Assembly: GCA_965113315.1 (NCBI GenBank)
Contig: OZ220363.1
Source: Podarcis vaucheri
Taxonomy: Eukaryota
Direction: 5' to 3' (one strand)
Length of the DNA stretch: 64,000 nucleotides
Shown here piece after piece: positions 1-64,000 of the stretch. The stretch's first letter is position 1. Each line of letters begins with the position of its first letter. The notes beneath the pieces were generated by a model, which saw only the letters and a list, made by a program, of their open reading frames with translations, was not told the DNA's origin and ran no database searches. Both the position numbers and the translations under genes were made by a program.

Positions 1-113
1 TCTGTTCTCATCCTGAAGCAAAGTTCTTAACCCGAGGTACTATTTCTGGGTTAGCGGAGTCTGTAACCTGAAGCGTATGTAACCTGAAGCATATGTAACC
101 CGAGGTACCACTG
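1..113 (-). mobile_element. Partial Tigger/pogo-like (Tc1/mariner superfamily) non-autonomous MITE, family A, cut by the window edge
   Basis: Ends in ...GTAACCCGAGGTACCACTG followed by TA (114-115). It is the reverse complement of the 5' part of the copies at 1343 and 45776. Confidence 0.85.
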
Positions 114-1342
114 TAATGGTGTAGAGCGAGCAGCCATTTCTGAGATGCTTTAATTAGAGACTGTGTTTATTCTTGTTTCTAATAAACCATAGCCAATCCA
201 GCAAGACCAAATCCACTGGGAAGTTCTATATAAGCCTCGGCGAAAGGAATGGATGCTGTGCAACGTCACATTTCCACAGCCATTTCAACAGGACTCGCTT
301 AGGAGAATTTGTCAACATGTTGTATCCAACCTGAACAACTCTGTTATGTCACGTAGGTGACAACCCAGCTGAGAGGTGCTTAACCAGAGGTTAGCAGGAG
401 GACTACGCTTCTGTTTCACAGCTGGCACTCACGATAGGCACATTGTGAGCTTACATTACTCAATAAATGGCAGGATCAGTTGAGAAAATGAGGAGCACCC
501 ACTGCCAGCAGCCAGTTTGAGCAGGAATTTTAAGGGCATATGACCAAAATGGGGAGGGAAGGTTAGGAGAGGGAAGAGGGACTATCCAAAATACAACAAA
601 AAGGATTATGAGCCATAATCATGACGACAACACTGGTACTTAGGCAAACAAAAGTCTGATTGAAACCAAGCCCCAGGCTCAAACCAGGCACCAAGGACTA
701 CTGTGCCAAAAGTCAAACAGGAAAAGAAATCTCATAGAATTCACTTATTAAGATCGTTCTTGTTTCATGAGATGCACAATGAATCAGGAATTCAGCTAGA
801 TCAAGAAACATCCCCCCCCCATGGTGCCTTTCATGATCTAGAATTCCTCATGCCCTCTACCAAGAAACAAACTTGTGAGCTTGCCAGTACAGTGGCTCAA
901 GGATGAGACATATAATCAAGATAAGGAACAGTAAAACAGTTAGGCTTTGCCAAAGTTTGCAGTAACTGGAGGTTGCTCGAATGTACATACAATTCCTAAC
1001 TGGAAAGAGCTCCCGTTTCGAATTATCTCACAATCCATGCATATGCCATAATGTGAGATAACCGCAAATACATGTGTCTTTTACTGCCTGTAGATGCACT
1101 GGGAAGCTGTGACTGGCTGTGATTTCCAAACATGTATATAGCAAAAAATTATGCACGAGCACCGATCACACATGACAGGGGCACATGACAGTTTCATATG
1201 AATACTGACACAGAAGTAGTTTCAGGGTGGGAATTTGGGAATGCTTTACAACTTCAGTCCTGTTCTATATCCTATATCCAGTATGTTATTGGCCCTAACA
1301 GATCTTTTCGGACCCTGTGCTCACCTTTAGTCCAAATGTATA

Positions 1343-1562
1343 CAGCGGTACCTTGGGTTACAAACACCTCGGGTTACAAACACCTCGGGTTACAGACCTG
1401 GAAGCAGTAGCTCAGATTAAGAACTTTACCTCAGGATGAGAACAGAAATCGCGCAGCGGCAGCGGGAGGCTATTAGCTAAAGTGGTACCTCAGGTTAAGA
1501 ACGGTTTCACATTAAGAACGGACCTCCAGAATGAATTACGTTCATAACCAGAGGTACCACTG
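1343..1562 (+). mobile_element. Tigger/pogo-like MITE, family A (220 bp)
   Basis: TA|CAGCGGTACCTTGGGTTA ... TAACCAGAGGTACCACTG|TA: imperfect TIRs and TA target duplication. Homologous to 45776-46017. Confidence 0.88.
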
Positions 1563-2314
1563 TATCTGGAAACTTATTAACTGGTTTTAAAATATACATG
1601 TTTACGGTGGCAATGCTGCCATTGTGACCCATCTTATATTAGGCTGCAACCCAGCAGTGCATTCCCTTAAAGACAAATATATGACTTCCTTTTCTTATCT
1701 CACAGAATATGTGTTGGTCACATGGAATCATGCCTGTATATCCCTCCATAAATAGCACTCCTGTTCACCTGAATTCCAAATTATTTTTGATAGCCCCTGA
1801 GCCACTTGGGAAAACATGGTTGTCCTCTAGGCATGTGCTAGTATTGATACCATGATATCATAACTGGGCTTTCCACCATCGTCCTGTGAAGGGTGAAAGA
1901 ACTGAGCCCAGCAAGAGTGACTTGAGACCAAGATTTGGATGGGGGAAATCAGCCCCGCAAACAGTTAGTACACACCAGTCCTACCACCATCACCATCAAA
2001 AGTGTCAAGCCACGGTTAAATCTTTAATGTGAGGTGAAGTGATGCAGAAAACCTCCCAGTGGACTCTCTGCACTAGGGTGAGTTGCATTCTTAATGAGTC
2101 TAATCAGATTAACATTACAATTCAGTCCCTTGTGTGGAAACAATGCAAAACCAAATTTAGTAACCCAGTTTATACCACCTCACTCTGAGTAGTTTTGTTT
2201 ATGGCTTGCATGCTGCATTGAAAGCTCTGGCTTTCTCCCACAGTGCCTTGCTAAAGGAATTCCCCTGTAATGTTGCTGAATGTAGATGTTAACATCCACC
2301 AAGTTCCTCCCCGA

Positions 2315-2346
2315 ATCCATCCATCCATCCATCCATCCATCCATCC
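2315..2346. repeat. (ATCC)8 microsatellite
   Basis: Direct reading. Confidence 0.95.
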
Positions 2347-2555
2347 AATCAGTCACAAGTTGAGATAAACTGGTAAATCTGCCTCTGGTTAACACTCTCC
2401 CCACATACTAAAAGAAAAAGGAAAAGAAAGAAAGACAGTTGTTGTTCACTGTTCCCAACAGGAAAGATTTGATTTGGGCTACATATGACTGGGGGAGGTG
2501 TTTGAGAGCCGATTTCATTTACTGTAAAAAAAAAAACACACAACGAAACGAAACA

Positions 2556-2816
2556 NNNNNNNNNNNNNNNNNNNNNNNNNNNNNNNNNNNNNNNNNNNNN
2601 NNNNNNNNNNNNNNNNNNNNNNNNNNNNNNNNNNNNNNNNNNNNNNNNNNNNNNNNNNNNNNNNNNNNNNNNNNNNNNNNNNNNNNNNNNNNNNNNNNNN
2701 NNNNNNNNNNNNNNNNNNNNNNNNNNNNNNNNNNNNNNNNNNNNNNNNNNNNNNNNNNNNNNNNNNNNNNNNNNNNNNNNNNNNNNNNNNNNNNNNNNNN
2801 NNNNNNNNNNNNNNNN
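2556..2816. other. N-gap (261 nt)
   Basis: Run of N. Confidence 0.99.
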
Positions 2817-5028
2817 TTCTATTCCAATAACCTGAGAAAAGTTTATGGACATGCTTTGCTGCCTAGACCTCAATTTTCACCAACCTGCATACAGTTTTGA
2901 ATTTACAGCTTCACATACGTGGAGAGTAGCAACATGGCTGAAATTTACAGACTGATTATCTGTGGCTTCATAGTAAGAAAATTAGAGCTGATTTTATAAC
3001 TACATGACAGATATTTGCTCTTTAAGGAAGGGCATGCAGTTTGGAAATGTCAATTAACACACACATACACACATATAATCAAAATGAACTTTTATATGGT
3101 GGGAAGCTCTCAAAATGCAATTTATGTTCTTTCACAGAGATCCCTGGGAATAAATTAAATGTATATCCTTCTCTATTTGCACACTATTTGTGTAGCAGTC
3201 ATGTTATAAGTTTAATAAAAAAAAGATTTATAACCCCTGTTTTAAGATTTATCATTCACATGGCAGTAGAAAGACCAGGAAATGAGCAATGCATTTTCTA
3301 TACTTAACTCTGTTATCTATGGTACAAGGATGCTTATAGCTCTGGGTGTGGAGGAAGCAGAAATAAGGCCCCCCTATATGAGCCTGTCTTGGAATGGGGT
3401 GAGGTGGGGAGGGAGCTCCATTTCTTATCATTGGATAAGTTAATTTTAAAAAGGAGGGAGGGGAGAAAAGCACAGCGGCTGTTATAATTTAGTGTGTGCA
3501 TCTCTGAAGGTTTGCCTTACCCAGGAGGCTAACACTATTAGCAAAACAAGTTTAGGCAAATCTATTCATTCTAGTTTTATTAGCAGGTAATGAAAAGGTG
3601 TAAGTTAAAGTGTGAAATGACTCTGTGTATTTTGAAAACAATATTTCAGCAAACAGTTTTATTCAGCCAGGTCTCTTTATATTATGGTTACATGCAGTAC
3701 ATTTCTTTCTAATAATGCAAAACGGTAGTTTTCAGTTGGCAATACAGGCTAAGCAAGGGAATTAGATTCACGATTATGGGAAACTGCCTGTCAGCATTGT
3801 GCTTTATTTCTCCTCTGCTGCCATGGAGCCATTCACAAGACCCCGGACTGAGCTTGTTTTGCAGTTGGTGCAGACGTTTTGGTCTATTTGGTCTGAGTGG
3901 CATGTGGGGAAGTGGCAAAGCCAGTTCTCCACGAGCACAAACCTCCACTATTCCTAGGCCAAACTTTGTGATGAAAATCTGCACAACTCATTTAAGAAGG
4001 CTGTTAGTCGTGGCAAATTGAGCTATACAGCAAACCTTACCATGCACAAGTTCTATCCAGGCGAACAAAAGTGAATATTCATGGTGGGGTGCATATTTGT
4101 TAGACTAACATGCTGCCAGGTGAATTGGCCTTGAGTTAAGCGTCAGCCCCATAGGTTGTTGATGCTTTGTCTTTCAGACTCAATCTTATCTTACCAAATA
4201 TTTTGCCTGATGATGCATTTGTCTTCTGTAACTTGATAAACATTACATGACCCAACATGTTTAAGTTTGCAGCACAAAAATTGAAGTGACTGATAATGAA
4301 TTAATGCCCATGTCAGCCTCTCTCTCTCTCTCTTTTAAAAAAAGAAGCAACTAATAACTAACACTCCTTCCAGGACTCCTGTTTTACTCTCTCCAGTTCA
4401 GAAAAAAATGGGCTACTTTCTTTGGCATACACAAGAGGTACATAAAAACGTAATCAAAACAAGCTTGGAGGGACAGGTTGAATAAAAGTATTGAGAACTC
4501 TAAAAATGTTGCAAAGATATTTGTCTATTATCAGACGCCAATCCTGACAATATTTACTTGTTGCCTTCAGGGAGGTCCTGAGCCTGTAAGCAATACTTAA
4601 AATGGTAAGGATGTAGATGAACAAGGGTTCACCTTGAAGAGTAGAGGAGCTCTGAAAGGAAAGTATGGAGATTCCCATGTCACAGGTACTACCTAAGCAC
4701 TGCTATTTCTTCAAGGTTTTCCTGTTCACAGAGAGACAGTCTACAGGACCAAGGCCTAGCTCAAACAGAGCCCATCTGCATAGCTTGATTCAAAACAGGA
4801 AGGGGCAGATTAATGGCATAGCATAGATTATGATTCTGATATCCCTTCCTTTAAAAAAAAATGCAGGAACTTCACAAGTGGGTACATAACAATGCAGCTC
4901 TTGACAGAAGATGCTGTCCTCCTCTGACCCAGCATAATATAGATATAGGCCCAGGTATGCTGAGTGGCACGGTTGGAAGCCAATGACGCCTAAGGGGCTT
5001 CTGTTGGGAGCCACCATAAGTCTCTATA

Positions 5029-5276
5029 GAAGAAGAAGAGTTTGGATTTGATATCCCGCCTTTCACTCCCCTTCAGGAGTCTCAAAGCGGCTAACATTCT
5101 CCTTTCCCTTCCTCCCCCACAACAAACACTCTGTGAGGTGAGTGGGGCTGAGAGACTTCACAGAAGTGTGACTGGCCCAAGGTCACCCAGCAGCTGCATG
5201 TGGAGGAGCGGAGACGCGAACCCGGTTCCCCAGATTACGAGACTACCGCTCTTAACCACTACACCACACTGGCTCT
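5029..5276 (-). mobile_element. tRNA-derived SINE, Squam3-like
   Basis: Minus strand starts AGAGCCAGTGTGGTGTAGTGGTTAAGAGCGG (Pol III A box), has GGTTCGCGTCTCC (B-box-like), a MIR/CORE-like GTGACCTTGGGCCAGTCAC segment, and ends in a (CTT)n tail. Family name is from recall, not a search. Confidence 0.85.
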
Positions 5277-6161
5277 ACTCTCTCTCTTCCTTGGGAGTTA
5301 GCTGGCCTGTCATCTGTCAGTTTTCTGTTTTGTTTGATGGAGCAACTGTTTGGTGTGGTGGTCCAGCTCCACTGCTGGGAACTGGGCTTAAATCTGGAGG
5401 GATTGTTGTGTTGTTTACAGTATGGCACAACTGAATCATACCAAGGTCCTGTATCATAGTAGTAAAAGGGGGGAGGATGTTAGGTTCTTCTTAGTTGATG
5501 GAGTCAGCTTTATTTCATGGTGATAGAACTACTTGGTTATGCATTCTTGCCAGGTACCATAGTGCCACTGATATGGTGGTCTGATGGCATCAGTTGGTTA
5601 CTTTTGTTCTGTTTTATTATTTCCTTCTTGACTGAGGTAGGCATGGCCTGGTCTGCATGTGCAGAAGAATGAGGTGGTAGAATGGACTGTTCCACATCAG
5701 GCTGCTGGTGACAGGCACCATTTTGTTGTTGTTTCACCCATGGTGCTGGTGTGCAGCTGGAATGTAGGGTGTGGTGAATGTGCTACTTTCCTACATGCAA
5801 GGGAGCATTTAAGACTCTTGAGCCTCAACTTTGTGTTGCAAAGATTCTTCTGAAACCACATTCTACTTCATATATAGAGCAGACCTTACTTGCTTTGCCA
5901 CAGTTGAAGAACTGCCAAGATATACCAGTGATTACTAAATACAATTGTCAGCACATACATCTTCTTGCCAAGAGTTTCACTGCTGAAAGCTGTGCAGGGT
6001 TCAACAGCATTCTATCCTGCTCTGAAATGCCCTCTAAATTTGGAATTAATTGACTTGGCAGAGATTACGTGTACCCCTTCAAAGGTATGACACACCAAAA
6101 AGTGGGACAGCCACAGCACATTTCTCCTTGTTTCTCCACTACTGTACTAAAGTCCTAATTG

Positions 6162-6279
6162 CATGGGCGTAGCCAAGGAGGGGCAGGGGGGCAGCTGCCC
6201 TCCAAAATCAATAAAAATCAATAAAAATATATAGCAAACTGAGGTCCCCCCCCCAACAATAATCGTGACTATGCCCATG
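6162..6279. mobile_element. Short hAT-type MITE (118 bp)
   Basis: TIRs CATGGGCGTAGCCA / TGACTATGCCCATG. 8-bp TSD CCTAATTG (6154-6161) / CCTAATTC (6280-6287). Confidence 0.8.
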
Positions 6280-8081
6280 CCTAATTCACTATGGTGAAGA
6301 AAATGAGGAGTGCAAAAGAGAAGCAGGAAATGAACTAGTGAAAGAACCAACAGGAGGCACAGCTGATGTAAGTTATCTTGTTGCTTTGAAGCTGTTAAAG
6401 GGGCAGGCATGATCTCAGAGTTTATATAAAATGTCACAGCAGATGAACCCTTTGTTTGAGCTAGTAATACTGTTCTCATGTTCTAAATATTATGTTGTCG
6501 AGGTAAAAAGTACGTTCATGACATGTTCAAATGATACCAAATCATAAGGAATTGGTGAAAATTCGGAAGATGGGATTAAAACTCAAATCGATCATGATAA
6601 ATTAACAAACACAGGTGGAAAGCAATAAAATGTTCTACATGTGCTATATATGTTGGGTCATTCCTGAAAGTACAGCTTGAAAATAAGCATGAATGGAGAC
6701 TCTGATGATAAGCCATTGACTCATGCACTTTCATGAAAGTGACAAGCAATTCAAAATTAAGTCAATGTGTTGTTGCAGTCTTATAATTTACAATCATTCA
6801 GGAATTTATATAGATCTATCTTCCTTCCTTCCTGTTTTTTTAAAAAAACACTGCAGTTTCATTTGAAGTCATCATGTGATTGATCCCTGCATAGCTAGGT
6901 TGCCTTAAAAGTGGTGCTATTTACAATTAACTCATGTTTTCAGCACACACATATATATAGTGGCTTCATCACTGTGTGACAGTCTTAGCCTCCATCTCAA
7001 GGTGAGTATTTTCAGTCAGAGGCAATAGTGGGAGTAGGGGGATGATGGATTGTCTGAATCCACTACAAGTTCAAGCTTAGTCAAAAATGTTTGCAAGTTT
7101 TTGGCACAGAGAACAAAAGTTAAAGGATTCCCGCCATACCCCTATTCCTAAGTCATTTGGTGAACTCTCATGAGCTTTGCTGAATGCACTGTTAGGAGTC
7201 TAATCTGTGGGCTAATTGTTTTTCAAATGTCAATTTTTTGGAGTCCAAACTGTAAAACCTAAGGCTATGCATGCTCATTGCAAATGCAGCCATTTGCACA
7301 GATCAACCTCTCTCAATGGCTTATGTTAGGAACAAATGTAACCAGCTTCCTTAATTATACTTGTCCCATTCGTTCTGCATTCACAATTAGGAATGGGATC
7401 GGACCTCTCCATTTCCACTTTGCCCTTGAAAATTCTTTAGAACAAGCTAATATTAAACCAACTTCAAACCATAGTTTAATATCTTGGCTCGTTCTGAAGC
7501 TGGTAACTATAGTTTTCCTGACTGGGATGAAACAGAAAACGATGGTTAATTGAAAACCTCCTGGACCAATTTCTCATGCTGAAAAGGGGATGGATGAATG
7601 ATTGTCCAATGATGGCTACCGCATATATATTTAACTGCAAACTAGTCTATTGACAAATATTTCTGATATCTGTCCAACATCCAAGTTTAGTGTTTACATA
7701 AAAGATCTGAGTGTGGCCTGTCATCGTGACATAGAAATATCATGTGTGACTTCTAGCAATTCTAAGATAAGAAGTAGAGGGTTTACCATTTCTTTAATCC
7801 CGTTTCCTCATTCCCAAATTTGGAAGCAACTGTTTCTCCATAATAATTTAGAAGTAAGCAAATAATTTCCCCTGAACCTATTACATCAACCTAGAGCACA
7901 CATGCAGAAATGCAGTTCTGCTATACTAGGTGTCAAAGACTTTCTGTACAACAGGTCGCATCCAGCTCATGTATACTATCTATCTAAATACTATCAAATA
8001 CTATCTATCCACTATAAGGAAACATTTCCATCACTTTCATAGGTCTCTTGATGGAACAGTGTGTATGCCTGTGTTTGAATC

Positions 8082-8744
8082 ATAATAATAATAATAATAA
8101 TAATAATTTATTATTTGTACCCCGCCCATCTGGCTGGGTTTCCCCAGCCACTCTGGGCGGCTTCCACAGAAACCAAAAAACACTAAAATATCATACATTA
8201 AAAGCTTCCCTGAATAGGGCCGCCTTAAGATGTCTTCTGAATGTCAGGTAGTTGTCCATCACCTTGACATCCAATGGGAGGGCATTCCACAGGGCGGGCG
8301 CCACCACCGAAAAGGACCTCTGCCTGGTTCCCTGTAGCTTCGCTTCTCGTAATGAGGGAACCGCCAGAAGGCCCTCGGCGCTGGACCTCAGTGTCCGGGC
8401 AGAATGATGGGGGTGGAGACGCTCCTTCAGGTATACTGGGCCGAAGCCGTTTAGGGCTTTAAAGGTCAACACCAGCACTTTGAATTGTGCTCGGAAACGT
8501 ACTGGGAGCCAATGTAGGTCTTTCAAGACCGGTGTTATGTGGTCTCGGCGGCCGCCCCCAGTCACCAGTCTAGCTGCCGCATTCTGGATTAGCTGTAGTT
8601 TCCGAGTCACCTTCAAAGGTAGCCCCACGTAGAGCGCATTGCAGTAGTCCAAGCGGGAGATAACTAGAGCATGCACCACTCTGGCCAGACAGTCCGCAGG
8701 CAGGTAGGGTCTCAGCCTGCGTACCAGGTGGAGTTGGTAGACAG
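8082..8744 (-). mobile_element. 5'-truncated L2-clade LINE (3' end of ORF2, 3' UTR and (TTA)n tail)
   Basis: Minus-strand frame VYQLHLVRRLRPYL...VHALVISRLDYCNALYVGLP...LQLIQNAAARLV...HITPVLKDLHWLPVRFRAQFKVLVLTFKAL is typical of the L2 ORF2 C-terminus. Microsatellite tail at about 8082-8106. Confidence 0.93.
8191..8744 (-). pseudogene. L2 ORF2 C-terminal fragment (downstream of the RT core), uninterrupted to its stop
   Basis: ORF track 8191..8679 plus in-frame extension to about 8744. 5'-truncated, with no native start. Confidence 0.85.
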
Positions 8745-10974
8745 TCCTTTACTAAAATAATACTTAAGCGTAGTCTAACTTACAAAAAGCAAGATTTTTT
8801 TCAAAATAAGCATTGACCTATAGTGAGGCTGGCTAACTAACAAACCTTATTGAAGAAGGAAAGGTACTATTCAGTGAGAGTGAGAGTATGACTCTCTGGC
8901 CCAGCGTTAATAAAAAATGTCAGCTGGAAGTAGGTTTTAAAAAATTGCTCCTTCTGTATTTTTACAGTTGAGCTATAAATTCCTCATAAACAGAGATAAT
9001 AATGAAAGTGCTGACACAACCTTTGCTATGGCATTGGGAACATTCACTACAGTATGTTACCTGTTCTTTGCAGAGGGAAAATTTCTATAGTCCCCCCCCC
9101 CACCATGAAATATTAGTGCTTACATAGTCTACTATATCATCTCATTTAGTTTCGTTTTGTTTTGTTTAAATACAGGACAGTCCGGATAAATCGACAGATT
9201 TCGCTAGTTATCTTGCAAAACGGAATAGATAAAACTCACAGTATTACTTCAGAGAAGGAAGACAAACCCCATCAATTATTCTGAAATGTAAGTAGCTAGC
9301 CATAAGAAGATCACTAGAAAAAGTCTGTATTTTCCTCAGGTTTAACTAAATAATGTATGCATACTTTTGTTTTGGCATGATGAAGCAATTTTAGCCTTTA
9401 AAACACACAACTACTCAGGAGGGAAAAGGTCTGGTTCCTGCAACTTAAATAATTCAAACATCCAGGTGGAAATGCTTTTAGCAATTTCCTTTTTGGAGAC
9501 AAAGGAAGAAGAGTTCAAAATTCTGAGACACCGAGGAGGAGGCAACGACAACAACAACAAGTAATAAAAGAGCAAAGTGTGGATACTTCCCAGTAGAAGA
9601 CAAAATTCGCAAGAATTAAAGCTGACCACACAGACGGTCAATAGAAAACTGTAGCAATAAAAAAAAATGCTTTGAGAAAAATGATTGGCCTTGTATTATA
9701 ACAAACTTGTTTTCCTAAAAACACAGTAAAAATAGCACTCTACTCTTTCGCCCGGGTCCTAGCTGGTTTGTATATGCTATGGGGTTAGGCAGATGTTAGG
9801 GGTCACTGAAGAAGCTGTGTGAAAATGTGAGCTGCCAGCAGTCGCCTTCTGAGTTTACAGAAACATATATGTCATATAAGGCATAACTTAGGGCTTGAAA
9901 ACAAATGAGAAGTGAAAGGAGCTACCCAAGTTTGGAAGGTTGTTTTAGAATACAGGACATCAGCTGTAGTCAAGACAAAACTCTCTCAGCAGCACGGGGG
10001 AATTTTGCAGGCTTAGAATGTAGGTAAAAATGGTCCTCTGAGTCAGTGTCCTATTGGCCTTATGTCAGGTTTCGATACATGCCGTAGGGAGAATTTGCCT
10101 TCTCACTTGCAGATCTGTAATGACATGCTTGTAAAAGAGCGTGGGACTGCAGCTGAAGCCCCTGCAGTGGCCTTAGAGCAAAGCTTACAGCCCTGAAATT
10201 CTTTTTTTGTGTGAAAATAAAACACATACAAATAAATTCCCTGAGAACTTTGGAAAGTGTAAGGAGGAGGAAGGGGACGAGAGAAGGAAAACAGAGGGAA
10301 GCAAAAGGACAGACTAGCACAGTGGAAGCAACAAAATGTAAACCGAATTGCCTATTGAGAAGAAACAACCCAAGATATCTGTAACCTGAACATCAAATTC
10401 AGTCACTCAAAAAGGAATAGTCTCCCCCGTTCCCAATAACCAACTTCCGAAATTTGGATATTTAGCTGAGGAGGAATAGGGAAGAGAGGATTGAGAATAA
10501 GAACTAGGCTGTGTCTTTCCTGCACTCACACAGTGTGCAAAAGTTGAAATGTATCTGAAAAGTTTTTAGTCTGATTCCTGGGAGGCCTTGGAGAAAACAG
10601 TAACTATTCGCCTCCTTCCTTCCTTCTCCTCACCCATGCTTGACCTTCTGCCAGCATCTCTTCACAGGTTCAGCAGGGGAGATAGAGGGGGGAATCCTAC
10701 AACCACTCCTGTCTGTGGGGGGGGGGGGAATCCCTCTCAGTAACAACACTGAGAAATAGGCCTTGGAAATCCTCTCTGATTCCCCTGTTCCTCAGCCCAC
10801 ATATGCTACTTTAATGAAGTGGCTTTCCTGCTGGCAGTTGCAAGATGACTGACTGCCTACCTGGCTGTCAGCACACTTGTTAATCCATCCTTTAGAAGTG
10901 GGTGATGTTCCACTTGCCTAAAAAGAGGAAGACCATGTACTCTGGCCTTTGTAGGATGCCATATGGTGCTTGTT

Positions 10975-11428
10975 GGAACCAAATCTCAGCACCTGGATTT
11001 GGTTGCGCGTCCTGCAGCCGGGGTGGAGCAAGCCACCCATGGGGGTGGGGCAAGCCAAGGCAGGGTGCGCTGCGTGGAGCCTCTCTGCAGTCTCCCCTTC
11101 AGCTGTAGGGCGGCTGAGGCAGTGGGCAGGTGCAAGCCCCATGTTGCCTTTTCAGGCAGCGCCTGGAACCTGCAGGTGCCCCAGCCACTACATCACTCCT
11201 AGGAGAGACGCCTGGTTTGGGCATGCTGCAGGCCCCGCTGTAAGTGCCAGCCCCCATGGTGTGGCCCCCAGGGCCAGCTGTGTTTTGTTGAACTTGTTGA
11301 CTGAACTAAAAAGTTTCATGAGCCCCCCCCTTTAAAATAAAACTCATATTTCTGTCAATTTCTCACCGCCCTATGTGATGACACCTGGGTTGGCTCGCAC
11401 CCACCGCACCCCCATTCCTATGCCACTG
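10975..11428. mobile_element. GC-rich hAT-like non-autonomous element, only one terminus recognisable
   Basis: Right end ...CCCACCGCACCCCCATTCCTATGCCACTG (rc CAGTGGCATAGG...) resembles the CAGTGGCGTAG terminus at 23787. Abrupt GC-rich interior. Left boundary uncertain. Confidence 0.5.
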
Positions 11429-11511
11429 CTTGGAGCCAGGTCAATTGACTTACTGATATTGTGTCCCCGGTATAATTCAATAATAACAGATTCACTCTTA
11501 TGCCTGCGTAT

Positions 11512-11645
11512 ATTCCATACATTAAATGCACATTTGAAGCACATGACTTCCCCTCACAGAGCTGCAATTCCCAGTGCCCCTCACAAACTACAGTTCCCCA
11601 GATTCTTTGGGGTAGGTGTCATGTGCTTTAAATGTATGGCATATA
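11512..11645. repeat. Degenerate palindromic MITE-like repeat
   Basis: CCATACATT...GCACATGAC ... GTCATGTGCTTTAAATGTATGG form inverted arms around AACTACAGTTCCCCAGATTCTTTGG. A related fragment lies at about 19315-19378. Confidence 0.6.
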
Positions 11646-11813
11646 CACAGTGGTGAGATGTTTTGTCACTGAGACATACCCAGTTTGCACATCTATTCCT
11701 CATTGTTCACATGCATTAAAGGATTTTGCTTCTGCTGCTTTCTATCAGCACAGTGGATGCAGATGATCAGTTGCCATTACATGTTGCACATTCTGTCCAG
11801 CTGATTTACTGCT

Positions 11814-11956
11814 ATTAATAATAATGATAACAACAATTTTATTATTTGTACCCTGCCCATCTGACTGGGCTGCTCCAGCCACTCTGGGTGGCTTCCAATG
11901 GATATAAAAACTTAATTAAAAAAAATATCAAACATTAAAAACTTCCCTATACAGGG
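11814..11956 (-). mobile_element. L2 3'-end fragment, same family as 8082-8744
   Basis: TTATTATTTGTACCCTGCCCATCTGACTGGG...CCAGCCACTCTGGGTGGCTTCCA closely matches 8108-8166. TAA-rich tail. Confidence 0.85.
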
Positions 11957-12329
11957 AAAAACCTCCCTAAAAACTTTCCTGTGCTAGTTTTGAGCGTCCA
12001 TCTTAGTGCCCTATGTTGTCCCTGACTGTCCTTTTTCGAGAAGAGAGGCAGTTGCCTCATCAGCGTTCCCTGTGAGCTAAGGTTCAGGCTATATCCAAAG
12101 CCCTGAAGGCTTTTCTAATATGTACAGCCCCCTGCAGTCATAGAAATCAGCTTGCTGAAAGGTTTTATTTCTTCTCCATATAAAAAGGACAGTTTAATGC
12201 TTTATCCAGAAACAAGAAATGCAGAAGTAAAAGTGAGCTATGATTTCAGACTTTAAACAGTGTGTGTGCACGCCTGTGTGTGTGTATCTCCACCAGAAGG
12301 TGTCCCTGGGTCTAAACGTTGAATATATA

Positions 12330-12690
12330 AACATAAGAAGAGCTCTGCTGGAACTGAATAAAGCCCACCTAGTCTAGCGTTCTGTTCCCACAGTGGGTCA
12401 CCAAAGACTTTCTGGAAGCCCTCTGGAAGCAGGGCATGCGCACAACAGCAGCCTCTTGTTCACAATCCCCAAGAATTCAGAATCATATTGCCCAGGGCTT
12501 TTTACAAACCGGAACTCTCTAGAATTCAGTTCCAGCGCCTCTCAGGTGGGTGCCATTGCCATTCTAAGAGAACGAGGGAATTCCGGCACCTCTTTTTCTA
12601 GAAAAATAGCACGGATACTGCTGCCTCTGAACTACATAGCTATGTTGACTACCAGCCACTGAAAGCATGATCCATCATGAACTTGTCTAC
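12330..12690 (-). mobile_element. Degraded CR1 LINE 3' UTR fragment interrupted by a hAT MITE
   Basis: AACATAAGAAGAGCTCTGCTGG...GCCCACCTAGTCTAGC is the reverse complement of a typical CR1 3' terminus and resembles 34860-34907. Confidence 0.65.
12493..12614. mobile_element. hAT-type MITE (122 bp) nested in the CR1 relic
   Basis: Ends CAGGGCTTTTT / AAAATAGCACGG. Degenerate 8-bp TSD ATATTGCC / ATACTGCT. Confidence 0.65.
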
Positions 12691-13835
12691 AAATTGCCTC
12701 TAACCCACATGCTTTTTTAGCTAGAAAAAACCACAAAAGAGTATAGTAAACCCATACCTGTCAATGACAGTGTTTTCCCCAACCTTCATTTCAAACTATA
12801 TATAGTAACACCTTTGAGGTCTGCCTACATTATTTATTGGTTTGGGGCTTCTCAAGTGCATCGAGAACCCACACAGAACCAGAGTCTAGTCCCTTTCAAA
12901 GGGGATCACACACTGTCACAGGAGAAACCAGGGGGTCCTCTCTGTATGATCTGGGGATAATTTGTCACAGGGGACTCTGGACAGGGTATCCAGAGAAAGG
13001 TCGGAACAGAGCAACACTAGCTCCTGGCTAACGCTGTGTTTTTGTTAACAGTGCTCTGGAAAAACATGAAACGCTCCATTTCCAGACCAGGTCACTTCCT
13101 TCTTCCATGATCAAACAATGAACAGATCTTTCTGGCCTTACAAAGGAGCAGCTGAAGGTTCAGTAAGTTATTTGTTAATGAGGACTGGGGAATGACAGGA
13201 AGACAGAAAAGTCAGCCGATATCGAACTCTTTTACCCAGAACTTGATTTGTCTAACTCCCAGTACCATATTTCCTCTTCATCCTACCACTGCACTTATTT
13301 TGTGCACTGTTTTTAAACTGCATATAGCACCTGCTGGGGTGGGGCTGAGAAATATCAGATTGCAGCCACTGAGGATGGGGATTGTAAGCCTTCCCACCCA
13401 TCCTGCAATCCTGAGGACGATCCCTCCTCTGAGGCTGCTATTTGCATCAGGAGAAAAACCCCCACTGGTGCCAATGTGGGTTTTCCTCCCAGTTGCAGGT
13501 GCCTTCACAGGAATGGTTTTAATCAAGACCACAGTAAGGGCAAGAAAGAGTTAAAATGCTTTCTCTAGCCCCTACTGAAATTCCCCAATAATGTTCAGCC
13601 CCTGCCCCATTCAGCTGCTATATGCATTTAAAAAAAAAAAAAAAGCCATGGACATTAAATAGTTTGTGGATCCCAGCTCAGATCAGGTCCCTCAGGGGTT
13701 CTGTTTAGATGACAATTTACTGCATTTGGGGTGATTTTATTCCCCACCCAGGATTCTCCTATTCAGTTTTATCCTGTGTTCTCCTCTGAATCACACAGCT
13801 GCACACCTGACAGAAAACTTTCTCACATATATATA

Positions 13836-13984
13836 GTTCCAGTAACAAGAAGCCGAAAGCACCAGCCTGAAGATGACGAGTGAGACCTCGTCGAAACGTC
13901 GCACAGACACCCCGACTCTTACACGGGAAGACACCCGAAGACACCAAAACCTGCATTCCTGTACCCGTGAAAATCTACGAAAGC
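13836..13984 (+). mobile_element. Penelope-like element (PLE) terminal (pLTR) fragment inserted in an (AT)n tract
   Basis: Signature CCTGAAGATG...CGAAACGTCG followed by ...CCCGTGAAAATCTACGAAAG. CpG-rich, and flanked by (AT)n on both sides. Confidence 0.78.
13865..13902 (+). ncRNA. Minimal type-I hammerhead ribozyme motif (PLE-associated)
   Basis: CUGAAGA (13867-73), an extra U, stem II GACGAG/CUCGUC with a 6-nt loop, GAAA (13893-96), palindromic ACGU mini stem III, and GUC cleavage triplet ending at 13900. Stem I has only 2 bp. Confidence 0.65.

Positions 13985-14012
<28 letters not shown>
13985..14012. repeat. (AT)14 microsatellite
   Basis: Direct reading. Confidence 0.95.
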
Positions 14013-14015
<3 letters not shown>

Positions 14016-14170
14016 TGAGTCTGGAGTGTATTAATAGGAAGCGTTGATTAAAAAAGAATTAGCTCCATAATCCTACTAGTTATACTTCTAACAATATTAT
14101 TTTAAGACAATTAATTCATATTTTTAAATAATGAAATTACCAGCATAAGACGCTAAACTTCTTTAGTATA

Positions 14171-14302
14171 NNNNNNNNNNNNNNNNNNNNNNNNNNNNNN
14201 NNNNNNNNNNNNNNNNNNNNNNNNNNNNNNNNNNNNNNNNNNNNNNNNNNNNNNNNNNNNNNNNNNNNNNNNNNNNNNNNNNNNNNNNNNNNNNNNNNNN
14301 NN
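14171..14302. other. N-gap (132 nt)
   Basis: Run of N. Confidence 0.99.
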
Positions 14303-14329
14303 ATCTGCATCAAGAACATGCTACTTTCT

Positions 14330-15799
14330 TTGATGTACTGTCTTATTGGAAACCTAATTTGCTTTCAACCTCGGAGACAACACATAGCATAAGTTTGTGT
14401 GACTAATTTTCTTGGAAATGTGAGTAATTAGAAATAAGGGACCATCTCCCTAAGCCAGGGAATGGACAGTGTTTCAAATTCAGAATAAATGTTTGCACTG
14501 CGAGTTATTTCCTCTCCTCCTTTGAGCTGTCTGCTACAAAAGAGAACTAGAGAAAGAGAGAGAGACGCACGCAAGGCTCTGTGCAGGCAAGGAGAAGAAA
14601 GAACATCGGCCCCCGTGTAAACGGCGAACTACTACAGCGAAGTACAGAAAGGTTTATTACCTGAGGTGAGCACTCCCGGGGCTCCCGGAGTATAAAAGCA
14701 TTAGGCGTATGTTCTGAGCGAGTAATAAAAATCAATAAACAGGAACCCCCCACCTGTGCTATGGCCCCAGTGTTAGGTTTTATACATGTAGTAATAGTGC
14801 ATATCGGTTTTCACCCACCCTTCTCGTTCTAGCCTATTCCAAGACCTACGGCCACCGGAGGGATTGCTGGAGCAACACCATTCATTCCTCGGAGTTGTCT
14901 AGATGCCAGATCCATTGCATCATTGTCAGTTTTATTCTATCTACAACTGGACAAGGCGGCAGCCCCGGCTCCTATCCACCCACTCAGCACTGCAACAATT
15001 GGAAACTGTGTTCTGCTGCTTAAAGAGTTTACAAGCCCTCTGAAAGAAAACAGAACAGTTGCATATTAATGCGTGCGACAAGCCCCCTGAAAGATCACAT
15101 AATAGAGAGCCGGGGGGGAAACCAGGCTGGGGGTGGGGTGGAGGGTTGCGGGAGTTGAAGGGGGGGGGAGTGCAATGAATATGTGATGCTGTCCAGCTGC
15201 TGCGGAGTGCATCTCAGCCTGTTATGTTTTTAAATAAATTCACGATAAACATCGATATTCCAAATGTATCGAGTTTCTGCAGCAACTGGGCTCTCTAATT
15301 GCTATGAAGTATAGCTAGCACAGGTCACCCGGTTGTTACACTGGTGTAGTGGTATTTGCTAAAATCAAAGTCTGCAGAGGCAGTATCTCTGCCAGGTTAC
15401 AAAAATAACTACTAAATCACACTTACGTTATAATTAAAGAGAATGCCCCCAATAAGGCAGGAAAGAGTGTGAGCGTAAACCTTTGCCATATATCTTTTTG
15501 CTGTTCATTAATCTATGGAAATAAGGGTGGCAGGTTTATTTAAATACCACGGGAACCATGGAAATTAGTTACTTTTCATTTTTTTATTTTTTAAAAAATC
15601 AGGAAACGATGTGTGATGTTTCATCTTATGGCCTTCTGTATGTGTGTTGATTTTTTTTTTAAAAAAAAGAGTAAGGCTTCTAATTATGATCCAAAGATGA
15701 CCATTGCTCATTTGGGCCAGTAATGAGAAACATTTGAGTGTGGGAGCTTTGATAGTGAAATAAGCATGATCTGAGTGTAGTTTCCTTTCATGAAAGGGA

Positions 15800-15845
<46 letters not shown>

Positions 15846-16700
15846 CTCCAGAATGGCTATAGCTTTAATAGAGCAGAGAAAAGGAAGGCCCTTGACTGTG
15901 ACCCCATTCCCCCCTCTCCAGCAAAAAAAAAGAGAGAGAAAGAGAGCTTTATCTATCAGAGGTGGCCTCTGATAGGGCTCACACCACGGAAGTATCAATT
16001 GTGAGTACTTAAAGCCCCATCACTCAGGAGCATAAAAATAGAATAAAGTTGTGCAGCAAATGGGAAATTATGATATAACTCAAGTGCAGCAACAGGCAGC
16101 ATGAATAACCTGAACATTCTCCAGACTTTAGTCCTCCTCCCCCCTCCTTGCCACACAGACACCCTGCTGTCACCACCGCCTCGCTCAGCCACCACAGGCA
16201 AGGACAAATGCAAAGTGCATTTGCAGTGAGTTACTTCCACCGAGGTGTTACTATCCACAAACTTTTTCGGTGACATCTTCCGAGACAAACGTTGCGCGAA
16301 AGCTGGAGACATTTTAAGCAGCGGAAACCGAGCAAGGCAGCTGAAGTTGCGAACAGCTGGCATTCAATAGATAATTTAAGGAAAAGTGACCCTTCTGTAT
16401 GATTTTTAACTAAGGAACTGTCAGGCCACATTACTTTCAATAGGGATGGCCACCGTGGAAATAACTTTATACAGGGGTATTCCATTAGTGTAGTTTTCCA
16501 AAGTGTGGCTTTTTGAAAGCTGGGGAAGTTGGCGTAGCTTTTTCAGAGGGGCCGCATCCGGAAATCGCAATAGGGAAACAGGTGCTGATTTGAAATCAGT
16601 CAAGGTGCATTATTGGGGAATACATATCCAAAGCTGGAGATAAACGATGAATGCATAACCAACACTGCCCTTTCTCAGAAGTGTGGCATTTAAAATATAT
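14330..16700. promoter_or_regulatory. Putative regulatory / conserved non-coding cluster
   Basis: No recognisable transposon over about 2.4 kb, retained CpGs (14560-14720, 16230-16570), clustered Hox13/Cdx-type sites (TTTATTAC 14653, GTAATAAA 14722, CAATAAA 14733) and TATAAAAG at 14691. Inference only. Confidence 0.45.
15802..15843. repeat. (GA)21 microsatellite
   Basis: Direct reading. Confidence 0.95.
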
Positions 16701-16978
16701 CGGCATACTTATTATTATTTTTTAAAGATATTCCTGGTAAATATCCTGGCCTGCAACACCTGAGAGATAACGTATATATTTTAGGACTCACCCTGTTCCC
16801 TTGACTCTCATTTTTTAAAAACTGTTTTGATATTGTATTTTAAAATTATTGTAAGCTACCCTTGGTGGGAAATAAATCTAAATTTAAAAAATGATAACAG
16901 CTATGTTATTCCATGTTAAAATGCAAAGCCTTCTTGTTAAGATATGTAACCAAAGGGAAAGGGGGAAAGGATGAGAAT

Positions 16979-16983
<5 letters not shown>

Positions 16984-17019
<36 letters not shown>
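16984..17019. repeat. (GA)18 microsatellite
   Basis: Direct reading. Confidence 0.95.
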
Positions 17020-17021
<2 letters not shown>

Positions 17022-17246
17022 CAAGTACAGCCACGTTATGCTACACATAGTTCAGGTTCCAATCCGGTGTTCTAACAGCCACCCTAAAGCCTAGTGTTGC
17101 TAGATGTCATGTTATCATCATAAGGTTGACAACATGACCACTGTTTCATGACTTGGCAACTTCCGTTACTCTCAGTGCTGCCCTTTTCTTACATTGATGC
17201 AGACACCTTGCACAGGCTTAAAGTAAATACTTTTAGAAATTATTTA

Positions 17247-17446
17247 NNNNNNNNNNNNNNNNNNNNNNNNNNNNNNNNNNNNNNNNNNNNNNNNNNNNNN
17301 NNNNNNNNNNNNNNNNNNNNNNNNNNNNNNNNNNNNNNNNNNNNNNNNNNNNNNNNNNNNNNNNNNNNNNNNNNNNNNNNNNNNNNNNNNNNNNNNNNNN
17401 NNNNNNNNNNNNNNNNNNNNNNNNNNNNNNNNNNNNNNNNNNNNNN
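17247..17446. other. N-gap (200 nt), adjoining an L2 relic
   Basis: Run of N. Confidence 0.99.
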
Positions 17447-17670
17447 TTAAAAGTAAAAAACATGATCTTGAAATGATCCTGGAAGCAAACTGGCAACCAA
17501 TATACCTGTTGCAAGATCAATGTGATGTGATATGATATGAAAGACTTGCTTCACTAAGAACCCTGGCAGCTATATTCTGAAATGAATAAAGCTTCTGGAC
17601 TGTCTTCAAGGACAGCCCAAAATAAAGTACACGACAGTAGTCTAATCTGGAGTTACTGGAGCATTAGAGA
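17447..17670 (-). mobile_element. Old degraded L2 ORF2 fragment
   Basis: Translation ILQQVYWLPVCFQDHFKIMFFTF is homologous to VLKDLHWLPVRFRAQFKVLVLTF of the 8191 copy. CAGTAGTCTAATCTGGAGTTAC encodes an SRLDYC-type motif on the minus strand. Confidence 0.75.
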
Positions 17671-19944
17671 CTTTAAGCATAGAAGTAGCAAGGTCTTACC
17701 AAAACAAATGTATGCAGAAGGCTTACCAAATTCAAGGGACTTTACTTCCTAGCCAGGATGCTCAGAAACATACATTTACATGCACCAGATCAAATTCCCT
17801 TCACATATAAGCTGCCACAGAGATACTACTGTAGTCTCTTTACAGACGATAATGTAGGACATTTTAGACAAGTCCTCTCCTAACTGTTAACATGAGAGAA
17901 GTCAGGGTTAACCCTTGACTTCCAATCTGTTATGATGGCTAGGCCACATTTTGATGTATTTGCTGTATATACCTAAAAGCCTGAATCTGGCAACCATAAT
18001 ACTTTTCATGTGAAACAATCCTATTGAATCAACAGGTATACTGGCACTGATTTACATTAGTCAATGTGACTGAAAATAGGTAACTCCTGCCCCAAGACAG
18101 GATATCATTTAAAGAAATAAAGATTTATACTAATAGTGACAACCCTGTAAATCAAAGTCAACTAATTTGACAACAAAGCTGAGACTTATAGGTATCATAG
18201 AATGGCCTTTACTAAACACTATATTACAAGCAATCATTAGCCCAGCTATAAAAAGCTTTAAATACTAATGCATTTTTTAAAATTTTCTCTTATATCCTAA
18301 ACAAGTAATCAATGCACATTAATAAACATAATTGTTTTTTTGGCATTTGTCCATTCAGTTGGTTCACTTTGTCAGCTCCAGCAAACACATCGGTAAAATT
18401 CAGTAACCACAACACACAAGGAGGGAACACCATCAATGCCTTCTGCAATATTGCATAATGTATTGAATTACTCAGCTGATCCCACTGTTGGCAGATGGAA
18501 ACCTCTGAGGTTTGCCATATTGTTTTCTCATGCCATGCGTGTTTGGAGCAATGCTTGTGATGCCTCGTGGCTGATTCACACAACCAAAATCAGCTGGCTT
18601 CAAAGTTCTAAGCATACCAAGATCCCTGAATTTTCGAGTGCATTTTCCTGCATCTCCCAGATAGCCAATGGCTGTGTGAAGAGGCTTCTAATCTGCAAAT
18701 GTTATTCTAGTCTCAAGTACCCATGGGGAGGGGGAGATGAATGAAGTTGCCTTTGATAAGGTGAGTTGACAAGATAAGCCAGAGAGTTGCTTTTTAAAAG
18801 CAAATATGTACAGAGTCAATGAATACTGTCGTTATACCAAGTCCTACGAAGTAATCATCAGTGCCTGGTCACTTGTAAACACTTCCTTTAGTTTTTTGTT
18901 ATCTTTTGCCAAAGGATTATAATTAGCAGGATTTTTTTGTGCTTCATCTTCTAGTCAGTACACCAGTTTCACCTATTCCTAGGCCGTGTTCACACTAGGT
19001 GGTAAATCCTGTATCAGGACTACACTACGTCACCACATACCAACCTAGCATCTTCTAAGGCACCCATCTCTCTGACACACTAGTTGTCAATGTAGTGGAA
19101 TATTCTTTTAATGAATTAGCAATCCATCGTGTGAATCCCCACTGGAGTGATACACCGAAGACAGAGTAGGGGCGATGAGGCCTGAGTGGCTAAGTTCCAA
19201 GCAAGATCATGTAGTGGCCTTTATGTCACTGCCTTGCTGTTTGCTAAGGGTTTCCTAGCATTCACTCATAGGTAGGCTGTAGGATTTGCCTCAGGAATTG
19301 CAGCACTGTGAGGTCACATCCACACCTTACATTTAAGGCCCATGGCTTCCACCAAAGAATGCCGGGAACTGTAATTTGAAATCTGACTATCTAAAAATAT
19401 ACTTTTGACTGAAGAGGCAATGCATCAGAGAAGACCCTTAAAAGAACAGCTTACTGGTGGCTCTCATATCGCCAGCTTCTGTACTAGTGACCCGAGAAAC
19501 CCCCAAAATGAAAGTAAGCTACTCAAGAGAAACTAGGCAGATCAGTAATTCCTCCTGACACTACTCTTTGTTGAGTCTCAAGGTAACTGTAAAAAATTTA
19601 CTTCTAACTGGTCAGTTGACTCTACAGAAGGAAACAAAAGGAAGAAAGGTCCAGTGACAGAAATGGAAACTTCCTATGCAAAACGCTTTGTCACATGAAG
19701 GAAATATATTGCAATTACTGAAATATGAGTAGCATAGGGAGGCCAAAATGGTATCTTCCTTTGATGTGCCAAAAAATACGTGAAAATGTGAATAAAAGGT
19801 AACTTATTCAGTGTCAGTCTTACATATTTATAGTTTAAAAATTAGTCAAAGTTTATGTCCTGAGGTTGCACCTACAGGAAGCCAGATGTGTGCCTTCTGC
19901 ATGTGACCTAAGACAGGCCTGAAGCAAAAACTAGATAATTTCTC

Positions 19945-20236
19945 NNNNNNNNNNNNNNNNNNNNNNNNNNNNNNNNNNNNNNNNNNNNNNNNNNNNNNNN
20001 NNNNNNNNNNNNNNNNNNNNNNNNNNNNNNNNNNNNNNNNNNNNNNNNNNNNNNNNNNNNNNNNNNNNNNNNNNNNNNNNNNNNNNNNNNNNNNNNNNNN
20101 NNNNNNNNNNNNNNNNNNNNNNNNNNNNNNNNNNNNNNNNNNNNNNNNNNNNNNNNNNNNNNNNNNNNNNNNNNNNNNNNNNNNNNNNNNNNNNNNNNNN
20201 NNNNNNNNNNNNNNNNNNNNNNNNNNNNNNNNNNNN
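19945..20236. other. N-gap (292 nt)
   Basis: Run of N. Confidence 0.99.
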
Positions 20237-20527
20237 TAACTATCAGCATGCCAGCTTACTGAATTTAGCTGTAAGACAGTTATTCCCTCTACTGTGCTCC
20301 CCCCCTTTTTATTCCAAGAAAAAGAAACCCTAGCGTTCCAAACCTCCCAAGTTTTAAAATTAAAGGTAATAAAGGAGGGGAAGAGGTGGAGCAAAACTGG
20401 AAAGTTTCATGAGGTGGTGGTGCACAGAACCTTTCAAGCTGCAGCAAAACAAAAGCAAAACAACAACAAAAACCCTCACAAAAAAGTCCCTATGTTTTAG
20501 GTCTGTTGCGACACAAATGTGTCTGTA

Positions 20528-20528
<1 letters not shown>

Positions 20529-20568
<40 letters not shown>
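20529..20568. repeat. (TG)20 microsatellite
   Basis: Direct reading. Confidence 0.95.
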
Positions 20569-20571
<3 letters not shown>

Positions 20572-21670
20572 TCTCTCTGAATACACACTTGTTGGCATCT
20601 GCACACTTCTATACACTCAGAATGCCCCGAACACAATTATTCTTATTTAGCATTCGTCCAGCTTCTGACTTAGCTCGCATGCTGAATCTTCCCCTTCACA
20701 ACTGTCGCCTGATAATCAAGCCAGTGCTGTATTAATAAGCTGTATAATAAGGGAATTTCAGAAATGTACAGGACTATTATACCGTAACAATAAAAACTCA
20801 AACTGAGTAAACCAGAGCGGCGTTGAAGGTAGGCGTTTGGAAAAGAATGAAACCAGTGTTACAGTAATGCCCTCCATTGTATGCCAGTGTAAATGCCTGC
20901 TTCTTTCATACACAGAAGCCACATTACATGAGTCCGAAATGTTCTCAGAGCATCACTGTGACTGGTTGTGATAGAACCTGGCACGGGCAAGCACTGAAAG
21001 CTGACATTATACTGTAGGATGTGCTGCAGGTGTGCGGGCCTGCGAACGTGCTCTAATTACATATTTTCCTGCAGAGCAACAATTAAGGTCGCCAAAATAA
21101 TTGCCAGTTTCTTAATCCCTCTCTAACAAGACTGACATAAGGAACGGTTTATTTTTCTCTGGTTATTTGGAAAGCATTCCTCAAGATTTTGGTTCTTCCA
21201 TCACGCTTCATCAAAACCTAATTCTTAGGTTCCAGTGTGTGATTATACCCATTGTTGTTGTTTTTCCTCCCTCTTAAAGCCTCTGTGAATTCGATTGTAA
21301 CTAAAATTGTGCAGAAAAATGGGCAGTGCTTCACACAGCACACTGTTCTAACATTTCATCTGGTTTTAAAAAGGGGGGGTGCATATTTGCCTCTTGTACG
21401 TTAGAGAATCTGATCCACACTTCCAACAACCTTATTACAACTTAGAAAGATTTTTTTTTGGATCTGGCATTTGCACATCGAATATTCAAGAATGCCCAGG
21501 ACCTGGCCTGAACCTCTCTGTTTCAAACAAATTTTGTCAAGACTGTTAGCCATATTCCTTGCAACTATTAAGTTTTCTCTGTGTGGTGGCTGTTTATTTC
21601 TTCAAGTTCCTGATAACAAAAAGAAGAAAAAACATCTGAGGCAAAAAAGGCATGTGCTCAGTTGCTTATA

Positions 21671-21995
21671 CAGTGGTGCCTCGCAAGATGAAAATAATCC
21701 GTTCTGTGATTCTCTTCGTCTAGCGGTTTTTTCGTCTTGCGAAGCAAGCCTATTGACGGATTAGCGGATTAGCGCTATTAGCGGCTTTTAGCGGCTTATC
21801 TGCTGATCTGATCAGCTGATAAGCGGCTTAGCGGCTTAGAAAAGGGGGGGGAACCAGCAGGAACTCGCAAGACATTTTCGTCTTGCGAAGCAAGCCCATA
21901 GGAAATTCATTTTGCGAAGCACATCCAAAACGGAAAACCCTTTCATCTAGCGGGTTTTCCGTCTTGCGAGGCATTCGTCTTGCGGGGCACCACTG
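21671..21995. mobile_element. Tigger/pogo-like MITE, family B (325 bp)
   Basis: TA|CAGTGGTGCCTCGCAAGATGAA ... TTCGTCTTGCGGGGCACCACTG|TA. Internal repeats of CGTCTTGCG and TTAGCGG. Confidence 0.9.
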
Positions 21996-21997
21996 TA

Positions 21998-22470
21998 GTT
22001 CCAAACGACATTGGGTTACTATATATTACAGGGCCGGATTTAATGTTTTGAAACTAGTATTTAAAGCACACAAAGGCTCGGGATTGAAATACACGAAATA
22101 GTGCTTTTTCCAATATGTACTGGCCTGTGCCTTGTTGGGGTCCTACCTTTTGCTAGAGGTATGTTTTGCAATTACTTAGGAGAGGGCTTTCTCCGCAGTG
22201 GCTCCCTGACTGTGGAACTGCCTCTCTTTGGCAGTTCAATCATCCCCATCATTGGCAATCGTTCAGCATCAGCTGGAGGCACTTTTACTCAGTCAGTCTG
22301 AGTATTAATGGGGGCCATGTCAGACATCAGAATGCTACATAATTATTAAGCTGTTTATTGTACATAATGTTTTGATTCTGATTTTACAATTTTTTGCTGT
22401 AGCTTATGGATTCTTTATTGTGATCTGTTTGGACAAAGGATAGCATAGAAATAAAAATAATAAATAAAAA
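21998..22470 (+). mobile_element. Old L2 3' fragment
   Basis: RHWVTIYYRAGFNVLKLVFKAHKGSGLKY resembles LHWLPVRFRAQFKVLVLTFKALNGFGPVY. AGGGCTTTCTCCGCAGTGGCTCCCTGACTGTGGAAC resembles RAFSVVAPxLWN. A-rich tail at about 22450-22470. Confidence 0.7.
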
Positions 22471-22473
22471 TGT

Positions 22474-23124
22474 TTGTGGTCCCCAAACTTCACACCCTGC
22501 TACAGATCACTTGAAAATGGCTGATGGTCTTGATCAGGGATAGGCAACCTAAGGCCCGTGGGCCGGATGCGGCCCAATCACCTTCTCAATCCGGCCCGCG
22601 GACGGTCTGGGAATCAGTGTGTTTTTACATGAGTAGAATGTGTGCTTTTATTTAAAATGCATCTCTTGGTTATTTGTGGGGCATAGGAATTCATTCACCC
22701 CCCAAAAAAAATATAGTCCAGTCCACCACATGGTCTGAGGGATGGTGGATCGGCCCACGGCTGAAAAATGTTGCTGACCCCTGGTCTTGATGGACCACTT
22801 ATTGTTTTTTTTTCTGCCTGTTGTAATGTGGTGTGCTAGATTCTGTATTATTTTTAATTGGTTTTTATTGCTTCTTTTATTTCTTACATTGCATTTTATA
22901 GCGTTGCCGTTTGAATTCCAACATAAAATGCAACAATAAATAATAAGGCACAATATGAGAAATGAAAGAAGCAATAAAAACACAATTAAAAATCAATACG
23001 AATACTTAACATGCTGCACCCACCGTTCCCCCCCTCTGCTCCCCCTTTACAGACACCCCTCAGGCCACCTGAATGAAGCTCACAGACCACTGGTGGTCCA
23101 CAGACCACAGTTTGGTAACCTCTT
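22474..23124. mobile_element. Older hAT-Charlie-like non-autonomous element hosting a younger hAT insertion
   Basis: Degenerate ends GTGGTCCCCAAACT / AGTTTGGTAACCTC, GACCAC subterminal repeats, and an internal long AT-rich inverted repeat at 22845-22999. Confidence 0.6.
22535..22783. mobile_element. hAT-Charlie-like MITE (249 bp)
   Basis: Ends CAGGGATAGGCAAC / GTTGCTGACCCCTG. Perfect 8-bp TSD GTCTTGAT (22527-22534, 22784-22791). GGCCCG subterminal motifs. Confidence 0.9.
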
Positions 23125-23621
23125 CTCTATAAGGTCGCTGTGGCATCTGTTAAATTTGAAGTAAGTGGTAACCCAAACACAGATTCACTACTGATGCTAG
23201 TGGATACAGAGACGTATACCAACTGAGCCTAACAGCTTGTCCATCCTCCCATTTGTGCCGTGCCTAGCAAGCATGGTTAGAGCCATGTTGTGCTGGACCC
23301 ATACTTTCTAAGCATGGGCCTGAGTGGTCTTCCCCTTGCCCCACTCCTTTATAAGGCAAGACCTAGTCTTCAGCGATAGATCAGAACAAATGTCAATCTG
23401 GGGGAACCCCGAGTTGCCGTTTGCTCCGATTGAGCACTAAAGAGCATTTTCCCCAGGGAAACAAGAGGGGGTGTGGATAAGCCCTAAAAGAGGCTCTTGG
23501 TGCTGGCACTGACTCTCATATTGTCATTTAGTAAAGCAGTCAGAAAAAGTTATATGAATCAGGCCAACTGCACCCACATCAAATTGCCTCTCAGAAAAGG
23601 TGAGCTTGTAAGAGTACTGAC

Positions 23622-23787
23622 CAGTGGTGTAGCGTGGGGGGTGCAGGAGGGCCCAGCCGCACCGGGTGCAACATCTGGGGGTGCGCGCTCGCACTCGCAG
23701 CTCTCTGCCCCCTGCTAAAATCCACGGGTTAGGAGGCGCAAATTACTTGCCTTGCCGCGGGTGCTGACAACCCACGCTACGCCACTG
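23622..23787. mobile_element. hAT (Tip100-like) MITE (166 bp)
   Basis: 17-bp TIRs CAGTGGTGTAGCGTGGG / CCCACGCTACGCCACTG. TSD GTACTGAC / ATACTGAC. Confidence 0.88.
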
Positions 23788-26504
23788 ATACTGACTCCTG
23801 AAGATGAGACTGTGTGACCCCAAAGCCCATTGGAAGCTAGAAACAGTCTTTGCATTAGGTCTTTGGCAACATAGCTCAAGATCTGGAACATCGTTGCGTT
23901 TCTTTATGTAAGGTCTTATTGGGCTACTTCCCACACTAATTACTTTCCCTCAGAGATGCTTAAAGTGTGCAACTGAAAATGTAGAGTGCGAATCTGGCAA
24001 ACACGTTTGCAAATATGTGAATCACACACATATACTCATTCAGGAATCCTGACTGGCTGTGTCTCCCTTTTGAGTTATGCTCTGTGGAACATGCCTTTAT
24101 CAGAATGTACTGCATCTGTTCCAAGCATACAACCAGGTGATGGAGGTGAGACTAAGGTGAGGTGATCTGTGTCAACTTCTGCCCAGCAATTCAGGTTCAC
24201 AGCACCGTCACTTCCTCTTCGGGTCAAATCAGTCAACCGTTTTTTAAAAGTCTTATTTTCAAATCTACTTGACTTTTTTTTTTGAGGGGGGACCCTCGGC
24301 TGAATTTGCACATGTTGACTGAACACACACATAGAGATTTGCAGAGCAAATTAAATCTCTTGTTCGGATTCCTGATCAGAGAAGCTCTCATTAGAATTTC
24401 TTCAAATTAAACAGTGTACAAGTAAGAATGTGATGCGTTCTAAACAAAGGCCCTTCTGAGGAACTGGAGGAAACAAGTACAGTACTGAAATGGAGCCATT
24501 ATTTGCCATGAATCTCACCACCCCACCCATTAACCCATAATGACAAAAAACCCAAGGCCCTAAAGGGATAATTTGAGCTAGCTTTTAGATGAAGGGCAAG
24601 GAAGATGACGAAGGACTGTGGATGGGGGTGGGGAGAGAATGTCACATTTATAGCGCAATCTTATGCACATCTACTCAGATGTACATAACACTGAGTTCAA
24701 TGAGGCTTATGCCCAAGTAAGTGTGACTGCCAATATGGGTCCCTCCAGATGTTGGACTCCCATCAGCTCAGGAGATGATACTGGAATGGTAGTCACCAAT
24801 GTATATTATTGTAGGCCTATTTCCTTAATCTAGTACTAGAACAATTGACAAGCTCCCAGATAGGCTGCTGTGTCACCAGTAGGAGGAATAGTTCTGTGAG
24901 TATCTAAAATAATTGGAGGACTTCCTAGGTGTTGCATTCTATGGACCGAAATCTTTAACCTGAGTCGGCATGCAATTTTGATTGCTCATGGAAAGGAGAT
25001 CTATCATAACCAAATTGTAAAGCTTTTCTCTTCCAAAGAGAACCTGGTTCCGAACATAACAACTGAGCAAGTATGAAGGCATGGGGACAATTGACGTGAC
25101 TGAGACAAGGCACAGCAAAATCTTGCTTTATGCCAGAAGTAGATTTGCTTGATGTGCAAAATAATATTCAAATATCAGAACATATGAGCATTAAGCGAAA
25201 GAAGTCAAACTTGCTTGGGTAATTGTTGGCAACTGGAAAACTTTGCTCTGAGCACATTGAAAGCGAACTGTTACAGTCCAATTGCCAGTTTTAATCCCAG
25301 TGATTTAGACAGGCACTGCCCGTCAGCATTACATATTTAACAAGAAGTCGTGATTATAAACCTCTGCTTAGTAGTGCAGGTAAAAGTCCGCTTTTGGAAT
25401 ACATGCTTCACCCACAAAGCCATCAAACGAGCTCCTTTGACTCATAGCACATATTGACAATTTTTCTACTCTATTTACTCTTCCTCGCCTATATGCCACC
25501 CTTCATTTTCACCTGTACGTTCACCCTTTTTCCCAGAGCTACGCAAAGCTGCTAGTCGTCTGCTTTCTTCCTTTAGCTTTCTGCTTCATGTGAAGAATCA
25601 ACAGAGATGAACATTTTCTAGCCATTCCAAAAAATATATCAAAAGGTTCTTTGGTTTTTTTGCCGTTCCACCCCTGGCATCTGACAACATTAATAGAAAT
25701 CTTGGGGGTTAGAAACAAAAAGAACATAGCACATCGTTTGCCTTTTTAAAATAAAATAAGATAGTTTGCTTGGGTAATATTTAAAGGTGCAAGGAAAGAA
25801 ACTAATGAAGCCGTCTGGTAGCTGAAAGCAAGGATCTGCTTTAGTGTGTCCCCATCACTTCTCCTCCCTTTCCCCTGCCCAAAGTTGAGTGTTTCAAATC
25901 AAGTTCCTAAAATGATGTAATCTAGCTTGACAAAAACTACTGAATCTTCTGAAGTGCTGAGCCCTCCAGTCTCATAGAAGTTAATAGGGAATTTGGCTTC
26001 TAAAGAGTTCAGATGTTCTGCCATTTTTATTAGCGTGCCCCTAGGCATTAGTAAATTATGAAAAAACTAAGCCCAAATATATACCTTTAGTCTTCTCACA
26101 TTTGTGTGGAGTATGGAACTATAATGCAATATTGGGATGTGCACACTTCTTTTTAACAGTGGAGGGTTAAAAATTGTGTTGGATAAGTGCTTTCATTAAC
26201 GCTAATAAGCAGCATTTATCTCTCTGCATTAAAATGGTGGATTAAAAATCATTCATCTATCAGATCCTCCCATGAAATACACAGAAAGTTTTAAAGGAAT
26301 TTAAAAAAACAGGTATTGATTAAAACCCATGCTCAGAGATGAAAAATATTAAGAAAATTAGTGACTGAAAATCCAATATAGAAAATATGGAGGGTTTTTT
26401 GGGGGTGGGGGGTGGGGAATCACATGAGAATGATCCAGCCAGCATAACTCTGCAGATGATCAAAGCCAATCTTGAGTACAATTATTTTTTTTATCAGTTC
26501 ACCT

Positions 26505-26742
26505 NNNNNNNNNNNNNNNNNNNNNNNNNNNNNNNNNNNNNNNNNNNNNNNNNNNNNNNNNNNNNNNNNNNNNNNNNNNNNNNNNNNNNNNNNNNNNNNN
26601 NNNNNNNNNNNNNNNNNNNNNNNNNNNNNNNNNNNNNNNNNNNNNNNNNNNNNNNNNNNNNNNNNNNNNNNNNNNNNNNNNNNNNNNNNNNNNNNNNNNN
26701 NNNNNNNNNNNNNNNNNNNNNNNNNNNNNNNNNNNNNNNNNN
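26505..26742. other. N-gap (238 nt)
   Basis: Run of N. Confidence 0.99.
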
Positions 26743-29700
26743 TCTTTGTATGCCGAATGTAGGTCACTATCTGGAAGCCATAAGTTGCTTTTTGTTAAAT
26801 AATCCATTTAAGCTGCTTTCCTTGCCTACAGCCTGGGTTGTGTCTCTTCAGTGGGTTTTGGGGGGTGGGGGGTGGAGATATTCTAGCCTTGATTCACAAA
26901 GCTCCTAGGAAGCAAACACACTGGTATTTTTTATTTTAAGATGCTCTTCTTTCTCAGTTTCGGATTTTTACACTTAGTTCTGAAAAGTAACTCCCATTGT
27001 TGCTGGAGTCGCCCTTTCCAGTGCAAGGAAACTGCTGCAGATCAGCTTGTGCCCCTGAGAATTCCTTCATGTCTTAATGGAAGGTAAGCTTAGGAAACAT
27101 GCCAGCAGGCACAAAATCAGTGATCAATGTGCTTTAGGATAGCCGATTTCTAACATGCAGGTTTCCGCACTTTTATTGGGTATCTAAATTATCTCAGCAT
27201 AGGGTCAGTGGGATGTGGGAACAAACCTTTTTACAAGAGCACAGTTGAAACCTAAAGTCCAGGGGTATGCAGGGCACATGACTTTGCAGGAAAGAGGATT
27301 TGCATACCTGGCAAAGCTACGAAAATATTCCACATACTTTTTTTGTTTTGTTTTTAAGTGTGATGTGTCTGAAACCTATTAGTAAGCAAAGGGTTAACTA
27401 GTTAAACTTCTACAGCCCCCCCCCCCAGTAACTCTCTCCAATAGCAGACAATAAGTAAAAGAAGTGCTGGTTATCCATTTTTAAAGGGATGGGGTTGGGT
27501 TTTTTAAAAAAGAAGATGAAGAAGAAAAGGAAAAGAGGATCAAACACCTCAGGCCAACAAAAGGTTGTGTCAGAGGGCCTTCAATCACAAACCTCCTTCA
27601 ACAAGAGATCTCCCAACCTTCCAGAGCAGTAACCCAGGCAGCGCAGCTAAAAAGTCCCCTGACATAAAAAAAAGAACAAAAGCCCCAGAACAGAGGTATT
27701 TATTGTTATGCACACTCCTCTTTTTTATTTATTTATTATTCAGGCTTCTTCCCCTACCCCAGAGAGGGGGAAAAAACTTTCTTTGCATAAGCTATTGGTG
27801 TGGGAAGTAATAGTGTTGAAAAGAAAAGCTTCCTTCTCACATTGCGAACCTCCTAGGTTGTGCGGATTGTGTGCAAGGAACACCTGATGAACGGTGAGGC
27901 GAAGTTCAAAAAAGAAGTTCGCATCCATTTCAGGGGGGGGGGGGGACAGCAAACGCAGAAGGATGAAAACAGTAAATGTATCTTGAACACACATTTTTAT
28001 CCCCACTCTACTTTTTTTTTCTTTTGAAAATGAGCCGAGTTGTCTGTGCACAAAGAATGTAAATTATTTGCCTTTACAGTGTCAGGTCTTGGAGGTATCT
28101 TAACAGCATGGAAGAATTTTCCACTTAAATGTAAATTATTAACAAGTTGGAATTTTCATTTGTTTTATCTCCTGATGTGCAATCTAAATAAATAAATGGC
28201 ACAGTTTACAGGATTCGCCACCCACTTTCCCTGCACTTGGAGGGACATATTTTATAAACAAGCTTCCTTGGCTTAAATAGGGGTGGCACATCAGATCATT
28301 CCTGCATCACTTATCTTTGTCTCTGCACGTCTGAGGGTACCCTCCCTTCCCCTTTCGCTAAAACAAATTTACCTCCGGTACTTCATCAAGTTTTGCTATG
28401 TAATATCGCTAAATAAACATCACAGTGGTTTATTCATAAAATATTCATCTTTCAAAATGTTCCATCCCATCTTCCCCTCCTGGGTTTACCTATGTTTACA
28501 AATATGTAAGCCTTGTTAATGTGCCTTGGCTGGGGAATCATGAGAAGTGACCCTCCTTGAGGCAGAAGCCTGTGATGGAAGGAGTGTATTATTTCAGCTG
28601 GGGAGAACAGCAAAGCTCCGGGATGATACTGATTGATTAAGACCAGATGGATAGCCACACATAGGTGTGACGAAAATAGAAACATATTGCAAACATCCCA
28701 AGTATTGAGGTTGGGGAGGTGTGTGGATCCTGCCCTACCTTATCTGCCTCCTGACAGGTTCTAGAATTTAAGAATGTTAATGGCCACACTAACACGCGTT
28801 CGCCTGTAGTTTGGTGACACTAACCGCAATGAATCAGGCACGAAGTTATGTTTCAAAAATAAATCCCGGTCCCCTCCCCAATCCACACACACTCCTCATC
28901 AAAAAATGACAGCTGGTGTACTACTGGGGTTGGGGGGGGGGAGAAGGAAACATACTCTTATTTGTCCTCAAATTAATTCACCGGGGCTGATTCCACCCAT
29001 TTAAATTTATATGTGCTTAACCTCCCCCCACCCCACAGCCATGCCGGAGAAAACTTTTTACCAACAGCCAGAGCCCACATCCTCACCCTGAAATTAAACT
29101 TTCTGAAACCACAGAATGGAATAAGTGGAGAATTAGTGACCTCTGGTTTAGAGAAGAATGTTTCATTGATACCGTCTTGGCTTTTATGTTTATTGGCCAT
29201 AAATTGACTGACTCTCTCTCTCTCTCTGTAAGGCTTTGGTTGCTCTTCACAGAAAATAAAAGCTAATGGGCTGAATCCTGCTCACCTTACTCAGAAACAC
29301 AGTGAATGGAACATGGCTGGGGGGACGGGGCGGGAGGAAGCTGCAGACTATCTCCGCCAATTCATTGATGAAAATGCTACTATGTTTGATGAGGACGTTG
29401 ACCTATTAGTATCTAGTGCTGCTCCACGGCTTGGGTTACATCTTGTCACAATATTATTTGTGGGGGTTGAGAGTGGGGAGTTGGAATCTCACATGAACCA
29501 AAGGTACCAAAACAAAACTCACATTATTTGAATTGGGGTTAAATTTGAAGTAACTGAAATGGAACCTGTGGAACTGTATTTGTGTCAAGCAATAGTACAA
29601 ATTGGCTACTGGACCCAGTTTCAATTGTTTACTCCTTCTTTCACAAATTTATTTTGATAGTGTGTGATGCGGTGCTTTGAAATTATTGCCCTGGGGCAAG

Positions 29701-30075
29701 GTATGGTGGTGCTGGTAATAACAACTTACAAATGTTCCAGTTGTACTGTTTACAAAAATTAAAGGATAATTTTAAAGTACACAAAACACAGCCCTGCATA
29801 TTTATTACTCTTCTCAAGTTCTACAGAATTATTGGCCATTAGCTAGTGACAACTGGCTTTAGGAAGGGAGGGGTAGGAGGAAATCTTTGGAAGAAACAAG
29901 ACTCCTAGTTTTTCTCTTTCCCCCCCTAAAACTTATGTTCTTCTCAGCAGGAAGCCTTAGTTCATGGTCTCCCTCACAGAGGCCTGAACCTATTACGTAC
30001 ATGCTATAAACATCCTCAGGTTTCACAGACAAACATTTGTCCATAAAATCTTGACTGGCATTTTCTGGAAGTAAA

Positions 30076-30077
<2 letters not shown>

Positions 30078-30127
<50 letters not shown>

Positions 30128-30144
30128 GTGTGTGTGTGTGTGTG
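30078..30144. repeat. Head-to-head (AC)24-C-(TG)9 microsatellite
   Basis: Direct reading; self-complementary. Confidence 0.93.
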
Positions 30145-31359
30145 CGTGCATTAGCTCTGAAGCAACTCCTGATAGGTTTCTTTATATGTTACAGATAGTT
30201 AACATGCTTTCTTCTTGTGTCTGCATGAAATCTAATCCTTCTAGCTGAGAATTTGCTTAATCACAAAGGCTACAAATCACTGACTCCAAAATTATTCCGC
30301 TGAAGTTCCACTGAGGCTTTTGGAATTAATTTGAAACTATTGAGGATGTGGGCTGAAACTCAGCAACCTGATTTAACAGTTCAGGTAAACTGTTTGGCTT
30401 CAGCTGATGTGCAGCTTGATCCTATGCCTACGTTCTCAGATGGAGATCTCCCTGGGTTCCTACTGGGTTCAAAGGCGCCTTTGACCCTCCCCTGCTTGTG
30501 CCTGGGATGGCAGTCATACAACTTAATCTTGTGCAAGTTTTCTCAGCAGTGAAATTTACTGTTTTCGGTGAGATTTTACTCCCATGTAAACATTTGTAGG
30601 ACTGCAGGCTTTCCTGTAAATCATTTAAACTGAAATATTGAGTCAACTTCAGGAGAGGAGAAAGTGGTGGTACTGTAATGTTCAAAGACATTTATTCTAA
30701 AATACATTTACAACCTAACTGGCAAATATGCCAACAAGAAAAACATGTGTTGTTTTTTTTTAAAAAAAAGCAGGAGGAATGCTTGGCATAACGATATAAA
30801 AATATTTGTCCAGTTTCCAAGCTGAAGATGACTTTATTTTCTTTATTTTACAACCCAGGTGACCACAGTTGTAAAGGCTTTCCTTTCTCTCTCCCCCAGC
30901 TGAGAAATAAAACCGGCTCATTTAAGGAGGGATCATTATTGTCAGAAGGATCTTTTGGCTTCGAGACTGTTTTCCACAAAGCTGAATTTCACCTCCCCAT
31001 AGAATCTTGGAAGTTAAATTGGGAGAATGTTGCTCAAGACAAAGAAGAAGGAAAAGACTTGTTTGGGATAAAGAAAACTGAAGCATCGTTACTTACACAA
31101 TGGCACTAAAATGCACAGGGCATTACTTCTTGACTTTTCTCTACAGGATCTACTTATTTATCTCCTGTGCATGTTAGGTTTTATACAAGAAACGGTTTTT
31201 TTAAAATTTATCAGTTGAAACATGCAAGTGAGATAGCAGCTTCATCTCATTTTATCTGTACTTGAAGGCCTCAGTATCAAGTTTTAAAAGAAGCCTGCAC
31301 ATTTTTTGTGTGTTTGTGTGTGTTGCTTTCTCAATCACATAACTACATGATACACATAC

Positions 31360-31446
31360 CCTGAACCTAAGCATGTGCTCTCAGAAGTGAGTTCCACCAG
31401 TTTCAATGGGATGTGTTGCCAAGTAAGTCTACACAGAATTGCAGCC
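31360..31446. repeat. Approx. 90-bp degenerate palindromic dispersed repeat (one of at least 9 copies)
   Basis: Pattern AATCCTATGCA..TACTCAGAAGTAAGTCCCACTGAGTTCAATGGG..TTACTCCCAAGTAAGTGTGTATAGGATTGCAGCC, judged by eye. Also seen at about 24652, 30517, 44342, 51175, 55908, 56019, 56113 and 58064. Confidence 0.65.
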
Positions 31447-31543
31447 TGTGGATTCTCCCCCAACTTCCGTTCCCTCTGTCCATGATGACCAACATCCAAA
31501 CGGATGCAAACGCCCAGGGCAAGGAGCTTACGTTGGCCCATGG

Positions 31544-31545
<2 letters not shown>

Positions 31546-31585
<40 letters not shown>
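31546..31585. repeat. (TTTA)n microsatellite
   Basis: Direct reading. Confidence 0.9.
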
Positions 31586-31586
<1 letters not shown>

Positions 31587-32317
31587 AAGACCTATGTTCA
31601 TCTTACAAACAGATGGTCGCATAAAAAGAATCACAAAATACATGACATGAGCAACCATTTGTTGTATGAAAAATACTGATTGAGGATCAACCTGGATAAA
31701 TGGCAGCAGGTGAGGTTGGGAGTAGCTCCACTAGCACTGTGGTCTGCCAACACTCTTGAAAGCACAGCTTGTGAATGGCCAGAAATGTTCTGCCAGGCCT
31801 TCTAGTAAGGGCAATGGGACTTCCTCCAACCTTGTCGGCCACTCAGTGGTGGTGTGAGTCAAATGCTTTCTCCCACCTTGCCTTGCACCCAGCTCTCTGT
31901 TCAGTTTCAAAAGTGGTTTGCCATCAGCCATGGGGCAAGGGTGGGGAGAAAAACACGAATCTATTGGTGCTGCTTACTCCTGCCCATTATTATATAGAGA
32001 GTGGTCATACCAATCTGTTTTGATTTTGATTCTTCGATTAATAACTCAAGATTGTGAATGCTTTCATGGATATTAATGGGCAGGTGCAAAAGCAGATGAA
32101 CAGACGATAACCAAAAATAAAAGTTCATCTCATGTGGACTTTAAAAAATATATATAAACCTATGGCCAGGCATGGGTGGTACTAACCCCATGGATAAAAT
32201 GAACTCTTTCTACTTCAAAACTGTAATTGTGAAGAGACTGGGTTATTGGAAACAAAAACTGTTTCTGATGTTATTTTCCTAAATATGTCTTAGTGCACAT
32301 GTGTCTTAACATCCATA

Positions 32318-32685
32318 AGGTAAAAGGTAAAGGTACCCCTGCCCGAACGGGCCAGTCTTGACAGACTCTGGGGTTTGTGCGCCCATCTCACATCTATAGG
32401 CCGGGGGCCAGCGCTGTCCGGAGACACTTCCGGGTCACGTGGCCAGCGTGACAACGCTGCTCTGGCGAGCCAGAGCCGCACACGGAACGCCGTTTACCTT
32501 CCCGCTGGTAAGCGGTACCTATTTATCTACTTGCCCCCGGGGGTGCTTTCGAACTGCTAGGTTGGCAGGCGCTGGGACCGAGCAGCGGGAGCGCACCCCG
32601 CCACGGGGATTCGAACCGCCGACCTTTCGATCGGCAAGCCCTAGGCGCTGAGGCTTTAACCCACAGCGCCACCCGCGTCCCCCCC
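32318..32685 (-). mobile_element. Full-length Sauria SINE (Squam1), young insertion
   Basis: Minus strand GGGGACGCGGGTGGCGCTGTGGGTTAAAGCC (A box) ... GGTTCGAATCC (B box) ... (ACCTTT)n tail. Perfect 15-bp TSD GTCTTAACATCCATA at 32303-32317 and 32686-32700. Confidence 0.95.
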
Positions 32686-33444
32686 GTCTTAACATCCATA
32701 TCTCACGTTAAAGGATTATGCATGCATCTTTGCCCAGCTAAGAGCTTTGAAGCATGCCTCTTTTCTGAAAGACAAACAAATATAGCCCTTCCTGTATTCT
32801 AGTCTGTGTACACCTGAAAAAAAGGAATATAAGAAGCAACCCTAAATCTCACTGATTTCGATATCACTTCCCTACATGTCAGATTTGCATTTTAGGGTAC
32901 AAATAGTTCTGTCTCCCTTCACCCCAAACTCTTTGTTCTACATTGTGTACACTAAGTCAGTCCTTCCTTTTGAAAGGCAAACGTAAGCGTATAATAATGA
33001 AGGAGGGATATTAGGAAAGCGTTCGGGAGAAGGGACATTGTGAGGTTTCTGTACAAGCCAATTGTGGAAAGGTTTGCTCCTCTTCAGTGTGGTCCAAGCT
33101 TTCGTGTAGGGAATAAAAACAGGAAGTGGAGCCCCAAATAGTCGGCACTGCCCATTCATGTAACTATCAGTAGCAAATCATATGAAAGGACTGACTTTCT
33201 GGATGCCCCCACCTTATAATATTTGTAAATACAAGGTAACAAGCAAATTCAGCAGCAAGGCAAGGAGGCTAGACAGACTATGCTCCTCCCACTTTTTAAA
33301 ACCAACCAATCCCAAGCTTCAAAGCAATTAACTCAATAAATAACAATAACAGGAATACAGGTAGGCTTTGAGGTGCTATCCACTATATTGCATCTAAGAT
33401 CACGTGTAAAACTATCTGCCTGCATGACTATCTCTGGGTGCAAA

Positions 33445-34907
33445 CTTCTTAAGGTGGACAGGGAAGGGTGTAACTGCAAGCCAGTTAGGTTAACATCTGT
33501 TCTGGGAAAACTTATGGAAAACATGATCAAGGATAGAATTGCCAAGTGTATAGAAGAAGAACAGGTCTTGCTGAAGAAGAACCAGCATGGTTTCTAAAGG
33601 GTGAGACCTGTCTAACTGACCATTTAGCATTCTTTGAGAGCGTTAATAACCATATGGGTAGGAGTCACCTAGTAGACACTGTCTACATAGACTTTCAAAT
33701 AGCCTTTGGTAAAGTCCCTCACCAAAGATTCCTTAGTAAGCATAGCAGTCATGGGATAAGAAGCCAGGTCCTCTTATGAATCAGTAACTCATTAAAGAAC
33801 AGGAAACTTGGAGTCAGAAGAAATGAGCAGTGCTCACAATGGAGGGTGTAGGAAGTGAGATCTTTCAAGCATCAATACTAGGACTTTTTTATCTTGGTCA
33901 TATGTGGCATGGCATTAGGGACGAGGAGTCTTTTGTTTGCTGATAATACTAAATTGTTCAGGGTGGGTAAGAACAAAAAGGGAAAGGTGTTCCCCAAACT
34001 GTATGGATAAGTGGCACCTGAAATAGCAGAGAAATCTCAATGTGAATGCGAACCCCAGTATGTGGCGATTGTGAAAAATGTGAATTTCATATTGGGGGTT
34101 ATTAAGAAAGGGTTTCAAAATAAAGCTGCCAGTATCATTATGTATTTATACAAATCTATGATGCTACTGTGCTTGGAATACTGTGTTCAATTCTGGTCAC
34201 TGCACCTCAGAATTTGCATTTTAGAGCAGAAAATGTTTCAGAAAAGGGTAATAAAAAAGGAACAACTCTGTTATGAAGAAAGGTTGCAACATTGGATTTT
34301 TAATGGCTTAAAAATAAATAAAGGATTATGTATGGTGGATAAAGAGATGTCTTTCTCCTTCTCTCATAATAGTAGAACCCAAAACCATCCCATGAAATTG
34401 AATGTTGAAATATTCAGGTCAGACAAAGGAAGTACTTCATCACTTAGTCATAATTAAACTATGGAATTCATTACCACATGGCAGAGGTGGGTTTAGGGGA
34501 GAGCGACCAGTTCAGTCGCACTGGGGACAGAGCCTTGGGTGCACAGCGACTACGTAGAGCGGAAGGCGATAGAGGGGAGAGTCAGGTTTTTGCGTCACAC
34601 AGGGTGCCATTGAAATTGGAGACCCCAAGGTCCACCACTGCACATGATGTAGCAATGGTGACAAACTTGGTTTTAAAATAGATTTAGATGGTTTTGAAAT
34701 TAATTTATGGCAGTTGAGGATATCGAAGACTACCACTACCAGCCATGATGGCTGTGTAGTTCCTTCAGCAGTGGAAGCAGTATGGCTCTAAATGCCAGTT
34801 CGAAGGGAGAGTGCTGAGGCACTCATGTCCTGCTCAAGGGATTCCCATGCGCATCTGTGAAAACAGGGTGCTGGATGAGGTGGGCCTTTGGCCTCCTCTT
34901 GTGTTCT
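33445..34907 (+). mobile_element. Degraded CR1 LINE (RT region to 3' UTR), with stops, frameshifts and internal deletions
   Basis: Peptides NCKPVRLTSVLGKLMENMIKDRI...NQHGF, VDTVYIDFQIAFGKVPH, LFADNTKL and LYKSMMLLCLEYCVQFWS match CR1 ORF2 motifs. CR1-type 3' UTR. Confidence 0.9.
34482..34640. mobile_element. hAT-like MITE (159 bp) inserted in CR1
   Basis: Ends CAGAGGTGGG / TCCACCACTG, flanked by CACATGG / CACATGA. Interrupts the CR1 'WNSLP.DVV' region. Confidence 0.7.
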
Positions 34908-37464
34908 TTCTTTCCTCTCCTTCTCCTTCTCCTTCTCTCTTTCTCTTTCTTTTATGAGTAATCAGGCCACGAATCTCTCTCTAGTGTGTGTGTGGAGGGT
35001 GCCTGCATACAGTATTGCGGAGCTCCAAATTACAACCCATTTTAAATGACTTTATTATGGATTTCATGCTTGCAGTTCATTTGTTTCCTTAAACCTCCCA
35101 CGCCCATCGCTGCCCTATGAGCATACAGCATGCAGGCAGCATAGCAGCTCCCACATGTCTTTGCCGACACAATGCAACTTTGTTTTCAGCACTGTAGAGC
35201 TTTCCACAAAACAACGCAGACTGAAATGCTTTGCAGAGTTGAAGAGGAGATATGGAAGAAATTACAGTAAATACCGTGCCGTCTGCAGTGATCCCACATT
35301 CCTGCCAAGAGTGTGTGGCTCTCCCTTGCACACCAGCCCCACCCTGATGGCCATCATTACATTGTCGCATTTGCCTCGTGATTAAAAGGATAGATGGACC
35401 AAACCTTCCAAAGGGTCAGAGCTGCCTGTTAAAACTTTGCTCTTTGCCTTGTTAAAGTCTTGAATGGGAAGGCCTATGGAGAAGGCTTTCTTCCTTTAGT
35501 TTGCTCTTGTTAAGGGACCAGCCCAGGGAAAAAACCCAACCCAAATCAGCCCTACTGAAATCCAACAAAACAGAAGCATACTGTTAAATTCTCAAGTTCC
35601 ACTGATATCAACAAGATTTAGTTGCAGCTAACTTTCACTGGCTTGCACCCCCTAGAAATGCAGTATCCCTATTAAAAGAAAGTAAAGGACCTACTAATCA
35701 CAAGTAGTTGTGTACCTACATCTAACCACTTAAACTGCTGCTATGTGCAGAAAATGTTGGTTTTGTGGGCCGGCCCTCCTTTGATCTGTAAATTAATACC
35801 TTGGTTTTTGTCTCATAAGGCTAGCTGCAAAATGAACTAACTAGTATTCAGATAGGGACAATAAGAAGATGTGGAGGTAACAGTAAAATATCTTTGCCCA
35901 TAGACTCGTTCATGAGTCTACGACAGGAAGTTCTCCTATACAGACAACTGAGCTCTAGTTCTATGCCCATGGTTTTCTTCCATTTGGGTGCTACTTCCAA
36001 AATATGGTCTCTGTCAATCTAGGGTTACTAAGATGTATTTCATTGTAGTGAGATCTGAAAAACACGTCTTTAAATTCTGCATGCCGAAAAGTTTCACTGC
36101 CACTTCTACATGGGATAATTAGCATGTATGCCAGAATACAGTGTCATATTCTGTATGCTAGAATATACTCTAGAAATAGGGGAATCAGTCATGTGAGATG
36201 CACATAGCAGGGAATGAGCCAGCTTCTTATGGGGTAGTTTTAAATGCATAAAGCTGTCGAGAGATAGACACTTTCTTGCCTAAAGATCTGCAAAATTCTG
36301 GAATATTGAGGAACCTTTTGAAATACAGCCTGCTCTTGTAGATCAGGAAGTTATAGGAAGGCTGCAAGTAAAAAATATCATGCCTCAACAATCTCTTGCT
36401 CCAAGTGAGTGTGTGTGTGTGCTTATGTGTTAGAGTAGTGGATTGTTTTACAGATCTATGACTCCCTAGTGGATTTCATTCTACTTTAAGAAATTACAGT
36501 TCATCATACTATGCAGCAGATAGCAGGGATATATGCATGCCAAACCCACCGTCTGAACCAATGATTGCTAAATAGTATTCTATTCTGCCAATTAATGCAA
36601 CTTAATTTTAATCATAAACCGAACTAGTCTTGTTCTAATGCGGTCTGCCTCACCATGACTGTAAAAGCTAACATCTCCTGTTAAGGAAAATAAACTTTGC
36701 TTTGCTTTCTTCTTCTTTTTTAAAAATTGTATTCCTGAACAAAACAGTGGCATGGTTCCCCAATAAAATATATAGTGGTGTGGGCTGAAAAGTGCATGTA
36801 TAGCAATCCACATTATTAGAATGTTTAAATATTAATTATTCCACTGCGTAGTAAAGATGATCAAGTGGGAGTGCCAACTAGTTTTCTAAAAGCGGCAATG
36901 CTCGTTTTAATCTAAACTTCAACTGTTAAGCAAAAAACTAAAAGACCAGCAAGTTCAGCCTGCTCGAGTATGTTTATTTTTATTGGTTTCTACAACCTTG
37001 TGTGTGTATTTTTTTAAAAAGTAAAAATAAAATCCAAACAAAACCCATAAACCGACATTAACTCCGTAGCTTTAATCACTGCCAATAAGACTCCAGCGGT
37101 ATATTAGAAATTACGGTTCTATTTCTTGAAAGCAACATAATTTGGAGGGCTGGAGGCGGGGGAAGGAACAGGCAGCCAATACAGAAGTGCAAAGTTCAGT
37201 AAAATACACTTAACTGTTGAAAGCCCAAATTCTTAGAGACGTGCACATGTTTATGTACCAAAAAAAGGGACCTAAATGCATGCTGCTTTCTCCCTCTCCC
37301 ACAGTTCTTCCCTCTTCAAAGCAGCTTTCAGCTGTTCAGAAGTGAGCCATTGTGTGAAAAAATATTGTTCAGGTGGTACCTTGTTCTGGTGTGTGAGAGA
37401 GGCTTGAGAGACAGATGGGTAGACAGATGTACAATGCTACATAAAAGTAGAAAGACTTACATTA

Positions 37465-37466
<2 letters not shown>

Positions 37467-37497
<31 letters not shown>
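37467..37497. repeat. (GT)15 microsatellite
   Basis: Direct reading. Confidence 0.95.
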
Positions 37498-37499
<2 letters not shown>

Positions 37500-37765
37500 G
37501 CCTTAAGTGACTGAGTGTGAGCTGGAGGAAAATGGGCACAGCTGTGGGAAATAAAGAGTTAAGCCGCTCCCCCCCCCCGCACTCTTCCCTTCCCCTTAGA
37601 AAGCTCTTGCTCCTTTAAGATTTTCATAGTCCAATCCGAGCAAAAAGAATCACTTTGAGATTCTTAAGAGAAAGACAAAGAAAGAGTGTGCGCTCAGACT
37701 CTTAGGCTTCCTTCCGTCACTCATGGATGCCCTGCCAGGATTTCCCACCTGAGACAGATTGCGAC

Positions 37766-38073
37766 NNNNNNNNNNNNNNNNNNNNNNNNNNNNNNNNNNN
37801 NNNNNNNNNNNNNNNNNNNNNNNNNNNNNNNNNNNNNNNNNNNNNNNNNNNNNNNNNNNNNNNNNNNNNNNNNNNNNNNNNNNNNNNNNNNNNNNNNNNN
37901 NNNNNNNNNNNNNNNNNNNNNNNNNNNNNNNNNNNNNNNNNNNNNNNNNNNNNNNNNNNNNNNNNNNNNNNNNNNNNNNNNNNNNNNNNNNNNNNNNNNN
38001 NNNNNNNNNNNNNNNNNNNNNNNNNNNNNNNNNNNNNNNNNNNNNNNNNNNNNNNNNNNNNNNNNNNNNNNNN
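37766..38073. other. N-gap (308 nt)
   Basis: Run of N. Confidence 0.99.
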
Positions 38074-41000
38074 GTCTCCTATTTGTGGAAATTATTTCAG
38101 ACAGAGGAAAAGGGACAAAAGAGATGAAAAGAGAGAGAGAAGTCAGTGATTAAGCTGCACTATTTTAAGGCATCCTTGCTTTGTGATACTGGGGACTAGC
38201 GAGTCAACTTCACTGCTTGCTGAACTGGTCCATGCCCAAACACCATCTCTTTCACAGCAGCAACAGTGAAAGCAACCATCAATTTATGAGCTGAAGAAAA
38301 TAACTATTCTTTTGAGGGTGATGATCCTAATAAGCTACTTTTGTTTCTGTAGCCTGCACAATACTTTTGCTGAAGAATATACTTGTTTTGCATCCTGTGG
38401 AAAATATTAAGTGCAAAGCTAAAGAACTGTTTATAATAGCATAATAAATTCAGATTATTGCAGAAGGGTTGTGTATTTTTGTGTGTGTGTGTGTGTGTCA
38501 CACGTGCTCTGATAACATTGACAGCAAAAAACCTAAGCAGTCTGGCAATGTTCTGAATATCAGATTTTATAAAAGAATGTATTCAGAACCACCATAAAAT
38601 TGTCTGAAGGCAAGAACGAACTGTCGTATAGTTCTAACCTACTTCTAATCTATCAGAGAACAGGAGAGGAGGTAAATAGGTGCACATGAGAAACGACAGC
38701 TTTTACATTCAAATGTTAGCAGCCATGGCCATAGTTTCATAAATCACTCTTTACTTGCCTGTGACCAGGCCCATCCAATAGGAGAGGCTGTGAAACAAAC
38801 TGCTCCAACTTCTATAGAAAGGAAGTTTTGCCAGAAATCAGACTGAGTTCTTTTTGCCTGGCTTTCACCATGTAAGCCATTGTCTCTAAAGCTGGGATGA
38901 AAATGACCGCATGTGCAACTTATTCAAGACATTCTGAGTGATTCCTCTCATCAGGAAAGATATAGCTTCTCCTGATATATCTCATTTTTTTTCTTTCAAT
39001 AATGGGCAATGTGATCCTCTCAGTAGAGCAGATGCCAACAGGTTATGTTCGAGATATGATCGATTACAGACTGAATCAAAACTTTCAAAAGAATATTTGC
39101 AGAGAAAAGCAATTTTGCTTCCCCAGCCTTAACTATGTGAAGAATTTATCAGAGGCTGCTCCAAAACCGACTGCCCCTTTCAGATGAGTGTGCTCGCCAC
39201 GCTTTCTTAGCGAGTGTATATGCTAGGTTTTCTTGGATTTGGAACAATGAGAACATTTTTTTAAACTCATTGAACAAAGATTTCCCCAGCAACAGACCCC
39301 CCGCTCAGCCGGTCACCTATCCTTGCGACAGTTTTTCTTTTCCCACGCTAACCCTAGGGCTCATTTGCATAAGGTCTCTGTTGTGACAATTAGTTTCAGG
39401 TGAGCTGATTTCTATGAAGCTTGCCCAAGACGATACACAAGCTCTGGGCCTCCCTGATCCTGGGCCTAATTGCGACTGACTGGCACCAGACACAATCACC
39501 CTCTTGATGCAGCAAATTGTCCTGCAAGTAGCTTGTTGTGACCCTGCAACGCACAAATCATATCATGTCAGACTGGCATGGTAAACAGCAGATAAAATGA
39601 AATTAGGGGAAAGACATTCAAAAGAGAGAGGGTGGGGGGAGAAATACCTTCAATATATTATGTCAAACTTTTGTCATCCAGAGAAATCACAAATTTGTGC
39701 TGCGGAAGAAGCACTCTTAATGACCAAGTATTGAAGCTTGATTTTAAAAAATAAAAATAAAATAAAATCACGTTTGGATGATTTTAGTGGGTAAAGGGGG
39801 TTCTGAAATGCTTTCTTCCAAAAATTTCCCTCTGTGGTGTTGTGAAAAGAGGCAACAAGCTACAGGGTATATCAACAGGCAGGTTAGCAGAGAGCTTTGT
39901 CATTTCCGCAAAGTAAAACAACAACAGCAACCCACAAAAGCAGTCAACGCCAATGAATATTAACTCTGCGCACAGCAGCCAAAGTAATGCTAGAACTTTT
40001 TCTTTCTCCTAAGACTAGCAAAAAGATAGCAAAGGGAGTGAGCATCAGCAAGGGCTTTTCAGAAGGGCAGTTTTCCAAAGTTGCTGCTTCCCTGTCCACT
40101 ATTTGCTTTAATGCCGACGTGAATGTTTCTTTTTGTCAACTTGGTTCCGCTTGGCGTTACAGTCAATCCACCAACTACAGAACTGCCTCTTAGATAGACG
40201 GCGAAGGCTAAAGCCTACTCTTTTGATCCGCCTGCAAAAGCCATGCTGAACCCAATCCAAGATTTGATTGAGACAAAAAAAAAGAGAGTAAACCTTCACT
40301 AAATCAAACACAACAAAATCACAGCGTGCCACAAGAGCACCACTCTTCATCCCTAAATTGATCAGCCTTGTGGGTCATATCTTATGCAGTCCACTTCTTC
40401 CATAATTCAGTCTACAGAAACTTACACCTTGTGCCTAATGTATCATAAACTGGAATAGGCTTCGGCCCTGTGTTTGATTTTGGTCTTTATAAACAGAAGA
40501 GATGGGTTCTGCAAAATGTATTATTCACAAAAGGGCTGAAAGTATTCACCCACAGTTGTCAGACCTCAGTTTTGATGTCAGACTTAGGCAATTCTGTTGG
40601 ACTACTGATTTTAGTGAGCAAAGGGGTTAAACATTTGCCCACTGCAGATATTTATAAAATGGCTGTTCAGATGGATTAAGCCCATTAACACTGGATTAAC
40701 TCTGGTTAGCTAGGGAAGTTCTGGCATTATCTCCAAATGAACAACAAGATCTTAAAATTTTCAGCAGAATGCAACTCACTGGAGATTTTTCCTGCATAAG
40801 CACCATTGAAATGATGCAAGAATACTACAGTGTTTTTGCATTGCTCCCATTCATACCAATGGGGACTGCACAAAGATTTACAGTGGATTGTGATCTGTTA
40901 AAATATCTTCCATATTGGTGGAGCAGCCAATATCAAAATGTCACAAATTCACATTTGTTGACATTTTCAGTTTTGGGTTGAGAACTGTGGCTAAGAGGGG

Positions 41001-44000
41001 CTTCTGAAGCCAGCTGCCCTCTGTTAATTTTGTAATCCTATAACCTGATAATGGGCTAACTGGTCTTTTTGAAATATAGAAGAAGGAATTTCAAAAAGTC
41101 ACCTCTGTGCTGAAATCAGCAATCCCCTGCTCTAGCCTAGGGAAATTTTCATATTCTTGGTGACATAAGGCCTAATTCTTCTTGCCCTAGGACAAATCCA
41201 TTGGATCAAATGGCACTACTCCCGATTTACATACCTCCGAGATACAAATGCGCCATCTTTAATTTTATTACCCCATTTAACAGCAGTTACAAATGAAGGA
41301 GGAATAGTCTGTTAACAGAAGGGCTGAGCTAAGTGTAGGTAGCGGATTTTAGTATAGCGTTCTGCATAAAAGAAATACTGTAGCCACCACAGCCTACAAA
41401 ACCAAAAACTCTTATAACTGCCCTTGCCTTTTCCTGGACTATAAGAGGGAAATGGAAATAGTTATTCAAGGTAGAAATGGCTTCTAAGCATAGAGGAAGA
41501 GCAAATGCTTCCCTGTGTAGCTACTTACTGTGGCCATTTGTATCTTTAATACACAGAACTTTCTGCAACATAACGCCAGCCAGTATTCATTCCAATTCTT
41601 CATTCCTCCCATTACCCCATTCGTAAGTATTAGTTCTCACAAAGAGCAGATAATATGACAGTAAACCTGTTCCCAGGATCAAGGTGCTGGTGGGGGCCAT
41701 TTTATTTTTTTTATGGAATACTTCCCCATACAATCAAAAAACCAACACAGGAAACTGGAAGTGAGGGGGGAAAGTTCTAGTACAGCATTCCTCCCTCACA
41801 TTCTAGTTTCCAATGTATGGAGGAATATTTTTTTCTATTTTGGAGTATTTTAGTGATATGAGCCTCACACCTGTAGTCTGAAATGATGCTATCCAGGCAC
41901 AGGTTGGATTACCTCACCTGTGCTTGTTGAGAAATGAGACCAGCTCCCAACATTTTTCACAGGCTCTTTCTCACCCATTACAGTTCTGCTCCCTTCCCTA
42001 TCAAACTGACAAACCCCATCCACTTTTAACCCTCCAATAAGTCTCCTCACTTCTGAGCCTTTTCCCTTGCACATACATCTTTCGCAAGGTTGGCTGTTAG
42101 CGGTTTCAAGTAGCAGCTGATACACAGGTTCTGCACTCGCCAAAGAACAAGCCCTCCTCCGTGGACGCAATTTATGGCGAGTCGCGTGGTGCATTTTTGC
42201 TTTTAGTTCTCCCTAAAAGCATTTTCTGGAAACAGAAATGATGGACCCTGAGAGTCTACCCACAATGGAATTGGGTCCATGAAACTTTGAGAGTGCAACG
42301 CATGCTGCTACTTGGTTTATTGTTGCTCCAACGCTTTGCCTGTTGTCTTCTTCCTGTGCCTTTTCCTTTCTGATCGCACCCACCCACCCCGCTCCAGAAG
42401 AAAACAAGATTCCTGAAATCTGGAAAGGAAACAGAGGGTGTGCTAATGACTCAGTAGGAGGCACTCTCTCCTCTGAGTCAATCCTATTCCAGAAGGAGCT
42501 ACATAGCATTTGAAGGGTGCTGTGCAGCTGCAGGTGCTGCCTTTCCTGTGCACCGTATAATTAAGGCCTTTTGGGTTACTATAGATACCTTAGTCTTTTT
42601 TGCAGGAGTAAGTGTGCCTAGCAAAGCTCAAACTGGTGTAATTATCTGGCGTTTTCGTCCTTGATGACTCAAAGGGCCACACTCTTCTTATTCACTTTCT
42701 ATCCTAAACTCTGGTGGAAGGGGGCTAGGATGTCATCTTAAATAGTTTTCTTGGGATGACTTTAATGCAGCAGTTCAGTTAAATATTGTCTGGATGAGCA
42801 TCATGTGACCTTGCAGTCTCATGTGCAATTCTAGCTATAAGCCATGTTTGATGACCACCAGAAATACCTGAGAGTGGCCTTACATTGAGCAGACCAGAGG
42901 AGAGGGCATGTGAGTTGGTGTACATCATAAAGTTGGCATTATGCGCATTAAAGAGCTACTTCCTGGCTTTGGGGACCAATCAAAAAGAACAACCAAGATG
43001 CTACAGTTCTGTACATGCTTGCTTGGGAATATGTCCCACGTGAAGACGAGACATAACCACTGAGTTAAAGTCAACCTATTGGTGAATTATTATTTCTGGC
43101 AGATTTAGCCGTCACAATGCACTTCCTGATTGCAAGCAGTGGGGAAAGAGAACCACAAAACTGGCAAACTTGCTGTTGCTAATAGTTGCTTGATCTAGCT
43201 AAATAAGTCATTATTTATTGGTTATAGTTTAACTTGACAGCTACTTTCTTCCTTAATTCCTGGTGGTACAGAACAAATGGCACAACTCGATATGGAAGTT
43301 TATCTGTCAACATGATGCCAAATTTTGAGGTAAACAGTAAATTATTAGGGTTTTTTTAAAAAAAGATTTTTGTTTTGTTTTGCTGGAGGGACATATTTGA
43401 AAAGGTGTGCCGATAAAATTAAAAGTAATTCGAAGGCATGTCATGAAACGATCGAGGTGCAACATTGTCTTTTTGTCAGTGTCATTCTTGCACGCACAAT
43501 TATTTTCTTTCACTCTCACCAACCTACCTCAAACAAAGCATCAGATTCTGAATTTCCTACACATTGGTACAAACCACTGGGGTGGGGGGCAGAAGGAAAG
43601 GAGGACTGGCTACCTACCACTAAGTAAAATACAACTGCAAAGAGGAAATAAAAAAATACAAATGGATCAAATATAAGGGAATGTTGGTTAAAATATCCCA
43701 TAAATAATACTTTCAGAGTTAAAATTACTCTGAGAATAGAACTAAGGCGGGGTTTCAATGAAGCATGCAGTCTTGATTGAAATGGCGTAGGGGCGACTTT
43801 TTCCACTTCTGTGCGTACAGAAACATCACTCTCTCTCTCACTCTCTGCGTGTATTTGTTTTAATGTAAAACTACATTGATCATAGTTTTGATTATGAACC
43901 TCACTTTTCCCCAAAAGAGCAATGACAGTGATCTTTAATGTAATAATTTGTTTTATTTTTTTGCTGAATGCCTTGGGCTCCTTTCCCCTTTCTTTCTTTC

Positions 44001-45775
44001 TTTCTTCCCTTCATTCCACCAACTGAAACAGAGACAATTCTTTGTATGTTGAAACGTGCAATTATCATGTATCCAAAAAGGAGGGTGTAATTTTCACATC
44101 TGATTACAAGGGAAGAGTGTAAGAGAAGCTGCCTCGGTAAACATACACTTGTTTACAGAGCAATACCCTTGATATTAAAATCTTCAAAAAAAACACATAT
44201 ACCACTGTAGGGGGGGGGCCAAGATGGCCATGCGGCAAAGCAAAAACTAAGCATTTCTCTTGGCGTGGCTACAAATGGAGAAGTCAAGTCTTCTGAACTT
44301 GAACATGCCTACTTACTTCAGATGAATGCTAAGAAGATATGCAGCCCAATTTTATTTGCGGTTACTCAGAGTTTAAGTCCCACTGAATTAAATGGAACTA
44401 CTATGTAAGTGTACACAGGATCATAGCCTTGCAGCATGTTCTTGTTGCACAGTGAGCTAAGGAGTTTATGCTGGTTTTTTAACCTGCTAATAATTCTAAG
44501 TAAGTATGTGAAATGCTTTGGCTACTTAAACACCTATTTGCTCAGTTTAAACTGAAGAACCCAAGTCCTTTGTAAACCCACGTCCTTTTCTTTTAAAATG
44601 GTGTGTTTTTTCTGTCACTTTTTATTTTTTACTCTTCCCCACCCCCCCACCCCCGCCTCATTTCTTCATTTGGGGGGGGGCGATTTACCTTTGATAAGAT
44701 GAGCTTCTGAGTATAAGAAATTATTTTTGTTGTCATGTAGGAAGAGATGCTATCTTGGAAAACACAGTGCAGTTTACAGATTGCTTAGTAAGGAGATCAG
44801 AGATAGTGGGAAGAGATCGCACAACAGGTAAGGTTAGAAAACATGCCCCGAAGCTGAAAGTGATACAAGCAGCCTTTTAAAATGATATAATAAAAAACAA
44901 TTGCCGTGGTGCAATTGCAGGCATTTTAGAAAGCACTTTCTAAACTACCTTGTGAGGACCGATACTGGAAATTAAAGCACAGCAACCCCATTCTTAAGCA
45001 GGAACAAAAAGGAAAATATAGACAGGCCCGGATTTCTTAGGGAAGGAAAGGGACCTCATGCATTGCATAAACAAAATGATTATTTTATAAGGCTAAAGGC
45101 ATCCGGTGTGAAATTTTTTAAATATATGGAAGAATTGATTTTATCTGGGCATGAAGACTACTTTAAGCCAAGGAGAACTTGAAACACTGTTGTTATTGGG
45201 GCGGGGAATTAAGGGGGAAAGCAATGGTTCCTTTAGACTAGCTGCTCTCTTCAAATGTTCTCTTCATTGAAAACCTACCTTGTGGTCCACTTTTTCCATA
45301 AAACAACGTTCCTGGTTCAGAAATCCGCTTGCCAACAGCAGTTTGATTTGGATCAGCTTTTATTGGGCAACCCTGAGAAGAGTAGCCTGGTTATTTAAAA
45401 AGAGAAAAGTATTGTCTAATATCCACTTGTAATCACAATTACGGTCCAAGTATTTGTGGTGTCTTCAGAGGTCTATGTGAAGTCAGAGGCAGTCTGTACT
45501 TTCCAACCTGTTTGCTCTGCAGTTTGTTCTGCATGCTTCCATTAAACTGTAGCATAACTGCCGCCATAGCTAGTACCACTGTATCACTGAAGAGACAAAT
45601 CTATTGTAATAGTGACTTCATAGCCCACTTCAGCAGAGTTATGAAAGGGTCTAAGAAGATTGTATGGTGGGTATATGTGCCCATGTACCTCTCTATTTAG
45701 TGCAGGTGGTTTTATCCATGCAACTAGTTTTAGTATTCCTGAAAATGCCTTCCTTAAGACATCCATAATCTTATA

Positions 45776-46017
45776 CAGTGGTACCTCGGGTTACATGTGC
45801 TTCAGGTTACATGCGCTTCAGGTTACAGACTCTGCCAACCCAGAAATAGTGCTTCAGGTTAAGAACTTTGCTTCAGGATGAGAACAGAAATCGTGCTCTG
45901 GCAGTGCGGCGGCAGCAGGAGGCCCCATTAGCTAAAGTAATGCTTCAGGTTAAGAACAGTTTCAGGTTAAGTACGGACTTCCGGAACGAATTAAGTACTT
46001 AACCTGAGGTACCACTG
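45776..46017 (+). mobile_element. Tigger/pogo-like MITE, family A, full length (242 bp)
   Basis: TA|CAGTGGTACCTCGGGTTA ... TAACCTGAGGTACCACTG|TA. Repeated CTTCAGGTTA motifs. Confidence 0.92.
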
Positions 46018-47859
46018 TATTAGGGGAAGTCCGTTTTGTGATAGGAGGGCTTCAACAAGTTTCCAGGATTAAAGTTTTTTGGGCTTTTCCACATACGCAG
46101 AAAACCTGATTTTTATTTACATGAAAAGGACTCAAAAAGCTAAAAAATGTAACACCCCCTTCCCCCTTCTTTATATGTGAACTGGGCAGGCAGGTGAATG
46201 ACCAACATGTCTCCCTGTGTCATGTGCAGTTTGGTCCTTAGTTTATAGGAGAAAGGCAGACTCAAGCTCTTAACACAGCAGCCTGTTTCTCTAACTGTGT
46301 GGCACTATCATTAGTTAGGCATTGGCATCTTCACAGTTGAAACACTAGTAGCCAGACAGAACTAACTCATATAAATATGGGCTGACTGTCAAATAAAATG
46401 GGCCATAACCCTTAAATGAAATTCTGTACATTATTATGTATGTCAGTGGAAGAAGTCACTGCATAGAATATGGGGCATTGGTGTTAGGATTGTGTGGGTG
46501 TATTTGGTGTCTAGTGCAATTCTCTCCAAACCCCCCCCCCCCCCACATAGCCTCAACGTATTTAAAACAATGAATTAATATATCTTCAGCACCCCAATCA
46601 ATGCTGAGAATGCACTTTCATTTTTCACAGAGTTGTTAGAGTACATTTGCTTATATTTTGCACTATTTTAATTTAACCATATTGATCAAAATAAGCACTC
46701 AATACAACCTTAGGCACCTAAGCCTTATTAAAATTAGTCAACTTGAAGCAAGTGACCTGAGGAAGAAAATTGCTCAGGGATTTTATATGCAGAGAACCCA
46801 ACTTACATAAATACCTGTTAATGAAATAAATCTCTTAAGTGAATACGTTTTCTTTAGACTGAACTTGAACACACAGGAAATGCCCGTGAGGCCCTTTAGG
46901 TGACAAGCTCATGTGTGAATATGCAAGTTTTAAAAGTCCATTTTTATCACTAATCACAAGCCTGCTTTGTGTTTTCCCTCCTGTTATTAGAATTAAGAAA
47001 GACTGCACCTGTTACTGTTGTGAGATCCTCTGTTGCTAAAGTGTTGAAACTGCACATACAATTATATCCAGTTGCATATCATATAATTTGTCTATATAAT
47101 ATACTGGGGGAATAGTACAATGGTTCTTCTGGTAACTCGCCCGCTCATTTTGTCCCTGTGCAAATTAGTTAGGCCGCACTCCTAGCACTTGCATAAGAGA
47201 AACGGGGCGGGGGGGGCAGAGAGAGATAAATAAAATAAAATCTAAGGCTTCCCCCCCCCCCAGACTAGTTTATGCTCTAACAAATAATATGTTTTCCTGC
47301 TACAAAAGTTGCCACATTTCTTCAGCTGGGTTGAGAGGCATAATTAAAACACAAGCTCTCAGGGCTGTCTTTAACAGTGATTTGCAATACACCCCTTTTG
47401 ACACATTCTAGTTCAAAAATATTGTTTTCAGAAACATTGCTGTTTCTTGAAGGGGGGGTTGCTGAAGTGATGCTACACAGCATTTTAAACTGATTAATCC
47501 TGTCTTTCCTCAGAGGACTTGACCTGCGATAATGTTTTATTTTAGTCGAAATGGGACGAGGTGGAGGAGATACACGATGTAGCCAAGGATAGACGTCTTA
47601 CTGCAATACCTTTTAATGAACTGAGCCAAAAATGAACGGTATGATCTTTAGAGATTTCCTCCAACCTGTTTATCAGAGACTGCCTATAGAGATATCTGTG
47701 TACTTATTCTCTCACCCCACCGCCTTGCTCTGCCTCCTTCTCCAGCCTTGTAAAGGATATTAACTCGTTGCCTAAGCAAAATCCCAAATGTGAGTCAGGT
47801 CTTGTGGCAGTAGCACAACTGCTGTGGTATTGCTGGCCAGAATTCACCCCAGTAAAACG

Positions 47860-48340
47860 CCAATGTTATGCTTGCTCTTTTAGAATTCACGAGAAACACA
47901 CGCATCCACTGAATCTCCAACTCCAACTTTATTTCATTTATAAATTACGAGAACGATGCGATTATATATTATTAATTTCTGCTGTTCTCCAACTCGGCTG
48001 CAGCAGTGAGCTGCGGATGTTGGAACGCTGTAATTATGTTCTAGTAGGGCAGCCATCCGTTTCCTTTCAAAAATTTACAGGATTCTTAATCATGCTGCTC
48101 ATTTGGGTGCGCAATAGCGAGGATAGCGAAACACAAACATGGCACGTTCGTTTACACAGGAACACCTGCTTAGCGTGATAGCAGATGTCAGTCAGCAAGA
48201 GGAACACAAAAGGGGGAAAAAATACCAACAACAGCAAACTCAGAACCATTTTCAAACCAGCGTGGTGAAATCTCCCCAGCAAGAATATAAATGGCTGGGC
48301 ATTCATTTTACAAATGAAGGAAGCCAGGGCGCCAATGTGT
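47860..48340. promoter_or_regulatory. Putative conserved non-coding element
   Basis: Unique-looking sequence with many retained CpGs despite AT-richness, plus TAAT, E-box and GTTTAC motifs. Inference only. Confidence 0.4.
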
Positions 48341-48923
48341 TGGAAAGTCTCACTTGACTCACTTGAAGACTGAGTTGACTGCAAGACACTCATTTGGAAT
48401 GTGCAAAATAGCTTGCACCAAATCTATGCTTTGGGATTTGGAAACCCATCATTTGGGGTTCAATACTAGACATGTATTAGAAGCAGCAAGCATATAGTGC
48501 ATAGGGCATAGAGATGTATAGCTACATGTATGGTGGTACAACATGCATCACCACTGCTTTATAAGTATGAACAACTGGCGGTATATGCTTTCTGAACTTT
48601 ATATGCAAGTAGATAACGAGCGTTGGGCGGGAACTTTGCTTCAGTTCAAAGTTAAAATAATTTTTTGAAATATATTTTATAAAAGCCAAAATGAAACTAC
48701 CAGCTGGGAAGAATGGGAGTGTCATGTTTTAAAGTTCTGTGCTTCTATTTTTATGTGGCAACAGGTTGCTTTGTGAAGTACAGCTCCCCCACCCCTGTAT
48801 TTAGGACTTAGGGTGCATTATTTTTGCAGGTGGGTATTGATATACTCTCTGAACACAATTTGCAGTTAACTATTTTTCCTAAGGATTGTTAGAATTCAGA
48901 GTGAGTCAACTTACGTAGGTCTG

Positions 48924-49100
48924 TGCATTAAAGACTCCCTAAGTATGCATTGACTTGATACCCCGTAATGGCTTCTAAGGAGCCGTTATGTAGTATCGTG
49001 TCAATGATCCATGCATTGAGGACTCCCTAAGTACGCATTGACACGATAGACCGTAACAGCTCTGAAGAAGCCGTTACGGTCTATCATGACAATGATCTGC
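48924..49100. repeat. Two tandem 88-bp units, each containing a 59-nt inverted repeat
   Basis: Units start at 48924 and 49012 (TGCATT..GACTCCCTAAGTA.GCATTGAC). Hairpins at 48948-49006 and 49036-49094. Confidence 0.88.
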
Positions 49101-50485
49101 AGATATTGGCAGCGCCTCTTGCTCTTTCATAAAGATTGTAAAAGTCTCTGAAGAAGCTGTTACGATCATGCTGCAAGACTCATCAATCAGATCAATGACA
49201 GAGTTTTGCTCTTCCATTTATCTTTGCAGTGCTGTGTTTTCTTTTTAAGATTGTAGTACCACAGAGGTCAACATACTTAAACATAGCACCTGCCGATGGA
49301 GTGGCTTTAGATGTCTGCAGATATGTAGAGTAGAGCAGAAAACTACTATTCTTACAATAGAGTCCTATGCGTGTTTTATTGGGAGTGAGTTTATATGGCT
49401 GGATTTGAACTGTGGCTTAATCCAAGACCAGCCTTTGTATTTCAGACTAAACTTTTAACACAGAGGATAATATTCATGAGGGTCTTCAGGTGACAATTTC
49501 AGCTGTCAATATGCCAGATTAGAAGATCCACATTTCTTGTTCAATACAAGTCCAGATGAGTTGGTACTCTTATTTCTCAACCTGCTTATGCAAAATATTG
49601 TAAAGTTTTTATTAAACAAAATATCTATGAAATTGAAGAAAAAGAATTACTATTGAAAGGTTTGCCTCCTATGAGAAGGTGTATTGCTTTCCCTCCTTCG
49701 TGCCTGAGTATAAAACGACAATGTAAACCTTGCAAATATTGCAATTATACTGTTGTATGGGACAGTATACAAGATATATACACAAGATCAAGATGAACTT
49801 TAGAGGCCTTTCCTATGAATTTCTTGGCATTTTATGGGTTTGTAACAGAATTGCAGCATTATTTTGATTCCGCACCCCAACACAAACACAAACACACTGT
49901 GTGTTTCACATTATATATAAATGTTTGTGTTTGACGAAATGTCATCCTTGTTTTCTGAGCTGCTACAGATTCCTATGAAAACATTATGAGTCTCGCCTTT
50001 TTGTGGCATCTTTGGCTGATGAAGATGAGAGGAAATGGGTTGGAATGTTCTTTTGGGAAAGAAAGCTCTCAGAATGAAGTTGGACTTTATACATGCTCTA
50101 GGTCTATAAAAGAATAATTAGATACTCTGCAAGATGTTAGCTTCTGAGAAAATTCAGATGCTTTATGTACAATTTGAGGGCATAGTTTTTAATTAATTCT
50201 TCAGGAGTGGTGTAGCTATCCTACGTGGCACCTTTATTTTACATACTATTTATGATGCATTATCTTTTGCTCTGTTTATCGACATTGCACAGCCTGCCAA
50301 CTGTCAAAATAGCTCTTTCTCCAATTTAGAATCAAAAGTGAAACATCCTTCAGCAAGCTCTGGCCAAGGAGGGAAAGGAAACCTGAAAGAACTGTGTGCA
50401 GAATCATGAACGTCTTGAGATGTCCAAGAATGGGACTGTGAGCTGGAATTTGCCGTTGGAATTCTGGATAGGATGTGTAGGAGAA

Positions 50486-50676
50486 AGGTCATAGGTCAGT
50501 AGTAGAGCACACGTGTTACATGCAAAATATTCAGGCTCAATCAGTGGCATCTCTAGGTAGGCCTACCGAGGACTCCTGCCTGAAACTGTGGAGAGCTGCT
50601 TCCACTCAATGTCAACAATACTGAGCTAAATGCATCAACAATCTGATTTGGTTTAAAGCCACTTCTTGTGTTTCCC
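50486..50676 (+). mobile_element. Degraded tRNA-derived SINE, Squam2-like
   Basis: GGTCATAGGTCAGTAGTAGAGCA (tRNA-like A box) ... CTCCTGCCTGAAAC.GTGGAGAGCTGCT ... ACAATACTGAGCTA. Its 3' part recurs at 52420-52505. Confidence 0.7.
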
Positions 50677-51619
50677 AAGAAGAAAGGGAACCATTCTGAA
50701 CACAACTGGGGACCAAGGGCAAAAAAGGATGAAATATGGAGAAAATCTTCCAGCTAAGCAACTAACATTGTGTTACTCATTTCATACTAAGTGGATTCCG
50801 GAAATGCATGACAAGACTGTAACGAGGTGGTGCTGTGGTGGTAAAATGGGTTCTGCAAAAAACAAAGCAGTCATTATCATCCACTGTCTACTTGCCATCA
50901 TCCTACGCATTGCAAACCAATCCTTTCGTGGGTTAGGCCAATTAAACTACTGAGGTGGAAGTTTCCAAAAGCAGTAGCACACTTGTTTCTAAGGAAGCAA
51001 CTGCAGAAATAAAGAAGCACCTGAGATAAGAACTTCCAGAAAGTACCTCTAGTTGTGATTTACCTTCGCTGATGCCCCCCCCAGCACTGCCCTTTAGATG
51101 CTTAGGGAGGCGGGGTCTAGTTTGCAAAAGGCTATAAAACATTAACAGATACTAGGCAAACCCAAAGAATTACAGAGTATGCACACTTGGAATTAAGTCC
51201 TACTGAGTTCAACAGGCCTTATTCCCAAGTCAAAGTATGTAGGATTGCAGCCAAATTAATTTGTCTCTATAGGAACAATCCATAATAACATGGTAAGAAA
51301 CAACAAAACAGAATTGAGCAGAAACACAGAACATTTTCCATAATTACTAATATGTAATTTGAATCAAGAATCTTTAGTGGCACTAATGACATTTTCTCTT
51401 TCCAGTGTAAAACATTCAGTAGGTTGTATGCAACTGTGTGATGGAAGAAGCTTCCATCAGCAGAAGGGAGAAAGCCATTCCCCAATTCCCTCTATAGCCC
51501 TCTATACCACCCCAAATCTGCCCCAGTGTTGGGGTACCTTTGGGAACAGGTAGAGAACTGCAGAGGAAGTAGAATCACCCCAAATTTCCTTCATTGGTGT
51601 CCCCAGCTTTGGACACCTC

Positions 51620-51860
51620 TTCTGGATCAAAAAGCCTTCAGAGAACTTCCAGGAACTCAGAGAAGTTCCATCCAGCCCACTCATGTCTACTTTGACCTGC
51701 AACAATTCTCCAGGGTCTCTGTCTTTCACATCACATGCTACCTGATCCTTGTGTTACTTTTTTCATTGTTGTTCATTATTATGTTGTGTATTTTTGTGGT
51801 TTTATACCGCCCTGTGATCCTCAGATAGTGGGCGGTCTATAGATTTAATAAATAAATAAT
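51620..51860 (+). mobile_element. Probable L2 3' UTR remnant with (TAAA)n tail
   Basis: ACCGCCCTGTGATCCTCAGATAGTGGGCGGT terminal stem-loop followed by ATTTAATAAATAAATAAT. Confidence 0.55.
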
Positions 51861-52419
51861 ATACACATAATTGAACCATGGAGCTTCTGGGTGCAATGAA
51901 CATGATCCAACGAAAAGAGGGGTGATCACTTCCACCACTTTTAAGTTGTTTCATGATCTACCTGAAGCTTGAATATTTAACACAGAGCACAGCACAATGC
52001 TCAACAGGTTCCAGTATGTGCCTATGTTCCTTGACTCAACTTTACAAAGGAGTGGAGAATTTAATGGATGTCTGGGCCTATCGTTTGCTTTTTTCTGTTT
52101 TGCTTAATAGCTGCACCTCTAATACCTAGTAATTAAAGGCAGTATACTTCTAATTACCAGATGTTGGGAGGGGAGGGGTCAAAGAATAAAGGTTGGTCTC
52201 CTCCTTCACAGGGGCAACTGGTAAACAGCTGCTAGAGTTACGTTGCAGGACTATTTCCATCTTTGGATTCATCAAAGCAACTCTTATTTATGTTAAATAT
52301 GCTATAAGCAGAACCCTGATGGGAGTCAGAGTCCGACAAGTGTCCATGTCCTACTGGAATGTGGTGAAATGATCTGAGGTGAATCTGCTTTCAGATCCTA
52401 CACATCAAGCAGAAAGTGA

Positions 52420-52505
52420 TGGAACTCTCTGAGACGCTTCTCTGCCAATCAGAGAAGACAATACTGGGCTAGATGGATAAATAAGGCAGCTTCCTATGGT
52501 CCTAT
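52420..52505 (+). mobile_element. 3' fragment of Squam2-like SINE
   Basis: CTGCCAATCAGAGAAGACAATACTGGGCTAGATGGA...ATAAGGCAGCTTCCTATGGTCCTAT. Confidence 0.6.
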
Positions 52506-54237
52506 TCTCATAAACAGAGGAACATAAAAAGAATGAAAACACTCGTCGTGGCTTTACAACATCAAATTTCAGAGTGATGTGAGTGGAACTCATGTGCGTG
52601 TGTCTCTTGAAAAGTATATGCCAGGGCCGGGATTTCAAAGGTGGAATTGATGTCAGGAAATTTCCGTAAGTCTGTGCTTTCTCCTGGATCTTAGACGAGT
52701 AAATCAAAAAAATCACGTTTTTGGATGTTTTTGGTAAAAAAAATAAACCTCAACAACTTCCGGGTGTTGCTTTAAAAAGCTCAACTTTTGGGGTGCCCTG
52801 GTCCTCAGCTGGGCATCGAGAGCATCGAGGTCAAGATATACCCCAAATCTTGAGCTAACACTGAACCTCAGCACATTCAACCCCAACCCATTTTAATCCA
52901 CTCTTGAGTGTACTTAGAAGTCATGCTCTGTGATCTGAATGTTTCTATCCCTTCCTAACATGATAGGAAGACTTGGGGACTCTCTAGGATTCAGTTCTTG
53001 GAATACTGGAGGGTTAGGTGTGAGGGGGGGGGAGAGAGAGAAGGGACCTGGCACCCTTATCCCCCTTCTATTATTCCTTCTATTATTCCCTATAACTGAA
53101 CGTATGAGTGTGGCTACTCAGTAGCAAGTGGAAGGTTCAATGGAGGACTGATCAATACAGCCCAAATTCGAGCAGCAGCACACACGTGACTCTTGCCCTA
53201 GTTCAATAGTCCTGTACATCATCACCACATTCTTTGCTCTTACGACATCATCGGTTCTGTGGCTGAGCAAAAGCCCTGGTAAGCACAGGCACAAATTAAA
53301 CATTGCTCTTGGCTGCTGCTGGTTTCTACAGGAGTTGCGCAGCGAGCTAAGCAGGCCACAGCCAGATGGGAACTATACCTAGATTCACCTTCCTCTCCAT
53401 GCAGCAGCTGCCTGTCTCAAAGAGATCTCAGTTGTCTACATCTCAACACTCCCCACAACATATAAATGTGCCTCGTTTCCAAAGAAAGAAACAGTACCTT
53501 CAGATAACCAAAGGTCACTTAAGTTGAGACAGAGCTTTGAATCATTCCGAATGCCCAGCTACAGATGCCTTTTAAAACAAGGGCAAACACCAGATATTGT
53601 TTAGATTTGGCTTCGGCCAGTCCTAACAGAGAATGCCTAATCTGTGATCTGTCAGGTATCTGATGCTGTGTAACTGAATCTAACAGCCAGGGATAAAATC
53701 TTGGCTTTTAAAGTACAGGTATAGATTTCTCACAGCTTCTGAAATGTTTTCAATATTTGGCCTAGGAAGAGTTCTTATCTTCCTTTGTGGTGAGTTGCAA
53801 GCATTGCAGTATCAAGGAAGTTTACCAATCTTACAAGAGACCTAAGGTTGCAATCCTGGCTCCTTTGTAAATGTGCACCCGCTTCAGAAACACATCTTTT
53901 GTTTCCAAAAGAAAAAACGACGAAATTACTGTGTTCTCTCTCCCCCTCCTCTCCTCTTTTCTCTCTCGACAATGCAGAAGCAATCCTTGAATAGGTGCAA
54001 AATCTCTGAGAAAAGTACATTTTCCAAATATTCTAAGCCTTTTAAAAAGAGGTACACAATGCAGGAAGACGCAGCTGCAATTTTGAGGGTGGGGGAAGCG
54101 GGGAGGCCACTGTTCCTTTAATGCCCAGCTGGTCCTGAGATGTAATAAAATTGACATATTGATTCCTTTGAATTTACAAATGCCTGTTTCATAAACTCCA
54201 TCTCCAAAGCCTAGGCATCTTTAGAGCACTGTCATTT

Positions 54238-54377
54238 NNNNNNNNNNNNNNNNNNNNNNNNNNNNNNNNNNNNNNNNNNNNNNNNNNNNNNNNNNNNNNN
54301 NNNNNNNNNNNNNNNNNNNNNNNNNNNNNNNNNNNNNNNNNNNNNNNNNNNNNNNNNNNNNNNNNNNNNNNNNNNNN
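54238..54377. other. N-gap (140 nt)
   Basis: Run of N. Confidence 0.99.
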
Positions 54378-54828
54378 ATATTAGGGATTGTTTTCAAAGT
54401 GAAAAGCAATCTCTCGGGTCCTTTGCTCAAAAAAAGAAAGAGAAACAAAACAATGTGTATAGCTTCTCTCTCCCCCTGCCCCCTGCTTTCAAGTAACCTC
54501 ACTGCACTATATGATATAATAATTGCTCCATGCAAGAAATCATTTATTGCAAACCAATTTGGTGGCTTTAAATACTGGAGCAAGGCATCACCTTGGTTTG
54601 TCTGAGGATTTATTATTTTCAACTTTCGAATGCAATGTTTTAATTTCTATAGCAACGGTAGATTATAATCACCATATCTTCCGGTGCGTCAAAGTCATTA
54701 TAAAGTTTTCTGCATGATCTGAATAGCTGGAAAGTGACTAGATTTGGAAAAGTCTTTAAAAAAGAAAAAGAGAAACATTTCTAAATAGCATGGCTAGGCC
54801 TATTTGTTGACTCTTCGGTAAATGCCCT

Positions 54829-54879
54829 TTGTTGTTGTTTAGTCGTTTAGTTGTGTCCGACTCTTTGTGACCCCATGGA
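54829..54879 (-). mobile_element. 51-nt extreme 3' fragment of BovB (RTE-clade LINE)
   Basis: Minus strand TCCATGGGGTCACAAAGAGTCGGACACAACTAAACGACTAAACAACAACAA is the BovB/Bov-A type terminus. Perfect 12-bp TSD GGTAAATGCCCT (54817-54828, 54880-54891). Confidence 0.9.
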
Positions 54880-55907
54880 GGTAAATGCCCTACAATCCAT
54901 TAAAAGGACAGAACCATGCATATGCCAAGTGCAAGCATGTAACATTTCCTTTGACATATATGCAAAAATAATCCGAGCTAGAAACATATTGTATCCTGGA
55001 CAGATATGCATGCATTATCATGTTTGTCTAGGTTGGCAAGTAAGCATTTACAGAGTTTTCACTCCACACATAAAACAGAGAAACTACCCTGGCCATTTCT
55101 TTTTTTAAAAAAATCACCATATGGGATTGTGGCTTCCTCCTTATATTTTCTTATAAATTCTGATAAAGTACTATGTATGTACACAGGCTGGATTCCTCCC
55201 CCCCCCAAATAATAATAATAAAAATACCGTGCTGCTTCTGATTTGCTCCACTTCAGTGGACAACCAGCAGTTCAGTTACATTACACTTGCACCGTACAAT
55301 TTGTCTCTAAAAGGTTTCCAAAATTATGAAACATCTTAACTGCCGCATGACCTGTGAGACAGCTTGCTTCAGTTTGAGGTGCACACATACATACAGAGAG
55401 GACAGTGCTTTAAGAATAAAAAGCAAAGAGCTAAGAAGAAGAAGAAGAAGGGTGGGTGGGAAAGCCAGCTAGAGAAAGAAAAGGATGTTTGAAGCAGAGA
55501 GCCCTGTGTGTACCAGTGGCCCTAGCGCACCAGTGCCATTGTTCAGAAGTGGGTTTAAAGATAAATGGCTGCATGTTAACCAGATTTGACATGCTGTACA
55601 AAAGCAGCCACCTTTGGTCCCAGGACACAGCCAAAGAGAAAACACAACAAGCAATCCTGGCAAAGATGTCTGACATGAATAAAAGCACCACAATTTGTCA
55701 CATAGTGTTACAAAATGTTTGAGGCTTTGGGGCTTGCCATAGGAAGGCAAAGATAACGCAGCGGGCAAAATGATGAGGCTGCAGGGAACTCTGAGGGCAG
55801 GAGGGAGCTTGTAAGATTTGCATGGATCTTACAGGCCGAGGTTCCTCGTTCCACCAAAAAGGAAAAAGAAAGGAAAGGAAAACAGATGCACCCGAAATGC
55901 CTTTTTA

Positions 55908-56207
55908 AGATTGCGATCTGATGGACACTTACGTGGGAGTATATTCCGTTGGACACATGGGAGCTTACTTCTGAGTAAATGTGCATCGGATTGCCGTATA
56001 ACTCCAAAGGGAATCCAAAGTCTCTAATCCTATGCATACTTGCTTGGGAGTAATTGCCATTGTACACAGTGGGGTTTACTTTTGAGTAAACACATATAGA
56101 GTTAGACTGCATGGCTTACATCCTAAGTACATTTACCTGAGGGAAACCCACCTCCCATTGAACTCAGCAGGAATTTCTTTCAACGAAGCATTGTTAGAAT
56201 TGAACTG
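55908..56207. repeat. Three adjacent diverged copies of the approx. 90-bp palindromic repeat
   Basis: Units at about 55908-55996, 56019-56110 and 56113-56207, each resembling ATCCTATGCACACTTAC.TGGGAGTA..CCATTG.AC.CA.TGGG..TTACTT.TGAGTAAA. Confidence 0.7.
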
Positions 56208-58485
56208 CAAGAAATATATTTTCTTGTTTTTAAGAATATAGATTTCTCTCTTGCTACCTCCCTCTCTCTGTCTCTCCATCAACTCCCTGGGGAAAGAGTC
56301 CAAAAGTACTGAGGAGTAACTGGTATTTGTTCCAGCGCCCTTCCCCCTAAGGAACACGTGTCTGTAGCCCACATGGGCCTATGCAGAAAAGCACTCAAAG
56401 TGGGCCAAAAAAGCCCACCTCATAACAATTCATGTCTTAAGTGCTCTGTAACAGCTCATGCTTGAAGATCTTTTTAATAAATAAAAAAAGCACCATTACT
56501 TCAGTAGAAATGGGTTCCACTCATTCAGTAACATTGGGCAGTGGGGAAAGGGGGAGAAAATAAATGTGTTATACGTACATAACAAGACATATTCCTACAG
56601 AAATTTGGAATATTGGATATAACTGAACTATGTTGGGATCAGCTGATTCAGAAACAAATCTGATTTGTTATTTTAGAAAAGTACACAGAAAATTAGTAAT
56701 TGAGCTCACAATTGGAGAGCCAGATTTCTGCACCACAAATCCCACATTCAAAACTTTTGTTTTCAAGCCCTGACTACTTGGTTTTGCTACCACAAAACAG
56801 AATTAGAGCAGAAAGCTATTGTGTGTGTGTTTTGTTTTGTTTTAATCACATGTTGCCACATTTTAATCTATTGGTGGTACTGCATGCTCCTGATTGATAA
56901 ATTTTAACATTCTAGTACCGTCATTTTATAAATCATATTGATAAATCATTTAGCTTAGTGATGAAGAACATTCTCTCCCCCCCCCAACTTTGGCAGCCTC
57001 TGAAGTTGTAAAAACTGAGATGCACAAAAGCCAAATGAATAGCATAACCCTTTGTCCTTCTTTTCATAAACCAAGATACCGAAGTCAGCACTTTCTGAAG
57101 TTACCATGGGACTCAGTATTATTCTTATCCATGTTAAGTTTTCTCTGTCGACTAACAGCCTTCTCACCTGCTTAGGCTTTATTCAGACTATCTCAAAAAG
57201 GAGGAGGAGGCAGAATTAAAACCCAAATCTTCACCCAATGACTTACTTGCCTCTAAGTATTTTTTTAAAAACTGTTTTCTGATGTAGTGTGAACTAGACA
57301 CTGTATAAACAGGCAGGTTAAACAGGCAGTTGTGATGCTTGAAGATTATAAGAAAGGGGGAAATCAATCATCACTTAACTGCCATACTAGAGTCCAGCAA
57401 ACAGAGCAAAATCTGCAGTGATTAAGTTATTCAAAGTCCTTTTAGGTGTAGGCTGTCTGACTTGCCTTAAAAGTGCATGAGGGCTTGGAACCTGCTATCG
57501 CCTCGATATTCCCCTTTCTGAGCATCCAGACACATTCCCTCTGAGTCGCAAATAGCCAACAAACAAACAAACAAACAAATGCAGGCGCTAAAATGTATTC
57601 ATGCATTGCTATAAATGATGCTTTGTTTTAGAGACTGACAAAAATGTGATGATGGTTCCAATTGCATAAAGAGGCATATGGGAGTTTTATTCGATCATTT
57701 GTTATGTAGGCCTGGTGTTTCTTAGATGACGGCCAAGGAAGACACGCGTGTGGCTCCGACATCTAAAATGGTTGAGTAAGGAACCAGGCTGCTGCTAGAT
57801 GGATACATACAAGTTTTACAAATGCACAATACTGGCATAAGCAAAGATATCAACCTGGTTGCTGATTCTTTAACAAGTCGTCTATTAAATATTAACTAAT
57901 GCAAAAATGAAAATATTTTAAAGGAAACATCAGCTTGATTGAGACTTCAGAGTGAACTGCATTGACGTTAAAGAAGAAGTCAAACTGATCTGCACTGCAC
58001 GTTAGCATAGCTTTTAGTTTTCAGTATCCGAATTGTATTATTTAAACTCAGTGCAGGCAATTTAGGCTGGGAGCCCATGCATACCCTTTACTTGGAGTAA
58101 TGTGTATAGGATTTGGCTGACAGTGTCTTCTTTTTAATTTGGAAGGAGACAGCAAGTCAACACAAGATCATTTAAGCAAATACAGCATCTGAAAACTTTC
58201 CCCCCCAGTTTGGATGACTGAGCACTTCCTGATATTTGTGGCCTCTGGGCAAAGGGATCCAGGCATTTTGTATTGTCATTGTCTAATCTGATGCCCCAAA
58301 CCCAATGCTGTGCCATCATCGCTGCTTTCAGAAAGTGCCAAGCCGACATATTGTGCCATCTATGGCAGCATTTCCTACACCAAAGGAAGAAGATGAAGAA
58401 TGCATGGATTGATTTTCAAATTACCTCAATATTTTGAAAACATTTTCACCTGCATGCTGAGAATGCTAAGAATGGGAAGGAAGGC

Positions 58486-58817
58486 NNNNNNNNNNNNNNN
58501 NNNNNNNNNNNNNNNNNNNNNNNNNNNNNNNNNNNNNNNNNNNNNNNNNNNNNNNNNNNNNNNNNNNNNNNNNNNNNNNNNNNNNNNNNNNNNNNNNNNN
58601 NNNNNNNNNNNNNNNNNNNNNNNNNNNNNNNNNNNNNNNNNNNNNNNNNNNNNNNNNNNNNNNNNNNNNNNNNNNNNNNNNNNNNNNNNNNNNNNNNNNN
58701 NNNNNNNNNNNNNNNNNNNNNNNNNNNNNNNNNNNNNNNNNNNNNNNNNNNNNNNNNNNNNNNNNNNNNNNNNNNNNNNNNNNNNNNNNNNNNNNNNNNN
58801 NNNNNNNNNNNNNNNNN
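58486..58817. other. N-gap (332 nt)
   Basis: Run of N. Confidence 0.99.
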
Positions 58818-61800
58818 CCCCCCCGCACCATTGTAATTTAGTAATTGTTTGGGGGGGGGAACCAGTTTGAGAATGAGTGACTTCATCTGTTTACAAATTG
58901 ATTGATACCATTAACTCGCTGATTGCTGTGGCACGTATATTGTATTGCACAGCCTGGCATAAAATATAATTAGACAGGCATAGAGTTTTCAGTACCCTTT
59001 TGGAATCAGAAAATCAAGTGTAACTGAAGTCAGCTTTCTTTGAACAAACTGGTATCCATCACTCAGGGATGGTGACACAACAATCAAAAGACAACAGGCA
59101 TCCCACCATTCTGATACGCCAACACATTTCACCAAATAGTCCACATTTGATGACTTTTGAAAAGCTGAGCTTGAGTGCTAGAGCCTAGTGCATTAAAAAA
59201 GATCGCCCAACTATCACAGGAAAATGTGCAGGACATATCACAAACAAGAGATGGAAGGGCTACATTTTTTCCTGACCTTCTTGCAACTGTGAAGACACCC
59301 TCTGCTGCAGATTTTGATGCAATGGTATGTGGCTCTGGGACCAAAAGCTTAGGTCTACAACAAGTGGGGATAGAGGAATATACTGTTATTCAGTATATTA
59401 AAGGTAATATTGTAGATATTAATCCTACAGCATATTTAAAGAGAGTTTGTTGCAGGTATTTTTAAAACCTGCCAAAAAAAATGGTTCATGATAACCAGAG
59501 CCCAGATATACCCCCGAGGAATACTGCACGTAGCCTGACAAGCAGAGGGGAGAGACTGCTTCTCTTTTGCCTCTCTAAAAACATTATTTTTAATGCCAGA
59601 ATTCAGGCCAGTAGAAGAACACCTTTGAGAACATGCAGAGTGCCTTTGCATCGTCCTTAAGTTGCCACAAGTGACCTCCACATACAGAACTTGCAACATG
59701 CAGAAAGGCATTCAGGTCAGAGAGCATGGCACCCAGGAAGCTAGCTCGAAGTCCCTTTCGCTTCTGGGGAAAAACACACACACACACACGCTCTGCCTGG
59801 CTTGTTATCTCTTGCTGCACATGAACTAAAGGATAAATTCTCTTTTCAGAGGCTCAGATTGCAGATACGGGCCTTTCAAGTTATATTTCAAAACTTCAAA
59901 GGTGTTATCTGTGGGAGGGAAGGGCCCGTTCCTTCCTGTTTCAGCAAGAAAACGTTTGAGAACTTGCCCCATTCCGGCAACACTTGGGCGATTGGACCAA
60001 ATACCAAACCACTATCCTGCAGTAGGCACATTGAGGGAAATTCTGTTTCATGCTAGCCTTACAAATGCGTACTTGCCTGCAGTGCTGACATGGCTGAAAT
60101 ACTCTATGCGGCCCTTAGTATGATGCATCCTCAGCATTTGCAGGTTGGAGGAAGAAGTCTCAGGGCTTCCTACACAGGAATCCTCTCCACCCCAGGAGGT
60201 AAATGGCTTTCTCGTTCGCTGTGGCCAAGACCTGTCAGCCACAAAGCACTTGTGTGCAGCACAATTCCCAGCCTGCCTTCCACATTATGGAGAGAGAGAG
60301 AGTAACCTCCCCTCCTGCACCACAGTCAGGATCTGTTCAAGTATTGGCAGCCTGAAAATGATACAGATATAATGGGGCAAAGGTGCTTCTTACAGAATAG
60401 GACCCTGTTCCCTCTGTTTTCCTAATGGGAGTCATTCCTCCTAGTCTCACAGCATGAGAAGACGCTGAATTTGCTGGACCAGATTCCAAGCAGCTTGGGG
60501 TTTGGTCAGTTTCAGCCTTAAGGGGAAATGTGGCCTTTGTTTGGGGAAGGAACTGCATGGGCATGTGTGTGTAAGGTGGTGGAACTGTGCCAAAAAGTGG
60601 ACCAGGTACTGGGGTGGTGATGAGCAAGAATACAACTTGCCATGGACACTTATCCAAGTGATCAGTTGTGACAACAGTGCACACAAAATTGGTGTGGAGG
60701 TGTTGTCACCCCGAGTCTAGTTTTGGCTTTCTGAAGGTATAATTTGGAACCCTGAATATTCCTACCAGCGACTAAAGTGAAATGCAAACTATTGACTTAC
60801 GTACTACGGGCGATGACATACCCACAGAACTGCGTCTGAGTCTCCCAGAAGCTATTGGCTGTGCGCAGCCAGAGTCACTTTGCCATTAGCCTCAGTAAGA
60901 GCAGGACCAGGTGTGCTGCTGGGTTATTAATAAGGGTCTTACATCTTATTTTCTTCTGGCCTGTGTGTTTTATAAATATTTAAAATAAAGTATTAATAGG
61001 ACACATTAAATCTAACGCTGGGTTCCTTTTGAAATTTCATAAGCTTCCCATCTCATCCCTACATAAAAAGGCCCCTATTATCTCACAGTTGTGGAGATTA
61101 ACATGCACATCATTAACTCTTATGGGACCTAGACACATAAACCTCTTGTGCTTCAAGAGCAGCACAGACTATGTCACATCTTGTGATCCGACTACAGTGA
61201 GTAGGTTTTTAAGGACTGGCATTTGAAAAAACTGCGCTCTCTTTCTCTCTCTCTATAAATATACATTGCACTGAAGCTTATTCTCTGCAAATTCTCCCTT
61301 ACATTTATCACCCAGCTCTCTGTTTGCAGCCCTTGATGTAAATGTGTACTAAGAAAAGTACCACGGAAGGCAAAGCCATTCATTTCAGTTAGTAAAACTG
61401 TCATAGTTGAAAGGAGGCAGACTAAGGGCAGGTAGAAAAAAAAAATGGGACAGGTTTTTGTCCGGCAGATTCAATTTCAGATGTGGGCTCTCGAATGAAC
61501 TGTGAGGAGAAGGGATTCTTCCATATTGTTGAGTGTTCTCCCCCCCCCCCCATCACTCCACCTACTCGCAGCCCTCAAAGTCAAAGAACGGCTCTCTTTT
61601 ACGGAAGGAGAAATGAGGCAAAATTGCCCAGGATTGCAAGAGATTGGTAGAATCTTTTACAACATCAAACTCAGACACACTGATCTTATTTACACATTAT
61701 GGTTCTACTCCAGGAAATCTTTATCGCATGGGATATCTCCCCGTAGTTTCCTTCCCCCTTCTGGCACCGAGCAGATGTTACATTTTTGGTGGAGAAACCT

Positions 61801-64000
61801 AATGCCTTGAGCTCGTCCTTCCTAGCCAACATGGTCTGCACAGCCAAAATATGGCCAAAGCTAATTCGCACAGCATCCCCACAGCACTCTGTCTTCAGGC
61901 ACAGCTCTGAGGGGAGTCCTCAGCTTGGAGCAGCACTTCCCAGACAGGTACTGCAGGATGCAAAACGGTCACCTGAGTGGTTTGCTGAAGAATAACAGCT
62001 GGCTTTACCCGCACCTGCCCCGCCACCCTATGCTTGACCCTGCCGGGGGGGGGGGACACACAAACCAGGCCGCCTGTCTATGCACATGCAGACCCAGACT
62101 GGGATAAACTGCTGAGAGCCAAAGTGTTCCTTGGGAAACCTATAAAAAGGGGGAACATCTGTGCTCCTGCTGGGATTTGATGCCTCGCCACCAATCTTTC
62201 CACCAGCAACTTTTGTCTTTGGCATGAGACGGAAAGAGGGAAATACCTGCTCCCCAACCCCAGTTCATTGCTGCTCCTTGTGTCTTCACACCCTGACCTA
62301 AGGAGCATTCCTTCCAGCAAAAATCAGCTTGCCATGGCTACATCCTCTGCATAAGTCTGCTTGCTAATCTCCTAGCAAACACTTGCACAAACCTGAAGGT
62401 GGCTGGGTGGGGAGGGGGAAGCAGACCTTAAAAGTACATTTTTTTAAAAAAACAACCACCTCTCTTCAGTGCAACAGAATTGCGCCCTGGATTTCACCCC
62501 CTACATTCAGTTCCTCTGTTGTCAGAGCTCCCTCTCAATAAAGTTCTGTTTTCCTAATGAGCATTTCCCTCCAAACTATCTTAAATCCTGTTTCGTCTTC
62601 ATTCCTGTTCACCTTCCATCATCTGGCATCTTTATTTCTGGCTGCTGAGCCTCCTGACAGTGCTTACAGGTATTTGCAAAAAGATTCCTTTTATCACAGC
62701 AGTACCACGGGGGTGATATGTCATTTGAAAAAGTCCAGCCAGCCAGCCAGCCTGCTGCCCCTCTTCTGCGCTGAGGGTAACCCGTTCCTTAGGAGCTTAT
62801 AAGAAAATCCACTGTTGCAATAAATAGCAACTCTCAACGAATGATCAAAGAAAAAAAATAAGCTTTTTTTTCAAAATTAAGGAAATCTCATCTCTCTCCT
62901 CTGTCTACCCACCCACCCCCCACCTGCCCTGTCCCTCCTCCTCCTCCTTTTTTTTTAATGGATAACAAACAGCAAAGGAAAGGCTGGCAGCCCTTCTTAT
63001 CCAAGATACTGAGTTTTCAAGGCTGGCTGTATGGCAATTGGTCAGACCAAAATGGATCTGCCATCCTCAGGAGCGGAAGCCTTCAAACTAAAGTTTGTTC
63101 TATATGGGAAAACATATTGTTTGGAATTTAACTTCTAATATCTAGGAATAAACAGAGCATTAAATCAAGCAAAACTGTGACAAGGCCAATATGCACATGG
63201 ATGATGCTACTGAGGCATCTCCAGTCCTTTGTTCACAGCTTAACAAAACTGTGCCGTCACACTACTTTAGCTCAACAGTGCCTGTCGAATGGGCATCAGC
63301 AGATCAGCCAATGCCTGTCACATGTAGGGCTGAAAAACTGTTTGAAAGCAAGGCTTTACTGTAGCAGAAGTCTGGTTAGGGAAAGTGAGGAGGAGGATTT
63401 TTTCAAAAAAAACCCAAATAAATCAGCGAGCAAAGGCCGAAAAGGGGAAAAACAACAACAAAAATGTGGAACTTATAAGCTGTGCATACTTACATTCATA
63501 ACAGATGCATAATATATACACCTATACCTCATATGAGGAAGGGTTTTCTTTTTGCTACTTCTCCCCCTTTGTGGGGGGGGGGGCAGGCGGCAGAAATCAT
63601 CATGAATGTGACTCTCATATTCTCGCATATTATTTTCAGTTCTTTAAATCAGAATCAGAAGGGATCTTAAAATAGGCTGCAGTGCTTAGAATTAAGTCTC
63701 ACTTGAAATCAGCAAGACACTTCTTACAAAATGCGGCTAGGATTGTATTGCTCCCAGACTTCATTGGGAGGCCAGTTTCTTTGAAATCTGTGGGTTCGCC
63801 ACTAAGTAAATGTAAGGAGGATGAGGTTTTCGCGAGCACCTCTGCTTCCTCCATACATATTTGCTTGGAAATAGATCTCCCTGAATTAACTGAACTTTCT
63901 AATTCAGGATAATAGATGGATGTCAGATTTTTGTCAAGGTTTCATCTTCTCTCACAGCCTACTGTTTTAAGAAAATCTATTCTAGGCAATGATGTTTTAA

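Follow-up and report, generated by a model that had tools for sequence, protein, structure and literature searches.

Positions 13836-13984 on the plus strand of the 64-kb stretch of Podarcis vaucheri DNA analysed here (the window) are occupied by a 149-bp insert that we annotate as the end of a Penelope-like element (PLE) of the Poseidon type, truncated at its 5′ side and made up of 37 nt of 3′ UTR followed by the initial 112 nt of the ORF. Mapped depth rises at 13836 and is down again by 13984, and reading of the sequence places parts of an (AT)n target tract on either side, a left remnant at 13827-13835 and the right part at 13985-14012, as had been claimed when the insertion was first noticed from the letters of the DNA. 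The 3′ UTR (or pLTR) end, 13836-13866, includes the 5′ strand of helix I (GC, 13865-13866) of a minimal hammerhead ribozyme motif that extends from 13867 to 13900. Further downstream lies an AC-rich stem-loop (13922-13969) closed by CACGGG (13922-13927) and CCCGUG (13964-13969); the pairing of these two stretches had been predicted and was found as a hairpin in the MFE fold (z = -2.47). The CpG observed/expected ratio is 1.11 in the insert (11 CpGs) versus 0.31 across the window. Repeat search and descriptor scan both detected a single copy of the insert in the 64-kb window, in which neither reverse transcriptase (RT) or GIY-YIG coding sequence nor any PLE coding sequence besides the 37 codons of the insert was found. 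Weak miRNA-like Rfam matches around the insert merely reflected the (AT)n tract.

The window also contains other repeats. Copies of a short interspersed repeat in direct and inverted orientation (1-115, 1396-1565 and 45774-46020; 79-94% alike), with internal GGTTAAGAAC-type motifs, probably represent a squamate SINE. Two ORF fragments, at 8107-8679 on the minus strand (...SRLDYCNALY...IQNAAARL...LHWLPV...) and at 34011-34457 on the plus strand (...LEYCVQFWS...), matched no Pfam family significantly and resemble the C-terminal region of LINE reverse transcriptases. A conserved 73-nt repeat (11838-11910) adjoins the first of these fragments, and two tandem units of 86-88 nt, each a long hairpin and 78% alike, are located at 48924-49097.

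A minimal hammerhead motif overlapping a start codon

The motif reads, in order along the plus strand, CTGAAGA-T-GACGAG/tgagac/CTCGTC-GAAA-CGTC (13867-13900). The core nucleotides C3-A9 (CUGAAGA, 13867-13873) were assigned from the sequence and the descriptor scan. They are followed by a bulged U (13874) and by helix II (13875-13892), whose strands GACGAG (13875-13880) and CUCGUC (13887-13892) enclose the 6-nt loop tgagac (13881-13886). The segment 13893-13900 comprises GAAA (13893-13896), the palindromic ACGU (13896-13899) that replaces helix III, and C17; its GAAACGTC also occurs in Poseidon_Ac (PAc), an element of Anolis carolinensis. Helix I is completed by its 3′ strand GC (13901-13902), which pairs with GC at 13865-13866, and the predicted cut lies between 13900 and 13901. 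Re-reading confirmed to the letter what the sequence-only reading had given for the coordinates of the motif, the 6-bp stem II, the extra U after A9 and the palindrome. A9, the bulged U and G10.1 together form the ATG start codon of the PLE ORF (13873-13875), as seen from the translation and as in PAc, and the first 37 codons (MTSETSSKRRTDTPTLTREDTRRHQNLHSCTRENLRK; 13873-13983) remain open to the end of the insert.

The conserved hammerhead core is present in full (CUGAAGA, GAAA, U13899 and C13900), and helix II, a perfect 6-bp stem closed by G10.1-C11.1, was found in every computed fold. The traits described for PLE minimal hammerheads are a nucleotide lying between 9 and 10.1, the pair G10.1-C11.1, a long helix II, a short helix I and a palindrome at 15.2-16.2 (PMC4209133). 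Helix I of the window motif has just 2 bp (GC/GC), which is under the 4-5 bp of most minimal hammerheads and within the range of a Drosophila virilis PLE variant, for which a 2-bp helix I has been described (PMC4209133). The 2-bp stem I and the solitary copy, to which the earlier reservations referred, are both factually right and typical of PLE families and their truncated copies, and most genomic instances of PLE minimal hammerheads are, like this one, solitary and located in truncated copies. In terms of fold stability, neither the element (z = -0.19) nor the motif (z = -0.51) was better than shuffled sequence. A canonical ACGU-ACGU dimer was computed at -20.3 kcal/mol against 2 x -8.6 kcal/mol for the monomers, a gain of about 3 kcal/mol, and unconstrained dimer cofolding favoured another pairing over the ACGU palindrome.

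Scanning both strands of the window with a relaxed descriptor (CTGANGA, a bulge of 0-1 nt, 4 bp or more in stem II, GAAA) recovered this site as the sole match. In 1000 first-order Markov replicates the chance expectation per window was 0.157 for a stem II of at least 4 bp and 0.035 for at least 6 bp, and when GAAACGUH was added to the descriptor there was no match in the 1000 replicates. The proposed check with Rfam hammerhead models, on the other hand, came out negative: the models reported no match, neither at the gathering score nor, for the 401 bases of 13700-14100, at E<=10. This silence is expected because the motif lacks a helix III of its own and has a helix I of only 2 bp; membership is therefore not claimable from a curated model, and published minimal hammerheads were likewise recovered only by a dedicated relaxed descriptor (PMC4209133). 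The Rfam family Hammerhead_1, with the ribozymes of Schistosoma and of newt satellite DNA, shares with the window motif the core, the type I topology and a weak, dimer-dependent helix III, whereas the window motif has a far shorter helix I, no contacts between loop I and loop II and no score at E<=10. Metagenome contigs, scanned for the exact pattern of the motif, gave no match.

Comparison with the green anole element Poseidon_Ac

The consensus sequence of PAc is printed in the supplement of PMC11167929; we took it from there and aligned it by eye with the window and with the protein P0002 described below. At the head-to-tail junction between two PAc units, where CTGAGG joins ATGCCTGCCATAGATGTGGGCGAAACGTC, CUGANGA is followed by an extra U, a 6-bp helix II (GCCUGC/GUGGGC) and GAAACGUC (PMC11167929). 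PAc and the window therefore have in common CUGANGA, the U bulged after A9, a 6-bp helix II, GAAACGUC and the start codon formed by A9, U and G10.1. Between the two elements, four helix II pairs out of six have changed, three of these with both bases replaced, and pairing is retained at all six. Loop II comprises 6 nt in the window and 7 nt in PAc, which puts GAAACGUC into a different reading frame and makes the first ten residues unlike (MTSETSSKRR in the window, MPAIDVGETS in PAc). Since GAAACGTC is divided into GGC GAA ACG TCA in PAc and into TCG AAA CGT CGC in the window, it is the RNA motif that the two have in common and not the peptide. The distance from the ATG to the cut is 25-26 nt in both elements (25 nt in the window), the one-base difference being that of the helix II loop.

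In a profile-free search of 1.84 billion proteins, the 37-residue peptide had one full-length match, P0002, an unnamed singleton of 189 aa from a Logan assembly that is encoded on a 2989-nt contig. The identity is 68% over residues 1-37 of both. It is unevenly distributed, with 10 of 10 identical residues in the hammerhead-coding part and 15 of 27 in the remainder (Fisher p = 0.015). The rest of P0002 (QISDLYGEETFQLTRTYEKL...CRDKNVIP...KTP) aligns by eye and without gaps with residues 33-94 of Poseidon_Ac_1p (QHIEHLYGEKLFQDTRRLEKL...CRDTDTIP...KTP), with 30 of 62 positions identical. Through P0002, the N-terminal protein region of the window family would thus be homologous to that of PAc. The proposed tie of the insert to an autonomous PLE rests on the 37-aa match together with the by-eye alignment of P0002 and PAc; searches with P0002 in Pfam, the ESM Atlas and PDB sequences gave no match. 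P0001, which ranked first in the 37-aa search, was rejected as a low-complexity match: its sequence is repetitive, DDE_3 fits it weakly, and it shows 15 short stretches. Four loci from the search for relatives of P0002 were likewise discarded, as their match was confined to the seeded peptide DLYGEETF within an unrelated protein.

The two elements also agree in how they end. PAc and the window family have in common that the 3′ end, or RT start, is located some 111-118 nt inside the ORF, that a tail is optional and that insertion is into AT-rich DNA. In PAc, reverse transcription starts at ORF nt 111-118, as mapped in vitro (PMC11167929); the 3′ end of the insert at ORF nt 112 aligns codon by codon with PAc nt 115 (TRENLRK versus GHESLRQ), and the AC-rich stem-loop at 13922-13969 is, by analogy, the likely counterpart of the PAc start region. 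The window element nevertheless belongs to a family other than PAc: the 3′ UTR 5′ of the motif could not be aligned by eye, the tail of the window family measures 29 nt, and the window copy is a mere 149-bp fragment.

Ends, tail and abundance of the family in public reads

Public contigs and reads from two related species (organisms A and B) were mapped onto 13650-14160. Summed contig depth amounted to 0.4-1.0 million on the insert versus 38.9 on the single-copy left flank, a ratio of about 10^4 that does not equal an exact copy number and by which the family is very abundant in both organisms; roughly, the genome holds ten thousand or more copies of this retrotransposon end. Where contigs and reads cross 13836 coming from the right, they pass into a common sequence (...CACTGAGATCC[A/T]GCTCT) unlike the flank at the locus. 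Other copies therefore extend further 5′ and the window copy is 5′-truncated. On the other side, many copies stop at 13955/13956 and pass into (AT)n, and the depth halves after 13956, which identifies 13956-13984 as an optional PLE tail of 29 nt between two alternative 3′ ends of the family and at the same time defines its (TA)n target preference. (AT)n also precedes other truncation points, at 13845 and 13847, and one head-to-tail joint in run X1, leading from 13955 through GCTCT to 13836, represents a partial tandem elsewhere. In genomic PLE copies, tails of 30-40 bp correspond to the stretch between two RT start sites (PMC11167929), and the PLE signature is made up of targets in (TA)n or otherwise AT-rich DNA, of copies truncated at the 5′ end, of tails and of partial tandems (PMC11167929 among other sources).

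The earlier supposition that the copy is probably young agrees with the CpG ratio and with the fact that 573 of the 708 X1 contigs on the insert are at least 99% alike. In the DNA runs of the two species, no position within 13836-13902 carried a variant at 5% or more, compared with five positions within 13903-13939, a contrast that is only suggestive given five differences in all. At positions 13903, 13904, 13914, 13918 and 13939, organism B has C, T, A, T and G where the window copy has A, C, G, C and A, and position 13903 also varies among the runs of organism A (C in 19% in X1, in 100% in X3). These differing consensus positions point to species-specific subfamilies and recent activity. The share of 13650-14160 words was 0.72-0.74 in organism B versus 0.82-0.94 in organism A, and the single X4 contig on the flank ends at 13835; the lower share in organism B fits an empty site and subfamily differences alike. 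In six metatranscriptome runs (X15-X20), which carry the labels bird, liver or nervous-system metagenome, 8-12% of the sampled words of the same region were observed, which could be (AT)n words or derive from a related PLE module.

Origin, transcription and possible cleavage

The insert very probably represents the terminal module of a Poseidon-type PLE in a 5′-truncated copy that was dead on arrival. The sequence-only reading had already seen a PLE-derived fragment with a minimal hammerhead, and the architecture shared with PAc, the homology at the ORF start and the mapping of the ends substantiate that view. By analogy with PAc, the GIY-YIG endonuclease of the element would have opened a target rich in AT, in this case a (TA)n microsatellite, and the RT would have begun within its template RNA, at the AC-rich stem-loop that lies about 112 nt from the start of the ORF (the site that yields copies with tail). 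The template would have been a tandem or partial-tandem transcript, which the RT may have copied back past the ORF start and the hammerhead before it halted 149 nt on. The hammerhead is then a passenger that owes its presence at the locus solely to its position in the final 120 nt of all family copies. In the parent element it overlaps the start codon, and cleavage after C17 would part the AUG from the ORF; lacking a helix III of its own, the motif therefore needs a second copy for ACGU pairing or the protein of the element, as shown for PAc. Because the predicted cut of the parent element falls between the AUG and the rest of the ORF, and also between the RT start and the element's body, an RNA molecule that is cleaved could neither be translated nor be copied in full length.

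Instead of a truncated full-length element, the insert might be the monomer of a short, non-autonomous derivative of a PLE end, similar to a non-LTR retrozyme or a SINE, that was moved in trans by PLE proteins and possibly spread via tandem units and small circular RNAs. Animal non-LTR retrozymes resemble the insert in their PLE-related hammerhead, their short high-copy units and their frequent monomeric offspring (PMC7229834, bioRxiv 10.64898/2026.07.22.740005); they are tandem repeats of type I hammerheads that yield small circular RNAs (PMC7229834), and reptile consensus lengths average 176 bp, with monomers as common offspring (bioRxiv 10.64898/2026.07.22.740005). The great abundance of the terminal module, with its depth ratio to the flank of around 10^4, and the single X1 head-to-tail joint are what such a derivative would produce. 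The window differs from these retrozymes, however, in holding one copy with a PLE ORF start and no tandem array, and in giving no signal of circular or unit-length RNA. The start codon and 37 open PLE codons are kept intact, 13836 is not a family boundary, as other copies go on 5′ of it, PLEs in the literature normally show 5′ truncation together with partial tandems, and small processed RNAs were not found in the reads. We consider this origin unlikely, and the truncated Poseidon-type copy remains the preferred explanation.

Transcription was followed in a bulk RNA run, in which neither unique flank of the insert was covered by RNA reads. The 156 RNA reads on the insert itself stem from other copies; 153 of them overlap it partly, and 71% run into unlike sequence. 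There was no excess of read starts or ends anywhere on the insert, including 13900/13901, in these standard libraries, which are a weak assay for cleavage, and depth in the sense direction is unbroken across the predicted cut (60.2 before, 56.4 after). Neither a small processed, unit-length or circular RNA signal nor head-to-tail joints were detected in the RNA run. For PAc, RNA-seq ends at the cut site were not found either (PMC11167929). The PAc hammerhead cleaves in vitro only with the element's own protein; mutants of C3 and G8 abolish cleavage and the double mutant is partly rescued, identifying a true ribozyme, and cleavage is dispensable for insertion in vitro (PMC11167929). Metazoan PLE minimal hammerheads in general cleave poorly in vitro, dimers included (PMC4209133). 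The lone copy in the window, which has neither a partner nor a full ORF nor detectable transcription, is most likely catalytically silent.

In RNA run X23 we noticed T>C changes at every T of the plus strand from 13868 to 13920 (13868, 13874, 13881, 13888, 13899, 13919 and 13920), and also at 13904 and 13918, where the consensus of organism B has T. They make up 20-50% of the reads whose first mate lies on the plus strand and are almost missing in reads of opposite direction; the DNA contigs have essentially none of them. With the caveat that the DNA and RNA runs come from different individuals, this has the appearance of A-to-I hyperediting, affecting antisense transcripts that are paired with sense ones. 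One 90-nt X1 contig, for which the kind of run is not recorded, carries four of the same changes. Separately, three X1 contigs match from 13901 onwards and are preceded by ...GATGTCTGT, forming the palindrome GTCTGT-GC-ACAGAC centred on 13901-13902. This junction would correspond to a fold-back of two inverted copies at the predicted cut, a weak indication that may be chance; a second fold-back junction was observed at 13865-13866.

These three palindromic-junction contigs and the strand-specific T>C changes in RNA are the only hints that the hammerhead of the module cuts in vivo and leaves 5′ ends or fold-backs at 13900/13901, and that sense and antisense transcripts pair into ADAR-edited double-stranded RNA. 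We regard this as improbable; if true, the junctions at the cut would arise when the RT runs off a 5′ end made by the ribozyme and then snaps back.

Even less credit is due to the idea that the motif at this very locus is a working self-cleaving ribozyme that processes a host or read-through transcript, alone or in trans. The catalytic core, G10.1-C11.1 and the perfect helix II are all in place, the ACGU could pair with any of thousands of copies (dimer -20.3 versus 2 x -8.6 kcal/mol), and the mutants and rescue make the PAc hammerhead a true ribozyme (PMC11167929). Yet the unique flanks are free of RNA reads, ends do not pile up and the depth runs from 60.2 to 56.4 across the cut; PAc is inert without its protein and shows no RNA-seq ends at its cut site (PMC11167929), metazoan PLE minimal hammerheads are poor cleavers even as dimers (PMC4209133), and helix I has 2 bp. 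A chance resemblance of unrelated sequence to the hammerhead core, for which one might quote the silence of Rfam and the order of a thousand loose-descriptor matches expected in a gigabase genome (extrapolated from 0.035 per window), is in practice refuted, since the insert is homologous to the start of a PLE ORF and the evidence from the family speaks against it, with the full motif absent from 1000 random windows, the architecture equal to that of PAc down to the position of the ATG, and a very abundant family without variants at 5% or more within 13836-13902 in two species.

The arrangement of a hammerhead around a start codon has already been published for the green anole element, and the window contains an ordinary copy of a known kind of element. 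Where it ends at the 3′ side, and the tail it carries, fit the internal RT start sites that in vitro mapping gave for PAc. Annotators who meet solitary hammerhead matches in squamate genomes should read them first as PLE ends. The hammerhead is meaningful as a feature of the PLE family: here a second family keeps the RNA motif while helix II covaries and the reading frame shifts, which argues for selection on the RNA and not on the peptide.
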